DNA of 64,000 bases from an uncultured Actinomycetota bacterium (GTDB lineage Bacteria > Actinomycetota > Actinomycetes > CAVWCF01). The notes under the pieces are model-generated. The model was not told the DNA's origin, ran no database searches, and saw only the letters and a program-made list of their open reading frames with translations. Both the position numbers and the translations under genes were made by a program. Positions 1 through 64,000 of this stretch are shown piece after piece (the stretch's first letter is position 1; each line of letters opens with the position of its first letter). The stretch covers positions 1 through 64,000 of the forward strand of contig CAVWCF010000001.1 of assembly GCA_963753435.1 (NCBI GenBank), in the 5' to 3' direction.

Positions 1-54
1 ATGGGCCAACAGGTCCGGGAGCAGTTGGTGGACGAGCGGGTCTTCACCGACTGA
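1..54 (+). CDS. 3' end of a gene entering the window (partial, unknown product)
   Basis: Frame +1 reads MGQQVREQLVDERVFTD* with G/C third positions and ends at TGA 52-54, convergent with the next gene. Confidence 0.35.
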   Translation: MGQQVREQLVDERVFTD

Positions 55-1316
55 CCTGTGCGCTATCCCTAAGGTCCGTCAGCGGAACTAATGCGCGGGC
101 CAAGGAGCGTGCTGCGATCGCGTCCAGGAGCAGTGGGCGCGCCTCGTTGGCTAGCGCGGCCAAATTTGTCAGTTGGGACTCTTCGAATGGCTGTCCATCC
201 CGGGCCAGCAACAGGATGCCACGGACTTCCGGGATGGGTACGGCGAGCAACTGCGACCGGGCAGCCAGCGGCGCGCCGGACATGCGCGCCCGCGCAACGT
301 CGCTGCCGTCAATCAGCAGGCCTTTGCTTCGGTCCGCCACCGTCTGAATCAGCCAGTCACCTTCGGCAAGCTCCAGCCGGTGCTCCAGCGGTCTCAGGCC
401 GACCCCCGCGGAGACCCGCCAAAGCGCACCGTCTGGGATGAGCGCTGCGCCCGCTTCCGCGCCCGCTCGCTCGACCGCATCGGTCAGGACCACGAGCGCA
501 GTCTCGGGGACGCCGAACAGGTCCGCGGATCTCGCATGCAGTCCGCGCACCAGCGCCGCCGCGCTCGTGGCAACGGGGAGAGTCGAGGGAGGTCTAGGTG
601 CGACTGCGGCGGCCGGACCGCGCGTGGGCTCGGGTTCTGTTGCCAAAGCAGTTGCGGCTGCGGCCTTCGCGTGCCGGGCCGAGGAACTGCGACGGCTCTG
701 CCGCGGTGCCGGTATCGGCGCCTTGACCGGTTCGGGCACCGGTTCGGGCTCGGGTTCGGGTTCGGGTTCGGGTTCCGGTTCGGGTTCGGGTTCGGGTTCG
801 GGTTCGGGTTCGGGTTCGGGTCGGTTCGGGTTCCGGTTCGGGTTCGGGTTCGGGTTCGGGTTCGGGTTCGGGTTCGGGTTCCGGTTCGGGTTCCGGTTCG
901 GGTTCCGGTTCGGGTTCCGGTTCGGGTTCCGGTTCGGGTTCCGGTTCGGGTTCCGGTTCGGGTTCCGGTTCCGGCTCGCTTGCCGAGCGGTCTACGAGGG
1001 TGCCGGCCGCATTGAGCAGGCGCTGCTTTGTCAGGGGCAGTGGCAGCAGAGCGATGTCACTGGTCTCCGTAGCGAACTCCGGTGCCCACGACTGCGCCGA
1101 TCCGGCGATGAGCAGGATCGGTCCCCGGAAACCGGCGCCGCGCGCTGCGTCGACCAGTTCACGGGCGGCAGCCGGCGTCCCAGCATCAAGAATGGCCGCT
1201 TCTACTTGGGCGAGGTCTTCCGCCAAAGACTCTGCGTGTGACTCGATTACGTCGTGTTCGGCGGCAAGGGCCATAACCATGGCCGGATTGCGTGTGATGG
1301 TCAGGAAGCGCGCCAT
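44..1316 (-). pseudogene. Receiver-like / (Glu-Pro)n linker / GAF-like protein, frameshifted inside the repeat (possible assembly error)
   Basis: N-terminal ORF 594..1316 has a receiver-like pattern (AAILDAG...PILLIAG...LPLP). C-terminal ORF 44..739 is GAF-like (LLAVPIP...ILLLAR...F...L). A 4-bp unit in place of a 6-bp unit at about 821-824 shifts the frame between them. Starts 2 bp after the tadC stop. Confidence 0.65.
740..978 (-). repeat. Coding hexamer tandem repeat (GAACCC/GAACCG)n, about 38 Glu-Pro units
   Basis: ttcggg/ttccgg array visible directly, with one truncated unit at about 821-824. Confidence 0.95.
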
Positions 1317-1318
1317 TG

Positions 1319-2257
1319 CTACACGCCGGTGAAGGCTTCAACGATCGTGATCGCAGCAGGGCCGATGATGACGATGAACAGGACGGGCAGGATGCAGAAG
1401 ATCAGCGGGAAGAGGATCTTGACGGGCACCTTCTGGGCCCGCTCTTCGGCGAGTTGGCTCCTCTTGATGCGCAGTTCCCGGCTCTGAACGCGCAGAACAT
1501 TCGCGATCGGGATGCCGAAAGAATCCGCTTGGACCATGGCGGTCACGAAGGACCGAAGTTCGGGAACGTCGGTGCGCTCACCCAGGGCGCGCATCGCCTC
1601 GCCCCGGCCAACGCCGATCTGCATCTCCTGAAGAACCCGGAAGAACTCCTCGGCAAGCGGCCCCTCGGTGTTGCGCGCCACCTGAGACAACGCGGCGTCG
1701 AAGCCCAGGCCGGCCTCCACGGAGATGGTCAGCAGGTCCAGGGCGTCCGGCAGTTCTCGTCGGATTCGCTCCGATCGGTTGTAGCCAACTTGGTAGATGG
1801 CCAGATCCGGTGTCCACCAACCCAGGAGGGCCAGCCCGACGATCGTCACCACGAGCCAGATGAAGTTGAAGTTGAAGACGACGGCGACCAACAGGCCGAG
1901 CAAGCCGCCGCCGAAGAGACCGAGCGCCTTGAAGGCAAGGATGCGGTCAACGTCCCAGCCGGTCGGGTTGCCTGCCAGTTCCAGGCGCCGTCGGATCCGA
2001 TCCGTGCGATCGGCTGGCGTGAAACGGCGCCCGATGCCGGTCAGGCGGCCCATGGCGGGAGTGAGCACACGATCACCGAACGGTTGGTCCAGTTCTTCGC
2101 GCATGCTCGGGGGAGCGGCTTGGATGGCCTCAACCGCGGCTAGGGAGCGGTTCACCGCCGCCCGTTCGGTGGTGATCGCGCCGACGATGGACAGCGCGAG
2201 GGCGACGGCAATGAATAGGGCTACCAGCCCCAGGAGGAGTACGAGTTCGGCGCCCAC
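1319..2257 (-). CDS. tadC: Tad pilus inner-membrane platform protein TadC (T2SSF domain)
   Basis: [23 protein letters not shown] and [16 protein letters not shown] motifs; GTG at 2257 with a GGAGG SD. Confidence 0.9.
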
Positions 2258-2258
2258 G

Positions 2259-4229
2259 TCAGACCTCCACGTCCACAACCTTGCGCATCCACAGGACGCC
2301 AACGATGAATAGGACGACGCCGCCGAGGATCATTGCCCAGCCCAGTGGGTTGGTGACCAGCAGGGAGACGTACTCGGGCCGCACGAATACCAGGTAGATC
2401 GTGAACACCACCGGTAGACCGGCCAAGATCACAGCCGACAGCCGGCCTTCGGCGGACAGAACCTGGACTTGCCGGCGCAGCCGCTCGCGCTCCCGCAGCG
2501 TCGCGGCGACAGTCGAAAGAACCTCTGCGAGGTTGCCGCCGACCTCTCGCTGAATGCGGATTGCCATGACCACCCAACGGAAGTCCTCGCTGTCCATCCG
2601 GTTGGCAATGCCCTCCAGTGCGTCCTCGATGGGCACGCCCAGCCGGGTCTCGATCAAGGCCCGATTGAACTCGCTCGCCATGGGGTCGCTGCCCTCGCGG
2701 GTGACGGTGTCCATCGCCTGCGGCAACGAGTAACCCGCCGACAGGCTGCCAGCCAGCAACTGCAGGGTGTCCGGCAACTGGGCAAGGAATGCACTAGTGC
2801 GCTTGGACTTCTTGTACGTCAAGTAAGCCAAGGGTCCCAGCACGCCGAAAGCCAGCCCGATGAGTGCGGGGAAGAGGCGACCCCCGGAGATGAGCAGGAA
2901 GAGAAGCCCCGCGGCCAGAGCGATACCGGTGTGCAGAAGCGTCCACTCACTGGCCCTCAGGGGTATGCCAGCACCCTCAAGCCTAGTTCCCAGCACCGAC
3001 TCCAAGTCGCGCTTGGCGACCACGCGGTCGGCGAACTCCACCGCGGAGCGGGCCACGGAGGAATCGCCGAGAGCCGAGGTTTCCTCAGACTCCTTGGTGG
3101 CCCCTTTGCCGGTGAAGGTGTAGAGAGACAGCCGCCGCCTTACTGCGCTCGTGCTGCCCGCGTCGCCAACGCTGCGGAAGGTGTTAGCCAGAATCACGGC
3201 AAGTGAAGCCAGCACCAGCACTAGGCCGAGTGCCAGGACCCAAGGCTGGGTCCAGGAGAACCCACCCGAGGAGACAGGCTGGGGGCCGAACTGCGCGGCA
3301 GCCTCGGCTGGGTCGACCCGGGGGAGCGCGACGAACGCCGTGGCGCCGACGACGCCGCCTCCGGGAACAACCGCTGCGGTCACCGTCAGGTTTCCCTCGG
3401 CCTCGGAGTTCTCCGCGGCGACCGGGATAGTGACTACCAGTTCATTGGTGATGCTCTGAGCGGATGATTCAAACGCATCAGTGAGTTGGGCTGCATTGGT
3501 CGCCTCGGTCACCGTGCCACCGGTCTCGCTCGTGACTTCGGCGAGCGCAGCGAGTTGTTCGGTAGTGCCTAGTGCCACCGCATCGAACTTGGCGCCCGAG
3601 CCGACCGCGGCGGCGGTGGCGGTTGCGACGGTCTCAGCGGATCCTTCGTCCTCCCCGTCGGACAGAACGAGCGCTGATCGGCTGCCGTCCTCGCCCACGG
3701 TTGCAGCCGCGAGCACGATGGCGTCGTACAGGGCTGTGCTTCCGGTCGCGGCCAAGCCGTCGACCGCGGAGCGGACCTCACGTCTGTCGGTGGTGGGCGC
3801 GACCGCGACCTGGGCGGAGTCCGCGAATGTGATCAGGCCTACGTTCACATCCCCGGGCACGGCGTCCAGGTACTGGCGGGCGGCATCCTTAGCGGCATCC
3901 AGTTTGCCGTCCTCCGCCATCGAACCGCTGGTGTCCATGACCAGGACCGCTGTACGTGTCAACTGCACATCAGAACCGCCGAGCGGCTCGGCAGTGACGT
4001 CGGCGATGTCCAACCCGCCGAACTGGGCAGCCACGCTTGCCGGGTCGAGGGATGCGCCCGCCGCTAGGTCGTCGGCGGTGAAGATGACAGTGAGTTGCTG
4101 AGCGGTCGGAGTGACCTGGACGATGCGACCTCGCGCCTCAGCGAGAGCCGGCGACGCAACCATAGGCACCACCACGCCGACAACCAGGCCGGCGAGGAGG
4201 GCGCGGATTGCGGCGGGGCGCACGGTCAC
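2259..4229 (-). CDS. tadB: VWA-domain-TadB fusion (T2SSF domain)
   Basis: Signal peptide, MIDAS motif DTSGS, LSDG, then TadB motifs QLPDTLQLLAGSLSAGYS and QREVGGNLAEVL. Confidence 0.88.
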   Translation of the reverse strand: MTVRPAAIRALLAGLVVGVVVPMVASPALAEARGRIVQVTPTAQQLTVIFTADDLAAGASLDPASVAAQFGGLDIADVTAEPLGGSDVQLTRTAVLVMDTSGSMAEDGKLDAAKDAARQYLDAVPGDVNVGLITFADSAQVAVAPTTDRREVRSAVDGLAATGSTALYDAIVLAAATVGEDGSRSALVLSDGEDEGSAETVATATAAAVGSGAKFDAVALGTTEQLAALAEVTSETGGTVTEATNAAQLTDAFESSAQSITNELVVTIPVAAENSEAEGNLTVTAAVVPGGGVVGATAFVALPRVDPAEAAAQFGPQPVSSGGFSWTQPWVLALGLVLVLASLAVILANTFRSVGDAGSTSAVRRRLSLYTFTGKGATKESEETSALGDSSVARSAVEFADRVVAKRDLESVLGTRLEGAGIPLRASEWTLLHTGIALAAGLLFLLISGGRLFPALIGLAFGVLGPLAYLTYKKSKRTSAFLAQLPDTLQLLAGSLSAGYSLPQAMDTVTREGSDPMASEFNRALIETRLGVPIEDALEGIANRMDSEDFRWVVMAIRIQREVGGNLAEVLSTVAATLRERERLRRQVQVLSAEGRLSAVILAGLPVVFTIYLVFVRPEYVSLLVTNPLGWAMILGGVVLFIVGVLWMRKVVDVEV

Positions 4230-5617
4230 TCCGCGCCGAACTTCTCGAACTGGAAGATGGTCGGGTCCACTTCGACCCCGGCTGCCTTCAACTGCTCCAG
4301 GAACTTGGGTCGCAAACCGGTCGACTTCAGGCGACCCAAGGAGCGACCGGTCTCGTCGAAGCCCATGCCTTGGTCGAACAGGAAGATGTCCTGAAGGGTG
4401 ATGACGTCGCCTTCCATGCCCACGACCTCGGTGACGTGGGTGATGTGGCGCGTGCCGTCCTTGAAGCGACTCTGGTGCACGATCAGGTCGATCGCGCTGG
4501 ACACCTGCTCGCGAATGGCACGGATCGGCAGGTCTACACCGGCCATCAGCACCATCGTCTCCACTCGGGCGAGAACGTCGCGAGGTGAGTTGGCGTGGAC
4601 GGTGCAGATGGACCCGTCGTGACCGGTGTTCATCGCCTGCAGCATGTCCAAGGCGGCGGCGTCGCGAACCTCACCGACGACGATGCGATCCGGTCGCATG
4701 CGCAGGGAGTTGCGGACGAGGTCACGGATCGTGACTTGGCCTTTGCCTTCGATGTTGGGTGGACGCGCCTCAAGGCGAAGTACGTGCTCCTGATGCAGTT
4801 GGAGCTCGGCGGCGTCTTCTACCGTGATGATTCGCTCGTCGGATGGGATGTAACCGGACAAGACGTTCAGCGTCGTTGTCTTGCCGGCGCCGGTACCGCC
4901 GGAGACGAGGATGTTGAGTTTCCCCTTGACGCAGGCCGCGACGAAGTCGTTGACGACGCGCGTCATTGTGCCGAATCCGACCAGGTCGTCTGAGGAGTAG
5001 GGGTCGGTTGCGAACTTGCGGATCGTCAGGAGTGAACCGTCCAGGGCAAGCGGCGGGATGACGGCGTTGACTCGGCTGCCGTCGGGTAGGCGGGCGTCCA
5101 CCATGGGGCTGGACTCGTCTACGCGCCGCCCGACCCGACCGACGATCTTGTCGATCGTGCGGCGCAGGTGTGCCTCGTCGTTGAAGGAAGCGTCCACCGG
5201 GTAGATGCGACCGGCCCGCTCAATGAAGATCGTGTCGTATCCGTTGACCATGACCTCGGTCAGATCCGAGTCGCGCAGGTACGGCTCCAGGGGTCCATAA
5301 CCGAGGATGTCGTCGGCGATCTCCTGGGAGACGCGGGCGCGGTCGGCCACCGTTAGTGGTGTGTCTTCGTGCGACAGCACTTCCTGGAGCGTTTGTCGGA
5401 CCTTCTGCTCCAACTCAGACTGGGCCATGCGTGAGTCGTAGAGTTGCGGACCCAACGTGTCGAGCAGCGACTTGTGCACCTGCCGCTTGAGGTCGCCGAA
5501 CGGATCGACGTTCTTGCGCTGACGGGGGGCGCGCCCTGGAGCCTGGCTCGCGGACTCCTCCGGCTCGGTAACGGTGGTCTCCCGCCTGGCTTGGGCGAGT
5601 CGATCGGCAAGGCTCAT
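4226..5617 (-). CDS. cpaF: CpaF/TadA pilus assembly ATPase
   Basis: Walker [39 protein letters not shown]. Confidence 0.95.
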
Positions 5618-6813
5618 GTCCTGGACCTCCGGCGGAGCAGACCACGACGATCTCGTCGTAGTTCATCGGGGATGGGGCGCGGCGTCCCGGTTGACAGGGG
5701 CAGCACTTGTTCGGCGGCGAAGCCGCGGATCGCCAAGGAGACCGGGTGCTTGGGCTGGTCGAGCATGAGGGGCGAGCCGCGGTTGATCGAGGCCGGCACG
5801 TCTCGAGACGATGGGATCTGCGCGGAGATCGGGGATTTCAGTGTCTTCTCCACCTCAGCGAGCGTCAGCCCAACCTTGCTGTCAGCCCGGTTCAACAAGA
5901 CCCGGAGGCGATCCTTGGGGTAGTTGAGCAGGTCCAAGGTCTCCAGGGTGAGTTTCAGGTTCTTAAGCGCGGGGATGTCCAAGGTGGCGATCAGCGCCAC
6001 CAGGTCGCTGCTGTCCAGTGCAGCCAGCACCTGGTCGTCGAAGGCGGGCGGCGTGTCCACGACCACGAACTCGAACTGGCGGCGCAGGAGGTCGATGATC
6101 CGAGCCACCAGTCCCGCGGACACGTTGACTGCCTGGGACGGGTCGGTTGGCGCGATGAGCGCAGCCAGCCCGGGAGAGTGGTGCGTCAGCAGGCTGTGCA
6201 GCGCGGCTCCGTCCAGGTTTTCGCCCAGCGGAATGGCGTCTGCAACGGTGTGCTCGGGGAACAGTTGCAGCACGATGGCGACGTCGCCGAACTGCAGATC
6301 AAGGTCAAGGAGACAGACCTCGCGGGCACCGTGATCGGCGAGCGCGGTTGCCAGGTTGGTGGCGATGGTGGTCTTGCCTGAGCCTCCTTTGGCGGAGAAG
6401 ACTGTGACGACGCGGCCGCGTTGCTCGTCGTCCCCGGCCGGCAGTTGATCGGTTCCCCGCAGTGCCTTGGCGAGTTCTTCGACTCTGCTTGTTGCGGTAT
6501 TGATTCCGGACATGTCACGTTCCTCGACCACCTCGCGGACACCCGCTCGAAGGGCGTCCGCCAGAAGCGATGAGTCGACGCGACGACGTACGAGAACGAC
6601 GCCGAGTGTTGGGTGGCTCAGCCGAAGGCGTTCGGTGGTGTCAAGGGCTGCCCGGAGGTCCACGGTCGGTCCCATGACGATCACCGACTCATTGGGGTGC
6701 TCGCCCAGGTGCCCGGCGATCAGGTCGAGCTTTGCCAGCGCAGGCGTCTCCTCGCCCAGCGATTGGGCGAGCGCCTTACGGGCATCCTCATCGCGATCGA
6801 CGATCACCGTCAT
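5614..6813 (-). CDS. cpaE: CpaE/TadZ (atypical receiver plus MinD/ParA ATPase)
   Basis: Deviant Walker A KGGSGKTT, DLDLQFGD, VVDTPP; position between cpaB and cpaF. Confidence 0.9.
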   Translation of the reverse strand: MTVIVDRDEDARKALAQSLGEETPALAKLDLIAGHLGEHPNESVIVMGPTVDLRAALDTTERLRLSHPTLGVVLVRRRVDSSLLADALRAGVREVVEERDMSGINTATSRVEELAKALRGTDQLPAGDDEQRGRVVTVFSAKGGSGKTTIATNLATALADHGAREVCLLDLDLQFGDVAIVLQLFPEHTVADAIPLGENLDGAALHSLLTHHSPGLAALIAPTDPSQAVNVSAGLVARIIDLLRRQFEFVVVDTPPAFDDQVLAALDSSDLVALIATLDIPALKNLKLTLETLDLLNYPKDRLRVLLNRADSKVGLTLAEVEKTLKSPISAQIPSSRDVPASINRGSPLMLDQPKHPVSLAIRGFAAEQVLPLSTGTPRPIPDELRRDRRGLLRRRSRT

Positions 6814-6850
6814 GGGGTCCCCTCGCGTACCTAAGACGTAGCCGGTTGAA

Positions 6851-7585
6851 TCATTGGAACAGATTCCCGGCGGATGTCCCAGCGTCCTGGGTGATCTCTG
6901 GCGAGGTGTCTGTCAGGAGGCCGAAGTAGAGGTCGCCCTCTTGTTGGGCGAACACGACCTTCTCGGCCTCTTTCTGGTCGACAGCCAACGTCAGCAGCGC
7001 TACCGGTAGTTGCTCCTCCGTTTGGGTGCCGCTGGCGTCGGTGGTAGTTCTGGTCAGCGTGGTCGTGCTGCCGGTGGCAACAACTTGCACGTTCGGCAGG
7101 AGGACGCGTGTTGCGGGCGTGCCGGTTCCTTCCTGCGCCGACGTCAGGAAGACCACCACTTCGGAGCCGGGCCGCAGGAATGCGGCTACGCGCTCGGGGT
7201 CACCCAGGTTGATGCTCAGACCAAGCTTGCCTTCGGGGATCGCCGCGGTCGCCGTTGACGAAGGAGCCCCGAACTTCTGGGCCAGGACCTGCTCTCCGGC
7301 GAACAGCGGGGCCAGGGCGACCTGGTCGGCGACCGGGTCGATGCTGGAGAGCGCTCCTTCGGCGACCGCGTCGCGAGGCAACTGGGTCAGGGTGAAGGCG
7401 CCCGCGTTGGAGGCCGACGTGCCCGTTGTGCCGGCGGCCACCGATTGGGTTACCACCAGGACCTCGACCGGTTCTTGGCCTTCCAGGGCCCGGTCGTTGA
7501 TTCCTTGAACCCAAAGGAAGATCAGAATGGTCGCCAAGGCCGCAAGTGCCAGTGCGGCGATGAGCAACACGGTTCGTCGTGACAT
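6851..7585 (-). CDS. cpaB: Flp pilus assembly protein CpaB/RcpC (SAF domain)
   Basis: N-terminal TM, SAF-like VLV...AGT...GEQVL, AFLRPGSEV, LLTLAVDQKEAEKV. Confidence 0.88.
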   Translation of the reverse strand: MSRRTVLLIAALALAALATILIFLWVQGINDRALEGQEPVEVLVVTQSVAAGTTGTSASNAGAFTLTQLPRDAVAEGALSSIDPVADQVALAPLFAGEQVLAQKFGAPSSTATAAIPEGKLGLSINLGDPERVAAFLRPGSEVVVFLTSAQEGTGTPATRVLLPNVQVVATGSTTTLTRTTTDASGTQTEEQLPVALLTLAVDQKEAEKVVFAQQEGDLYFGLLTDTSPEITQDAGTSAGNLFQ

Positions 7586-7717
7586 GGTCCCTCGATCCCC
7601 GGGCAGACGCGCCCACGCGCGGAGTTGAGCCTGTCGTTACCGATGTGATCGTAGCGACTGGAGTGATTCGGACCTAGAGCATCCTGTCGGAATCACCCGT
7701 TCAGCCGGTGTTCCCGA

Positions 7718-9422
7718 CTACTTGATCAGGCGAACCAGCCTGGGCCCGGCACCCAGGTAGGGGATTCCGTTGCCCCCCTCGTCGCCGATGAACTCGGGCA
7801 ACGCATCAATGGAGAAGGTGGCAATCTCAAGAGAGATGCGGTTGGTGGGCCCGGAGAGGCCATTTCCGGCATCGTTCGAGTCAAGGAAAGCCGGTACGAA
7901 CTGAACGATCGGGAAATCCCGCTGACCCGTGCCGCGGTCCAAGGTGTTCAGGATCGGGATGAAGAAGAACCTCGGGGACTGGATGATGGTGGCGTCCAGA
8001 ATCTCCGACTGCTGGCCGTTGCTGAGCAGCTGCCCGATCGTCGCGCCGTTGGTCAGGTAGCAGGCCAGCCGGTCGTTGTTGAGGCCGGATACACCACCGT
8101 AGGAGTAGGTGCGGTTGCACAGGTTGGCGTCGTAGCCGGCCGGGTAGTCCGCGGGCATCCGCTTCAGCCGGGCTTCGTCGGTGGGTACGCCCTTGTTGGG
8201 GCGACCGGTCGCGATCCCGTCGAAGACGTCCTGTCCGTCGAAACCGGTGTCGGTGGTCAAGCAGTTGGGAACCGCAGCGCCGCTTCCTTGCGCGAACGGC
8301 CGGTCCAAGCACGGCGGCCGGCCACAGTCCCTGACCCTGTTGCTGGCAATCGTTGTCCCCGGCGCTGGGCGAGGGTGCTGCGGGGTCGGACGTGGGCGGC
8401 TGCCCCAGCGGATACAACTCCACGCCGTGGTCGAGGCCGAAGGCGATATTGGCGATCGTTGCCTGTTGCGGATTGTTCTCGTCGAAGCGCCAACTGCCCA
8501 GGTAGCCGAAGTTCCCGGACGAGGGGTCGCCGCAGCCGAGTAGCGGGTCGTCGCCGACCACAAAGCCGATGGGGTCACTCCAGCCGCGGTTGTTCGGCGG
8601 TGTCCGCAAGCGCTCTATCTGCAGCCAGTAGACGCCGTCCGTGCCGGTCGTCGCCGTGGCCAGGGTGAAGGTGAGCGAGGTGGCGGTGGCAGTTGCGGCG
8701 GTACCGGTCTGCACCTGAGTGGTGCCCGTTTCGTCCCAAATCCGGTAGTTGCTAGGCGTAGGTGAGGGGTCGAACCGAGATCCGGCCACAGTCAGGACGG
8801 GCGTCGTGTTGGGCTGAACGGACTGCGGAGTCACGCTGTCCACGATCGCCCGCTGGCCACCACCGGTGGGCAGGCTCGGCGGAGTCGGCAGTCCCGACCC
8901 GCCTCCACCCCCGCCAGGCGTGTCGGTCTTGATGACGTAGCGGCCCGGATCCGCACAGGTCACCGGCAGGAAGAAGGGCAGAACGCTGCCCGGTGACCGG
9001 ATGGCGGCCGTGGCTTGCGCGTTGACCGGGCCGCTGCTCTCGCCAAACGCGTTGGCAAGGCCGAAACTCACGTCGGCCTGGGGGGTGACCACGGTGATCT
9101 CGGAGGTCCCCGAGAAAGTCACCTCGCCGTCGGTCGCGTTTCCGTTGGTGAACTGCCCCTGGGTCCAAGTGGTCGTGTCCCACTCGCCGAGGGAGTTGTT
9201 CTCCAGGTAGGTGATGGCTTCGGTCAGCGCGGCTGCGGTGTTCGGGAGTTGGCCGGCTCCGGCCAGGGCCGCGAAGTCGGCTGAGTTCTGCGCCTGACTG
9301 CGCTTGAACTGCATGTTCCCAACGTCGACGGCGAGTGCCCCCAACCCGAACAGGACGAGCGCCATGATCGCCACGGTGATGGCTACGGCACCGTGGTCGT
9401 CACTCAGCCTGCGCGCGGTCAT
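7718..9422 (-). pseudogene. TadG-like minor pilin/adhesin with Ig-like (IPT) region, split by a +1 frameshift at about 8307
   Basis: GAVAITVAIM...LAVDVG...AQNSADFAALAGA Tad N-terminus. The frame switches at GTGCTTGGACCGG (AVL|DRPF). C-terminal half ends RLVRLIK. ATGA overlap with the tadE stop. Confidence 0.75.
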
Positions 9423-9844
9423 GGCGCGACGCAATCCGTCGAGTTGGCCGTGACGAACTCGATGCGCACCTCAGCGGATTGCGAGGCCGTGTCACCGCCC
9501 GGTACCGGGACGAACGGGAAGCCCAACTTGGTGTAGGGGAACGAAACCGTTGCCGTGAGTGTGTCTCCGATCGCAGGCGCCGCCGGGAAGTCCACGTCGA
9601 TTGCGACCGACTTGTGCGGGATCTGGGCGTCCGCGCCCGTCTGCATCTCGGCGCAGGTTGCGGTCCCCACTGCCGCAACACGTCCCACCTCACGGGCGGC
9701 CCGCGAAGCCGACTGGCTCTCCCAGAACAGGAAGCTGTACTGGATGATCCCGAAGAGGAGGGTGATGAGCAGGACGCTCACTAGGGCGAACTCAACCGCT
9801 GCGGCGCCTCGGTCCGAAGATGCCCTGGTGCGGAGGCGATGCAT
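9419..9844 (-). CDS. tadE: TadE-like pseudopilin
   Basis: RG|AAAVEFALV prepilin motif and AAREVGR; SD GGGAGGGG before ATG 9844. Confidence 0.9.
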   Translation of the reverse strand: MHRLRTRASSDRGAAAVEFALVSVLLITLLFGIIQYSFLFWESQSASRAAREVGRVAAVGTATCAEMQTGADAQIPHKSVAIDVDFPAAPAIGDTLTATVSFPYTKLGFPFVPVPGGDTASQSAEVRIEFVTANSTDCVAP

Positions 9845-9871
9845 GTGCGCCCCTCCCGCTCGGTTGTAATT

Positions 9872-9877
9872 GATCAT
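9872..9877 (-). promoter_or_regulatory. Candidate -10 element (TATGAT) of the tad operon
   Basis: TATGAT in an AT-rich patch 28-33 nt upstream of tadE. Confidence 0.45.
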
Positions 9878-9935
9878 AGTGGCAACCCTGCTGGGTGGGA
9901 ATGCCCCTTTGATCCGCCGATCGGCTGAATTCGGG

Positions 9936-11441
9936 TCAGCCGTCCGCGACCGTCGCCAGCACGCGTGAGCGCACCTGAACGTCGCCCCACAAGCGGGCAG
10001 TGCGACCCCACGACACATACGCGATCAGCAGGAAGGCCAGCGCCGCTCCAAGCGGCACCCACCAGACGCCGCCCACCGCCAACACGCCGAAGAGCAGGCC
10101 AGTCAGGGTGGTTGTCATTGCCAGGCGGAATGAATACGCGGCCATGGCTCCAGGCGGGGCCGGAGTGTCGCGGCGGCCGCCCAGCTCGGTTCGGAACGGG
10201 TTGGTGACCGAGTAGCGGGCACTGCGGGTCACGACCAGGGCCACGTTCGCGATGATCGCGCCGATGACGGCCGTGACCTCCGCTGCCGAGCGGGGCTCCG
10301 GCGCACGAAGTCCGCCGAGCACAGCCGCAAGGACGCTGGCCGCCAAGACGGCTTCCGCGGTCACGCGCGTCTTTGCCACCAGAGCGTGTCGGGCCCAGCC
10401 GGGTTGGCCGCCCAGCCAAAGCGCCCCGGAACCGTCGAGCGCGAACGCATTGACGCCGAACAGCAGGCCGGTGCCCGCCGCAACCAGTCCAGGCAGGACC
10501 ACGAGAGCCGACCAATCCAGACCCGCCGCCAGGACCACGAGCGCGGGCAGTACCCCCAGGACCACAACGCCGCGCCGAAGTGCCGGCGCACGCCACACCG
10601 ACGCGCGATCGGTCCGGGTCAAGGCGGCTGGAACATTCCGCGGAGTTGGCTGTCGCCGGACTCTGCGGCTGTCCACCCCCGCCTCGCCACCGCGGTCGCT
10701 GGGTCGGCGCAGCGCCCAGGCCGTCGCGCGGATCCCGGCCCAGAACGCGACCGGGACGGCGGCGGCCATTACCCCGGTGCCCAGGGCCCATCCGGAGTAG
10801 TCGCCGGCGGAGGCAACAACGGTGTTGACGACACCGCGCGTTGGGGCCTGGTCAAGCACGGCCGTGGTCCAGCCAAACCGGATCACCGCGAGGACGGCTA
10901 GCGCGCCGGCGGCCGCGGCCGCCCAAGTGGCCCAGCGCCCGGTGCGCCGGGTTCGCAAGCCCACGATCCACCAGGCGATCGCCTGCCCGGAGACCGTGGT
11001 CAACGCGATGAACACAACGACTGTGAGCAGAGCGAGAGCCAGCTGCCAACCCGTGACCGACAGCAACGCCGCCGCGGCCAACAGGATCAGGACCTGAACG
11101 GACCAGGCGAGGTTCAGCGGCGCCAGGAGCAGCGACGAGGAGAAGACGGTGCGCGGGCGCACGGGAAAGGCGATCAGGTGGTCGGCCGGGTACAGCTGCG
11201 CGCCGCCACCTGCGGCCAGCGGAGCGAACAGGGTCACGACCGTGAAGGCCAGGAACAGCGTGGGGGTGATCAGGACGAAGTCGATCAGCCGGTCCTCGGG
11301 GACGTTGCGGCCGGCGACCACGGACGCGACCAAGACGAGCGATACGGCTACCGCTCCAACCACCGACCACCAGCGGGTCCGGGTTCGATGCGCCATTCGG
11401 ACCCGCAGATCCACCAGCGGGCGCAACTGGCCGGAAGTCAC
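9936..11441 (-). CDS. Polytopic membrane protein, probable ABC exporter permease
   Basis: About 12 hydrophobic segments; overlaps the stop of the ABC ATPase gene. Confidence 0.75.
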   Translation of the reverse strand: MTSGQLRPLVDLRVRMAHRTRTRWWSVVGAVAVSLVLVASVVAGRNVPEDRLIDFVLITPTLFLAFTVVTLFAPLAAGGGAQLYPADHLIAFPVRPRTVFSSSLLLAPLNLAWSVQVLILLAAAALLSVTGWQLALALLTVVVFIALTTVSGQAIAWWIVGLRTRRTGRWATWAAAAAGALAVLAVIRFGWTTAVLDQAPTRGVVNTVVASAGDYSGWALGTGVMAAAVPVAFWAGIRATAWALRRPSDRGGEAGVDSRRVRRQPTPRNVPAALTRTDRASVWRAPALRRGVVVLGVLPALVVLAAGLDWSALVVLPGLVAAGTGLLFGVNAFALDGSGALWLGGQPGWARHALVAKTRVTAEAVLAASVLAAVLGGLRAPEPRSAAEVTAVIGAIIANVALVVTRSARYSVTNPFRTELGGRRDTPAPPGAMAAYSFRLAMTTTLTGLLFGVLAVGGVWWVPLGAALAFLLIAYVSWGRTARLWGDVQVRSRVLATVADG

Positions 11442-12148
11442 GCCAGCAGTTCTCGGTAATGGGCAGCGCCTGCGGCGCCGGCCAGGTCCCCAGCAGGCGA
11501 CGCGGACACCACGCGTCCCTGGCGCAGAATCACCGCCTCATCGCACGCCTGAACCGCGAGATCCAGCAGGTGCGTGGACACCAGGACCGCAGCCCCGCCC
11601 AGCCGCGCCTCGCGGATTAGATCCAGCGTCGCTTCCACACCCAACGGATCGACGCCGTCGAAGGGCTCGTCCAGAAGCAGCACATCGGGGGAGTGAAACG
11701 CCGCCAGCGCGACCGACATGCGTCGACCCATGCCGTGACTGAACCCCGCGGTGATGCGGTCGGCCGCATCGCGCAGGTCGAAACGATCCAACAGGTCCTC
11801 GGCCCGCCCCTCCCAGTCGGTGAGATTGCGCAGCCGAGCTGCCAGTTGCAGGTGCTCCCAAGGCGTGGCTCGCGGAATGAGTCCCCCGACGTCGGGGCAG
11901 TAGCCGACGGCGAAGCGAACCTGGTCGGGTTCATCGGCGACCGAGTGGCCCTTGACCAGGACCTGCCCCTGCGACGGCGGCAGCACTCCCGCCAGCACGC
12001 GCAGCGTCGTGGACTTGCCGGCCCCGTTTCGTCCCACCAGGGCAACCGAAGCCCCGGCCCCCACCGTCAGGTCGAAACCGTCGACGGCGCGGACGGAGCC
12101 GAACTCCACGGTCAGCCCGCGGACGTCGACGAGTGTGCTCACCGGCAC
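11438..12148 (-). CDS. ABC transporter ATP-binding protein
   Basis: GRNGAGKST, FSHGM signature, LLLDEP, H-loop STH. Confidence 0.92.
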   Translation of the reverse strand: MPVSTLVDVRGLTVEFGSVRAVDGFDLTVGAGASVALVGRNGAGKSTTLRVLAGVLPPSQGQVLVKGHSVADEPDQVRFAVGYCPDVGGLIPRATPWEHLQLAARLRNLTDWEGRAEDLLDRFDLRDAADRITAGFSHGMGRRMSVALAAFHSPDVLLLDEPFDGVDPLGVEATLDLIREARLGGAAVLVSTHLLDLAVQACDEAVILRQGRVVSASPAGDLAGAAGAAHYRELLA

Positions 12149-12210
12149 ATCCTGACCGACCCGGGACTGAAATCGCGACCGCTGTTGGGGTGGGCTGCGA
12201 CAGTACGGTC

Positions 12211-12540
12211 GTGGCAGACGTCATCGCGCGCGCCTTCGTGGCGCTGCCTCCGCGCCGGTTGCGGGAACAGATCGAGCAGCAGTCCGTCACCGCGCTGCTG
12301 TTCGACGAGCTGAAGTTGATCCTCACCGAGGATCGGGCTGACAAGGGTTGGCGTTGGCAGGTGGACTCGCCGTTTCGGGGATCAGCGGAGATCTGGCTGG
12401 AACCGGCGCTGGACGGATGCGTCCTGCACGCGTTCCTGCGGGCGGATGACGCCACCGCGGCGCACCTCGATCGCCGGGGCCGGCGAATGCGCTTGGAGTT
12501 GTTCGCATTTAAGGATCGTTGCGAATCAGCCGACTCGTAA
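12211..12540 (+). CDS. Small polyketide-cyclase/SRPBCC-like protein (Rv2186c-like)
   Basis: EDRADKGWRW...GSAEIWLEPALDGCVLHAFLRAD pattern; conserved neighbourhood. Confidence 0.65.
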   Translation: MADVIARAFVALPPRRLREQIEQQSVTALLFDELKLILTEDRADKGWRWQVDSPFRGSAEIWLEPALDGCVLHAFLRADDATAAHLDRRGRRMRLELFAFKDRCESADS

Positions 12541-12543
12541 GGC

Positions 12544-13149
12544 GTGTCCGCCTCGCGCTGCCCGAACTGCGCCGCACTGCTGCGATCGGGTGATATCTGG
12601 TGCAGTCAGTGCCATGCCGATTTGCGCCCTCCGGAGGAACGCTCGGTGGAGCGCTCCCCGGCAGTTGCGACCCAGCCTGGGTCGCATCGCGCCCGCCACG
12701 CCAAGCCCGGTCGGGTGCGCACACTGGTAACCGCGGCCCAGTCCGCCGCCACTGAGCTTTCCCAGGTTCCTGAGCCTCGTCCCGCCGAAGTCGTAGCCGA
12801 GGACGACTGGGTACAGGCCGTGCGAACCGCGCCGCTACGCGAGTCCGGCCGACGCGAGAACGCTGGTGTGGCGGCAACGGGTGACGTGGCGCAGGTCGAT
12901 CTTCTCGGCGCGATCAGTGCTGCTACGCCGGATGAAACGGACACTACGGAAGCTCCCAAAGAGCAGGCGGAGTACTCCGTCGACGTGATGCTCTCCCTGC
13001 TCGCCGCCGAACGAAACGACGGGCTGGCCACTTGGTCCAACCGGCTGGATGGTCCAGGCGCGAAACTTGCGGTGGTCGCCGGCGGTGCGCTGGCTCTCAC
13101 GCTGCTGGGCGTGGTGGGACTGGCGATCCTCGGCTTGCTGTTCGGCTGA
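12544..13149 (+). CDS. Hypothetical protein with N-terminal zinc ribbon and C-terminal membrane anchor
   Basis: CPNC-x10-CSQC, low-complexity middle, hydrophobic C-terminus. Confidence 0.6.
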   Translation: MSASRCPNCAALLRSGDIWCSQCHADLRPPEERSVERSPAVATQPGSHRARHAKPGRVRTLVTAAQSAATELSQVPEPRPAEVVAEDDWVQAVRTAPLRESGRRENAGVAATGDVAQVDLLGAISAATPDETDTTEAPKEQAEYSVDVMLSLLAAERNDGLATWSNRLDGPGAKLAVVAGGALALTLLGVVGLAILGLLFG

Positions 13150-13174
13150 TCGGTTGCTCACCTAACCTCTCAAC

Positions 13175-13942
13175 ATGCGCGTTCATGTGGTCAGTGACGT
13201 CCATGGAACCCCGGGCGCGCTGGCCCGCGCCGGGGACGGGGCCGACGCGCTTTTCTGCCTGGGCGACCTGATCCTCTTCCTGGACTACGCCGATCCGTCG
13301 CAGGGCATATTCGCGGAACTGTTCGGGGCCGCGGATACTGCCGAATTCATCCGGCTGCGCACCGATGGCCGATTCGAGGATGCCCGGGCCTGGACCGACC
13401 GCCTGTGGGCGCGAATCGGTGGCGACCGTCGGGCGCATCTTGAATCGGCAGTGCGCAATCAGTACGCCGAACTCTTTGCGGCCATGCCGACCCCGGCCTA
13501 TCTGACCTACGGCAACGTGGACGTGCCCCATCTGTGGCCGGAGTACCTCCGCGACGGTCACACGCTGCTGGACGGCGCATCGGTGACGCTGGACGGGACG
13601 CGGGTCGGCTTCGTCGGAGGCGGTTTGGTGTCCCCGTACCGAACCCCCTACGAACTGACCGATGAGCAGTTCGCCGACAAGTTGGACGCCGTGGGCGACG
13701 TTGACGTGCTGTGCACCCACATCCCGCCGTCGGTTCCCGAACTCACCTACGACGTCGTGGCCCGAAGGTTCGAACGCGGCAGCGCCGCCCTGTTGCAGGC
13801 GGTACTTGAGCGGCAGCCCGCGCTGCTGCTGTTCGGCCATGTGCATCAGCCGTTGGCGGCACGAATGCGAATCGGCCGTACCGAATGCATCAACGTTGGC
13901 CATTTCCGTGGCAGCCGGCGCCCGTTCGCCCTGACGCTGTGA
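13175..13942 (+). CDS. Metallophosphoesterase
   Basis: SDVHG, LGDL, GNVD, THIPP and GHVH motifs; TAACCT 6 nt before ATG suggests a leaderless gene. Confidence 0.88.
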   Translation: MRVHVVSDVHGTPGALARAGDGADALFCLGDLILFLDYADPSQGIFAELFGAADTAEFIRLRTDGRFEDARAWTDRLWARIGGDRRAHLESAVRNQYAELFAAMPTPAYLTYGNVDVPHLWPEYLRDGHTLLDGASVTLDGTRVGFVGGGLVSPYRTPYELTDEQFADKLDAVGDVDVLCTHIPPSVPELTYDVVARRFERGSAALLQAVLERQPALLLFGHVHQPLAARMRIGRTECINVGHFRGSRRPFALTL

Positions 13943-13997
13943 GCCGGAGACGCGGTGGCCCGCTGCCGATACGCTGCCGGTCATCCGAGGAGGTGCG

Positions 13998-14447
13998 ATG
14001 GCTGACCAGACGACATCGAGCATCGAAGTGGCCGCTCCTGTTGATGCGGTGATGGAAGTCATCGCCGACCTGGAGGCCTACCCGGACTGGGTTACTGGCA
14101 TAAGTACGACCGAGGTGCTGTCGCAGTTCGACGACGGCCGCCCGGAGCAGGCGCGGTTCAGCGTCGACTCCGGCCCCATCAAGGACACGTATGTACTGCA
14201 GTACACCTGGGAGGACGACACCTCGGTGTCCTGGCAGTTGGTCGAGGCGGAACTGCTCACCGCCATGGATGGGGAGTACCGGCTGACGGCCGGCGACGGG
14301 ACCACGCGCGTTGAGTACACGCTCTCGGTGGGACTCAAGATCCCCATGATCGGCATGATCAAACGGCGCGCGGAGAAGGTCATTGTGGACACCGCGCTCA
14401 AAGGGCTGAAGGAGCGCGTCGAGTCCGGCGCCGGGGGCAGTCAGTAA
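13998..14447 (+). CDS. SRPBCC/START family protein
   Basis: VIADLEAYPDW...KRRAEKVIVDTALKGLK; SD GAGGAGG. Confidence 0.88.
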   Translation: MADQTTSSIEVAAPVDAVMEVIADLEAYPDWVTGISTTEVLSQFDDGRPEQARFSVDSGPIKDTYVLQYTWEDDTSVSWQLVEAELLTAMDGEYRLTAGDGTTRVEYTLSVGLKIPMIGMIKRRAEKVIVDTALKGLKERVESGAGGSQ

Positions 14448-14457
14448 CCTGCCCGCC

Positions 14458-15654
14458 GTGCGCGTCCTCCTTTTCACCGGCAAGGGCGGAGTCGGCAAGA
14501 CCACTTTGGCGGCCGGGACCGCAGCTCTCGCGGCCCGACGCGGGATCAAGACGTTGGTTCTGTCCACCGACCCGGCCCACTCGCTCGCGGATGCGTACGG
14601 GGTGGCCCTCGGCGAGGAGCCGGCGGAGATCTCCCCGGGGCTGTATGGCCTCCAGGTGGATCCCCAGCAGAAGTTCGAGCGTTCCTGGGGTGAGGTGCAG
14701 CGCTACCTGATCTCCGTGCTGGACGCGGTCGGGGTGGACCCCTTGGAGGCGGAGGAACTCACCGTTCTGCCCGGCGCCGAGGAGGTGCTGGCTCTGCTGG
14801 AAGTGCGCGACCAGGTGCGTTCCGGTCGCTGGGACCTGGTGGTGGTCGACTGCGCCCCGACCGGGGAGACGCTGCGGCTGCTGGCGCTTCCCGACGCCCT
14901 GGACTGGTACATGAAGCGCATCTTCCCGGCCGAACGTCGCCTGGTCCGCGCGCTGCGGCCCGTGCTCACCCGCGCCTCCGGGGTCCCCATGCCCGCCGAC
15001 GGAGTCTTCGGGGCCGTCGAACGCCTGCATTCGGAATTGGCGGAGGTTCGGGACGTGCTAACTGACGCGGGCACGTCGGTGCGCCTGGTGCTGACGCCGG
15101 AGTCGGTCGTGGTGGCCGAGGCGCGCCGCACCTACACGTCACTGTCCCTGTACGGATACCGAGTCGACACCGTGTTGGCCAACCGGGTCTTCCCGGCCGC
15201 CGGAGCCGACGGCTGGCGGGCCGGCTGGGTGTCGGCGCAGTCGGCGCGCATGACGGAGGTCGAGGAGTCATTCGCGCCGCTGCCGGTGCTCGTGGCCGAC
15301 TACCGCAGCACTGAGCCGATGGGCGCCGCCGCCTTGGCGGACTTGGCGGCGGACGTCTACTCCGGTCGGGACCTGCTGGCGGTACCGGACGGGCCGGCCA
15401 CGCAGATGACCCTGGAACGGCAGTCCACCGGCTACCGGTTGTCCGTCTGGCTGCCGCTGGCCGAGCGCGGTGACGTCGACCTGGTTCGCCGGGGTGACGA
15501 ACTGGTGCTGACTGTCGGCGGACACCGGCGCGTGCTGGCCTTGCCGTTGTCCCTGCAGCGGTCCGCGATCACATCGGCGCGGCTGGCAGAGGGTTTACTT
15601 CGCGTCGAGTTTGCGGCAGACGACGCAGCCACGGACGAAAGGGATAAGGCGTGA
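14458..15654 (+). CDS. ArsA/Get3-family ATPase with C-terminal HSP20-like domain
   Basis: GKGGVGKTT, STDPAHSL, DCAPTGET; C-terminal beta-sandwich ELVLTVG...ARLAEGLLRVEF. Confidence 0.9.
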   Translation: MRVLLFTGKGGVGKTTLAAGTAALAARRGIKTLVLSTDPAHSLADAYGVALGEEPAEISPGLYGLQVDPQQKFERSWGEVQRYLISVLDAVGVDPLEAEELTVLPGAEEVLALLEVRDQVRSGRWDLVVVDCAPTGETLRLLALPDALDWYMKRIFPAERRLVRALRPVLTRASGVPMPADGVFGAVERLHSELAEVRDVLTDAGTSVRLVLTPESVVVAEARRTYTSLSLYGYRVDTVLANRVFPAAGADGWRAGWVSAQSARMTEVEESFAPLPVLVADYRSTEPMGAAALADLAADVYSGRDLLAVPDGPATQMTLERQSTGYRLSVWLPLAERGDVDLVRRGDELVLTVGGHRRVLALPLSLQRSAITSARLAEGLLRVEFAADDAATDERDKA

Positions 15655-15971
15655 CCAGCGCGCATGACACGCACGACGTAGGCGACGGCGACGTCGGTTC
15701 GGCGGCTGAAGAAGCCGCGAGGCTGATCGCCGCCCTGCAGGAGTGGGCGGGACGCGCCATGTCGGCCGTGGACGGCCACATCGCCACCGGCTCCGAGGAA
15801 TGCCGACTGTGCCCTATCTGCCAAGGGTTGTCCCTGCTGCGTTCAGCCAACCCGGAGGCGTTCAGCCACCTTTCTGACGCCGCCGCGTCGCTCACGGCCG
15901 CGCTACGTGCCGCCCTCGCCGACTACGGGCGGTCCGAACGCCCACCGGTCCAACACATCGACGTGGAGTGA
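15651..15971 (+). CDS. Small conserved protein (DUF5304/SCO2127-like)
   Basis: CRLCPIC motif and VQHIDVE end; lies between ArsA and glkA. Confidence 0.7.
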   Translation: MTSAHDTHDVGDGDVGSAAEEAARLIAALQEWAGRAMSAVDGHIATGSEECRLCPICQGLSLLRSANPEAFSHLSDAAASLTAALRAALADYGRSERPPVQHIDVE

Positions 15972-16927
15972 ACGTGGACGACTCGTTGGCCATCGGCGTG
16001 GACATCGGTGGCACCAAGGTTGCGGCCGGAGTTGTGGGCTCGGACGGGGTTGTCCTGGCGCGAACCGTCGTACCGACGCCGTCGCATGACTCGGCAGCGA
16101 TTGAGCAAGCTGTGGTTTCGGCAGTCCTTGAGCTGTCCACCGACTTCGCGGTGGTCGGAGTCGGTATCGGCGCGGCCGGCTACATCGACGCGGCCAACGG
16201 GATCGTCCGCTACTCACCCAATACGGCGTGGCGCGACGAGCCGCTTCGCGATCGAGTTGCCGAGCAGGTCGGCCTTCCGGTGCGGCTGGAGAACGACGGC
16301 AACGTCGCCGCGTGGGGTGAGTACCGCTTTGGGGCGGCACGGGGAGCGCGGGTCATGTTGCTCGTTGCCGTGGGCACCGGGATCGGCGGCGGAGTCGTGA
16401 TCGAGGGTGCGCTGCTGCGCGGCGCTACGGGCGCGGCGCCCGAGATTGGGCACATCAACCTCTACCCGGACGGGCTGCTGTGTGGCTGCGGGCGGCTCGG
16501 TTGCCTGGAGCAGTACGCGTCCGGCAACTCCCTGGGGCGGTACGCCCGCGAACTGCTCGAGGTGAAGCCGGAGAGCAGCCCGCGGCTGCTGGAGTTGGCG
16601 GGTGGTTCGGTGGGTGCGGTCTCGGGCGTACACGTCACCGCCGCCGCGCAGGAGGGTGACCGGGTCGCCCTGGCGGCTTTCGATCGGGTCGGTCATGCGC
16701 TCGGCTCGGGCCTTGCCGACCTTGCCGCGTTGTTCGATCCGGATGTCGTCGTGCTCGGTGGTGGCGTGTCGGAGTCTGGTGATCTGCTCCGTAGCCCGAC
16801 CGAAGGCCACTTCCGCCAGCAGCGGAGCCTGGGCGGATTCGACACCTCTGTGCGATTGGTAAGCGCCGAACTCGGCAACGACGCCGGTCTGGTCGGTGCT
16901 GCTGACCTGGCCCGGCTTCCGGCCTGA
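15968..16927 (+). CDS. glkA: ROK-family glucokinase
   Basis: GVDIGGTK, END, GTGIGGG, EIGH, CGCGRLGCLE. Confidence 0.88.
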   Translation: MNVDDSLAIGVDIGGTKVAAGVVGSDGVVLARTVVPTPSHDSAAIEQAVVSAVLELSTDFAVVGVGIGAAGYIDAANGIVRYSPNTAWRDEPLRDRVAEQVGLPVRLENDGNVAAWGEYRFGAARGARVMLLVAVGTGIGGGVVIEGALLRGATGAAPEIGHINLYPDGLLCGCGRLGCLEQYASGNSLGRYARELLEVKPESSPRLLELAGGSVGAVSGVHVTAAAQEGDRVALAAFDRVGHALGSGLADLAALFDPDVVVLGGGVSESGDLLRSPTEGHFRQQRSLGGFDTSVRLVSAELGNDAGLVGAADLARLPA

Positions 16928-16953
16928 TGCGTCCGTCGTGAGTCAGGCCTCGA

Positions 16954-17721
16954 TCAGACCACGGCACCGTCGTCGGGGTTGTCCTCGTCGTTGACGCGGT
17001 CACCCATGCGCACCACGAGGGTGGCGAACCCACCGAGGAAGCCCGCCGCCAGCAGGAACGCCGGCCACCCGGCCAGGTCGACCCCGGTTAGGACCGCCAG
17101 TACCGCGAATACGGGCGCTCCGATTACGCCGGCCCAGGCGGCTCGACTCACCGAGTCGCCCTCGGGTAGCGGCGGTGGTGGCGGCGGCACGAAGTGGTCA
17201 TCGTCATCGCCGGCAGCAGCTTTGTCACCAGCGGCCTTGGCTGCGGCCGGGTTGGCACCCGCCAGCCGCCGCTGGATGTCCTCCCAGCCGATCGAGTCGT
17301 CGGTGCCAGCTGTTACCGACGGCGCGGTCGGGGCGTCCGGGCTGGCCTCGAAGGCGGCGATCAGCCCGGCCCAGGTGTCGTCATCGATCGGCTCCGGCGG
17401 CGCGGGGGTGTTGGCAACCTCAAGAAGCCGCGTGGCCGCCTCGGCCGCGGTTATGTCGACGAAGAGCCGAACCACCGGTCCGGAGTACTTGGTGATCTGC
17501 AGGGTGAAGGAATCTGCGGCCCCCGTCGGCAGGACGTAGGCGGCGATTCCGGCATCGGCAAGCGCCGCAAGTAACTCTTCCGACGCGTGCGGCGGCAACG
17601 TGCCGATCCCCACCCAGTCCGCGGCCGACAGCCCGTTTCCGCGTGCACCGCGGGGCAACGACGGGCCTTGACCGTCTTCGACGTCCCGCCGGTCCGGGTC
17701 GATGCCGTCCGATTCAGGCAT
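16954..17721 (-). CDS. Conserved actinobacterial membrane protein
   Basis: HFVPPPPPPLP motif, two C-terminal TMs, DDGAVV end. Confidence 0.7.
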   Translation of the reverse strand: MPESDGIDPDRRDVEDGQGPSLPRGARGNGLSAADWVGIGTLPPHASEELLAALADAGIAAYVLPTGAADSFTLQITKYSGPVVRLFVDITAAEAATRLLEVANTPAPPEPIDDDTWAGLIAAFEASPDAPTAPSVTAGTDDSIGWEDIQRRLAGANPAAAKAAGDKAAAGDDDDHFVPPPPPPLPEGDSVSRAAWAGVIGAPVFAVLAVLTGVDLAGWPAFLLAAGFLGGFATLVVRMGDRVNDEDNPDDGAVV

Positions 17722-18472
17722 CGCTGCCCTCAAGTCGCCGAACGAACTCCAGGCTCTTCTCGAAGATGGTCGGTGCGTCGTTGTCCATGGTCGCCACGTG
17801 GTAGGAGTCCGGCAGCTCGATCAGTTCTTTGTCCGTCGAGCCCAGACTTTCGTAGATCACCTGTGAGCAGACGGCCTCGACGGTGTGGTCCTCCGGGCTC
17901 ACGAACACCAGAGCCGGTAGTTCAATCTCAGGTAGGCGGCTTCGCAGCTGCGGCCAGGCCTGCATGACCGACCACAGCGCCCGTGGGGAAACCTGGTCGT
18001 ACGCGCCCTCATCCTGGCCTGGCTTCTTGATGTCGTTGGCGACACCGCCGGGCCAAGTGGGCAGGAAGCGCAGGGCCGGTAGCAGGTACTTGGCTTCCCA
18101 CCGGTCGGACTGGATGAGGGCGTTGACGGTCACGATGCCGCTGATGTCCTCAGCACGCTCCTCGGCAAGCGCCAGAGTCAGCGCGCCACCCACGGACAAC
18201 CCCATAACGAAGACCTTGTCGCAGCGCTCGACCAACTCGTCCAGCGCTCGCGACGCAGCCGCGAAGTAGTCCGGCCACCTGGTCATGGATAGCTCGCGCA
18301 CGGACGTCCCGTGGCCGGGTAGCCGCGGGGCGCGAACCGTCAGGCCCGCATCGGCAAGGTGTTGCGCCCAATCGCGAACCCCTTGCGGCGACCCGGAGTA
18401 GCCGTGCAGCACCAGCACTCCGGTGCGGCTGCCGTCGGCCGCGAATGGCTCGGCTCCTGGTTTGACGGGCAT
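17714..18472 (-). CDS. Carboxylesterase / monoacylglycerol lipase (alpha/beta hydrolase)
   Basis: LHGYSG, LPGHG, GLSVGG nucleophile elbow, EDH, SYHVATMD. Confidence 0.9.
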   Translation of the reverse strand: MPVKPGAEPFAADGSRTGVLVLHGYSGSPQGVRDWAQHLADAGLTVRAPRLPGHGTSVRELSMTRWPDYFAAASRALDELVERCDKVFVMGLSVGGALTLALAEERAEDISGIVTVNALIQSDRWEAKYLLPALRFLPTWPGGVANDIKKPGQDEGAYDQVSPRALWSVMQAWPQLRSRLPEIELPALVFVSPEDHTVEAVCSQVIYESLGSTDKELIELPDSYHVATMDNDAPTIFEKSLEFVRRLEGSDA

Positions 18473-18606
18473 GTCCCTCCTCACCGAGCCGCAATCGTGT
18501 CATGGCTTTGGGATCCAGGCATGCACCTGTCTGCGCTGACTGTCGGCTTCGGGGCCGATAGGGTCGGGGCCGCAACGGTTGGTAACTGCGGACGGGGAGG
18601 TGCGGG

Positions 18607-19326
18607 TTGTACTGGGTGTTCAAGTACATCCTCATCGGACCCTGGCTGCGCCTGCTCTACCGACCGTGGGTTGAGGGCATGGAGAACATCCCTGCCGACG
18701 GTCCGGCGATCCTGGCGAGTAACCACCTGTCGTTCTCCGACTCCTTCTTCCTGCCCTTGATGCTTCCGCGTCGGATGACCTTCCTGGCCAAGTCCGACTA
18801 CTTCACCGGTCGCGGGATCAAGGGCCGGTTGATCGCTTGGTTCTTCCGAAGCGCGGGGCAGATTCCAGTGGATCGTTCCGGCGGCAAGGCCAGTGATGCC
18901 GCGCTGCGGACCGGCCTGGGCGTTCTGGACCGTCAGCAGTTGCTTGGCATCTACCCGGAGGGCACCCGATCTCCGGATGGCCGCCTGTACCGCGGCCGAA
19001 CCGGCGTGGCCCGGATGGCTTTGGAGGGCGGCGTTCCGGTCATCCCGGTGGCCATGGTCGACACCGAGAAGATCCAGCCACCAGGCAAGGTGATCCCGCG
19101 TATCGGCCGAGTCGGGATGCGCATCGGCAAGCCGTTGGACTTCTCCCGGTACGACGGGATGTCGTCGGACCGCTTCGTACTGCGCAGCGTCACCGACGAG
19201 ATCATGTACGAACTCATGGTGTTGTCCGGCCAGCAGTACGTGGACATGTACGCGACCCGGGCCAAGGAAGTAATCGCCGATGGTCGCGACCCGGCGGCAC
19301 CCGTTGATCAGGCCACGGCGGCCTGA
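18607..19326 (+). CDS. plsC: Lysophospholipid acyltransferase (PlsC family)
   Basis: NHLSFSD (HX4D), YPEGTRS. Confidence 0.9.
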   Translation: MYWVFKYILIGPWLRLLYRPWVEGMENIPADGPAILASNHLSFSDSFFLPLMLPRRMTFLAKSDYFTGRGIKGRLIAWFFRSAGQIPVDRSGGKASDAALRTGLGVLDRQQLLGIYPEGTRSPDGRLYRGRTGVARMALEGGVPVIPVAMVDTEKIQPPGKVIPRIGRVGMRIGKPLDFSRYDGMSSDRFVLRSVTDEIMYELMVLSGQQYVDMYATRAKEVIADGRDPAAPVDQATAA

Positions 19327-19354
19327 CGGGTCGCAGTCGGCACCGCTGCAGTTC

Positions 19355-20530
19355 TCACCGCCGACCCAGCAGGTGCTCCATGGCCAGTTGGTCGAGTCGG
19401 GAGTAGTGCAGTCCGGCTGCGGCAGCGGCATCGGGGTCGAAGTCCTCGAATGCGGCGCGGTCGGCGACTAGGTCCGACCAGGACTCCCCGGCAGCCAGCG
19501 TCGGCTGACTCAGTTCCGCCGATCCGGACTCGGCCAGGGCCGCGGCGACGTCGGGGTCGGCCCGGAACGCCGCCGCCCGCTCCTTGAGCAGCAGGTACGT
19601 GCGCATGTTGGCAGCCGCCGATACCCAGACATCCTCAATGTCCTCGGTGCGGTACGGCTTGTAGTCGAAGTGGCGGGGGCCGTCGTAGCCGGCGGTCTCC
19701 AGCAGGTCGACGAGGAAGAAGGCGCTCTTGACGTCGCCGTGGCCGAACACCAGGTCCTGGTCGTACTTGATCCCGTGCTGGCCGTTCAGGTCGATGTGGA
19801 ACAACTTGCCGTGCCACAGCGCCTGCGCAACTCCGTGGACCATGTTCAGACCGGCCATCTGCTCATGGCCGACCTCTGGGTTGAGTCCGACCCGCTCGGA
19901 GTGCTCCAGGGAGTTGATGAACGCCAGGGCGTGCCCGATCGTGGGCAGCAGGATGTCGCCGCGGGGCTCGTTCGGTTTCGGCTCCAGGGCGAATCGGATG
20001 TCGTACCCGCGGTCGATGACGTACTGGGTCAGCAGGTTGACGCCTTCGGCGTAGCGGTCCAGCGCGGCTCGGATGTCTTTGGCGGCGTCCGTTTCCGCAC
20101 CTTCGCGCCCGCCCCACATGACGTAGGTGCGGGCACCCAGCTCCGCGGCGAGGTCGATATTGCGCATGATCTTGCGCAGGGCATAGCGGCGAACCGAACG
20201 CTTGCTGCTCGTCAGCGCGCCGTCCTTGAACACCGGATGTGTGAAGGTGTTCGTCGTCGCCATGGGGACCGTCATCCCGGTCTCGGCCAGGGCCTTCGCG
20301 AAGGCATCGATGTGGCGCTGCCGCTCGTTGTCATCAGAGCCGAAGGGAATGAGGTCGTCATCGTGGAAAGTGACACCGGCAGCTCCCAACTCGGACAACC
20401 GATGCACGGCCTCAACCGGGTCGAGCGGCGGTCGCGTCGCGTCGCCGAACGGATCGCGCGCCTGCCAGCCGACCGTCCACAACCCGAATGTGAACTGGTC
20501 GTTGGGCGTCGGGGTGAGGTGGTCGCTCAT
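19355..20530 (-). CDS. xylA: Xylose isomerase
   Basis: [36 protein letters not shown]. Confidence 0.97.
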
Positions 20531-21339
20531 GGTTGCTCCTCGGGGTGGGTTTCGTCGTTCGTCCATGACCACACTGTTCGCAAGGTCAACGGTAGGTCGG
20601 GGCTGACCAGGTCAGCGGTCCGCAGTGCATCGGGCGGGTGGGTCTGAGGTTCCAGGCACACCGCCTCGGTCGGCTCGTCGAACAGCACGAACCAGGTGGC
20701 GGTGCTGGTACAGGTGAGACTGAGCGCTCCGGCCCAGGTGAGTGTTGCCACCCCACTGGGCACGTGGAAGCAGTCGTCGAACGGTCCCGGGCCGGGCGGT
20801 ACCAGCGCGTCGCTGCTGGGCAAGTGGTCCTCGCCGCGGGGGAGTAGGCCAGCTCCGGGCAGATCCACGCGGACCGGCGCGCCGCCGGCCACGGTGCGCC
20901 GGAACCACGGGTGCCAGCCGACGGTGGCCGGGAACTTGTCCGCTTCGGTGGCCACGGTCAAGGTGATGGCCAACTGGCCCGCCGAGAGGTGGTAGCCGGC
21001 GGTGACCGAGCCGGCCCAGGGCCAGGGCGCGCCGAGGCGACACTGCAGTCTGGCGTGCTGGTCAGTTCGTTCGAGGACATCCCAGCCGCGGTCCAGGACG
21101 AGGCCGTGCATTGCCCATCCGTCGAGCGTGGCGGGCATCCTGACGCTGCCGCCATCGACGGGAACGCTGTTGTCCCGGATTCGTCCGGCCCACGGGGCCA
21201 TCGGATACAACCCGTGGTGTCGGGTCCCGGACCCGATGCCACCGAGGAGTTCGCGCTCGCCCACCAACCAGGAAACCGCCCGCGCGCCCTGCTCTGGCGC
21301 GATGGTCACGGTCGCGTCGGCTGCCTGTAGTTGGATCAC
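20527..21339 (-). CDS. Aldose 1-epimerase family protein
   Basis: PWAGRI, MHG, GWHPWF, CLEPQT; GTGA overlap with xylB. Confidence 0.82.
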
Positions 21340-22727
21340 GGCTGTTCCGAAGCCGGGTACAGCCGTTGCCGGGTTTCCCGGTACTGGGTGAGGACATCTG
21401 GGGTGGGGTCGGTTTCGACCACCCGGGCCGGGCGCGGCCAGTCGGGTGGCCTCGCGTCTGGCGCAAGCGCCCAAGCGGCCTGGCGGGCAGCGCCGATCGC
21501 CACGTACTCGGCCGGCTCGGGCAACGTGATCGGCCCCAGGAGGGCCGCGGCGACCTGCTGCACCGCCGGTGACGCGGCCGCCCCACCAGTCAGTAGTACC
21601 CGGCCGGCGCCGGACCGCTTGGGAAGCAGCTGCATCGCCTCGACCAGGGAGCAGACGACGCCCTCCACGAACGCCCGGGCGAGCCGGTCCGGCGTCAGTG
21701 AGTCGCGGGTGAGCCCAGCCAGAGATCCGGTCGCATCGGGCAGATTCGGCGTTCGCTCGCCGTCGAAGTAGGGGACCAGCACCACACCGCCTGCACCCGG
21801 CGGGGCGCTGCGGGCGAGTTCGGCGAATGCGGCAGTCCCCAGCCCGAGCAGGGCTGCGCCCGCATCAAGCACGCGCGCGGCGTTCAGCGTGCACACCAGT
21901 GGCAGCCAATGGCCGGTGGCGTCCGCGAAGCCGGCCACCATGCCGGACGCGTCCGCGGTGGCGGCCGTCGCGACCATTGCCGCCGTACCGGAGGTACCCA
22001 GCGACAAGACCACGTCGCCCGGCTCGGCTCCCAACCCGAGTGCTGCGGCCATGTTGTCACCGGTGCCGGCCGACAGCAGTGCACCGTTCGGTGTCTGCCC
22101 GACGGTCTCGGCTGGACCCGCCACGGCCGGGGTTTGCACCGTGTGTCCGAGCGCTAGTTGAACCAGATCCGGCCGGTAACGCCCATCGAGCGGAGACCAA
22201 TAGCCGGTCCCTGATGCGTCCCCCCGATCGGTTGCCGGTGGGCTGTTGGCTCCCAGTCGCCACGTCAGCCAATCGTGTGGCAGCAAAACCTGCTCGACCT
22301 TCGCCGCGTTCTCCGGCTCCCTTCGTTGTAGCCAACGAAGTTTGGAGACCGTGAAGGATGCGACGGGCACGCTGCCGACAGCCTCAGCCCAGCGCGCTGG
22401 TCCACCCAGTTCGGTGACCAGGTCTGCGGCGTCGGCCGCCGCGCGAGTGTCGTTCCAGAGCAGTGCTGGTCGTACCGGCTTGCCGTCGGCATCCAGAGCG
22501 ACCATGCCGTGTTGCTGCGCGGCGACGCCCACCGCGGCGACACCGTCCAGGAGTCCGCTACTTGCGGTCAGTAAGGCCTGCCACCAGGTCTCTGGATCGC
22601 AGTCGATCGTGTCTGGATGCGGCGCGCGACCCGAGCGCACGACCGTCCCGCTGTCGGCGTCCACCACGACCACCTTCACCGACTGCGTGGACGAGTCGAC
22701 GCCGGCGACGAGGCGGGCAGCGGGCAC
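21336..22727 (-). CDS. xylB: Xylulokinase (FGGY family)
   Basis: GVDSSTQS, QQHG, LWND, GDNMAA, SLGTSG, GERTP. Confidence 0.92.
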   Translation of the reverse strand: MPAARLVAGVDSSTQSVKVVVVDADSGTVVRSGRAPHPDTIDCDPETWWQALLTASSGLLDGVAAVGVAAQQHGMVALDADGKPVRPALLWNDTRAAADAADLVTELGGPARWAEAVGSVPVASFTVSKLRWLQRREPENAAKVEQVLLPHDWLTWRLGANSPPATDRGDASGTGYWSPLDGRYRPDLVQLALGHTVQTPAVAGPAETVGQTPNGALLSAGTGDNMAAALGLGAEPGDVVLSLGTSGTAAMVATAATADASGMVAGFADATGHWLPLVCTLNAARVLDAGAALLGLGTAAFAELARSAPPGAGGVVLVPYFDGERTPNLPDATGSLAGLTRDSLTPDRLARAFVEGVVCSLVEAMQLLPKRSGAGRVLLTGGAAASPAVQQVAAALLGPITLPEPAEYVAIGAARQAAWALAPDARPPDWPRPARVVETDPTPDVLTQYRETRQRLYPASEQP

Positions 22728-23462
22728 TTAGGAGCCCTGACCCATCGACCACAGCGACCACAGCGTCGTGCGGACCCGGCGTGGCTGCCGCAGTGTGGTC
22801 ACGATCGCGTCGGAAACGTCCTCGGCCCGCATGTAGTCGTCCAACTGCGGGTCGTCAGGGGTTCGGCCGGTGCCCATGGCGAACTCGGTCGCCACGCCCG
22901 CCGGACAGACCGCGGTGACTCGGATTCCGTGCTCACGCAACTCTCGGTCGAGGGCCCCGGCGAGCCCGACTTGGCCGAACTTGGTGGCCGCGTACACGGC
23001 CTCGTCCGCCCCGCCGCGCAGCCCCGCGACACTCGACACGATCACTACATCGCCGCCCTCTCCCTGCGTCAGCATCCGGCGGACAGCGGCGCGCACAGTC
23101 CAGACCGTGCCGGACAGATTGGTGTCGATCATGTGCGCGAGTTCGGCGTCCGTGGAATCGAGGATGCCGCCGTATCGACCGATGCCGGCGTTGGCGACCA
23201 CGGAGTCCAGTCGCCCCCAGCGCTGCACGGCCTGCTCGATCAAGTCCGCAGACGCTGCCGGATCGCACACGTCGCCGGGGACGGGCAGCACCGCGTCGCC
23301 CAGTTCCGCGGCAAGAGCATCCAGCCGATCGCGTCTGCGGCCGGACACGGCAACTCGTGCCCCGGCTTGGGCCAACTGCCGGGTCAGGGCCAGCCCGATC
23401 CCCGCGGTTGCTCCGGTTACGGCAACCACTGTGCCGGTCAGGTCCCGGTGTTCAGCGTTCAT
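22728..23462 (-). CDS. Short-chain dehydrogenase, possibly a polyol dehydrogenase
   Basis: TGATAGIG, NAG, YAATK; SD GAGGAG. Confidence 0.85.
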   Translation of the reverse strand: MNAEHRDLTGTVVAVTGATAGIGLALTRQLAQAGARVAVSGRRRDRLDALAAELGDAVLPVPGDVCDPAASADLIEQAVQRWGRLDSVVANAGIGRYGGILDSTDAELAHMIDTNLSGTVWTVRAAVRRMLTQGEGGDVVIVSSVAGLRGGADEAVYAATKFGQVGLAGALDRELREHGIRVTAVCPAGVATEFAMGTGRTPDDPQLDDYMRAEDVSDAIVTTLRQPRRVRTTLWSLWSMGQGS

Positions 23463-23497
23463 GGCGTACGACTCCTCAGCGGTGTTGACTGCTCGGC

Positions 23498-24547
23498 ATG
23501 GTTGAGATGGTGCGGGTCGCGTTGCTCGGTTACGGGCTGGCCGGTCGTTGGTTTCACGCCCCGCTGCTCAAAGCCACCGAGGGCATGCGCGTAGACGCGA
23601 TCGTCACCAGCTCCGCGGAGCGGGCCGCGGCCGCACGGGCGGATTTTGACGGGGTTCGCGTCCTGGCCGACGCCGACGAGGTCTTTTCGGCTGCCGACGG
23701 GTTCGACTTGGTGGTCATCGCCACTGCGAATGCGGCTCATGTGCCGCAGGCGTTGCGAGCCTTCGACCGCGGTCTGCATGTGGTCATCGACAAACCGGTC
23801 ACGGCCACGGTCTCGGAGTTCGACCGGCTCGTGGCGGCAGCCGCGGACGCTGACCGGCAACTGATGGTGTTCCAGAACCGTAGGTGGGACGGCGATTTCC
23901 GCACGCTGCTGGATGTGCTGCACAACGAACAACTCGGTCGGGTGCACCGGCTCGAATCGCGGTTCGAGCGCTGGCGGCCGGACCGTGGCCCGGGCTGGCG
24001 CGAATCCGCCGCCCCGGCGGAGCACGGGGGAGTGCTGCTCGATCTGGGGGCGCATCTGGTGGATCAAGCTCTCGTCGCTCTTGGCCCGGCCGAATCCGTA
24101 TACGCCGAGCGCCAGGTCGTTCGCGCCGGATCCGGGTCGGATGACGATGCGTTCATCGCGATCAACCATCGCGGCGGCGCCCACAGTCACCTGTGGCTGA
24201 GCGCGGTTGCCGCTGATCAAGGCCACCGGTTCCGGGCTCTTGGTGACGCCGGCGCTTTCGTGGTCGACGGTCTTGATCCACAGGAGGATGCGCTGCGTTC
24301 GGGCGCCATCCCAGGAACGGGCTGGTGCGTGGAGACCAGGCAAGCGCAGGTGGTGAACCGGTCTGGAGTAGTTGCAGAACACCCCATCGCGTTGGGGGAT
24401 TGGGCTGCCTTCTACCGCGGGGCTCGGGATGCCTGCCGGGGCGAGGCGCCCGCGCCGGTCAGCACCAGCTCGGTGCGGGCCGCGGTCGCCGTACTGGAGG
24501 CTGCGGGCCATTCGGCCGCTGACGGTGGCGTGATCCGGTTGCCGTAG
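23498..24547 (+). CDS. Gfo/Idh/MocA oxidoreductase
   Basis: GYGLAG...FHAP, DKP, QNRRWD, DLGAHLVD. Confidence 0.88.
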   Translation: MVEMVRVALLGYGLAGRWFHAPLLKATEGMRVDAIVTSSAERAAAARADFDGVRVLADADEVFSAADGFDLVVIATANAAHVPQALRAFDRGLHVVIDKPVTATVSEFDRLVAAAADADRQLMVFQNRRWDGDFRTLLDVLHNEQLGRVHRLESRFERWRPDRGPGWRESAAPAEHGGVLLDLGAHLVDQALVALGPAESVYAERQVVRAGSGSDDDAFIAINHRGGAHSHLWLSAVAADQGHRFRALGDAGAFVVDGLDPQEDALRSGAIPGTGWCVETRQAQVVNRSGVVAEHPIALGDWAAFYRGARDACRGEAPAPVSTSSVRAAVAVLEAAGHSAADGGVIRLP

Positions 24548-24585
24548 CGCGTACCGAGCAGTCGGTGATGCCGAACTGGCCATGG

Positions 24586-25791
24586 TTACGCGCTCACCAG
24601 CGACAACGGCCGAGCGGTCTTCAAGTTGATCAGGGGCGCGGACAGTAGCCGGGAGAAGGCGACCTCGGCTGCTCCCATGAGCGTGGACTGGTCGCCCAGG
24701 GCGGGGACGCGGAGGCGGACCTGCCCTTGGGGTCCAGGCAGCACGGTCGCTAGTGCGCCATCGACGGCGTCGCCGACGCACTCGTATACGCCGGACAACT
24801 CCCCGCCGAGAATGATTACTTCCGGATTGAAGATGTTGACCAGATTCCCTAGGCCGATGCCGAGCCACCGGCCGACTCCGCGCAGGCCCCGGCAGGCGTT
24901 GGGATCGCCGGCATGAGCGCGCTGAAACACCGTGTCGACGTGGCCGTCGAGTGGCATTTCGGCGGCCCGCAGGATCGCCTCACGACCGATCTCGGTCTCC
25001 CAGCAGCCGCGCGACCCGCAGCGGCAGCGATGTCCCCTGGGTCGAATCACCATATGACCGACCTCGCCCGCGTAACCCCCGGCGCCGGCGAGGGCGTGGC
25101 CATCAACGATCACCCCGCCGCCGACGCCGACTTCCCCGGACAGGTAGATGCAGTTGCGGCTGCCGGAAGCAGCTCCGCGCAAATGCTCCGAAAGCGCACC
25201 TAGGTCCGCATCGTTGCCGACCACGACGGGCCCGTGGGGTTGGAGGGCAGAGCGCAACATTTCGCCGAAGGCAACGTCCTGCCAACCCAGATTGGGGGCG
25301 AACCGGACCAGGCCGTCGTCGTGGCGCACCACGCCGGGCACGCCAACGCCCACTCCGATCACTGGCACGTTTCGACCCTTGCTGCCCACCAGTCGTCGCA
25401 CTAGGCCGCGGACCTCCGCCGTCACCGCTGCCGGTGACGACTCCTCCAGCCGACGTCGGTGCCGGCGAATAGCCAAGATCTCACCGCCGAAACCGACTTG
25501 GGCGGCCGTTGTCCCGCCGACGCCGACGTCGACGGCAACCACGCTGACCGCCTGCGGCACCGGGGTGACCAGCAGCGACGGTCGGCCCACCCCGTTTCCC
25601 GCAGTCTCCTGCTCGATGACTAGGCCGGCGGCGGCGAGACTGCGGGTCAAGCCACCAACTGCGCTTCTGGTCAGGCCGGTCGCCGCGACAAGTTCCGACC
25701 TCGACATGGCGCCCTGGACGTGCACCAACTTCAGCAGCCGCGAGGCGTTGCCCCCGGGTGCGTCCTGCCGGGTCCCAGCGAGGATCGTCAC
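24586..25791 (-). CDS. ROK-family transcriptional repressor (XylR-like)
   Basis: N-terminal wHTH (SRSELVAATGLTRSAV...GRP) and ROK motifs EVGH, CRCGSRGCWE. Start position is approximate. Confidence 0.88.
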   Translation of the reverse strand: MTILAGTRQDAPGGNASRLLKLVHVQGAMSRSELVAATGLTRSAVGGLTRSLAAAGLVIEQETAGNGVGRPSLLVTPVPQAVSVVAVDVGVGGTTAAQVGFGGEILAIRRHRRRLEESSPAAVTAEVRGLVRRLVGSKGRNVPVIGVGVGVPGVVRHDDGLVRFAPNLGWQDVAFGEMLRSALQPHGPVVVGNDADLGALSEHLRGAASGSRNCIYLSGEVGVGGGVIVDGHALAGAGGYAGEVGHMVIRPRGHRCRCGSRGCWETEIGREAILRAAEMPLDGHVDTVFQRAHAGDPNACRGLRGVGRWLGIGLGNLVNIFNPEVIILGGELSGVYECVGDAVDGALATVLPGPQGQVRLRVPALGDQSTLMGAAEVAFSRLLSAPLINLKTARPLSLVSA

Positions 25792-25804
25792 TTCGACGGA
25801 CCAG

Positions 25805-27067
25805 CTATCTACCGGCTGCGGCTGCCCGGCGGCGGGAGATCGCGTCAACGCTCGCCGCCAGCAGCAGCACGAGTCCGGTGACCACAAAGACCACGCCAGC
25901 CGATTGGCCGAGCAGCGCCATCCCATTGGCGATGATCGCCACGACCAGGCCACCGAGGATGGCGTCGCGGACTCGCCCGCGGCCGCCGAACAGGCTGGTG
26001 CCACCGATAACTGCGGCGCCCACCGCGAAGAGCAGGGTGGTGGAACCGCCCGTCGACGGGGACACGGAATTGTCCCGGGAGGCGAACAGGATTCCGGCGA
26101 CGCCGGCCAACGTTGAGCACATCACGAAGCAGACCGTGCGCAGGTTCTTGACGGCGATGCCGGCGCGGCGCGCCGCCTCGGCATTTCCACCGACGGCATA
26201 GACGTGGCGACCGAAGGCCGTCCGCTCAAGCAGGTAGGTCAAGGTCACGAGCAGCACAAGAATCAAGGGAACGACCCAAGGCACGCCCTGAATCGAGGTG
26301 ATGTCGGGGTTGCGGCTTCGCTCCTGCGACAGAAAGAAGGTCGCGCCGAAGATGAAGACTCCCAAGGTGGCAACTTTGGCAAGCCAGAGCCGAGTGCCTT
26401 CCGTGGGGAGTTCATGCCGCCGCCGCCGGGCCAATCGCTGGTACGAGGCCAGCGCGTAGCCACCGACGATGAGGATGGCCAGGGCCCAGCCGGCCCAGAT
26501 CGGCATTTGCCCGTTCATGATGCGAAGCAGCACGTCGTTGCGAATCGGGATGGTGCCGCCCTCACCGATGATGATCAGCATCAGCCCTTGCAGGCCCAGG
26601 AAGGCAGCCAAGGTGACCACGAAACTGGGGATGCCCAGTCTGGCGACCAGCAGACCGATGGACAGACCGATGACCATGCCCGTCACGAGGCTGGCCATCA
26701 CGGCGAAGTACCACGGCCAGCCCCACTGAGTGAGGGTCGTGGCCAGTATGGCCGCACTGGTTCCGGCAGTGAATCCGGCGGACAGGTCGATCTCGCCGAG
26801 GAGCAGGACGAAGACCAGCCCCATCGCGATGACGATGATGAATGCGGACTGGTTGATCAGGTTGGCGAAGTTGAAGGCGGTCGGGAACGTTTCCGGGCGC
26901 AGCAGCGTGAAGACAACTACTAGGGAGACGATGCCCAAGGCCGCAGGCAGCGCCCCGAGTTCGCCGCCACGCAGTTTGGCCCGGTACTCCCCGAATGCAT
27001 CGCGAAGCGATTGCGGCGCCACTTCTTGGTCGAACTCGGAAACGACGGTGCCAGTGGCGGTGCTCAT
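25805..27067 (-). CDS. xylH: Sugar ABC permease (XylH-like)
   Basis: GEIDLS, IPSFVVTL, GGNAEAARRAGI, IGGTSLFGG. Confidence 0.85.
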   Translation of the reverse strand: MSTATGTVVSEFDQEVAPQSLRDAFGEYRAKLRGGELGALPAALGIVSLVVVFTLLRPETFPTAFNFANLINQSAFIIVIAMGLVFVLLLGEIDLSAGFTAGTSAAILATTLTQWGWPWYFAVMASLVTGMVIGLSIGLLVARLGIPSFVVTLAAFLGLQGLMLIIIGEGGTIPIRNDVLLRIMNGQMPIWAGWALAILIVGGYALASYQRLARRRRHELPTEGTRLWLAKVATLGVFIFGATFFLSQERSRNPDITSIQGVPWVVPLILVLLVTLTYLLERTAFGRHVYAVGGNAEAARRAGIAVKNLRTVCFVMCSTLAGVAGILFASRDNSVSPSTGGSTTLLFAVGAAVIGGTSLFGGRGRVRDAILGGLVVAIIANGMALLGQSAGVVFVVTGLVLLLAASVDAISRRRAAAAGR

Positions 27068-27879
27068 GCGCTGACTCCTTCGTCGCTGATCTCGGTCAGG
27101 CCGACACCGGAGTCCGTCCTGCCCGTGGTGATCAGCTGGACGACCTCCTGCTGATTCACGGAGGACGCTGGGATCTGCGCGGCCATTCGGCCCAAGTGCA
27201 AACACGCGATGTTGTCGGCGACCTGGAACACGTCGTTCATGTTGTGGGAGATGAGGATGACTGCGAGACCGTTGTCCGCGAGTTGCCGAACGAGCCGCAG
27301 GACCTGCTCGGTCTGGGCTACGCCGAGCGCGGCGGTCGGCTCGTCGAGGATCACGAGTTTGCTGTTCCAAAGCACGGCCCGGGCGATGGCAACGGTCTGG
27401 CGTTGCCCACCCGACAGGCTGGCGACACGTTGCCGCAGCGACTTCAACGTGCGCACCGACAGCGAACTGAGTGTCTCGCCGGCCCGTCGCTCCATGGTGA
27501 TGTCGTCGGTGGCCGTGCGCCGCTTTATCTCGCGGCCGAGGAACATGTTGTCGACGACGTCGAGGTTGTCGCACAGCGCGAGGTCCTGATAGACGACCTC
27601 GATACCCAGGGCGTTGGCGTCCCTCGGCGATCGCACGCTGGCGCGAGTTCCGTCGAAGCTGTAGTCGCCGGCGTCGAAGGGGTAGATGCCGGCGACGCCT
27701 TTGATGAGAGTGGTCTTGCCGGCGCCGTTGTCGCCGACCAGCGCAGTCACCTGTCCGGCCTCGGCGACAAAGTCGACTTGATGGAGAACCTGGACGGCGC
27801 CGAAGTGTTTGTCGACCCCCGTGAGTTGAAGAAGCGGCGGGCCGGTCTTGCTGCTGCCGCCGAGATCCTGGCTGCTCAC
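27064..27879 (-). CDS. Sugar ABC ATP-binding protein (single domain)
   Basis: GDNGAGKT, LSGGQRQ, ILDEPT. Confidence 0.9.
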   Translation of the reverse strand: MSSQDLGGSSKTGPPLLQLTGVDKHFGAVQVLHQVDFVAEAGQVTALVGDNGAGKTTLIKGVAGIYPFDAGDYSFDGTRASVRSPRDANALGIEVVYQDLALCDNLDVVDNMFLGREIKRRTATDDITMERRAGETLSSLSVRTLKSLRQRVASLSGGQRQTVAIARAVLWNSKLVILDEPTAALGVAQTEQVLRLVRQLADNGLAVILISHNMNDVFQVADNIACLHLGRMAAQIPASSVNQQEVVQLITTGRTDSGVGLTEISDEGVSA

Positions 27880-27902
27880 TACCTGGCTCCATCCTGTCCG
27901 GG

Positions 27903-27940
27903 TGATGAGCCGGGGGTGGGTTCCCACCCCCGGCTCATCA
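27903..27940. terminator. Perfect 18-bp inverted repeat between the binding-protein and ATPase genes (partial terminator or mRNA stabiliser)
   Basis: TGATGAGCCGGGGGTGGG-tt-CCCACCCCCGGCTCATCA. Confidence 0.75.
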
Positions 27941-27965
27941 GCCACTTGTCACATCACAACGGTGT

Positions 27966-29060
27966 TCAGGAGACGCCGTTTTCCGCGCAGGCGGCTTCCA
28001 GTTCCGGTGTCGAGCAGACGTTCGCCGCGGTGGTGTAACCGTCAGCAATGACGTCCTTGACGTTGTCCGCAAAGATGACCTGCGGCTCCAGGAGCACCGA
28101 CGGAACTTCCTCACCGGATTCGGTGTCAGTCACCGAACCGGTGGCAAGTGCGTCAGCAGCGCCTTCATCACCGGAGAGCAGCGCGATCGCAAGCTCTGCG
28201 GCCGCCTCCGCCTCCTTCTTGACCGCCTTGTAGACGGTGTTGCACTGCGTGCCCAGCAGGACACGCTGCAGGCCTTCGTCAGTGGCGTCCTGGCCGGTCG
28301 TCGGGATCGTGCCGGCCACGCCGTTGCGCTCGAGGACCGAGACCACAGCGCCACCGAGACCGTCGTTGGCCGAGACAACGCCGACGAAGTCGCCGTTGGC
28401 CTGCGTGAACATCTGCTCGAAGATGGTTCCGGCCTGGGTGTTATCCCAGTCAGGCACCGACTGGTCGGCAGCGACGGTGAAGCCCGCGTCAGTCACGGCC
28501 TTCTCGTAGCCCTCCTTGAAGAGGGTTGCGTTGTTGTCCGTCGGTGAACCGTTGAGCAGGGCTACTGGACCGCTGCTGACGCCGGCGTCGTTCAGGCAAG
28601 TGACGAGTCCGCCGCCGATGCCTTCGCCGACCTTCACGTTGTCGAACGAGACGTAGAAGGCGGCGCCACCGTTCAGGGTGAGGCGGTCATAGTCAATGAC
28701 CGGAACGCCTTGATCGTTGGCCTTGCTGATGCAGGCCGCACCGCTCTCGCTGTCGAGGTTGACGATCAGCAGGACGTCCACGCCGCTGTTCAACTGCTGG
28801 TCGCAGAGCGTCGCGAAGGTGTTCTTGTCGCCATTGGCGTTCTGGATGTCATATTCCACGCCGGCGTCCTGGAATGCCTGCTCCAGGAACGGGCGGTCCG
28901 CGGTCTCCCAGCGGGCCGAGGAGGCAGCGTCGGGCAGGATGACACCGACCTTGCCGCTGACCTCTTCGCTGCCGCCGTCGTCGCCGTCGTCGCTACTACA
29001 CGCCGTCAGCATGAGGGACGCTGCCGCCAAGCCGGCGACTAGCACTCCGTACTTCTTCAT
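27966..29060 (-). CDS. xylF: D-xylose-type ABC substrate-binding lipoprotein
   Basis: Lipobox LTAC, ARW, YDRL, SFDN, GSPTDNNA, GQDA. Confidence 0.85.
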   Translation of the reverse strand: MKKYGVLVAGLAAASLMLTACSSDDGDDGGSEEVSGKVGVILPDAASSARWETADRPFLEQAFQDAGVEYDIQNANGDKNTFATLCDQQLNSGVDVLLIVNLDSESGAACISKANDQGVPVIDYDRLTLNGGAAFYVSFDNVKVGEGIGGGLVTCLNDAGVSSGPVALLNGSPTDNNATLFKEGYEKAVTDAGFTVAADQSVPDWDNTQAGTIFEQMFTQANGDFVGVVSANDGLGGAVVSVLERNGVAGTIPTTGQDATDEGLQRVLLGTQCNTVYKAVKKEAEAAAELAIALLSGDEGAADALATGSVTDTESGEEVPSVLLEPQVIFADNVKDVIADGYTTAANVCSTPELEAACAENGVS

Positions 29061-29154
29061 CAAGATCCTTCCTCCGATGCCGCCCGATTGGCGGCTGGTG
29101 GGGACTGGTGGGTCAGAGCCGGGATCACGTGCCCGGGTCTGCGGGTCCACCGTG

Positions 29155-29178
29155 AATTGTTCACGTCGTCAACATATT
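29155..29178. promoter_or_regulatory. Candidate ROK/XylR operator
   Basis: AT-rich dyad AATTGTTCACGTCGTCAACATATT (TGTT-N9-AACA) about 95 bp upstream of xylF. Confidence 0.55.
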
Positions 29179-29278
29179 GAGTGCGCAGCCGCGGTCGCAA
29201 TCGAATTGCCGAAGGTGTCGCTGGAATCCAGGTAACGATTCGGTCACCCGCTAGGGGTGGTTCTGCCTCGCGGTCGGG

Positions 29279-30769
29279 TCAGGCCTCGGCCCAGTTGCGG
29301 GACCGACTGACGGCGTCGCGCCAACGCCTGTGTGCGGCGTCATCGCGCACCCCCGGGTCGAACTCGCTGTCGATTCGCCGCGTGTGGATCAACTCGTCCT
29401 TGCTGGACCAGACACCCGCACCCAGCCCGGCCAAGAAAGCTGCGCCCAAACCCGTTGTTTCCAGCACCTCGGGCCGCTGCACGCTCATCCCAAGTTCTGT
29501 CGCCTGCAATTGGCAAAGGAGGTCGTTGGCCGCGGCGCCACCGTCCACCGCCAGTGTGGCGGGAGGCGGGGCGGGTGTTTCGTCGACCATCAGGTCCATG
29601 ACGTCGCGCACTTCGAAGGCGATTGCCTCTAGCGTCGCCCGAGCCAGATGCGCCCTTGTGGTGCCGCGGGTGATGCCAACAATCGTTCCGCGGGCCCGCG
29701 GATCCCAATCCGGGGCCCCCAGACCGGTGAGGGCGGGCACGAACACCACTCCGCCGGTATCCGGGACCGTGCGGGCCAGCGCCTCTACTTCTGCAGCCGA
29801 GTCGATCAGCCCGAGGCCGTCGCGCAGCCACTGAACGGCAGCGCCGGTGACGAAGATCGCCCCTTCCAGGGCGTAGGTGAGCCGGCCGTCCGGTTCGCGC
29901 CACGCAACGGTGGTCAACAGACCCCCGGTGGACTCGACGGGAACGTCGCCGGTGTTGGTGAGCAGGAAACTTCCAGTGCCGTAGGTGCACTTGGTGTCGC
30001 CTGGGGAGAAGCAGGTCTGACCGAACAAGGCTGCCTGCTGGTCCCCGGCGACTCCGGCGATTGGAATCTCCAAGCCGAAGAAGACGCTGGGGTCGGTGTG
30101 GCCGATCACGCCGTGGGACGCGACGACTTCCGGCAACGCGTCGATCGGCACCCCGAACAGGTCGCACAACTGTTCCGACCAGCGGCCGGAATGGATGTCG
30201 AACAGCAGGGTCCGGCTGGCGTTTGAGGCATCGGTGACGTGCCAGACGCCCCGGGTCAGCCTGGCGATGAGGTAGGAGTCGACTGTGCCCAATGCGACGC
30301 GCCCGGACGTCACTGTGGCCCATAGATGTGGCTCGTGCCGGGCCAGCCAGGTCAACTTGGTGGCAGTGAAATACGGGTCCAGCCGTAGCCCGGTGCGTTG
30401 CCGAACCATCGGCTCGTGGCCGTTGTCCCGCAAGTCGCCGCAGATGCCGGCCGTGCGCCGGTCCTGCCACACGATGGCTCGGCGGGGACTGGTCAGCGTC
30501 TCCCGATCCCAGAGCACCGCCGTCTCACGCTGATTGGTTATGCCCACCGCAACCGGGTCGGCCACGCCCAATGCCCGGGCGCCCTCCAAGGCGGCCTTGA
30601 CCGCCTGCACGGTTGCCTGCCAGATGTCCTCGGGGTTGTGCTCTACCCACCCGGACTCGGGAAAATGCTGGATGAACTCCTGGTAGCCGCGGGCTGAAAT
30701 CCGACCGTCCGGGGTCACGATCAGAGCCGTGACACCGGTCGTGCCCGCGTCGATGGCCAACACACTCAC
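29279..30769 (-). CDS. glpK: Glycerol kinase
   Basis: IDAGTT, GITNQRET, WQDRRT, TDASNASRT, GDQQAALFGQ, KCTYGTG. Confidence 0.93.
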   Translation of the reverse strand: MSVLAIDAGTTGVTALIVTPDGRISARGYQEFIQHFPESGWVEHNPEDIWQATVQAVKAALEGARALGVADPVAVGITNQRETAVLWDRETLTSPRRAIVWQDRRTAGICGDLRDNGHEPMVRQRTGLRLDPYFTATKLTWLARHEPHLWATVTSGRVALGTVDSYLIARLTRGVWHVTDASNASRTLLFDIHSGRWSEQLCDLFGVPIDALPEVVASHGVIGHTDPSVFFGLEIPIAGVAGDQQAALFGQTCFSPGDTKCTYGTGSFLLTNTGDVPVESTGGLLTTVAWREPDGRLTYALEGAIFVTGAAVQWLRDGLGLIDSAAEVEALARTVPDTGGVVFVPALTGLGAPDWDPRARGTIVGITRGTTRAHLARATLEAIAFEVRDVMDLMVDETPAPPPATLAVDGGAAANDLLCQLQATELGMSVQRPEVLETTGLGAAFLAGLGAGVWSSKDELIHTRRIDSEFDPGVRDDAAHRRWRDAVSRSRNWAEA

Positions 30770-30793
30770 GGAACGGACTCTATGGTGGCGCCC
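30770..30793. promoter_or_regulatory. Bidirectional leaderless promoter for glpK and pfkA
   Basis: TAGAGT (minus, 30782-30777) and TATGGT (plus, 30781-30786), each 7 nt before a start codon. Confidence 0.65.
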
Positions 30794-31819
30794 ATGCGAG
30801 TTGGAGTGCTGACCGGAGGCGGGGACGCGCCCGGCCTCAACGCAGTGATCCGGGCGATGGTGCGCCACGGCGTCACCGACCTGGGTCTGGAGTTCGTCGG
30901 GTTCACCGACGGCTGGAAAGGCCCACTGGAGGGACTGACCAGACCGCTGGACATACCCGCCGTGCGCGGGATCCTGCCGCGGGGCGGCACGATCCTGGGT
31001 TCGTCGCGGACCAACCCACTTAAGGAACCCGACGGGTTGGCCCGGGTCGAGCAGACCCTGAAGCGCCTGGGCGTCGATGCATTGGTGGCGATCGGCGGCG
31101 AGGACACGCTTGGAGTTGCCGGCCAACTCCATGAACACGGTGTGGCTGTGGTGGGCGTGCCCAAGACCATCGACAACGATCTGTCCGCCACGGACTACAC
31201 GTTCGGCTTCGACACGGCCGTCACGATCGCGACCGAGGCGATAGACCGGCTACACACGACCGCGGAGTCGCACCACCGGGTGCTGATGGTCGAAGTGATG
31301 GGCCGGCACGCCGGTTGGATCGCCCTGCACTCCGGCATGGCTGGGGGAGCGAACATCATCCTCATCCCCGAGGAGCCTTTCGACGTGGATGAGGTGTGCG
31401 GTTGGGTGGAGTCCCGATTCCAGACCAATTACGCACCGATCGTGGTTGTGGCCGAAGGTGCGCTGCCCACTGAAGGCAGTCTGATTACCAAGGACGACTC
31501 CCTGGACGCTTTCGGTCACGTGAAGCTTTCGGGGATCGCGACCTGGTTGGCCGGGCAGATCGAAGAACGAACTGGCCGGGAGGCCCGCACCACCGTGCTC
31601 GGGCACGTGCAGCGCGGTGGCAGCCCGACGGCATTCGACCGCGTTCTGGCGACGAGGTTCGGCCTGCAAGCCGTTGAAGCGGTGGCGGATCGGGACTTCG
31701 GCAAGATGGTTGCGCTACGGGGGATCGACATCGTCCGCGTCCCGATCTCCGATGCCGTGGGCACCCTCAAGACCGTCCCGCCGCAGCGGTACGCGGAGGC
31801 ACGACTGCTGTTCGGCTGA
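30794..31819 (+). CDS. pfkA: 6-phosphofructokinase
   Basis: TGGGDAPGLN, GGEDT, PKTIDND, MGRHAG, GHVQRGG. Confidence 0.95.
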   Translation: MRVGVLTGGGDAPGLNAVIRAMVRHGVTDLGLEFVGFTDGWKGPLEGLTRPLDIPAVRGILPRGGTILGSSRTNPLKEPDGLARVEQTLKRLGVDALVAIGGEDTLGVAGQLHEHGVAVVGVPKTIDNDLSATDYTFGFDTAVTIATEAIDRLHTTAESHHRVLMVEVMGRHAGWIALHSGMAGGANIILIPEEPFDVDEVCGWVESRFQTNYAPIVVVAEGALPTEGSLITKDDSLDAFGHVKLSGIATWLAGQIEERTGREARTTVLGHVQRGGSPTAFDRVLATRFGLQAVEAVADRDFGKMVALRGIDIVRVPISDAVGTLKTVPPQRYAEARLLFG

Positions 31820-31917
31820 GGCCGTGGCCGGTTTCGGGCAGGCGCAGGCGGAGCCACGCGCTGACCGGGCATTGAGGCTGAATGCGCGCTGCGGCCGCGG
31901 CTGCGTACCCTTTCGGG

Positions 31918-33273
31918 GTGAGAACCGACGAAGGGGCATCAGCTGCCCTCACCTGGCCGGACCTGCCTGCTGCCCAGCAGCCGGTGTGGCCGGACGCGGC
32001 CCGATTGGCGTCGGCGACAGCCGAATTGCGCACTTTGCCCCCGTTGGTGTTCGCCGGTGAGTGTGACGACCTAACCGCCGCCATGGCGGACGCGGCCCGC
32101 GGGCGCGCCTTCGTGCTGCAAGCCGGCGACTGCGCGGAGACGTTCGCCGACGCCCGCGCCAACACCATCCGCGCCAAGCTCAAGACCGTGCTGCAGATGG
32201 CCGTTGTGCTCACGTACGGCGCCCAACTGCCGGTAATCAAGATTGGCCGGATGGCCGGCCAGTACGCCAAGCCGCGCTCATCCGCGACCGAGTCGCGGGA
32301 CGGAATGGAACTGCCCGCCTACCGCGGCGACATGGTCAACGGCCTTGCCTTCGAGGCGGCCGGACGTACCCCCGATCCGCGGCGCTTGGTCGAGGCCTAC
32401 AACCGGGCTGCGGCCACGCTGAACCTGATCCGGGCGTTCACCCAGGGTGGATACGCGGACCTGCGCCAGGTGCACGAGTGGAACAAGGACTTCGTCCGGG
32501 ACTCCCCGGTGGGCCAGCGCTACGAACGGCTGGCCACGGACCTTGATCGCGCGCTGGCGTTCATGCACGCCTGCGGTGCGGAACCCGAGGAGTTCCGCCG
32601 TGTGGAGTTCTACTCCGGGCACGAAGCATTGCTGTTGGACTACGAACGAGCGCTGACTCGGATCGACTCCCGTAGCGGCCAGCCATACGGGACCTCCGGT
32701 CACTTCCTGTGGGTCGGGGAGCGGACGCGGCAACTGGATGGCGCGCACGTCGATTTCGCTGCGAGCGTCCGCAACCCGATCGGAGTGAAGCTGGGCCCGA
32801 CAACCACGCCCGAGGACGCCTTGGCGTTGGTGGAGCGGCTGGACCCGCGAATGGAGCCGGGCCGGCTAACCCTCATCTCGCGCATGGGGGCCGACCGGGT
32901 CCGGGAGGCGCTGCCCCCGCTGGTGGAGAAGGTCAACGCCTCCGGGCACGAGGTGGTGTGGGTCTGCGACCCGATGCACGGCAACACGTTCGTCACCGCC
33001 GGCGGCCACAAGACCCGGCGTTTCGACGACGTCATGGACGAGGTGCGCGGCTTCTTCGAGGTGCACCGCAGTCTCGGCACCTACCCGGGTGGCCTGCACA
33101 TCGAGTTGACCGGTGACGACGTGACCGAATGCGTCGGCGGTGGCGGGGGTCTGGCCGAGGCGGACCTGACCAACCGATACGAGACGGCATGCGACCCGCG
33201 CCTGAACCGCGAACAGTCGCTGGAGCTGGCGTTCCTGGTCGCCGAGCACCTCTCCGCGCCGTCGACCCCCTGA
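31918..33273 (+). CDS. Class II DAHP synthase
   Basis: GDCAE, GRMAGQYAKPRS, WVGERTR, DPMHGNT, CDPRLN; TACCCT -10 supports a leaderless GTG at 31918. Confidence 0.95.
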   Translation: MRTDEGASAALTWPDLPAAQQPVWPDAARLASATAELRTLPPLVFAGECDDLTAAMADAARGRAFVLQAGDCAETFADARANTIRAKLKTVLQMAVVLTYGAQLPVIKIGRMAGQYAKPRSSATESRDGMELPAYRGDMVNGLAFEAAGRTPDPRRLVEAYNRAAATLNLIRAFTQGGYADLRQVHEWNKDFVRDSPVGQRYERLATDLDRALAFMHACGAEPEEFRRVEFYSGHEALLLDYERALTRIDSRSGQPYGTSGHFLWVGERTRQLDGAHVDFAASVRNPIGVKLGPTTTPEDALALVERLDPRMEPGRLTLISRMGADRVREALPPLVEKVNASGHEVVWVCDPMHGNTFVTAGGHKTRRFDDVMDEVRGFFEVHRSLGTYPGGLHIELTGDDVTECVGGGGGLAEADLTNRYETACDPRLNREQSLELAFLVAEHLSAPSTP

Positions 33274-33396
33274 ATGCGCGTTTCTCGCGAATAGGCCGTT
33301 GTTGGGCCATCTCATGGGGTGGGGCGGACGCCGCGATCGGCTGCTGCGTCCGATTCCCGCTAGCGCAGCGACCGCTATTGCGACGAGGCTGGTCAC

Positions 33397-34842
33397 GTGC
33401 CGGAGATGACCCGCTTGGGTGAGGATCCCTCGACCGACGAGGTGCGATTCCGGGCCATCGCTGGTCGCGACGCTCGCTTCGACGGCGTCCTCGTCTATGG
33501 GGTCAAAACGACGGGCGTGTACTGCCGACCGTCCTGTCCGTCGCGGACACCGCGGCCAGAGAACATCCAGTACTTCACGGTGCCGACGGCGGCGGAGGTC
33601 GCCGGGTTTCGACCGTGCCGGCGTTGCCTGCCGCACCAATCGATCCCGGACAGCACGGATCGGCTGGTGCGCTCGGCCACGGAGCTGATCGAGGCCGGTT
33701 TGGTGGACGAGGTCGGTGTGGCCGGAGTGGCTGCCCGGCTATCCGTGTCGCAGCGACACCTGAACCGGTTGCTGCAGGCGCACCTGGGTGTTTCAGTGCA
33801 GGCGCTTGCCCACGCTCGGCGCGCGCAAGCGGCCAGGCTGCTGCTGCAGCAGACCGACTTGGCGATCAGCCAAGTGGCCTACACCGCCGGTTTCGGCTCC
33901 ATCCGGCAGTTCAACGACGCCCTAAAGGCGACGTTCGATCGGACGCCGTCGCAGGTGCGATCCGATGTCGATGGCCAGCGCGAGGGATCAGGGCATCTCC
34001 GGATACGCCTGCGCCTGCAGGCAACGCAGCCGTATGACTTCGGTGCGCTGCTTTCCTGGTACCGCGCCCGCGCGGTGGCGCAGCTGGAGCGGGTGAGCTC
34101 AGACGGGTTCAGCCGCATGATCGTGACCCCGCGCGGCCCGGCCCACGTACGCGCCCACGCCGGCACTGACTCGTGGGTCGTGGACCTGGAACTGCCCGAT
34201 CCGGCTGCTTTGGGATTTGTTGTGGGGCGACTGCGTACCTGGCTGGACCTGGATGCTGACGTGGCGCAGATCGCGCGCGGACTGGCGTCCGACAAGGGCA
34301 TGTCGGCGATGCTGCGACGACGTCCCGGCCTGCGGGTGCCCGTCTGGCCGGACCCTTGGGAAGGGGTGCTGCGGACGGTGCTCGGGCAGCAGGTTTCCGT
34401 GGCCGCGGCCGCTGCTTTGACCGATCGCATCGTCGGCGCCTACGGGTCGGCCGCGGAGCGAAGCGGCGCGCCCACCGATTCCCTCAGCACCTTTCCGACC
34501 CCAGCCGCACTCGTTGATGCCGAACTGCGATTCCTGCCGCGCCGGCGTGCAGAAACGGTCAGGCGACTTTCCGGACTCATCGCCAGCGGAGTGGATCCGG
34601 GCACGGCGGTGGGTCTGGAAGAACTGGGCCAGGTGCCGGGCGTGGGTCCGTGGACGGCGCAGTACTGGCGGCTGCGGGTCCTCGGCGATCCGGACGCGTG
34701 GCCTGGCAGTGACCTGATTCTGCGGCGCGCGGCGAGCGGGCGTGACCCGGACCGTTGGCGGCCGTGGCGTGCCTATGCCGCGCAGCACATTTGGACCAGC
34801 AGCGCGGATGCGAAACGGACCGAACCTCTGGAGGGCTCGTGA
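33397..34842 (+). CDS. alkA: AdaA-AlkA fusion (Ada Zn/AraC regulator plus 3-methyladenine glycosylase II)
   Basis: CRPSC and RPCRRC Zn ligands, AGFGSIRQFN HTH, GQQVS, PGVGPWTA HhH, WRPWRAYA. Confidence 0.92.
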   Translation: MPEMTRLGEDPSTDEVRFRAIAGRDARFDGVLVYGVKTTGVYCRPSCPSRTPRPENIQYFTVPTAAEVAGFRPCRRCLPHQSIPDSTDRLVRSATELIEAGLVDEVGVAGVAARLSVSQRHLNRLLQAHLGVSVQALAHARRAQAARLLLQQTDLAISQVAYTAGFGSIRQFNDALKATFDRTPSQVRSDVDGQREGSGHLRIRLRLQATQPYDFGALLSWYRARAVAQLERVSSDGFSRMIVTPRGPAHVRAHAGTDSWVVDLELPDPAALGFVVGRLRTWLDLDADVAQIARGLASDKGMSAMLRRRPGLRVPVWPDPWEGVLRTVLGQQVSVAAAAALTDRIVGAYGSAAERSGAPTDSLSTFPTPAALVDAELRFLPRRRAETVRRLSGLIASGVDPGTAVGLEELGQVPGVGPWTAQYWRLRVLGDPDAWPGSDLILRRAASGRDPDRWRPWRAYAAQHIWTSSADAKRTEPLEGS

Positions 34843-35402
34843 CACTGCAGGTAGCTGAACTGATGACGCCAGTCGGACCCCTCACGGTCGCGACCGAGGC
34901 CGGCGTCGTCGTTGCGTCCGGATTCGGCGGCGGCGACGACCTGTTGGATCGCCTGGCTGCGCGCCGCCGCGCACCATCCGAAACCGGTCTTGCCGCTGCG
35001 CCGGCGGCAGGCGAGTTGGTCTCCGTAGCCAAGTCGGTCCCGCCGTCGCAGTTGCCGGGGGGCATCGCCGCTGCGGTAGCGGCCTACTTCGCCGGGGACG
35101 TCGACTCCCTCAGCTCGGTACCGGTCAGCCAGAGCGGAACGCCGTTGCAGGACGGTGTCTGGCAGGTCCTTCGGCTGATACCGGCGGGGCAGACCTGGTC
35201 CTACAGTCAACTGGCGGCAGCCATTGGTCGCCCGGCCGCGGTGCGCGCCGTCGGGCAAGCCTGCGGCGCCAACCTCGTCGCGCCGTTCGTCCCCTGCCAT
35301 CGGGCAGTTCGATCCGACGGCGCACTGGGTGGTTACGCGTACGGGGTGGAGGTAAAGCAGTGGCTACTCACCCATGAGGGCGCAGTCCAACCGGTCGGGT
35401 AG
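34839..35402 (+). CDS. ogt: Methylated-DNA-protein-cysteine methyltransferase
   Basis: AVRAVG, PCHR active site, GGYAYG; GTGA overlap with alkA. Confidence 0.92.
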   Translation: MTLQVAELMTPVGPLTVATEAGVVVASGFGGGDDLLDRLAARRRAPSETGLAAAPAAGELVSVAKSVPPSQLPGGIAAAVAAYFAGDVDSLSSVPVSQSGTPLQDGVWQVLRLIPAGQTWSYSQLAAAIGRPAAVRAVGQACGANLVAPFVPCHRAVRSDGALGGYAYGVEVKQWLLTHEGAVQPVG

Positions 35403-35442
35403 CAGGGCGAACCAGAATGCGCCGGCCGCGTCGCGCGACTGC

Positions 35443-36489
35443 CTACGCGCTGGTTCCGGCGGTAGCCACCCGCCGCCCCATCATTGGGGCGAATTGCCGA
35501 ACCGTGGCGGCCAGATCCCTTAGGTCGGCCCCTTCCAGGGCCTGAGCGCCGTCCACCAACGCAACGTCGGGATGGGGGTGCACATCCACTAGCAGGCCAT
35601 CCGCGCCGACTGCGATCGCGGCCCGCGACAGCGGCACCACCAGGTCGCGGCGGCCGCCGGCGTGGGACGGGTCCACCATCACCGGCAGGTGCGAAAGCGC
35701 GTGGGCGACAGGTACCGCGGACACGTCCAGCGTGTTCCGGGTCGCCGTCTCGAAAGTTCGAATGCCCCGCTCGCAGAGCACCACGTCCAGGTTCCCCCGC
35801 TGCGCGATGTACTCCGCAGCCATCAGCCATTCCTCGATGGTCGACGTCATGCCGCGCTTCAGCAGGACGGGTTTTCCGGACTCGCCGGCGGCCTGCAGCA
35901 GCGCGAAGTTCTGCGCGTTGCGGGTGCCGATCTGCAGCATGTCCGCGTACTGCGCCACCAGTGGGACGTCATGGGCGTCCACGACTTCGGTGACGACCGG
36001 CATCCCGGTTCGATCCCGCACCTGCGCGAGGATCTGCAATCCGGCTTCACCGAGGCCCTGGAACGCGTAGGGGCTGGTGCGTGGCTTGTAGGCGCCGCCG
36101 CGCAGGATCGCCGCACCGGCCGCTTGTGCCATCTCGGCTGCCTGCAGGGTTTGTTCGGCCGATTCCACCGCGCACGGTCCGGCGATGAGCGTCAGGGTCC
36201 CCGGCCCGATCGGCACCTGCTGCGCGCCGCTGCCCACATAGACGGTGGTCATCTGCGGGTGGTGCTGCCTACTGACCAACTTGTAGGGCGCGGAGATCCG
36301 CATTACCTCGCTGACACCCGGCATGGCCTGGAGGTTGAGTTCGCCCAGTCGGTCGACGTCGCCAACCAGCCCGACGATCGTCCGCTCGACGCCACGGCTG
36401 ACGAACGCCTCGGCACCAGCCTCGGTGACCCGCTCGACGATCGCGTCGATCAACGCATCGTCGGCGGACGGCTGCATCACGATGACCAT
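35443..36489 (-). CDS. aroF: Class I-beta DAHP synthase with N-terminal ferredoxin-like regulatory domain
   Basis: IAGPCAVE, GGAYKPRTSPYAFQG, LKRG, CERGIR, DPSH. Confidence 0.92.
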   Translation of the reverse strand: MVIVMQPSADDALIDAIVERVTEAGAEAFVSRGVERTIVGLVGDVDRLGELNLQAMPGVSEVMRISAPYKLVSRQHHPQMTTVYVGSGAQQVPIGPGTLTLIAGPCAVESAEQTLQAAEMAQAAGAAILRGGAYKPRTSPYAFQGLGEAGLQILAQVRDRTGMPVVTEVVDAHDVPLVAQYADMLQIGTRNAQNFALLQAAGESGKPVLLKRGMTSTIEEWLMAAEYIAQRGNLDVVLCERGIRTFETATRNTLDVSAVPVAHALSHLPVMVDPSHAGGRRDLVVPLSRAAIAVGADGLLVDVHPHPDVALVDGAQALEGADLRDLAATVRQFAPMMGRRVATAGTSA

Positions 36490-36549
36490 TGCGCCCCCTT
36501 CCGGCCCGCAGAAACTACGTGCTGAGCGGCCTGCGGCTGCTTATGGGGT

Positions 36550-38409
36550 CTAGATCGCGGTGATGGTGATGGTGGAGCCCTTGGGCGCCTGAGTGCCGCC
36601 CCCCGGGCTCTGCGTGAGCACGCGATCCAGAATGACGATCGGCGGCTTGTTCACCTTCACGCGGAATCCGGCGGCCTCCAGCGCGGCCGTCGCTTCGGCG
36701 ACCTTTCGGTCCAGCACGTTGGGAACGGCGACCAGCGGTGGACCCTTGCTGATGACCAGCGAAACGGTGCTCCGCTGGTTCACGGACTTGCCGGCGGCCG
36801 GCGACTGCGAGATGACGGAGCCCTTGGCGACGGATTCGCTGAACTGCTCACTGGTCACCTTGGCTGTGAGGTTCTTGTTCTTCAGGGCTGATTCGGCCGC
36901 GGCCCGGGAGGAGCCAACGACGTTGGGCACCTTGACCGGAGGCAGCCCCTTGGAGACGACCAGCGCTACGGGGGTGTCGCGCTTGACCGCCGTCCCGGCG
37001 GCTGGGGCGATGCTGATGATCTGCCCATCCGGAACCGAGTTCGAGAACTCCTCGGTGGTCTCACCGACGATCAGATTGGTTGCGGCCAGTTCCTTTGTGG
37101 CTTCATCCACCGTCTTGCCGGCGAGAGCGGGAACTTCGTAGCGCTCCGGGCCCTTGGAGAACACCAGTTCCACATCGGAACCACGACGAACCTCGGCGCC
37201 AGCGGCGGGGGTGGCGGTTACGACCAGACCGGCGGCGACGGTTTCGCTGTAAACGGGGTCGGCGACCAGTGCGGTCAAGTCCTCCGCGGCCAGCGCGGCT
37301 GCCGCGGACTCCTCGTTGAGCCCGAGCACGGTCGGCACCGCGGTGTACCGGGCCGAGCCGAGGTACCAGGCGGCAGCGCTCAACGCTCCCACCAGAATCA
37401 GGAGCAGCACGACCCAGGGCCAGCGCCGCCGCCGCTTGCGCGGCTCGTCGGCGTTCTGGCTGGCATCCGTGTCGGGCAGCGCCACCACGAGGGTCTGCTG
37501 CATGCCCCCGGCGGCGGCATCTGCCGGAGCCTGCTCGTTGGCAGGCAACTCGGCACGGACCTGGCGCAGCAAACCGAGCAACTCGGCGGCATCGGCCGGC
37601 CGGTCGTCCGGGTCTGGACGGGTCGCCCCGGTGACCAGGGCGTCCACGACCGGCGGGATGCCGGCAACCAGGGAGCTGGGTGCGGGGATGGTCTCGTGCA
37701 CGTGCTGATAGGCGACCGACAGCGGCGTGTCCCCGGTGTAGGGCGGACGGCCGGTCAGCATCTCGAAGAGGACCACGCCGGCGGCGTAGACATCTGAACG
37801 GGAGTCGGCGATGCCCCGGGCCACTTGCTCCGGAGCCAGATACGCCACGGTTCCGATCAGGACACCTTGGGTTGCGGCTGTGGCACTACCGACAGCGCGA
37901 GTCAGCCCGAAGTCGGCCACCTTGACCCGACCATCCTGGGCCAGCAGCACGTTCTCCGGCTTCACGTCGCGGTGGACCAATCCGGCGGCGTGGGCGGCGG
38001 CCAGCCCTTCCAGCGCCGGAATCAGCAGGTCCAACGCCTCGCCGGGGCTGAGGCGGCCCCGCTCGACCAGCAAGTCGCGCAGGGTGCGGCCTTCGACGTA
38101 CTCCATGACCAGGAAGACGCGGCCGTCGCTTTCACCCTGATCGTGAACGGATACGACATGTGGGTGCGACAGCCGGGCCGCAGTCCGGGCTTCGCGCTCA
38201 AAGCGGGCGACAAACTCGGGGTCCTCGGCCAGCGCGGCGTGCAGCACCTTCAAAGCGACGGTGCGATCCAGTCGCTGGTCAGTCGCCGCGTACACGGTTG
38301 CCATACCGCCGCGGGCCACCCGGCGTTCGATTCGATAGCGCCCGTCCAGCAAGGAACCCAGCAGGGGATCCGCGGCCGGGTCCGCCGCGGTACTGGTCGC
38401 AGTCTCCAC
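36550..38409 (-). CDS. PASTA-domain Ser/Thr protein kinase (PknL-like)
   Basis: ARGGMATVY, HRDVKPEN, DFG, APE, TM, four PASTA repeats; TACACT -10 before GTG. Confidence 0.93.
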   Translation of the reverse strand: METATSTAADPAADPLLGSLLDGRYRIERRVARGGMATVYAATDQRLDRTVALKVLHAALAEDPEFVARFEREARTAARLSHPHVVSVHDQGESDGRVFLVMEYVEGRTLRDLLVERGRLSPGEALDLLIPALEGLAAAHAAGLVHRDVKPENVLLAQDGRVKVADFGLTRAVGSATAATQGVLIGTVAYLAPEQVARGIADSRSDVYAAGVVLFEMLTGRPPYTGDTPLSVAYQHVHETIPAPSSLVAGIPPVVDALVTGATRPDPDDRPADAAELLGLLRQVRAELPANEQAPADAAAGGMQQTLVVALPDTDASQNADEPRKRRRRWPWVVLLLILVGALSAAAWYLGSARYTAVPTVLGLNEESAAAALAAEDLTALVADPVYSETVAAGLVVTATPAAGAEVRRGSDVELVFSKGPERYEVPALAGKTVDEATKELAATNLIVGETTEEFSNSVPDGQIISIAPAAGTAVKRDTPVALVVSKGLPPVKVPNVVGSSRAAAESALKNKNLTAKVTSEQFSESVAKGSVISQSPAAGKSVNQRSTVSLVISKGPPLVAVPNVLDRKVAEATAALEAAGFRVKVNKPPIVILDRVLTQSPGGGTQAPKGSTITITAI

Positions 38410-38488
38410 GTGCGGAGTGTAGGTCGCAGATTCGTCGCAACCCGGGCGTGACACCCGCGATGCCGATCTCGATTGATCCGGCATCATC

Positions 38489-38827
38489 ATGCCGGTGAGC
38501 CGACTGTCCTACCTCGCCGTGCTGCTGTTCTGCCTGCTCGGCACCGCCTGGCTGGAAGTCGCACTGCGTACCCGGGTGTACCGGCGGTGGCGGCGACTTC
38601 TCGTCACGGTCGCTTGCGCGATGGTTCCGTTCATCGTCTGGGATCTGTATGCCATCGCCCAGAACCATTGGACGTTCGACCCCGAACGCACGACCGGGGT
38701 GCTCCTGCCCGGCGACCTGCCGTTGGATGAGCTGCTCTTCTTCATTGTGATCCCGATCGCTTCGGTGCTGTCGCTGGAAGCGGTGCGCGCGGTCAAGCGC
38801 TGGCCGGCCGGGGATGAGGTCCAGTGA
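38489..38827 (+). CDS. Heterodimeric lycopene cyclase, subunit 1 (CrtYc-type)
   Basis: FIVWD...W.F...PLDELLFF motif; lies in the crt cluster. Confidence 0.85.
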   Translation: MPVSRLSYLAVLLFCLLGTAWLEVALRTRVYRRWRRLLVTVACAMVPFIVWDLYAIAQNHWTFDPERTTGVLLPGDLPLDELLFFIVIPIASVLSLEAVRAVKRWPAGDEVQ

Positions 38828-39273
38828 CCTACACGCAGATTGCCCTGGTGGCGGTGCTGGCCGCCGGAGCGGTGGACCTGCTGATCCTGCGCACGCGCCT
38901 GCTCGCGCGGCGCGTTTTCTGGGTTTCCTACGCGATCGTGATCGTCTTCCAACTGCTGACCAACGGGATACTCACTGGGTTCGAGATCGTCCGGTACAAC
39001 CCCGACGTAATCCTTGGCTCGGCCAGCCCCAAGTTCATCGGCGACGGCCGGATCGCGTTCGCGCCGGTGGAGGACCTGCTGTTCGGCTTCGCCCTGGTCC
39101 TGACCTCAATGGCCTGGTGGGTGTTCTGGGGTCGTCGGGGACTGCAGCGAGAGCCAATCTCGGGTCCACCTCGCTGGTGGTTGCGTGGTGGCCCGCTCGG
39201 ATCGGCAGATGCGGAGTCAGGGACGGCGGCGAGCCCGGACGGCACGAACCCAGGCGGGACCGGCAACCGCTAG
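38824..39273 (+). CDS. Heterodimeric lycopene cyclase, subunit 2 (CrtYd-type)
   Basis: MTY..., LTNG, APVEDLLFG. Confidence 0.85.
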   Translation: MTYTQIALVAVLAAGAVDLLILRTRLLARRVFWVSYAIVIVFQLLTNGILTGFEIVRYNPDVILGSASPKFIGDGRIAFAPVEDLLFGFALVLTSMAWWVFWGRRGLQREPISGPPRWWLRGGPLGSADAESGTAASPDGTNPGGTGNR

Positions 39274-40125
39274 CCGACGACGCATCGGCACGCGGGCTCG
39301 CTGGGTGAACACCTGGTAGTCGATTCGCTCGACTTCGTCGACGATGCCGCAGTAGAGGACTCGCGCTGCTTCGATGCAGGGCCGCGAGGTGGGGTGCAGC
39401 ATCTGGATCCCTGGGCGGGCTGCTTCCTCCAGCCGCCGGACGCGGGCGATCTGAAAGGCCATGAGCGCCCGGAAGCGGTCATCCACGGTGCGCTGCTCCA
39501 GGTCGGCTCGGGTCAGTCCGAACCGCTCCAGGTCCTCCGCCGGCAGATACACACGGCCGCGGACCAGGTCCTCGCCGACATCCCGGCAGAAGTTGGCGAG
39601 TTGAAACGCAACCCCGAGGTCGCGGGCGTGCCCGGCCGCGGCCGGGTCAAGGGGCTCAAGGATCGGGACCATCTGCAGCCCGATGACGGCGGCGGAGCCG
39701 TAGACGTATTCATACAAGTCGTCGTAGGTGGCGTAGTCCGTAGTCGTCAGGTCCATCGCCATCGAATGCAGGAACGCCTCGAAGTGTTCGGTCGGTATCT
39801 CCCAGGTGCGGGCGGTGTGCACCACCGCGCGCGCGACCGGGTCCTCGGAGTGACCGCGGGCGAGGTCGGAAAGGAAGCGATCGCCGAACTCAGCCAACGC
39901 GGCGGCGGCAGCAACGTCGTCACGGTCCATCGCGTCGACGATGTCGTCCGCGTAGCGGGCAAAGCCGTACAAGGCGTGGACGTACGGGCGTTTAGCCGCG
40001 GGCAGCAGCAGGGTGGCCAGGTAGTACGTCTTGCCGTGCTCGGCGTTCAGCTCGCGGCAGCGGGCGTACGAAGCCCGTAGTTCCGGATCGGTGATCCGGG
40101 CGGCGTCCAGTTCCCGGGTGCTCAC
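39217..40125 (-). CDS. crtB: Phytoene synthase
   Basis: HGKTYY, YADDIVD, FQLANFCRDVGED. Confidence 0.94.
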   Translation of the reverse strand: MSTRELDAARITDPELRASYARCRELNAEHGKTYYLATLLLPAAKRPYVHALYGFARYADDIVDAMDRDDVAAAAALAEFGDRFLSDLARGHSEDPVARAVVHTARTWEIPTEHFEAFLHSMAMDLTTTDYATYDDLYEYVYGSAAVIGLQMVPILEPLDPAAAGHARDLGVAFQLANFCRDVGEDLVRGRVYLPAEDLERFGLTRADLEQRTVDDRFRALMAFQIARVRRLEEAARPGIQMLHPTSRPCIEAARVLYCGIVDEVERIDYQVFTQRARVPMRRRLAVAGPAWVRAVRARRRP

Positions 40126-40134
40126 CGGGCGAAA

Positions 40135-41649
40135 CTAGGCAACAACTGCCGGGGTCCGCGCGGCGGGTGCGTCTGGAAGCAGGATTCGGCGAGCGTGCGG
40201 CGGGGCGAAAACCATCGCCAGCATCACCGCGACCGAAACTGCGGCGGCCACACTGTCCGGTAGCGCGACGAAGCCGGCGGTGGTCGCGGAGACGTTGGCG
40301 AGCGTGTAGACGGCCAGTCCGAGCGACAGGCCGACAACCCAGCGGTTCTCGCGCTCGGTCAGGCCGGCGGCGGCCAGAACCGGCAGCACCCAAAGGACGT
40401 ACCAGGGCTGAATGACCGGTCCGAGGAGGACGAGGACACCTAGAGCCAGCGCGAATCCGCGCAGCGGCGTCCGGCGGTCCGGGGTGAAGAGCAGCCAGGC
40501 GATCACCGAAAGTGCGGCCACTGCGCCCAACGTCCGGGTTGTGGCCAGGACAGCGTCGCCACTGGCCCAGCCGAGTAGCTCCACCGGCGCGCCAATGATC
40601 TTTCCGACCGCTGTGCTCGGGGACAGCCAGGTCTCGACCTTCGCCGGCGTGCGGAGGTTGACCAGCCAGTTCTGGCTCAGGCCGGTCGCCCAGCCCAGTA
40701 CCCCGAAGGCGGCAACCGTGACCGTGCCGACCCAGGCCCAGGCGCCGATGCGCCGCGGCCAGGAAGCACCGGAGCCGGCCCACACCAATCCTGCGAACGG
40801 CAGTGCGATCAGCGCCGGGCTCTTGATGGCACCCGCCGCCACGATGAGCAGAACGCCCAACAGCGGCCGGTGGGTCATCACCAGGGCGAACCCGGCCACC
40901 AGCAGCCCGACCATCAAGGCGTCGTTGTGGGCGGCAGTTCCGAAGTGGAAGACGATCAGGGGGTTGAGCGTGGCCAGCCAAACAGCACGGCCCGGATCGG
41001 CGCCGGCGGCCTCGGCCAATCGGGGCAGGAACCAGACCATCAGGGCAACGCCCGCCAGTGCCAGCAACCGGAACGCCAAGAGGGCGGCGGTTGGCTCAGC
41101 GTTGGTGACCGCGTGCACACCACTGGAGATGCCCATCCATAGGGGCCCATACGGCGCCGGCGAACTCGCCCACAGCGGATCGGCGCCATCGGCCAGGTAC
41201 GTCGGCAGGGCGCCAGTGCCGAATAGGTACGGGTCAATGCCCGCGGGCATCAGGCGGCTGTGCGCGATGTAGCTGAAGACATCGCGGCTGAACAGTGCCG
41301 GAGCCAGCAGCAGCGGTGCGGTCCAGACCAAGGCAAGCCAACCGAGCGTGCGCGACTGCGTGACGGATAGCCCCGCTGTGTGCCGGTTGAGTCGCAACCA
41401 GGTCTGCAGCAGCAGGCCCGCGCCGACCACGACTGCGATCTTGGCGGCCACCGAAGCGACGGCCGACCCGCGCAGCGCCGCCAGGAAGGCGTCGTCCGAT
41501 AGTGGCGCAGCCGGGGCCAACCAGCCGATCACCATGGCGCCGAGGGCCATGAGCGTGGTGGCTGCCGCACCGGGCAGGCCGAAACGCGCCAGGGCCGCTG
41601 CGGAGTTCCAGGGCGAGGCGTCAGGCCGGGTCAGGACGGGGGAAGTCAT
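40135..41649 (-). CDS. Polyprenol-phosphomannose-dependent alpha-1,6-mannosyltransferase-like GT-C protein (MptA/MptB family)
   Basis: FSRDVFSY, PYGP, NP, HNDALM, QPWY; polytopic. Confidence 0.85.
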   Translation of the reverse strand: MTSPVLTRPDASPWNSAAALARFGLPGAAATTLMALGAMVIGWLAPAAPLSDDAFLAALRGSAVASVAAKIAVVVGAGLLLQTWLRLNRHTAGLSVTQSRTLGWLALVWTAPLLLAPALFSRDVFSYIAHSRLMPAGIDPYLFGTGALPTYLADGADPLWASSPAPYGPLWMGISSGVHAVTNAEPTAALLAFRLLALAGVALMVWFLPRLAEAAGADPGRAVWLATLNPLIVFHFGTAAHNDALMVGLLVAGFALVMTHRPLLGVLLIVAAGAIKSPALIALPFAGLVWAGSGASWPRRIGAWAWVGTVTVAAFGVLGWATGLSQNWLVNLRTPAKVETWLSPSTAVGKIIGAPVELLGWASGDAVLATTRTLGAVAALSVIAWLLFTPDRRTPLRGFALALGVLVLLGPVIQPWYVLWVLPVLAAAGLTERENRWVVGLSLGLAVYTLANVSATTAGFVALPDSVAAAVSVAVMLAMVFAPPHARRILLPDAPAARTPAVVA

Positions 41650-41736
41650 GCGAGGGCTGAATGGTAGTGATCGGCTCCGCGGAAAGGAAACCGACCGCTG
41701 TAAGACCGACTGGGAATCCGGCTGAGAGCGGGGTGC

Positions 41737-43227
41737 TCAGCGGCGGGCCCGCGAGGAGTAGCCCCGATCCGGGCCGAGCACCCGCTCGGCGGCCAACCGG
41801 CCGCTGATCAGCACCATCGGAACCCCCACGCCGGGCTGCGTCCCGGAGCCGGTGAACACGACGTTGTCGCCCCACAGGTTCGACGGCCGGAATGGCCCGG
41901 TTTGTCCGAATGTGTGTGCCGAGGCGAAGGGAGCCCCGTCCTCCAGGCCTCGGTCGGCCCAGTCCTGGGGTGTGGTGATGTCCTCGACCTCGATGCCGTC
42001 GGCGAAACCTACGTAGCCGCGCGACTCCATGGTTCGCAGGATCTGGTCGCGGTAGGTGGTCCGCAGGGTGTCCCAGTCCAGTCCGGCGCTCAGGTTCGGT
42101 GTGGGGAAGAGCACGTAGTAGGAGTGGCGGCCGTCCGGCGCCAGCGCCGGATCGCCGTGCGTCGGGTTCGTAACCAGGAAGGACGGGTCGCTCATCAGCT
42201 GGCGGCGATCGATGAGGTCCGCGAACACCTCCGACCAGGCGGAGCCGAAGTGGATGTTGTGGTGCGCAATCCGGGAGTAGTGCGCCTGAGACCCGACCAG
42301 CATCAAGAAGCACGAAGGTGAGTAGTTCAGCGACGGTGGCTGCACGCCGAGCAGGTCGCGCATGGCGACCGGAAGGTCCGGGTTGAGGATGACGACGTCG
42401 GCGGGAACGCGACGGCCATCGTCGGTATGCACGGCCACCGCCCGAGTGCCTTGACGTTCAACACGCGTCACCGAGGTTCCGTACTGGAACTCAACGCCGT
42501 GCTTGGCGGCGGCAGCCGCTAGCGCCCGCGGAACCGCGTGCATTCCCCCGACCGGAAAGAACACGCCCGCAACGGAGTCCATGTAGGCGATGACGGCGTA
42601 CAGCGCCAGGGCTTGCTGCGGCGACACCCCGGCATACATGGCCTGGAAGCTGAACATCCGCTGGGTGCGGGGGTCCTTGAGGTAGCGGTTGACGACCGGG
42701 GCGAGTCGCCGAAACCCGCCAAGAGCGGCCAGCCGGGCCAGATTGGGCGTGAGCAGATCGAACGGAGAGTCGATGTTGCGGTCGATGAAGTCGGCCATCT
42801 CGTAGCGGTACAACTGCGACACAAACTTCACGTAACGGCGGTACCCATCGGCTTCCTGAGGTCCGCACACCGCGGCGATCTCCGCGGCGGTGGCGTCGAT
42901 ACCTGTGTGTACATCGAGGGTGGACCCGTCCGGGTAGTAGCCGCGATACAGCGGTTCGACCGGGCGCAGGTCGAGCCAGTCCTCCATCTTCTCGCCGACG
43001 CAGTCGAACGCGTCAGCGATGAGGTCCGGCATCGTCAGCACGGTCGGTCCGGTGTCGAAGCGGTACCCGTCGAGTTGCAGTAGCCCGGCACGACCACCGG
43101 GGTGTTCCTCGCGCTCGATGACGGTGACTTGCCGCCCGGCGCCCGCCAATCGCAGGGCGGCCGACAGTCCAGCCAATCCGGCTCCGACGATCACTACCCG
43201 GTCCGTCGGACCGGTCACTGTGCGCAT
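41737..43227 (-). CDS. crtI: Phytoene desaturase
   Basis: GAGLAG, FDTGPTVL, FQAMYAG, HHNI, TQPGVGVPMV. Confidence 0.93.
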   Translation of the reverse strand: MRTVTGPTDRVVIVGAGLAGLSAALRLAGAGRQVTVIEREEHPGGRAGLLQLDGYRFDTGPTVLTMPDLIADAFDCVGEKMEDWLDLRPVEPLYRGYYPDGSTLDVHTGIDATAAEIAAVCGPQEADGYRRYVKFVSQLYRYEMADFIDRNIDSPFDLLTPNLARLAALGGFRRLAPVVNRYLKDPRTQRMFSFQAMYAGVSPQQALALYAVIAYMDSVAGVFFPVGGMHAVPRALAAAAAKHGVEFQYGTSVTRVERQGTRAVAVHTDDGRRVPADVVILNPDLPVAMRDLLGVQPPSLNYSPSCFLMLVGSQAHYSRIAHHNIHFGSAWSEVFADLIDRRQLMSDPSFLVTNPTHGDPALAPDGRHSYYVLFPTPNLSAGLDWDTLRTTYRDQILRTMESRGYVGFADGIEVEDITTPQDWADRGLEDGAPFASAHTFGQTGPFRPSNLWGDNVVFTGSGTQPGVGVPMVLISGRLAAERVLGPDRGYSSRARR

Positions 43228-43254
43228 CAGGCGGCCCATATCGCGCGCTCCACT

Positions 43255-44319
43255 TCAGGCGTTCCGGGCGGTGGCGGCCACGGCCAGGTCCACGAGGACC
43301 GTCCGAGCCGGTTCGGCAACCTCGGTGCTCAGCGCGCTGGTCGCTTGGTCCGTTAGTTCGCGGATCAACGCCTCGACATGGTCCAGCGCGCCAGTGTCGG
43401 CAATCACCTCGCGCAGTTGCGCGACCCCCTCAGCCGCGAGCGCCGGGTCGCCCAGATGCCGTTGCAGTACCGCACGCTGCGCCGGCGTCGCCTTCTCGGT
43501 GGCGTGAGCGATCAGCAGGGTGCGCTTGCCCTCGCGCAGATCGTCCCCAGCCGGCTTGCCGGTCTGCGCCGGATCGCCGAAGACCCCCAGGACGTCATCG
43601 CGGAGCTGAAATGCCTCGCCCAGCGGCAAGCCGTAGCGGGAGTAGACCGCGGAAACGGGTTCGTCGGCTCCGGCCAGGGCCGCACCAAGGTGCAGGGGCC
43701 GTTCGATCGTGTACTTGGCTGACTTGTACTGAACCACTCGCATCGCCCGCTGCGCCGAGCCACCGCCGCGAGCCTGCTCCAGCAAGTCCAGGTACTGCCC
43801 GGCCATCAACTCGGTGCGCATGATGTCGTAGACGCGCTTGCCGGCGAGGAGACGCTCATTCGGCACATCAGCCGACATCAGCAGTTCGTCCGCCCAGGAC
43901 AGGCAAAGGTCGCCGAGAAGGATCGCCGCACCTGCACCAAATGACTCCGATGACCCCAACCAAGCATTGCCCCGGTGCAGCGTGGCGAATCTGCGGTGCG
44001 CGGCGGGCTGGCCACGCCGGGTGTCGGAACCATCCATCACGTCGTCATGCACCAGAGCGCACGCTTGCAGGAGTTCCAAGGCCGTGGCGGCGGCGAGAGC
44101 GGAGTCGTCGTCAGCCCCGCCGGCACCGCGGTACCCCCAGTAGCAGAAAGCAGGCCGAAGGCGCTTGCCGCCAGCCAGCAAGTCGGTGAGGGCATCGAGG
44201 AGAGGGGCCAGTTCGTCGCTGACCTCGTCCAGCAGCGGCCGCTGGACGGCGAGGAAGTCCTCCAAGGCCTTGGCTACGCGGGAGCGGAGGTCCTCCGCAT
44301 CCAGTGGGCTCGTGGGCAT
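43255..44319 (-). CDS. crtE: Polyprenyl (GGPP) synthase
   Basis: GGKRLRP, HDDVMD...RRG, GQYLD, FQLRDD; TAAAGT 6 nt before ATG. Confidence 0.9.
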   Translation of the reverse strand: MPTSPLDAEDLRSRVAKALEDFLAVQRPLLDEVSDELAPLLDALTDLLAGGKRLRPAFCYWGYRGAGGADDDSALAAATALELLQACALVHDDVMDGSDTRRGQPAAHRRFATLHRGNAWLGSSESFGAGAAILLGDLCLSWADELLMSADVPNERLLAGKRVYDIMRTELMAGQYLDLLEQARGGGSAQRAMRVVQYKSAKYTIERPLHLGAALAGADEPVSAVYSRYGLPLGEAFQLRDDVLGVFGDPAQTGKPAGDDLREGKRTLLIAHATEKATPAQRAVLQRHLGDPALAAEGVAQLREVIADTGALDHVEALIRELTDQATSALSTEVAEPARTVLVDLAVAATARNA

Positions 44320-44579
44320 CCGAGCACTTTAGGGGAGACGTTGCGCGGCCGCTGAGTCACGCTCAGTAGCGACATCACCCGCTCGCTCAGGCAAGGCATG
44401 TGCGTGCTGTGGGCCATTCCGGTGAGTTTCGGGCCCAAGTGTTCACACAGCGTCCCGATGGCCTCAAGATCGGCACCGTATGGGGAGGCGAAGACTTCCG
44501 GACGTACCTGGTCGCAGAGTCCGGAATGAGCCACAGCGAAACCGGCCCCGCTCGAGCCAACGAGGGGGAAGGGTCAACC

Positions 44580-45326
44580 ATGCGGACCAACCGGCCACTG
44601 CGCAGCGGCGTCACCGCTGGCTTCGCCGCTACTGCGGTTCTCCTTGGCGCATGGATGTTCGGCGCCACCTCGGCATCCGCTGACACCGAGGCGACACCCG
44701 TGCCCGGTGATGTGGCCGACTACGCCGGCGACTTCGACCTGCAGCTGCTGATGACGCTTGCCAGCGAGGGACCGCTGCAAGTAGGGGACACGGTGACCTA
44801 CCAGGTATCCGTGGCCAATCTGGGTCCAGCGGCAGCGCCTACCGGCTGGACCGTCGCCGGCACGATTCCGAACGGCCTCACTTCGGTGGCCCTGCAGCCG
44901 GCGGCCGACTCGTCGGCCTACGCATGCGTCTTGGGGGTCAGCGACTTCAGTTGCACCTACAGCGGCGACCTGGCGGCGGGGGCGACCGCGCCGCTGGGCT
45001 CCGTGACCGCGACGGTGTCGGACGTACTGGCCGACGTGCCCGTCGTGGAGAACACCGCTTGCGTGGGGAACAACGCAGGGGACACGAACGAACAGAACGA
45101 CTGCGCCACGGCCGCCACTGCGCTGGCCGCTGCTTCGCCGGTCGCCGAGGTCGCGGTTCAGGGTGCAGTGATTGCCGCTCCGGCCGCAACCCAATCCATA
45201 ACCTCAGCCGAACTGGCGGCCACCGGTTCCCGCGGCGCGGGGCTGCTATTGCCTGGGGCAGCTTTGGTTGCTCTTGGCCTGGTGGTGATGCGCCTCGGTC
45301 GGCGCCCGGAGATCGAACCCAACTAA
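44580..45326 (+). CDS. Secreted DUF11/Ig-like protein with LAxTG sortase signal
   Basis: Signal peptide (ASA|D), GDTVTYQVSVANLGP, D-x-N-x-x-N-D motif, LAATG plus TM and basic tail. Confidence 0.72.
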   Translation: MRTNRPLRSGVTAGFAATAVLLGAWMFGATSASADTEATPVPGDVADYAGDFDLQLLMTLASEGPLQVGDTVTYQVSVANLGPAAAPTGWTVAGTIPNGLTSVALQPAADSSAYACVLGVSDFSCTYSGDLAAGATAPLGSVTATVSDVLADVPVVENTACVGNNAGDTNEQNDCATAATALAAASPVAEVAVQGAVIAAPAATQSITSAELAATGSRGAGLLLPGAALVALGLVVMRLGRRPEIEPN

Positions 45327-45416
45327 TCCGTCGCCGACTGCAGCCGGTGTCGATGTCCGCGCTTCGCGGCGGGCACCGCCAGCGCCGGCCCACATTTGCC
45401 CACCTACGCTGCGCGG

Positions 45417-46319
45417 GTGAGCGAGCCGGGCAACCCACAGCGATTGATCGGCGAGTTGGTTCATGAGGCGACCCCCGTTCTTTCTTTTGAGTTCTTCCCG
45501 CCCAAGACCGACGAGGGCGAGCGGCACCTGTGGCGGGCCATCCGCGAGTTGGAACCGCTGCACCCCGGCTTCGTGTCCGTCACCTATGGCGCGGGCGGTT
45601 CGACGCGGGACCGCACGGCGCGGGTTACCGAACGGATAGCCACCGACACGACTCTGACCGCGATGGCGCACCTGACCTGCGTGGGTGCAAGCAGAGCAGA
45701 AGTCCGCCGAGTCGTCGGCCGCTACGCCGATGCCGGTATTCGCAATGTCCTTGCGTTGCGAGGCGATCCGCCGGGTGGCCCGGGCCAGGCTTATGAGCCG
45801 CATCCCGACGGATTCGAATATGCGGCGGAACTCGTGGAGTTCGTCGCCGGTCTGGGCGGGTTCAGCGTCGGCGTTGCGGCCTTCCCGGATGTGCACCCGG
45901 AGGCGGCAAACGCGATGGCGGACGCCGAGAACCTGTGCCGCAAGGCGGACGCCGGGGCGTCATTCGCGATCACCCAATTCTTCTTCGACGCTGACTCCTA
46001 CTTCCAACTCGTGGACCGTGTCCGCTCCGTTGGCTGTGACCTTCCGATCATCCCCGGGCTGATGCCGGTAACCAACGTGGCGCAGATCGAACGGTTCGCA
46101 CAGCTGTCCGGAACCGCGGTGCCGGCGGCAGTGGCCAGCCGATTCCACGAGATAGCGGATGACGCGGAAGCGGTTCGCGAACTCGGGGTTGAGGTTGCTG
46201 CCGACCTGGGTGCTCGCTTGCTTAACGGTGGTGCGCCCGGCCTGCACTTCTACACACTCAATCGATCGACCGCGACCCGTGAGGTGGCTCGCACGCTCGG
46301 GCTCACCACGGCGGCCTGA
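45417..46319 (+). CDS. metF: 5,10-methylenetetrahydrofolate reductase
   Basis: SFEFFPPK, VTYGAGG, AHLTC, ALRGD, ITQFFF, HFYTLN. Confidence 0.96.
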   Translation: MSEPGNPQRLIGELVHEATPVLSFEFFPPKTDEGERHLWRAIRELEPLHPGFVSVTYGAGGSTRDRTARVTERIATDTTLTAMAHLTCVGASRAEVRRVVGRYADAGIRNVLALRGDPPGGPGQAYEPHPDGFEYAAELVEFVAGLGGFSVGVAAFPDVHPEAANAMADAENLCRKADAGASFAITQFFFDADSYFQLVDRVRSVGCDLPIIPGLMPVTNVAQIERFAQLSGTAVPAAVASRFHEIADDAEAVRELGVEVAADLGARLLNGGAPGLHFYTLNRSTATREVARTLGLTTAA

Positions 46320-46339
46320 CCCTGCGATGATCACCTCCT

Positions 46340-47002
46340 GTGAGGACAGTGCCGACCCGCGAGGAGTACTTCGCGCGCTGGGCTGAACTGCACGGCGACT
46401 ATCACCCAAGCGGCAACTGGATGGTCCGGGTCTGGCTGTCCATCATCTATTCCCTCGCGCGCCCGTTGGCAGCGCTGCGGGTACCCCCGGACGCCATCAC
46501 CGTCTTCGGCGGTCTGCTCACCGGGGTGGCGGTTTGGATTGCGTCCCTCGGCGGCAGTTGGGTGCTGTTGGCTTCGACGCTGATCTTGCTCACCGGGATC
46601 GTGGACAACCTGGATGGCGCTGTCGCCGTCCTCAGCGATCGCGCGACCGACTTCGGCTACGTCCTGGACTCCGTAGTCGATCGCATCTCCGACGTCCTCT
46701 ACGTGGTGGCGTTCTGGGCGCTTGGTGCGCCGGGTTGGCTTTGCGCCACGGCCGCAGTACTGGCCGGGTTGCAGGAGTACGCCCGGGCTAGGGCAGCTGC
46801 GGTGGGCATGTCCGAGATCGGCGTGGTGACGCCGTCAGAGCGACCCACGCGCGTGCTGGTCACCGCCATGTTCCTGCTGGGCGCGGGCATCTACACGGGA
46901 TCCGCCGTGGGCTGGGCGACTGCTGGTGCGGGCACCTACGCGATTGCGTCGGCCATAGGGCTGACCCTGGTGCTGGCCGGCATCCGCCGACGATTGCGCT
47001 GA
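46340..47002 (+). CDS. CDP-alcohol phosphatidyltransferase family protein
   Basis: DNLDGAVA...G..LDSVVDRISD. Confidence 0.88.
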   Translation: MRTVPTREEYFARWAELHGDYHPSGNWMVRVWLSIIYSLARPLAALRVPPDAITVFGGLLTGVAVWIASLGGSWVLLASTLILLTGIVDNLDGAVAVLSDRATDFGYVLDSVVDRISDVLYVVAFWALGAPGWLCATAAVLAGLQEYARARAAAVGMSEIGVVTPSERPTRVLVTAMFLLGAGIYTGSAVGWATAGAGTYAIASAIGLTLVLAGIRRRLR

Positions 47003-47005
47003 CGC

Positions 47006-48493
47006 ATGGTCGCCGAGTTCCTTTTCGTCGCCGCCCTGGTGATCCTCCTGGGTGCCGTCGCCGTCCGAGCGGCAAACCGAATCGGCACTCCGGGCCTGCT
47101 GCTGTTCCTGGCGATGGGCCTTCTGCTCGGCCCCGAAGGCCTTGGGCTGGAGTTCGCCGACACCGAGCTGGCGCGGGACCTCGGGCTGGCCGCCGCGGGG
47201 CTGATCCTGGCCGAGGGTGGCCTCACCGCACGGATGTCGGTGGTGCGTCCGCAACTGGGAAAGGCGCTGATCCTGTCGACCGTCGGCGTGCTGGTCAGCG
47301 TGTTCGTCGTCGCCGCCGTCGTCGTATCCGTGACCGGCGCCTCCTGGCGCACCGGCCTCCTGCTCGGCGCCGTGGTGTCCAGTACCGACGCGGCGGCGGT
47401 CTTCAGCGTCCTGCGCAGCATCCGGCTCCGGCCGCGCCCGGTTGCCATCCTTGAGGCGGAGTCCGGGTTCAACGATGCGATGGCTGTCGGACTGGTTGCG
47501 TTCTTCGCGTCCGACGCCTTCGGCGAGGACCCATGGTGGCGGGCGGGATTGGACATCAGCTACGAGCTGGCCATCGGTGCCGCCGTCGGTTTGGCCATCG
47601 GCTACGCCGGCCGGTGGTTGCTGCCGCGCGTGGCGCTACCGGCGGCGGGGCTGTACCCCTTGGCGGTCCTCAGCATGGCCATGGCTTCGTATGCGGCCGC
47701 GCTGCTCCTGAACGCATCCGGCTTCATGTCGGTCTACGTCACGGCGCTGCTGTTGGGATCGGCGACCCTGCCACACCGAAGGACGGTCCTCGGCTTCGCG
47801 GAGGGCCTCGGCTGGCTGGCGCAGATCGGGTTGTTCGTGATGCTGGGCATCCTCGTGGACCCGTCGGAGATCCCTGGAGTGCTGGGCATCGGCATCCTCG
47901 TGAGCCTGGTGCTGGTGCTCCTGGCCAGGCCCCTGTCGGTCTGGCTGTGCTTGGCACCCTTCCGGATGCCCATCCCCGAGCAGGTGTTCCTGAGTTGGGG
48001 CGGCTTGCGCGGTGCGGTGCCGATCGTCTTCGCCACAATCCCGTTGAGCCTCGGCACTCCTGACGGCACGTTGGCGTTCACGACCACTTTTGTGGTCGTG
48101 GTCCTTCTGACTTCCATCCAAGGACCAACCCTGCCCGCGGTGGCTCGACGAACCGGTGTTGCCAGTGCCGAAGAAGTCGGCGAACTCACCGTGGAATCGG
48201 CGCCGCTGGATGAGATGCGCGCAGCACTGGTCGAGATCGACGTGCCGCCCGGGTCGCATCTGGCCGGCATGTACCTGGTCGATCTGCGCCTACCTGCTGG
48301 ATCGCTCGTCAGCCTGGTGGTGCGGGATGAGGAGTCAGTTGTCCCGGACGAGCATCTGCGTCTGCGGGCCGGTGACCGGGTGTTGATCGTGGCGACGGAG
48401 GCATCGCGAGCCGAAACCGAGCAGCGCCTGCGGGAGGTCAGCCGCGGCGGCCGCTTGGCCGGCTGGTATCGACCCGACCCGCCGCCGGAGTAG
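47006..48493 (+). CDS. K+/H+ antiporter (CvrA/NhaP2) with TrkA-C domain
   Basis: STDAAAVFS, ESGFND, GLRGAVPI, C-terminal RCK-C. Confidence 0.9.
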   Translation: MVAEFLFVAALVILLGAVAVRAANRIGTPGLLLFLAMGLLLGPEGLGLEFADTELARDLGLAAAGLILAEGGLTARMSVVRPQLGKALILSTVGVLVSVFVVAAVVVSVTGASWRTGLLLGAVVSSTDAAAVFSVLRSIRLRPRPVAILEAESGFNDAMAVGLVAFFASDAFGEDPWWRAGLDISYELAIGAAVGLAIGYAGRWLLPRVALPAAGLYPLAVLSMAMASYAAALLLNASGFMSVYVTALLLGSATLPHRRTVLGFAEGLGWLAQIGLFVMLGILVDPSEIPGVLGIGILVSLVLVLLARPLSVWLCLAPFRMPIPEQVFLSWGGLRGAVPIVFATIPLSLGTPDGTLAFTTTFVVVVLLTSIQGPTLPAVARRTGVASAEEVGELTVESAPLDEMRAALVEIDVPPGSHLAGMYLVDLRLPAGSLVSLVVRDEESVVPDEHLRLRAGDRVLIVATEASRAETEQRLREVSRGGRLAGWYRPDPPPE

Positions 48494-48511
48494 TTGCAGC
48501 GGGATCGGACA

Positions 48512-50008
48512 TCACGCCGGACCGATCAGGCCGGACACGATCTCCGCAGACATGCCGACCAGGGGGAGTCCGCCGCCGGGATGGGCCGATCCGCCCACTA
48601 GGAACAGCCCCGGTACCGGGGAGGCGTTGGCCGGGCGGAGGAAGGCCGCCGACCGACCATTGCTGGACGTGCCGTAGATGGACCCGCCGGGGGCCCCGGT
48701 GTCGGCCTGGAGGTCCGCTGGTGTCCGGATCTCCCGCCAGAGGAGCCGATCCCGCAGGTCCACGCCTCGCTGCGCCAGTCGGTCCAGCACGGTGTCGGCG
48801 TAGCCCTCGGCGATGCCGGGGGTGCACCAGTCGACACCTGCGTTCGGATCGTGCCGGGGGGCATTAACCAGGATGAACCAGGCCTCATGTCCGTCCGGCC
48901 GCATGGCCGGGTCGTCGGGGACGCACGCATAGATGGCCGGGTCCGGCACTGGTCTCGGGGAGCGGCCAAAGATGCTGTCGAACTCATCGTCGTACTCGGT
49001 CGGGAACCAGACGTTGTGGTGCTGCAAGCCTGCGGTCCGCCCGCGCACTGCCAGCAACAGCACGAATCCGCTGAGGCTGGGCGTAGCTCGGCGCAGTCGG
49101 CGCAGGGGCCCCCGGGATACGCGGGAAGGCAGCATCGAGCCGTACAGCCGGCTCGCGTCCGCGTCGCTGACGACGATGTCGGCGGGGATTCGGCGGTCGT
49201 CGGCGGTTCGTACCCCGCCTACCCGCGAACCGTCGAGCAGGACTTCCGCTACGGGGGTGTTCAGCTGCACGTCGACGTTGAGTTCGCAAACGCGGGCGGT
49301 CAACGCCTCGGCCAGCCGTCCGATGCCACCGCCGATGTGCCAGGCGCCGAAAGTCTGCTCGACGTAGGGGACCGTAACGAGGGCGGCGGGCGCCTGCCGC
49401 GGGTCGGATCCGGTGTAGGTCGCATAGCGATCGAGCAGCACCCGCAGCCGCTCGTCACCCAAGTACCTCGACCCCATCCCGCGCAGCGACGTGAACGGGG
49501 CCACGGTGCGCACATCCCCGGCACTCCGCGCCAGGCGCAGTAGGGAACGTCGGCCGTCCAGCGGAGACTGCAGGATCGGGTCTCTGGTGAGGCCCCACAC
49601 CTGTGCGGCGCGGGCCATCAACCGCTTCCAGTCCTGTTCGGCTTGTTCACCGAAGGCGTCACCCAGCGCGGCCGCGACCGGTCCTATGCCGAAGCCCGGT
49701 AGCGCCACGGTGGAACCGTCACCGAATCGGTAGTTGAACGCGGTCTGCAGCGGGAGGAGTTCGACGTTGGCTTCCAGGGGAGCGCTGGCGCCGCGCCCGG
49801 TCTTGAGGAACAGGTCCCGGTACACCGCCGGCAGGGTGAACAGGCTGGGGCCGGTGTCGAACGCAAATCCGTCACGGCTGTAGGTAGCGACCTTGCCGCC
49901 GGTCCGATCGCTGGACTCCAGCACAGTGACGTCATGACCGAGGGCGCTGAGGCGCGCCGCTGCCGCCAGGCCGCCCATTCCGGCACCGATGACCACTACT
50001 CGGCTCAT
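48512..50008 (-). CDS. Second CrtI-family desaturase, probable 1-hydroxycarotenoid 3,4-desaturase (CrtD-like)
   Basis: GAGMGG, FDTGPSLFT, RYATYTGS, GGSIYG, HPGGGLP; clustered with cruF, crtA and a GT2. Confidence 0.8.
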   Translation of the reverse strand: MSRVVVIGAGMGGLAAAARLSALGHDVTVLESSDRTGGKVATYSRDGFAFDTGPSLFTLPAVYRDLFLKTGRGASAPLEANVELLPLQTAFNYRFGDGSTVALPGFGIGPVAAALGDAFGEQAEQDWKRLMARAAQVWGLTRDPILQSPLDGRRSLLRLARSAGDVRTVAPFTSLRGMGSRYLGDERLRVLLDRYATYTGSDPRQAPAALVTVPYVEQTFGAWHIGGGIGRLAEALTARVCELNVDVQLNTPVAEVLLDGSRVGGVRTADDRRIPADIVVSDADASRLYGSMLPSRVSRGPLRRLRRATPSLSGFVLLLAVRGRTAGLQHHNVWFPTEYDDEFDSIFGRSPRPVPDPAIYACVPDDPAMRPDGHEAWFILVNAPRHDPNAGVDWCTPGIAEGYADTVLDRLAQRGVDLRDRLLWREIRTPADLQADTGAPGGSIYGTSSNGRSAAFLRPANASPVPGLFLVGGSAHPGGGLPLVGMSAEIVSGLIGPA

Positions 50009-50033
50009 GGCGCCCACCGCCTGATCGCCCGAC

Positions 50034-51152
50034 TCACAGTGCTCGCCCTTTCCACTGCAATCGGCCCTGCTGCCGCCGCCGCCACGACAACGCCGTCAGG
50101 TAGCCGAGCAGGCTGATCGAGACGGGGTGGGCCAAGGAGTCAGGCCACACTCGGCCGTCGACCCGATCGGCAACGATCGCGCGGCCGGTGACCCCAGCGG
50201 CGTAGCCGATCGCGCCGACGCGCGAACCGGTGAGGGCGGCCACTGCCGGTACCACGTAGGCCAAGCCCAACACCCCGACCACGGTGGTCGCGCCCGCCGG
50301 CGATCCGAATGCACTCCACAAGGATTTGGTGTAGCCATCGCGGAGGTCTGACCAGCCGGTGTACATGCGACACGTTGCCAGGGTCGTGCCGTCGACTACG
50401 CCGCCACGACCGCCGGTGCGCTTGACCGCTCGCAGCAGTGCGACATCGTCGAGCACTTCAGCCCGGACGGCGGCGTGACCACCCGCTTCGGCGTAGGCGG
50501 TACGAGTCACGGCGAGCAACTGGCCGTTGGCGGCGGACAGGGATTCCCGCGGGCTGCGTTCTGCTGACCGCAAGGGCAGGGTGGTCAGCCAGGACCATTG
50601 CAGCAGCGGTTGCACGAGTCGCTCAGCCAAGGTTTCGGCGCGTTGTTTGGGGTAGGGGGAGACCAAGTCGAGGCCGGAGTCGGCGAGCAGTTGAGCCGTC
50701 GCCGCAACCGCGTGCGGTGCGAGCACCACGTCGGCGTCGACGAAGAGGAGCACTGAGCTGGCCGGGTCGGCGGCTTCGGCCAGTTGCTGACACGCCCAGG
50801 TCTTGCCGAGCCATCCGGCCGCAGGGTCCGAGCCGGTCATTAGCCGAAATCTTGGGTCGGTTCCCACCGTCTGCTGCACCACGGTCGGGGTCTCGTCTTC
50901 GCTGCGATCGTCCAGGATCACGAACTCGATGTCGTGATGCGTTTGTGCCAGCAGTCCCTGCAGGCAGGGGGTCACCCGATGCGCTTCGTTTCGTAGTGGC
51001 AACAGGACGCTGATGCGCGGCCCGGTCCGCGCCGATGATGTGTCGGGCTTGCGCAGGTGGCGCAGGTTGGCGGCCGTATGTGCTGTCAACCCCACGGCCA
51101 AGGCGGAACCGGCCCAAACAGCAGCGTTCCAGGCCCGCGCGCGGCGGCTCAT
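50034..51152 (-). CDS. GT2 glycosyltransferase, carotenoid glycosyltransferase-like (CruC/CrtQ type)
   Basis: PLRNE, DDRSED, GWLGK, FVDAD, NGQ, CRMY. Confidence 0.85.
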   Translation of the reverse strand: MSRRARAWNAAVWAGSALAVGLTAHTAANLRHLRKPDTSSARTGPRISVLLPLRNEAHRVTPCLQGLLAQTHHDIEFVILDDRSEDETPTVVQQTVGTDPRFRLMTGSDPAAGWLGKTWACQQLAEAADPASSVLLFVDADVVLAPHAVAATAQLLADSGLDLVSPYPKQRAETLAERLVQPLLQWSWLTTLPLRSAERSPRESLSAANGQLLAVTRTAYAEAGGHAAVRAEVLDDVALLRAVKRTGGRGGVVDGTTLATCRMYTGWSDLRDGYTKSLWSAFGSPAGATTVVGVLGLAYVVPAVAALTGSRVGAIGYAAGVTGRAIVADRVDGRVWPDSLAHPVSISLLGYLTALSWRRRQQGRLQWKGRAL

Positions 51153-51943
51153 TGATCTCGCCAGAGCGCGACAGCGAACGGGACGGCCACCAGGCCCATG
51201 CCGATTCCGCCGACCAGCGCGACTGTCGGTCGATCCAAGAACACGGCGTTCGCCACGACCCCGCCAACGTAGGTCCATAGGTACATCAGCGCGGGTTGGC
51301 GGTCGTCGGCGCGGCGATGACCGAGACGGTCCAGCAGCAGCATCATGACGAAGGCAGTGCCGGCCCAGCCGAGCAGATTCACCGCCGGGATTCCGTCCAG
51401 TCCGGGGAACTGGGTTGCGTTGCCGGTCCACACCCAGTAGCCCTCGGCGACCATCATCGGGTCGAGGAACAAGTCCCAACTGGCCAGCGCCCAGGCGCCG
51501 ATAACGGCTATCAGCAGCCAGTTCCGGGTCAGTCGGCGAGCCACGACCAGGGCCGGGTACGCCATCATCGCCCACGCCAGCGGGATGACGATCGGAACGC
51601 CCAGGAGTTGCGGCTGCAGTTCGTCGCTGTAGTTGTAGTCGCCGAACGGCCATCCGGTCCGCACGCCGATCGCTTCGACCGCCAGCCCGCCGCCGACGGT
51701 GATCAACAGATATCCGAATGTCCAGGCGACGCCGCGGTTGATCCAGGCGTGGCTGGCCGAAGCCAGGAAGAACGCGACGACCGTGGCCGTCGTCAGCGAG
51801 GTGCGCGAACCCGGCTCGGTCAGCGGGTAGGCGATCTGCAGCACGATGGTCACACCCGCCAGCAACCACGGAAGCCTCGAGACCAGCCGACCAGTGCCCC
51901 GGCCCGCGTCGGCGTAGCCGCCGGTGTAGACGCGTTGACTCAC
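51149..51943 (-). CDS. cruF: Carotenoid 1,2-hydratase (CruF/DUF422)
   Basis: E.IGV.TGWPFG.Y.Y, WDLFLDP, GYWVW, P..N..GW. Confidence 0.82.
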   Translation of the reverse strand: MSQRVYTGGYADAGRGTGRLVSRLPWLLAGVTIVLQIAYPLTEPGSRTSLTTATVVAFFLASASHAWINRGVAWTFGYLLITVGGGLAVEAIGVRTGWPFGDYNYSDELQPQLLGVPIVIPLAWAMMAYPALVVARRLTRNWLLIAVIGAWALASWDLFLDPMMVAEGYWVWTGNATQFPGLDGIPAVNLLGWAGTAFVMMLLLDRLGHRRADDRQPALMYLWTYVGGVVANAVFLDRPTVALVGGIGMGLVAVPFAVALWRDQ

Positions 51944-52647
51944 TCGGCCGTCTCGTTCCAGTCCGCGCCGGCGAATCGGCCTTGCACCGATCGAACGGCC
52001 AAGCGGGCGAACAACTCCTCCGCATACCAGCCGACGTCCTCGGTTTGCCGGATCGCGTCGATGTGCTCGGGATTGCGGTAGGCGAAATCCATCAGGTGCT
52101 CACTGGAATCCCAGAGGCTGAACGTTCCCTGCAAGCCGACGGGGGCCTCGCCGATTCCGACCGCCAATTGCAGCCCTGGTGACGCCAGCAGCGCTTTGCT
52201 GACCGGCGGGACGGCCCGCCAGAAACGCCATGCCAACTGCGGTCGAAGCCGAGCCCGGGTAATGGCTGCGACTGGTCCGGAGTACCGAACCGGTTCCGGG
52301 TCCCCGAATGGCTCGCGGCCGGCCCACTGGCCCTTGCTGGCCAGCGGTACAAGCGTGATGCGCAGGCGCTCCTCGCTGCGCTCGTTCCAGCGCCGGACCA
52401 GCGGTGATGTCTCAAACGCCAGCGCAGCGGAGTCGCTGGACCAGGTCGCCAGGACGCCCCAGTGCCGGGGGTCCGCGTCACGCATCGTGAAGGTGCGTCC
52501 GTCCCCGGTGCCCAGCAGCTTGCCGAACAACAGGCCCGGGGACCGGCGCAACCAGACTCGGTCGTAGGCCATGGAACCGAAAGCGGCGGCCACGCGGGAA
52601 CGCGGCACCCCCCACAGGTGCAGCGTGACGAGTGCTGGTGCGGTCAT
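51940..52647 (-). CDS. crtA: CrtA-like (spheroidene monooxygenase-type) carotenoid 2-oxygenase/hydroxylase
   Basis: KLLGTG.G..F, G.W, ITRA, GIGEAP...QGTFSLW, FAY...H, EELFAR. Confidence 0.78.
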   Translation of the reverse strand: MTAPALVTLHLWGVPRSRVAAAFGSMAYDRVWLRRSPGLLFGKLLGTGDGRTFTMRDADPRHWGVLATWSSDSAALAFETSPLVRRWNERSEERLRITLVPLASKGQWAGREPFGDPEPVRYSGPVAAITRARLRPQLAWRFWRAVPPVSKALLASPGLQLAVGIGEAPVGLQGTFSLWDSSEHLMDFAYRNPEHIDAIRQTEDVGWYAEELFARLAVRSVQGRFAGADWNETAE

Positions 52648-52727
52648 GACCGCAGTCTGCCTGTCGCTGCTGCGGCCGTCGTCACTTGTGGTGGGGCGGC
52701 TTGCCGCGGTGCCGTTCGGTCAGGCAC

Positions 52728-53213
52728 TCACTCCGCTGGCGGCGCGACGTCGATCGGCTCGCCGTCGGTAATGCGCAGGAGTTCGGCGAAGGTGGTTGGG
52801 AACACGGTGTGTGCGTGGCCGGCCGCCGCCCAGACCTGTTCGTACTGCTGCAGCCACGTGTCCACGAGCGTTCTGATCGGCGCCGGGTGGCCGACGGGAG
52901 CTACTCCGCCGATTGCCATGCCGGTGTGGCGGCGCACGAACTCGGGGTCGGCCCGGTCGATCCGGGGCACGTCGATGCGTGCGGCGACGTAGCCGGTGTC
53001 CACACGATGGGCGCCTGAGGTCAGGATCAGCAGCGGTTGACCGGCGGCGTCGAAGATGAGCGAGTTGGCGATGGCGCCGACCGCACAGCCGAGTTGCGCT
53101 GCGGCGGCGACGGCTGTGGGGGCGCTGTCCGGAAGGGCGATCGGCGCACCGGTGGCACCGGCGGCGCGTAGGGCCGCTTGTACGGCTCGCACCGTGGGGT
53201 GGGTCAGCGGCAT
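52728..53213 (-). CDS. YbaK/EbsC family aminoacyl-tRNA deacylase
   Basis: IANSLIF, SGAHRVD, IGGVAPVGH, WAAAG. Confidence 0.9.
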   Translation of the reverse strand: MPLTHPTVRAVQAALRAAGATGAPIALPDSAPTAVAAAAQLGCAVGAIANSLIFDAAGQPLLILTSGAHRVDTGYVAARIDVPRIDRADPEFVRRHTGMAIGGVAPVGHPAPIRTLVDTWLQQYEQVWAAAGHAHTVFPTTFAELLRITDGEPIDVAPPAE

Positions 53214-53416
53214 GCGGGGACGCTACCGGGGCCTGGCGTGGGGTCAGGCGATCGCAACGAGATGGCCAGAAAGCATCCGCGGCGGGTGCTCTTGCGCACA
53301 AATGTTGCGTTCGGCGCTCGAATGTTGCGCGAACGCGCTCGGATTTTGCGCAGATTCGCAAGGTCGGTGCGACACCTCTTGACGGGGAGGGGCTAGGGGC
53401 GCTTCACTACGGGTAT

Positions 53417-53432
53417 TCGAACAAGTGTTCGA
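53417..53432. promoter_or_regulatory. LexA (SOS) box
   Basis: TCGAAC-AAGT-GTTCGA, a perfect match to the actinobacterial consensus; the dyad extends to TTCGAAC...GTTCGAA. Confidence 0.93.
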
Positions 53433-53437
53433 ACTCT

Positions 53438-53593
53438 CCCGCCCCGGGTCGTGGTCCTCGACCCCCACGACCCGGGCGGGATTGCCGCCGGATCCCGAGG
53501 CAGACGTGGGGAAGCGTCTCCTCGGGATCGGCGGCAGGCGAGTCGTCCCTTCCCCGGCGGCGGACCTCCCACGCTGCCGAGGAGGAGGACTCG
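53438..53593 (+). ncRNA. Candidate structured 5' leader or small RNA with three hairpins
   Basis: Long stems at 53438-53480 and 53484-53535, short stem at 53542-53561; complementary loops GGGGAAG and CTTCCCC. Confidence 0.5.
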
Positions 53594-53919
53594 TGTCCCG
53601 TCGTTATGCCGAACCGATCGACGTCAAGCGGATCGACGTCAATGCCGCTGTTGACGTGGCCCCCACCTCCGCTGCCCCCGCCCCGGAGCAGTTCCTTTGG
53701 CGAGGTCGGCTGTATTCGGTACGCACCGTGCTGGCGCATTGGGTGGAGGGTCGGGCCTGGTGGCGGATGCGCGGCCCGGATGGACTGCCGGCCGTCGCCG
53801 AGGCGGCCGACCTGGAGGTCTGGCGGGTAGAAGCGCAAGCAGGCCGCAGCCGATCCAGCGGTGTCTACGACTTGGGCAATGACGGCGGCAGGTGGCGACT
53901 GCTGGGAATCCAGGACTGA
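53593..53919 (+). CDS. DUF6504-family small protein (ImuB C-terminal-domain-like)
   Basis: SD GGAGGAGG; F.WRGR.Y.V...LAHW....WW...WRVEA...GVYDL...WRL...D pattern. Confidence 0.78.
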   Translation: MSRRYAEPIDVKRIDVNAAVDVAPTSAAPAPEQFLWRGRLYSVRTVLAHWVEGRAWWRMRGPDGLPAVAEAADLEVWRVEAQAGRSRSSGVYDLGNDGGRWRLLGIQD

Positions 53920-54326
53920 TGGGTGACCAAAGAACAGGTGCCCGGGCGGTGGGTGACCGAACAACGGATGACCGGGAGATTAGGGACCAGGCACGACACG
54001 ACTTGGCCCGGGCAGTCGCACTGGAGCCACAGGAGCGCTACCGGGTGGCGCTGTCGGTTGCGGTCCGTGCCGCTGCCTTGGTGCTGGCCGAACGCACCCA
54101 TCCATCCACCATCCGGCGTGGCCCAACCGGGATCTGGGTGCTGTTGGCCCGGCATGCTCCCGCGTTGCGGGAGTGGTCGGACTTCTTTGTGCTGGCAGCG
54201 ACCCGCACTTTCGGGCCGCGGCAGCCGCCGGTGAGCGAGCGTGAGGCCGACGACTTGTTGCGAGACGCCGGGCGTTTCCTTGACGTCGCCCGGAACCTGT
54301 CCAGCCCACACCGATCTGCGATCTGA
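53919..54326 (+). CDS. SAV_6107-type HEPN-domain protein
   Basis: ERY..A...VRAAA.VLA.R, W.LL...AP.L.EW...F, READDLLRDA..FL; TGATG overlap with the upstream gene. Confidence 0.78.
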   Translation: MGDQRTGARAVGDRTTDDREIRDQARHDLARAVALEPQERYRVALSVAVRAAALVLAERTHPSTIRRGPTGIWVLLARHAPALREWSDFFVLAATRTFGPRQPPVSEREADDLLRDAGRFLDVARNLSSPHRSAI

Positions 54327-54331
54327 ACACC

Positions 54332-57300
54332 ATGTCCGCGGACTTCACCCATCTACATGTCTGTAGTGGGTACTCGTTGCGCTACGGCGCTTCTTCGCCG
54401 ATGCAGTTGGTCGCCGCGGCGGTTGAGCACGGCATGGATGCGCTGGCCCTGACCGACCGGGATGGCGCCTACGGCGCGGTTAAGTTCGCCAAGGCCTGCC
54501 TGGGCGCGGGTATAGCGCCGATCCTGGGTGCCGACTTGGCTATCGGGGCTGCGCCGACCGATGGGACTGCGCGAGCCGACGGGACTGCGGCGTCGGGCGC
54601 TGACGCAATCGCCGCGACGCGGCGCACTCCGGCCCACGGTGGCGCCCGCGTGGACCCACGCCATCGCCGCATCACCGTGCTGGCGCGTGGCGCAGCCGGG
54701 TGGGCGGCGCTTTGTCGAGTCATCTCCGATGCGCACCTGCGCGGACAACGCGGAAAACCTGTCACCGATCCGGCGATGTTGGCCGATCGCGCGTCCGCTG
54801 GTCAGCTGACGGTGCTGCTGGGGCCGTCCTCCGATGTCGGGGTAGCACTGGCCCGACGTCGACCGGATCTGGCTCGAGCCGCGGTTCAGCGTTGGCGTGG
54901 GCTGCTTCCGGATGGACAGTTGCTGCTGGAGGTCGTCTGCCATTTCGGTTCGACCGACGCCACCGACCCGTTGGTCTGTTCACTGCCGCAGGCAGCCCGG
55001 ATGCTCGGTTTCGCCGGTTCGGTAGGTCTGCCGGCGGTTCTGACCAACGCTGTCCGTTACGCCCAGCCCGACGACGCGATCACCGTGGACGTGTTGGACG
55101 CAGTCCGGCGCCTAGTACCGATGGATGCTCGGCACCTGGACCGCCCCAACGCGCAGGGGTGGCTGAAACCTGCTGCTGCCATGCACCGAATTGCCGCCGA
55201 ACTTGCCGGCCAGGTCAGTGTCGCCGGCGATACCGACCGGCAGGTTGCCCACCGACTCCTCGCCACCACCGCCGAACTGGCCGGTTCCTGCCGTCTGGAC
55301 CCGGTCACCGATCTCGGCATCGGCGGTGTCGCACTGCCGGAGTTGGCATCCATCCCCAGCATCGCTGGGGACCCCCGGGTGCGCCGCGCTGCAACGGGAG
55401 CGGGCGCCGCGGCTTGGGGGAGCACTGACATAAGAGAAGAGGCCCGCATCGGCGACGCGATCCTGCGCGAACGCTGCTTGACCGGACTGAACTCTCGGCA
55501 CTCCAGCGGCACCGGCGACGAAGTGCGCAGACGGTTGGACGAAGAACTGACCACCATCGCCGAACTCGGCTACGCCACTTACTTCCTGACCGTTGCTGAT
55601 GTGGTCGACCTGATCCGGGGCCGTGGGGTGCGGGTCGCCGCCCGGGGCTCGGGGGCGGGCAGCCTGGTCAACTACGCCTTGGGGGTTTCCGGGGTGGATC
55701 CGCTGGCGCACGGGTTGCTGATGGAACGGTTCCTGTCCCCACTGCGCCAGGCATTGCCAGACATCGACGTTGATGTGGAATCCGCTCGGCGGGAGGAGAT
55801 CTACACCGCCATCCTCGACCGTTACGGCGGATCCCGGTGTGCGTGCGTATCGATGATGGACACCTATCGGGTGCGGCATGCGGTCCGTGACGTTGGCGCC
55901 GCCCTTGGGCTGCCGCCCGGGGAGATAGACACCATCGCCAAGGCATTCCCGCACATCCGGGCCCGCGACGCCCGGGCGGCGATGCAGGACCTACCGGAAC
56001 TGCGCGCCGGGCTGGGTCGAGACGGCGGCGCCGAACGACTGGAGTTGCTGTTGAGTCTGGTCGAGCGCCTCGACGGACTGCCCCGCCACGTCGCAGTGCA
56101 TCCGTGTGGGGTGCTGCTGAGCAACTCCCGACTGCTGGATCGCACCCCGATGGAAGCAAGTTGGACCGGCTTCCCCATGAGTCAGTTCGACAAGGACGAT
56201 GTCGAGGATCTCGGTCTGCTCAAGCTCGACGTGCTGGGCATCCGGATGCAGTCGGCCATGGCGCACGCGGTCACCGAGATCGCCCGCGTCGACGGCGATG
56301 ACGTCGACTTGGACGTGGTGCCTTTGGACGACCCGGACACGTTCGCGCTGATCCAGTCCACCCACACTCTGGGTTGTTTCCAGATCGAAAGCCCCGGTCA
56401 ACGCGAACTCATTGGCAAGTTCGCGCCGGAGACGTTCGGTGACCTGATCACCGACATCTCGTTGTTCCGGCCCGGCCCGGTCAAGTCGGACATGGTCACC
56501 CCGTTCCTCAAAGCCCGACAGGGCTGGGCGCAGCCGGAGTACCTGCACCCGGACCTGCGTCCGGCGCTGGCGGAGACCTGTGGGGTCGTGGTCTTCCACG
56601 AACAAGTGCTGCGGGTCATCGCAACGATGACCGGATGCTCGTTGGCTCAGGCCGACGAGGCGCGGCGACACCTGGGCTCACCGGACACCGCCCCGGCGGT
56701 GCGGGAGTGGTTTCATCCCACCGCCATCCGCCACGGCTACGACCTCCCCACCGTGGAGAAGGTGTGGCAGGTGCTTGCCGCGTTCGCCTCCTTCGGGTTC
56801 TGCAAGGCGCACGCGGCGGCATTCGCGTTGCCGACCTATCAGTCCGCCTGGCTGAAGGCGCATCACCCGGCGGCGTTCCTGGCCGGGGTGTTGACCCATG
56901 ACCCAGGCATGTACCCCAAGCGGCTGATCCTTGACGACGCTCGCCAGATGGGTATCGCGATCCTTGGCCTGGACGTGAACGAATCCGATGCCACCTACCG
57001 TGTCGAACGCCTCAACCCGACCGATGAGCCGCCGCCGGAGATCCTGGGCGCCCCACCCCGCCGGTTGGCCACGCCGGGGGTGCCGGATGGGCGTGCCTAC
57101 GGGATCCGGCTGGCATTGCCGGAGCTGAAGGGCATCAACGATGAAGAGGTGCAACGGATCTTGGCCAACCGGCCGTACGCCACGTTGACCGACTTCTTCC
57201 ACCGGGCCCGGGTCAGCAGGCCGGTGCTGGAACGCCTGGTGCTGGCCGGCGCCTTCGACTCCTTGTACGGGCTGAACTCGCCGGCGCCGGTGCGCCGCCG

Positions 57301-58273
57301 CGGCAAGGTGACGCGGCGGGATCTGTTGCTGGCCGCCGCCGATCTGGACCGATGGGCGCGGCCGGCGGCAGGAGCGCGGGCCCGCCGAAGCCGAGTACGC
57401 CGCATCGACTCCGCTGCGGCTGAAGCGGACCCGGCCGTGCTGGCCGCGGAGCAGACTCAGGCGCCGCCGCCGGCGCGGGTGCCCGACGTGCAGTTGGCGT
57501 TGGACATTGGACCTGCCGAACCCGAGCCGGGCAGCGGTCTGCCGGAGATGACTGCGGCCGAACGGGTCCGCGCCGAACTCGATGTGCTCGGTCTGGACGC
57601 CAGCGGGCACGTCGTCGACTTCTACGCGCCGGTGCTGAACGCCATCGGAGTCACTCGTTCAGCGGATCTGCTCGGTCAACGATCCCAGGCAGAACTGTGG
57701 GTGGCCGGAGTGAAGGTCGCCACCCAGACTCCGCCGATCCGATCCGGGCGCCGGGTGGTGTTCCTGACGTTGGACGACGGCACCGGGCCGGTGGACGCGA
57801 CCTTCTTCGAAGACGCACAGGGCCCGTATGCGGCGACCTTGTTCCACTCCTGGTTGCTGCTGGTGCGTGGGCAGCTTCGACGTACCGGGCCCCGTGGGGT
57901 CAGCCTGCGGGCCACCGGTTGCTGGGAGCTGACCAGCATTTCGGCGGCCTATCGGGATGGTGGGGTCGAGGCGGTGCACGACCTGCTGGTGCCACCACCG
58001 GGTTGGGACCAAGCCGACGAAGCAGCGGTGGCTGCCGCAGCGGCAAGCCGGTCCACCCGACCGGTGCTGGTCCGAACGCCGGACGGCGCGAGCTTCGACC
58101 CGGCCGCTGGGCCGGCTGGCACTCGGGCCGGAGGCATGGGTCCGCGCCGGGTGCTGGTACACGTATCCGGTTTCAAACAGTCCCCGTACGCCGACGTGCG
58201 CCCGCCGGGCGAGGAGGTCACCAAGCCGCCACGAAAACTGTGGCACTCAAGTCCTGGCTCCTCCGGCGGATAG
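54332..58273 (+). CDS. dnaE2: Error-prone DNA polymerase III alpha subunit DnaE2
   Basis: PHP HLH.CSGYS/TDRD, RGSGAGS, PDIDVD, KLDVLG, FQIESPGQ, FGFCKAHA, OB fold FLTLDD; C-terminus LWHSSPGSSG; under a LexA box. Confidence 0.92.
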   Translation: MSADFTHLHVCSGYSLRYGASSPMQLVAAAVEHGMDALALTDRDGAYGAVKFAKACLGAGIAPILGADLAIGAAPTDGTARADGTAASGADAIAATRRTPAHGGARVDPRHRRITVLARGAAGWAALCRVISDAHLRGQRGKPVTDPAMLADRASAGQLTVLLGPSSDVGVALARRRPDLARAAVQRWRGLLPDGQLLLEVVCHFGSTDATDPLVCSLPQAARMLGFAGSVGLPAVLTNAVRYAQPDDAITVDVLDAVRRLVPMDARHLDRPNAQGWLKPAAAMHRIAAELAGQVSVAGDTDRQVAHRLLATTAELAGSCRLDPVTDLGIGGVALPELASIPSIAGDPRVRRAATGAGAAAWGSTDIREEARIGDAILRERCLTGLNSRHSSGTGDEVRRRLDEELTTIAELGYATYFLTVADVVDLIRGRGVRVAARGSGAGSLVNYALGVSGVDPLAHGLLMERFLSPLRQALPDIDVDVESARREEIYTAILDRYGGSRCACVSMMDTYRVRHAVRDVGAALGLPPGEIDTIAKAFPHIRARDARAAMQDLPELRAGLGRDGGAERLELLLSLVERLDGLPRHVAVHPCGVLLSNSRLLDRTPMEASWTGFPMSQFDKDDVEDLGLLKLDVLGIRMQSAMAHAVTEIARVDGDDVDLDVVPLDDPDTFALIQSTHTLGCFQIESPGQRELIGKFAPETFGDLITDISLFRPGPVKSDMVTPFLKARQGWAQPEYLHPDLRPALAETCGVVVFHEQVLRVIATMTGCSLAQADEARRHLGSPDTAPAVREWFHPTAIRHGYDLPTVEKVWQVLAAFASFGFCKAHAAAFALPTYQSAWLKAHHPAAFLAGVLTHDPGMYPKRLILDDARQMGIAILGLDVNESDATYRVERLNPTDEPPPEILGAPPRRLATPGVPDGRAYGIRLALPELKGINDEEVQRILANRPYATLTDFFHRARVSRPVLERLVLAGAFDSLYGLNSPAPVRRRGKVTRRDLLLAAADLDRWARPAAGARARRSRVRRIDSAAAEADPAVLAAEQTQAPPPARVPDVQLALDIGPAEPEPGSGLPEMTAAERVRAELDVLGLDASGHVVDFYAPVLNAIGVTRSADLLGQRSQAELWVAGVKVATQTPPIRSGRRVVFLTLDDGTGPVDATFFEDAQGPYAATLFHSWLLLVRGQLRRTGPRGVSLRATGCWELTSISAAYRDGGVEAVHDLLVPPPGWDQADEAAVAAAAASRSTRPVLVRTPDGASFDPAAGPAGTRAGGMGPRRVLVHVSGFKQSPYADVRPPGEEVTKPPRKLWHSSPGSSGG

Positions 58274-58292
58274 CGCCGAAGATGGCAACAAG

Positions 58293-59534
58293 ATGAGCCG
58301 CAAGCAGTTGCGCCGCAATGATTCAGTTGAACCTGCGCCCACGACAGTCGATGACACCGGGTGCACCGTTCTGCACGTGGATATGGACGCCTTCTACGCG
58401 TCGGTGTCCCTGCTGGAGCACCCTGAACTCATCGGCCAACCAGTCATCGTCGGCGGTGGCGGCACCCGCGGCGTGGTGCTGAGCGCCACCTACGAAGCCC
58501 GCAGATTCGGAGTGCACTCGGCAATGCCGATGACCCGGGCGCGACGCGTCTGCCCGACGGCGGTGATCCTGGAGCCGGACCATTCCCGCTATGCCGCGGT
58601 CAGCGACTCGGTCATGCAGATATTTGCGTCCATCACGCCGCGCTACGAACCGCTCAGCCTGGATGAAGCGTTCCTCGACGTTGCCGGTGCCCGACGCCGT
58701 GTCGGTCCGCCCAGGCACATCGCCGAGCTGATCCGGGCCCGCGTGGCCGACGAGCAGGGCATCACCTGCTCCGTCGGTGTGGCGTCGACGAAGTTCGTCG
58801 CCAAACTGGCGTCCACCCGGGCCAAGCCTGATGGCCTCATCGTCGTGCCGGCCGACAGCGTCGTGCAGTTCCTGCACCCGTTGCCGGTCGCCGCGCTTTG
58901 GGGGGTGGGGGAGAAGACCGAGGAAGTGCTGACCCGGCTGGGGCTACGAACCGTCGGCGACCTCGCGCGCACACCCGTGGCCACGCTGCAGCGGGCGCTC
59001 GGCCCCGCGGCCGGCAGCCACCTGTCCGACCTGGCCTGGGGGCGTGATCCCAGGTCGGTTACGCCGAACGAGCCGGACAAAAGCATCGGCGCTGAGGAGA
59101 CGTTCAGCCGGGACACCGACGACCCTGAGGTCCTGCGCCGGGAGTTCCTGCGCCTGACCGAACGTGTCGCGGCCCGGCTACGTGCGGGCGGCTGGGTCGG
59201 TAGAACGGTCAGCATCAAGGTGCGGTTCGCTGACTTCTCCACGATCACTCGGGCCAAGACGCTGCGCGAGCCGACGGACGTGGCCCAACTGATCTACCCC
59301 GTGGTCCGGGCCTTGTATGACGGTCTGGGTCTGCAGCGGGCCCGGGTGCGCCTGGTTGGGGTTCGCATGGAGGGGCTCCTGCCGGTGGATTCCCACGCCG
59401 AGCAGATGATCTTGGACGCCCCGGACTCGGGATGGCGGGAAGCCGAGCAGGCCGCTGACCGGGCGGCGGCGCGGTTCGGGTCGGGCGCGGTGCGACCGGC
59501 TCGGCTGATCGATCCGCGCCAGGATCAGGCCTGA
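58293..59534 (+). CDS. dinB: Y-family DNA polymerase IV with intact catalytic residues
   Basis: HVDMDAFYASV, YEAR, SLDEAFLD, LWGVG, RLVGV; clamp motif QMILD. Confidence 0.94.
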   Translation: MSRKQLRRNDSVEPAPTTVDDTGCTVLHVDMDAFYASVSLLEHPELIGQPVIVGGGGTRGVVLSATYEARRFGVHSAMPMTRARRVCPTAVILEPDHSRYAAVSDSVMQIFASITPRYEPLSLDEAFLDVAGARRRVGPPRHIAELIRARVADEQGITCSVGVASTKFVAKLASTRAKPDGLIVVPADSVVQFLHPLPVAALWGVGEKTEEVLTRLGLRTVGDLARTPVATLQRALGPAAGSHLSDLAWGRDPRSVTPNEPDKSIGAEETFSRDTDDPEVLRREFLRLTERVAARLRAGGWVGRTVSIKVRFADFSTITRAKTLREPTDVAQLIYPVVRALYDGLGLQRARVRLVGVRMEGLLPVDSHAEQMILDAPDSGWREAEQAADRAAARFGSGAVRPARLIDPRQDQA

Positions 59535-59696
59535 TCAGCCCCGAATCCGACTCGGGGCGGAATCCGGCGCTGCCCGCGCTTCACCGTCCGGCCCGATTTG
59601 CCGATGCTTGAATTCTCGCCCGGGTTTCCCACCGGGCCGATGCGGCCTATCCTGATTACACCGGTTGCCCCGGTGGTCCGCGGAGAGGAGACGCCC

Positions 59697-60083
59697 GTGC
59701 CGCTTTCCGAGCACGAGCAGCGCCTGCTGGAGCAGATGGAGCGCGCCCTGTACGCCGAGGACCCGAAGCTTGCCTCAACGCTTGGTGGTGCCGGCCAGCG
59801 TCGGGCGCAGCGGCGCGCGCTAGTTGTCGGCGTCCTCGGCATCCTTATCGGTTTGGCGATGCTCCTTGGCGGCGCCGCCATCCCATCGGTGCCACTAGGC
59901 GTGGCCGGCTTCGGCGTGATGCTCGCCGCGACCTGGTACGCCTTCGGCCGCGCCCGCTCGGTTGGGTCCGGCGGGACCGAAGCACCCGCGACCCCGAAGG
60001 GGACCAAGCCGCCGAAGAGCAGCGCCGGCGTCATGAACAAGTTCGAGGAGCGCTGGCGCCGCCGTCGCGACCAGCAGCAATAG
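59697..60083 (+). CDS. DUF3040 membrane protein
   Basis: PLSEHEQRLLEQMERALYAEDPK, two TMs, EERWRRR; own TATCCT -10 candidate at 59648. Confidence 0.9.
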   Translation: MPLSEHEQRLLEQMERALYAEDPKLASTLGGAGQRRAQRRALVVGVLGILIGLAMLLGGAAIPSVPLGVAGFGVMLAATWYAFGRARSVGSGGTEAPATPKGTKPPKSSAGVMNKFEERWRRRRDQQQ

Positions 60084-60084
60084 C

Positions 60085-60122
60085 CGCTACTTCCTCGCTA
60101 CTTCGCTACTTCGCTACTTCGC
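60085..60122. repeat. 8-bp tandem repeat (CGCTACTT) x4
   Basis: Copies at 60085, 60096, 60104 and 60112. Confidence 0.9.
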
Positions 60123-62441
60123 GCCGACCAGGTCCTTCGATCGATCCAGCCGCGCACTTCCAGCGGCCAGTGCCGTCTCGCTTGAGGCCAGCAAACGGCT
60201 CCAAACGCTGATCGGCACCAGCCGCGCTCGCCATCGACTCCAGCGGGACAGCGATAGGTCGTGTGCCCGCAGGAGCGATGTGATTTCGACCTGCGGCACC
60301 GGCTGGCCGGCGGCCTGGTCGGAGTAGCGCACCAGTTCCACTGCCCGCGACAGTTCCTGAAGGATCGCGATCGCGTCGGCGTCCAAGTGCCCGGCCGTCG
60401 CATCTGCCGCCTGCCGGGGAGTCCAGCCGACGGACCAGCCACCACCGCCGTCGACAAAGGTGTCCTGCCATTCGCGCCATCTGGCTTCGACGCCGGCGGT
60501 GCCGGTCGCAGCCAGACGCCGGGCCCGGATCACCCGACGGGCCAGCGCCGGAACCACCAGCACGGCCACCGCGAAGACGATCACGGCGAGCAAGAGCCAT
60601 GTGCGCCAGCCGGGTCCGCCGGCAACTACGGATGTTTCTGCGCTGTCTCGGCCGCGAATGTCGCGCACCCCGGCGGGGTCCTGCGATCCGTCGCCGGCGT
60701 CGATGCGGTCGGGACTGCCGCGACCCAGGTCAGCCCCGAGCGGCACGGTCGGGTCGGCGGCGGCTGTCGGAAGTGGAATTGCGTAGGCGGGCGGGCTGAA
60801 ACCGCTACCGCCGCGGGGGGTCGGTTCGAAGGGCAGCCAGCCGAAGCCCGACAGATACAACTCCGGCCAGGCGTGGGTGTCGTGCCAGGAGACCGACCAC
60901 CAATTGCCCGCCGGCTCTCCTTGCGCGAAGCCGACGTTGACGCGGGCGGGGATGCCCACGGACCTGGCCATCAACGCCATGGTTGAGGCGAACTGCTGGC
61001 AGTAGCCGCGCCGTTCCTGCAAGAAGTCCGCGACCGGTTCGCCGTTGGGCTGGTACCCCAGGTCGTAGGTGAACTGGGTTCGGAAGAACTGCTGCAGCGC
61101 GACTGCGCGCTCGTACGGAGAGTCCAGACCCGCGGTCACGGTCGCGGCCGTTTGGCCCAAGGTGCTGGGCACATCGGCTGGCAGCGCCAGATTGACCGGG
61201 TCCACGGTCTCATCCGTCGCCGGTGCGTCTACGAGCGTCTCCGGTGTCAGGTCCAGGTCGAGGGAAGTGGCCACGTATTCGAGTCCGTTGGTGGACCCCT
61301 CCGGCCCCAGTACGTTGAGGGTGGCCGCGTCGAAGCGCCAATCGCCGGGAACGAAAACTTCGACCGTGGGGTACGGCAACGGCAGCCGGTTCTCCTCGAG
61401 GTCGGTGACCCGCACCGTGGTGTAGTTGCGGCTGACGTCCGGTGTCCGAACTCCCGTCAGTTCTTCGGGGATGCCGTCGGAGACCTGCGCCGACGCCGGC
61501 CACGTCACCGGCGCTTGCTGCCAAACGCCGTCGGCATAGGTGTCCAGGGTGACCAGCCGCAGGTTCGTCCCGGCCTCGTCGCTAGTGCGATAGCGGAGTA
61601 CCTCGGTGTCGTCGGGACGGGTCAAGGAGTCCCGCAGGTTCAGATACGGGTTGACCGTCTCCACCGGGGACCGGCCACCGTCACCGCCGATACCGAAGAA
61701 CCCGCTCGGGGAATCCCCGAGCGGGGGCAGCAGTGCGGGCAGCAGCACCGCGAGCCCGATGGCGGCAATGCCCAGTGTCCGGCCACTGGCCGCCAGCGGG
61801 GACGGTTCGCGGGGGGCGTCGACCACGCGGTCGACGCGCGGCCCCCAGGCCCGCAGCCGTCGGGTGCCGTCAGCCAGCAGCATCGCCAGCCAGCCGGCGG
61901 CGGCCAGCACGAACGGAACCGGCGACAGGGCGCGATCCAAAGTCAGGACCGAAACCGAGTACAGACCGACCAACGGCAGCCCGGCCAGTACCGGTGAGCG
62001 AAGTCCGACGGCCAACCCATGCACGGCGATGGCGACCAGACCCACTCCGCCGCAGACCAGGAGAGTGAACACCGGTTCGGAGGCGACCGGTGGTGCAGAA
62101 GTGTTCACCGCCGTAGCCGCATCCCGAAGCAGTTGCGCCAGCGCCTGGATGCTGCTCGGCGTCGGGATCACCCCGGCCAACGCGTATGGAGAGGTGAACT
62201 GCACCGTAAGCACTGCCAGCAGGGCCAGGACCTGAGCGGAGAAGGCGCCTATACGACCCAGGCGCCGGGCGGCGATCGCCGTCGCGGTTAGAACCGCCAC
62301 CACCAGGAGCACCGACCAGAACCACTCCTGGTCTGAAAACAGGCTGGTCAGTGACAACGAGGTCGCCAGGACCGCCAAGCCACACGCCAAGCTGAGCCTG
62401 GTCGTGGCCCAAGCGTCGCTGGCGGCGACGGGCGCGCTCAT
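60114..62441 (-). CDS. Membrane transglutaminase-like protein (DUF3488/TgpA family)
   Basis: N-terminal TMs; GYCQQFAS, HAWPE, FEPT catalytic region. Confidence 0.88.
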   Translation of the reverse strand: MSAPVAASDAWATTRLSLACGLAVLATSLSLTSLFSDQEWFWSVLLVVAVLTATAIAARRLGRIGAFSAQVLALLAVLTVQFTSPYALAGVIPTPSSIQALAQLLRDAATAVNTSAPPVASEPVFTLLVCGGVGLVAIAVHGLAVGLRSPVLAGLPLVGLYSVSVLTLDRALSPVPFVLAAAGWLAMLLADGTRRLRAWGPRVDRVVDAPREPSPLAASGRTLGIAAIGLAVLLPALLPPLGDSPSGFFGIGGDGGRSPVETVNPYLNLRDSLTRPDDTEVLRYRTSDEAGTNLRLVTLDTYADGVWQQAPVTWPASAQVSDGIPEELTGVRTPDVSRNYTTVRVTDLEENRLPLPYPTVEVFVPGDWRFDAATLNVLGPEGSTNGLEYVATSLDLDLTPETLVDAPATDETVDPVNLALPADVPSTLGQTAATVTAGLDSPYERAVALQQFFRTQFTYDLGYQPNGEPVADFLQERRGYCQQFASTMALMARSVGIPARVNVGFAQGEPAGNWWSVSWHDTHAWPELYLSGFGWLPFEPTPRGGSGFSPPAYAIPLPTAAADPTVPLGADLGRGSPDRIDAGDGSQDPAGVRDIRGRDSAETSVVAGGPGWRTWLLLAVIVFAVAVLVVPALARRVIRARRLAATGTAGVEARWREWQDTFVDGGGGWSVGWTPRQAADATAGHLDADAIAILQELSRAVELVRYSDQAAGQPVPQVEITSLLRAHDLSLSRWSRWRARLVPISVWSRLLASSETALAAGSARLDRSKDLVGAK

Positions 62442-63670
62442 CGCCGCACCCCCGCAGTTCGTCGCGAGGCCAGCGGCCACGCCGTTGCCAACGGCTCGTC
62501 CAAGGGCACGGGGACGACCCGCCAACCGCCTTGGCGCAGGACCAGCGGTGCCTGCTCGTGAGTGGCCCCGGCCGGATCCACCAGCACCGCGACAGCGGCC
62601 TCGCGACCGTGCCGCAGCCTGGCCAACTCCTCGGCATCGGTCAGGTCCAGATGCCCCAGGACCGCGATCACAACGCCGTCGCCGGACAGGCGAGCCAGGC
62701 CTTGTCCCGTGTGGGACAGGCGTGCCGAGCGGTCGGTGCGGATCACCGCGAGTGCGTCCAGCAGCCCACCGAGTGGGTCGCCGGCGGAGTCCGTTGCTCG
62801 GGACTGATCCGCCGGGGGAGATGCGGTGACCAGGTCGACGGTGAAGCCGCCTTTGCCCAGGTACAAGCCCAGGGATGCGGTGATGCTGACCGCACGCTCG
62901 AAGGTCGACGTGCTGCCGGATCCCTTGTGCGCGGCGAAGCGGTTGTCCAGGAGCAGCACGGCGCGCGATTCCCACGGCTGCTCTTCACGGCGGACCATCA
63001 GCTCACCCAGCCGGGCGGTGGACTTCCAGTGGACTCGGCGCAACTCGTCCCCGACCCGGTACCCCCTAGGGGTGACGTCATCCTCGCCGGTGGAGGCGAT
63101 TGCGCGGGTGCGGCTGTCGCCGCTTCCGGACCATTCGCCGCCGAGTGGAACCGCGGGGACCTCCTCAGTGGCCGGTGTGACGGTGAGGGTGTCTACCTTG
63201 GGCAGCGTCCAAGTCAGGCGGCACAACCCGAACGGGTCGGACAGCCATACGCGTAGGGGCCCGACCAGATAGCGACCGCGCCGTCCGGCCAGCAGTTCGG
63301 TGGTGAAGTCACGTTGACCGCCAGGTGGAATGCGCTCCAGCACGAAGCGGGTCCCTCCGCCGACGGCGTCGTCTGCTTCGTCCTCCACCAGCACCGTCCC
63401 GCTGGGGAGCCGGGATCGGTTCTCGATCACCAAATGTGATCGGGCTGGTGTCCCAACGCCAACGCGTTGCGGATCCAGCCGCCTGCGGGCAGCCAGCCGT
63501 TCGCGATTGCGCAGCACGAACAACATCGCGAGCAGGGGCAGAACTACGAGGAGCGTCCCGACCCGCAGCAGGTCGGCCTGGTCGGCCAGCCACCCGCTGA
63601 TCAACACGATGACGCCCACGGCCAGCACGCCCGCTCCGCGCGGGGTCAGGCCCTGCAATGCGCGTCGCAT
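62438..63670 (-). CDS. DUF58 family protein
   Basis: DPFGL, RGYRVGDELRRVHWKSTAR, LMVR. Confidence 0.9.
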   Translation of the reverse strand: MRRALQGLTPRGAGVLAVGVIVLISGWLADQADLLRVGTLLVVLPLLAMLFVLRNRERLAARRRLDPQRVGVGTPARSHLVIENRSRLPSGTVLVEDEADDAVGGGTRFVLERIPPGGQRDFTTELLAGRRGRYLVGPLRVWLSDPFGLCRLTWTLPKVDTLTVTPATEEVPAVPLGGEWSGSGDSRTRAIASTGEDDVTPRGYRVGDELRRVHWKSTARLGELMVRREEQPWESRAVLLLDNRFAAHKGSGSTSTFERAVSITASLGLYLGKGGFTVDLVTASPPADQSRATDSAGDPLGGLLDALAVIRTDRSARLSHTGQGLARLSGDGVVIAVLGHLDLTDAEELARLRHGREAAVAVLVDPAGATHEQAPLVLRQGGWRVVPVPLDEPLATAWPLASRRTAGVRR

Positions 63671-63672
63671 GC

Positions 63673-64000
63673 CTAACCGGAACGACGGGCGGCGTCAGGC
63701 ACCGGCGTTCGCTGCACCAATTCAGATACGACCAGTTCCGGGCTGCGGCGGGAGATCTGTGCGTCTGCCGTCGGTATCAGCCGGTGCGCCAGCACTGCGA
63801 CAGCGAGTGCCTGCACGTCGTCGGGGAGCACGAAGTCCCGGCCGGCGAGGGCGGCCGCCGCCCGGCTTGCCTTGATCAGATGCAGCGTGGCCCGCGGCGA
63901 CGCGCCCAGCCGAAGGTCAGGGCTGTTCCGGGTAGCCGTGGCCAGGTCGATTGCGTACTGCTTGACGGCATCGGCGACGTGGACGCGCTCAACCGCCTGC
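63673..64000 (-). CDS. moxR: MoxR AAA+ ATPase, C-terminal part (runs off the window)
   Basis: My translation: ...LRLGASPRATLHL...GRDFVLPDDVQALAVAVLAHRL...; TAG at 63673-63675. Confidence 0.9.
   Translation of the reverse strand, partial: QAVERVHVADAVKQYAIDLATATRNSPDLRLGASPRATLHLIKASRAAAALAGRDFVLPDDVQALAVAVLAHRLIPTADAQISRRSPELVVSELVQRTPVPDAARRSG

Follow-up and report, generated by a model that had tools for sequence, protein, structure and literature searches.

The SOS operon and its probable promoter

The window, a 64,000-nucleotide stretch of DNA from an uncultured Actinomycetota bacterium, carries a LexA (SOS) box, TCGAAC-N4-GTTCGA (53417..53432, no strand assigned), which was recognized by sequence and spans a presumed transcription start. 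The Gram-positive SOS box has been given as GAAC-N4-RTTY (PMC3273824), and of 155 distinct regions upstream of DUF6504, 146 have a LexA box by a pattern of our own. A likely -35 element, TTGACG (53379..53384, forward strand), was assigned by sequence, with an indistinct -10 element in the window copy; TTGAC(G) stands at the same distance from the LexA box in most of the homologues displayed, and a consensus promoter scan found none. The promoters of L008, L176, L180, L182 and L188 have TGTCGG-N10-TA-N3-T, which we take to be a PafBC-type damage promoter, 5' of the LexA box; the window copy does not.

Behind the box lie four genes, all on the forward strand. The first (53593..53919, GTG start) encodes a 108-residue DUF6504 protein (Pfam PF20114, E 8e-19) with a predicted beta-rich fold, for which comparison with known structures reached a best Z of 5.2 and gave no clear match and no functional lead. 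It is followed by a SAV_6107-like HEPN gene (53892..54326; Pfam PF18726, E 6e-18), whose true start is uncertain, by a paralogue of DNA polymerase III alpha (DnaE; 54332..58273, assigned by family search), and by an open reading frame for DNA polymerase IV (DinB; 57957..59534), whose true start is probably more downstream. The DnaE paralogue adjoins DUF6504/HEPN in most genomes that carry it. A preliminary description of this DNA had spoken of an error-prone polymerase operon; DnaE and DinB are indeed both present, but that the DnaE is error-prone is something we infer, its score lying under the cut-offs of both the error-prone and the replicative families. A divergent YbaK-type tRNA-editing gene (PF04073; 52728-53213, reverse strand) is also found beside several homologous loci.

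Of the RNA runs, X1-X4 and X7 yield low-depth contigs over the leader, and those in X3 and X5 span the leader into the gene. Coverage is scattered and DNA carry-over is possible, so that the contigs are evidence neither of transcription nor of a start site, and do not point to a small RNA of its own.

Predicted structure of the window leader

The predicted folding energy of the 181-nt leader region is -119.6 kcal/mol (z = -7.02); none of 200 shuffled sequences was as stable. H1 (53437..53481, forward strand; model R1) is a 17-bp hairpin with the conserved loop (U/A/C)CUCGACCC, for which no match was found among published motifs, and H2 (53482..53537, forward strand) is a hairpin of about 23 bp with the loop UGGGGAAG at 53507-53514. 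Both fold as they had been drawn in the preliminary description, with most pairs at a probability of 0.8-1.0, and H2 ends about 45 nt 5' of the Shine-Dalgarno (SD) sequence. A contig of depth 3 from RNA run X2 has G in place of A at position 53498; this would keep the H2 pair as G-U and may be an error.

H3 (53542..53561, forward strand) consists of GUCGUC, the loop CCUUCCCC (53548-53555) and GGCGGC, and is predicted to be transient. The proposed complementarity between GGGGAAG (53508-53514) in the H2 loop and CUUCCCC (53549-53555) in the H3 loop holds at seven of seven pairs, and the ability of CGAGUCGUCC (53539-53548) to pair with 53584-53593 was likewise borne out at 9 of 10 positions. The latter helix had been described as an alternative structure, but folding reverses this order: an anti-SD arm (53538..53594, forward strand), in which 53538-53562 pairs with 53570-53594 and buries the SD AGGAGG (53583-53588) together with the start codon, is the predicted ground state of the full-length RNA, with pairs at 0.99, while H3 has a population of about 0.00. 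Opening the window ribosome binding site (RBS) would cost 23.9 kcal/mol, and 15.6 kcal/mol with both loops held free.

Conservation and covariation of the leader modules

A search of 251 genomes from the class detected DUF6504 in 132 of them and a HEPN-family gene in 197. Like the counts for the LexA box, the dnaE neighbourhood, model matches and the mraW motif, these tallies include the unpublished genomes G030, G032 or G043; one further tally also takes in G036 and G008, and nothing else claimed here depends on these genomes. The leader set leaves out leaders shorter than 40 nt as well as two loci whose genomes are unpublished; the remaining 133 leaders were reduced to 113 non-redundant ones. 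Four modules recur in these, nearly always in the order H0-H1-H2-H3: H0, which has the loop YUCGCGG and is missing from the window, in 26 leaders, H1 in 83, H2 in 51 and H3 in 54, with none in 8. The stems of H1 and H2 (medians of 21 and 24 bp) use all six pair types; these recurring hairpins set fixed loops on freely varying stems. Another conserved hairpin loop, CCAGCGUAC, takes the place of H0/H1 before H2 in family f48 (L362-L377). Nocardioides-like leaders with H1 only (L054-L059, L115, L138) have GGGGUC(GA), a complement of the H1 loop, 3' of the stem, with three copies in L058; complements of this type occur in 10 of 44 H1 leaders without H2 and 7 of 39 with H2. A partner loop for H1 or H0 was sought in G000, the window's genome, and none was convincing.

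The alignment of H2 and H3 (60 sequences) has 87.8% of its cells paired, compared with 61.8% after shuffling and 34-46% after sliding, although it was fitted with a model and is biased towards its own structure; double changes occur at 21 of 24 pairs. Within it, the H3 stem is 89.5% paired, with double changes at 3 of 5 pairs. A strand-neutral count of G-T against A-C on the sense strand gave 74:11 for H1, 40:3 for H2 and 14:3 for H0, and an excess of this kind points to a folded, single-stranded sense strand. The claim of a structured SOS leader RNA is upheld among the 113 leaders, where conserved, covarying, sense-strand structure stands behind the LexA box, conservation and covariation in homologous leaders having been the check that the preliminary description proposed.

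A model of H2 and H3 together matched 31 places in 30 of 150 genomes, all at the SOS operon except for one duplicate in G045. The modules are also found 5' of the HEPN gene in genomes where DUF6504 was not found, and a second LexA-boxed promoter with H1 stands right before dnaE in L214 and L217 (G104:C7:68684, G085:C77:3065); in these two genomes the DUF6504 leader is only 13 nt long, and in G104 DUF6504 lies 8 kb upstream of the boxed dnaE. A tie of the modules to one gene was rejected, as DUF6504, HEPN or dnaE can each come first, and from the arrangement of the sequences they appear to belong to the SOS transcript rather than to any single gene. A coding or leader-peptide role was also rejected, as leaders range from 5 to more than 280 nt and in-frame stops occur in 34 of 83 long ones. 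A type III toxin-antitoxin system with a HEPN nuclease was considered and rejected: a published table lists the SAV_6107-like HEPN family without a catalytic motif (PMC3710099), HEPN genes occur without modules, and modules occur in G010 and G054, in which no HEPN-family gene was detected. Among 20 off-locus H1 matches inspected, 18 had no box and appeared to be chance matches in coding sequence. In the four large genomes of family f28 (L170-L173), neither a LexA box nor any leader module lies within 1.5 kb of the HEPN gene.

Searches of Rfam, which had also been suggested, gave no match for the window leader (E <= 10) or for 12 homologous loci (E <= 1). The leader is a real and widespread structured SOS RNA outside Rfam. 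That it is no named motif was correct for the leader as a whole but not for its parts, since two of its loops equal those of published motifs; judged by its sequence, the leader would combine two undescribed modules (H0 and H1) with two loops known from orphan motifs. No publication on the leader or on the H2/H3 loop pairing was found in a search that left most subscription journals and the supplements of later motif surveys uncovered, and a prior description is possible; further related papers are PMC9380542 and PMC5055667.

The H2 and H3 loops as a pair

Among the 113 leaders, whose kin are not independent, 41 have both H2 and H3, 10 H2 alone, 13 H3 alone and 49 neither; one of those counted as H3 alone (L112) carries a variant H2. 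The spacing from H2 to H3 has a median of 34 nt (sd 5), and the distance from H3 to the start has an sd of 15. Across the seven loop-loop pairs, all 361 cells keep their pairing; the variation seen consists of four wobble changes and a single double change. The complementary loops noticed in the window thus proved to co-occur at fixed spacing and to keep their complementarity. The double change, GAGGAAG/CUUCCUC in G099, was not significant (28 of 500 shuffles scored as high, with an H3 search pattern that admitted only C/U variants). Since the mraW and excisionase loops of G099 are canonical, the change is private to the SOS leader. In one clade both loops are shortened by one pair, the H2 loop being AGGGAAG and the H3 loop one C shorter. 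A spare base lies 5' of the 7-mer in the H2 and H3 loops alike, so the loops are not a single DNA site read both ways.

When a leader has H3 but no H2, an H2 is often present at another place in the genome. The loops are split between loci in family f3. H3 stands alone before DUF6504, and where the HEPN gene is elsewhere in the genome, H2 follows a LexA-like box at the HEPN gene (7 of 7 genomes). Of six genomes examined in which no HEPN-family gene was detected, five (G051, G097, G150, G181, G243) have a gene-less LexA-boxed H2 unit, and in the sixth, G116, there was neither a boxed H2 match nor a called H3 stem. These units come from three genera of the one family. In them, 174-465 nt precede the point where a convergent bldD-like gene ends, and the loci have no small ORF in common; from such sequence features they are candidates for SOS small RNAs. 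Gene-less H2 units lie between a GNAT gene and the convergent bldD-like gene in L379, L380, L381, L382 and L390 (near position 1500). In G115, H3 is present and the H2 search gave no match.

H2 also occurs at other genes. A model of H2 alone matched in 54 of 150 genomes, and of 13 off-locus matches inspected, 6 were before nrdJ, 3 looked intergenic and had no box, and 4 appeared to be chance; Rfam gave no match for the relocated H2 copies, in a search in which only the mraW locus matched. In genus g91, H2 lies between nrdR and nrdJ in all three genomes, 1.3 kb behind LexA boxes, and genus g76 has five nrdJ-linked H2 copies together with SOS leaders that have no H3 (3 loci read). H2-type hairpins between nrdR and nrdJ, which encodes a B12-dependent ribonucleotide reductase, are seen in families f11 and f51 (L392, L393, L388, L395, L398-L402). 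A search for a displaced H3 in five H2-only genomes gave 5 matches, compared with 6 for a control pattern, none of them near a box. Metagenome variants of loop 3 were rejected as chance, with a LexA box or DUF6504 at 0 of 120 loci.

Predicted folding and occlusion of the ribosome binding site

In prefixes ending just 3' of H3, the hairpin is predicted at a probability above 0.5 in 29 of 40 homologues, and in 38 of the 40 the H3 loop stays free; in the window's own prefix, H3 reaches only 0.13, with its loop 0.86 free. Of 51 full leaders, 34 are predicted to have the H3 loop paired to the RBS zone and 17 are not, and H3 persists in 3. The mean cost of opening the RBS is 15.0 kcal/mol with H3 and 11.0 kcal/mol without, although leaders with H3 are also longer. 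Freeing both loops would cost a mean of 7.4 kcal/mol, compared with -10.6 kcal/mol for the duplex, a net negative balance in 30 of 40 leaders, and holding both free lowers RBS opening from 14.5 to 10.6 kcal/mol (lower in 28 of 40). One part of the translational switch suggested at the outset is supported, the predicted position of the H3 loop over the RBS zone. RBS complementarity to CUUCCCC, however, is no higher in H3 leaders than in leaders without H3 (p = 0.31), so that the anti-SD pairing may be incidental; the H3 region slightly favours its own RBS (33 of 52).

A proposed mechanism and its alternatives

The reading we favour, tentatively and somewhat short of an even chance, is that the H2 loop captures the H3 loop of another RNA molecule and relieves SD occlusion of the first gene. 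As modelled by folding, H3 would form as the RNA emerges and its loop would then refold onto the RBS; GGGGAAG of an H2 on a neighbouring transcript, on a separate H2-bearing SOS RNA or on an H2 fragment cut from the long stem would capture CUUCCCC in trans and keep it off the SD region, and the first gene would be translated. Strong SOS induction would then be needed for translation. H1 probably serves as a module of its own, for protein binding or for stabilisation. Trans capture is supported by the unbroken loop helix, the tight H2-H3 spacing, the co-occurrence of the modules and the f3 loops at separate loci. Against it stand the single, non-significant double change, the ten leaders that have H2 without H3, the failure to find a displaced H3 in five such genomes, the RBS regions with no added complementarity to CUUCCCC, the 17 H3 loops not predicted on the RBS, G115 with its H3 and no H2 match, the origin of the gene-less units in one family, and the H2-type loops that precede an excisionase-like gene, napA or nrdJ, in some genomes without any H3 in the SOS leader. 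These last loops are fitted equally well by a protein site, a strong rival that we hold to be less likely than trans capture: each hairpin would be an independent site for an RNA-binding protein, with NGGGGAAG hairpins marking a regulon (the excisionase-like gene, napA, nrdJ and the SOS operon), gene-less LexA units acting as CsrB-like decoys, CUUCCCC hairpins binding another factor, and the complementarity incidental or secondary. Modules that occur alone and in many combinations, almost invariant loops, the same loop directly before the SD of unrelated genes, and an H1 that accompanies whichever of DUF6504, HEPN or dnaE comes first all speak for such sites. However, six genomes with canonical H2 (91-99% complete) gave no match for the excisionase-family protein, which would be the obvious candidate, CsrA was not found in G000 (98% complete), and the DUF6504 fold gave no lead. 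Such sites would also leave unexplained why the spacing between H2 and H3 is fixed, why G099 has a paired change and why both loops are shortened together in one clade.

The preliminary description had placed the kiss, or pseudoknot, of H2 and H3 within one molecule, in competition with the anti-SD helix, and the adjacency and fixed spacing of the two hairpins, the availability of H3 in nascent RNA and the private compensatory pair in G099 speak for this version. We consider it distinctly unlikely, and its geometry looks unfavourable: with a median H2 stem of 23 bp, an H3 stem of 5 bp and a linker of 2.5 nt, the median loop offset is about 50 A for a reach of about 21 A, and the kiss is feasible in 9 of 40 leaders by a crude estimate (2.8 A per pair, 6 A per base). 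Moreover, 28 of 40 H2 stems have no large asymmetric bulge, and both loops are conserved even when split between loci. Equally improbable is a role of the long stems in stability or processing, in which 5' protection or RNase III sites would determine how long the SOS message lasts and the loops would tune nuclease recognition. RNase III prefers about two helical turns, the H1 and H2 stems of 21-24 bp come near that length, and H1 begins almost at the presumed 5' end, but the invariant complementary loops and the gene-less LexA-controlled H2 unit would go unexplained. That the hairpins act as DNA, as cruciforms or palindromic protein sites, seems very improbable. The 2007 paper on the excisionase motif raised such a DNA element for that motif (PMC1950547), and stems of the mraW motif show no sense-strand bias (A-C 22, G-T 11, in a tally that includes L474 at a wrong offset); the leader copies, however, all lie in one orientation behind the box, their loop registers are not mirror images, and the sense-strand excess of G-T seen in H0, H1 and H2 recurs in the excisionase copies (10:2).

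Relation to known RNA motifs

The H2 loop recalls the 'excisionase' motif, a single actinobacterial hairpin described by Weinberg et al. in 2007, whose loop core in the supplement consensus, RGGGGAAG, equals that of H2 (PMC1950547). The loop G-N-GGGGAAG-C was found before excisionase-family genes in 16 of 30 windows, and no Rfam match was seen for the motif. It differs from H2 in its stem, which is 10-15 bp compared with about 23 bp, and in that H2 lies in a LexA-boxed multi-module leader before DUF6504/HEPN, or in a gene-less unit, and not beside the SD of an excisionase-family gene as the motif does. G000 has H2-type hairpins before DUF3263/napA (L409:about 594; G000:C1:1629693, forward strand) and before an excisionase-family HTH_17 gene (L408:about 1037; G000:C1:1207336, reverse strand), whose orthologue in M. 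tuberculosis we presume to be Rv0500A. That protein binds promoter DNA (PMC6375644).

The 7-nt loop core of H3, CUUCCCC, equals the terminal loop of mraW RNA (Rfam RF01746; PMC4607514; PMC2864571), but the latter is a hairpin of about 100 nt before rsmH, whereas H3 has a stem of 4-6 bp before a DUF6504 or HEPN gene, and H3 leaders gave no score against RF01746 (window E <= 10; 12 homologous loci E <= 1). The mraW motif was found in 121 of 150 genomes, and in G000 at L410 (C1:88240-88351; 47.7 bits, cut-off 50). Its own action as RNA is only putative, since the C. diphtheriae copy is located upstream of the start site of mraW (PMC5784534) and the stems of the motif have no sense bias.

The loops of these two orphan motifs are complementary and stand side by side in one leader. 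An extension of trans capture that we regard as unlikely is that actinomycetes share an RNA-loop address code, in which GGGGAAG hairpins would kiss CUUCCCC hairpins in trans, the former being those of the SOS leader, of gene-less LexA-induced small RNAs and of excisionase-like, napA and nrdJ leaders, the latter H3 and the mraW motif. If so, DNA damage would turn on polymerase translation cooperatively and signal division genes by RNA alone, and the two orphan motifs (2007, 2010) would share one function, the mraW motif heading the cell-wall and division cluster. Loop swaps make the function of both motifs directly testable. Pairing in trans, if true, would set a post-transcriptional threshold on damage-induced polymerases; the leader itself adds an uncatalogued, widespread structured RNA to the actinobacterial SOS response, 5' of a DnaE paralogue and DinB.

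Among other actinobacterial RNAs, 6C RNA (RF01066) is connected with the C. glutamicum SOS response (PMC5014011). It shares C-rich loops with the leader, but the leader lacks six-C runs in both loops and has no Rfam match, and G000 has a separate 6C-like locus (L210, G000:C1:1500874-1500947; 44.8 bits, cut-off 47). ColE1 RNA I / RNA II and CopA/CopT are systems of kissing-loop control and, like the leader, have fully complementary 7-nt loops on stable stems; unlike them, the leader has no opposite-strand antisense transcript, its complementarity is confined to the loops, and it is chromosomal and under LexA. ROSE-type RNA thermometers are also built of several hairpins, the last of which buries the SD, but the leader described here differs from them in its conserved complementary loops, its SOS context and its very stable, G+C-rich SD helix.
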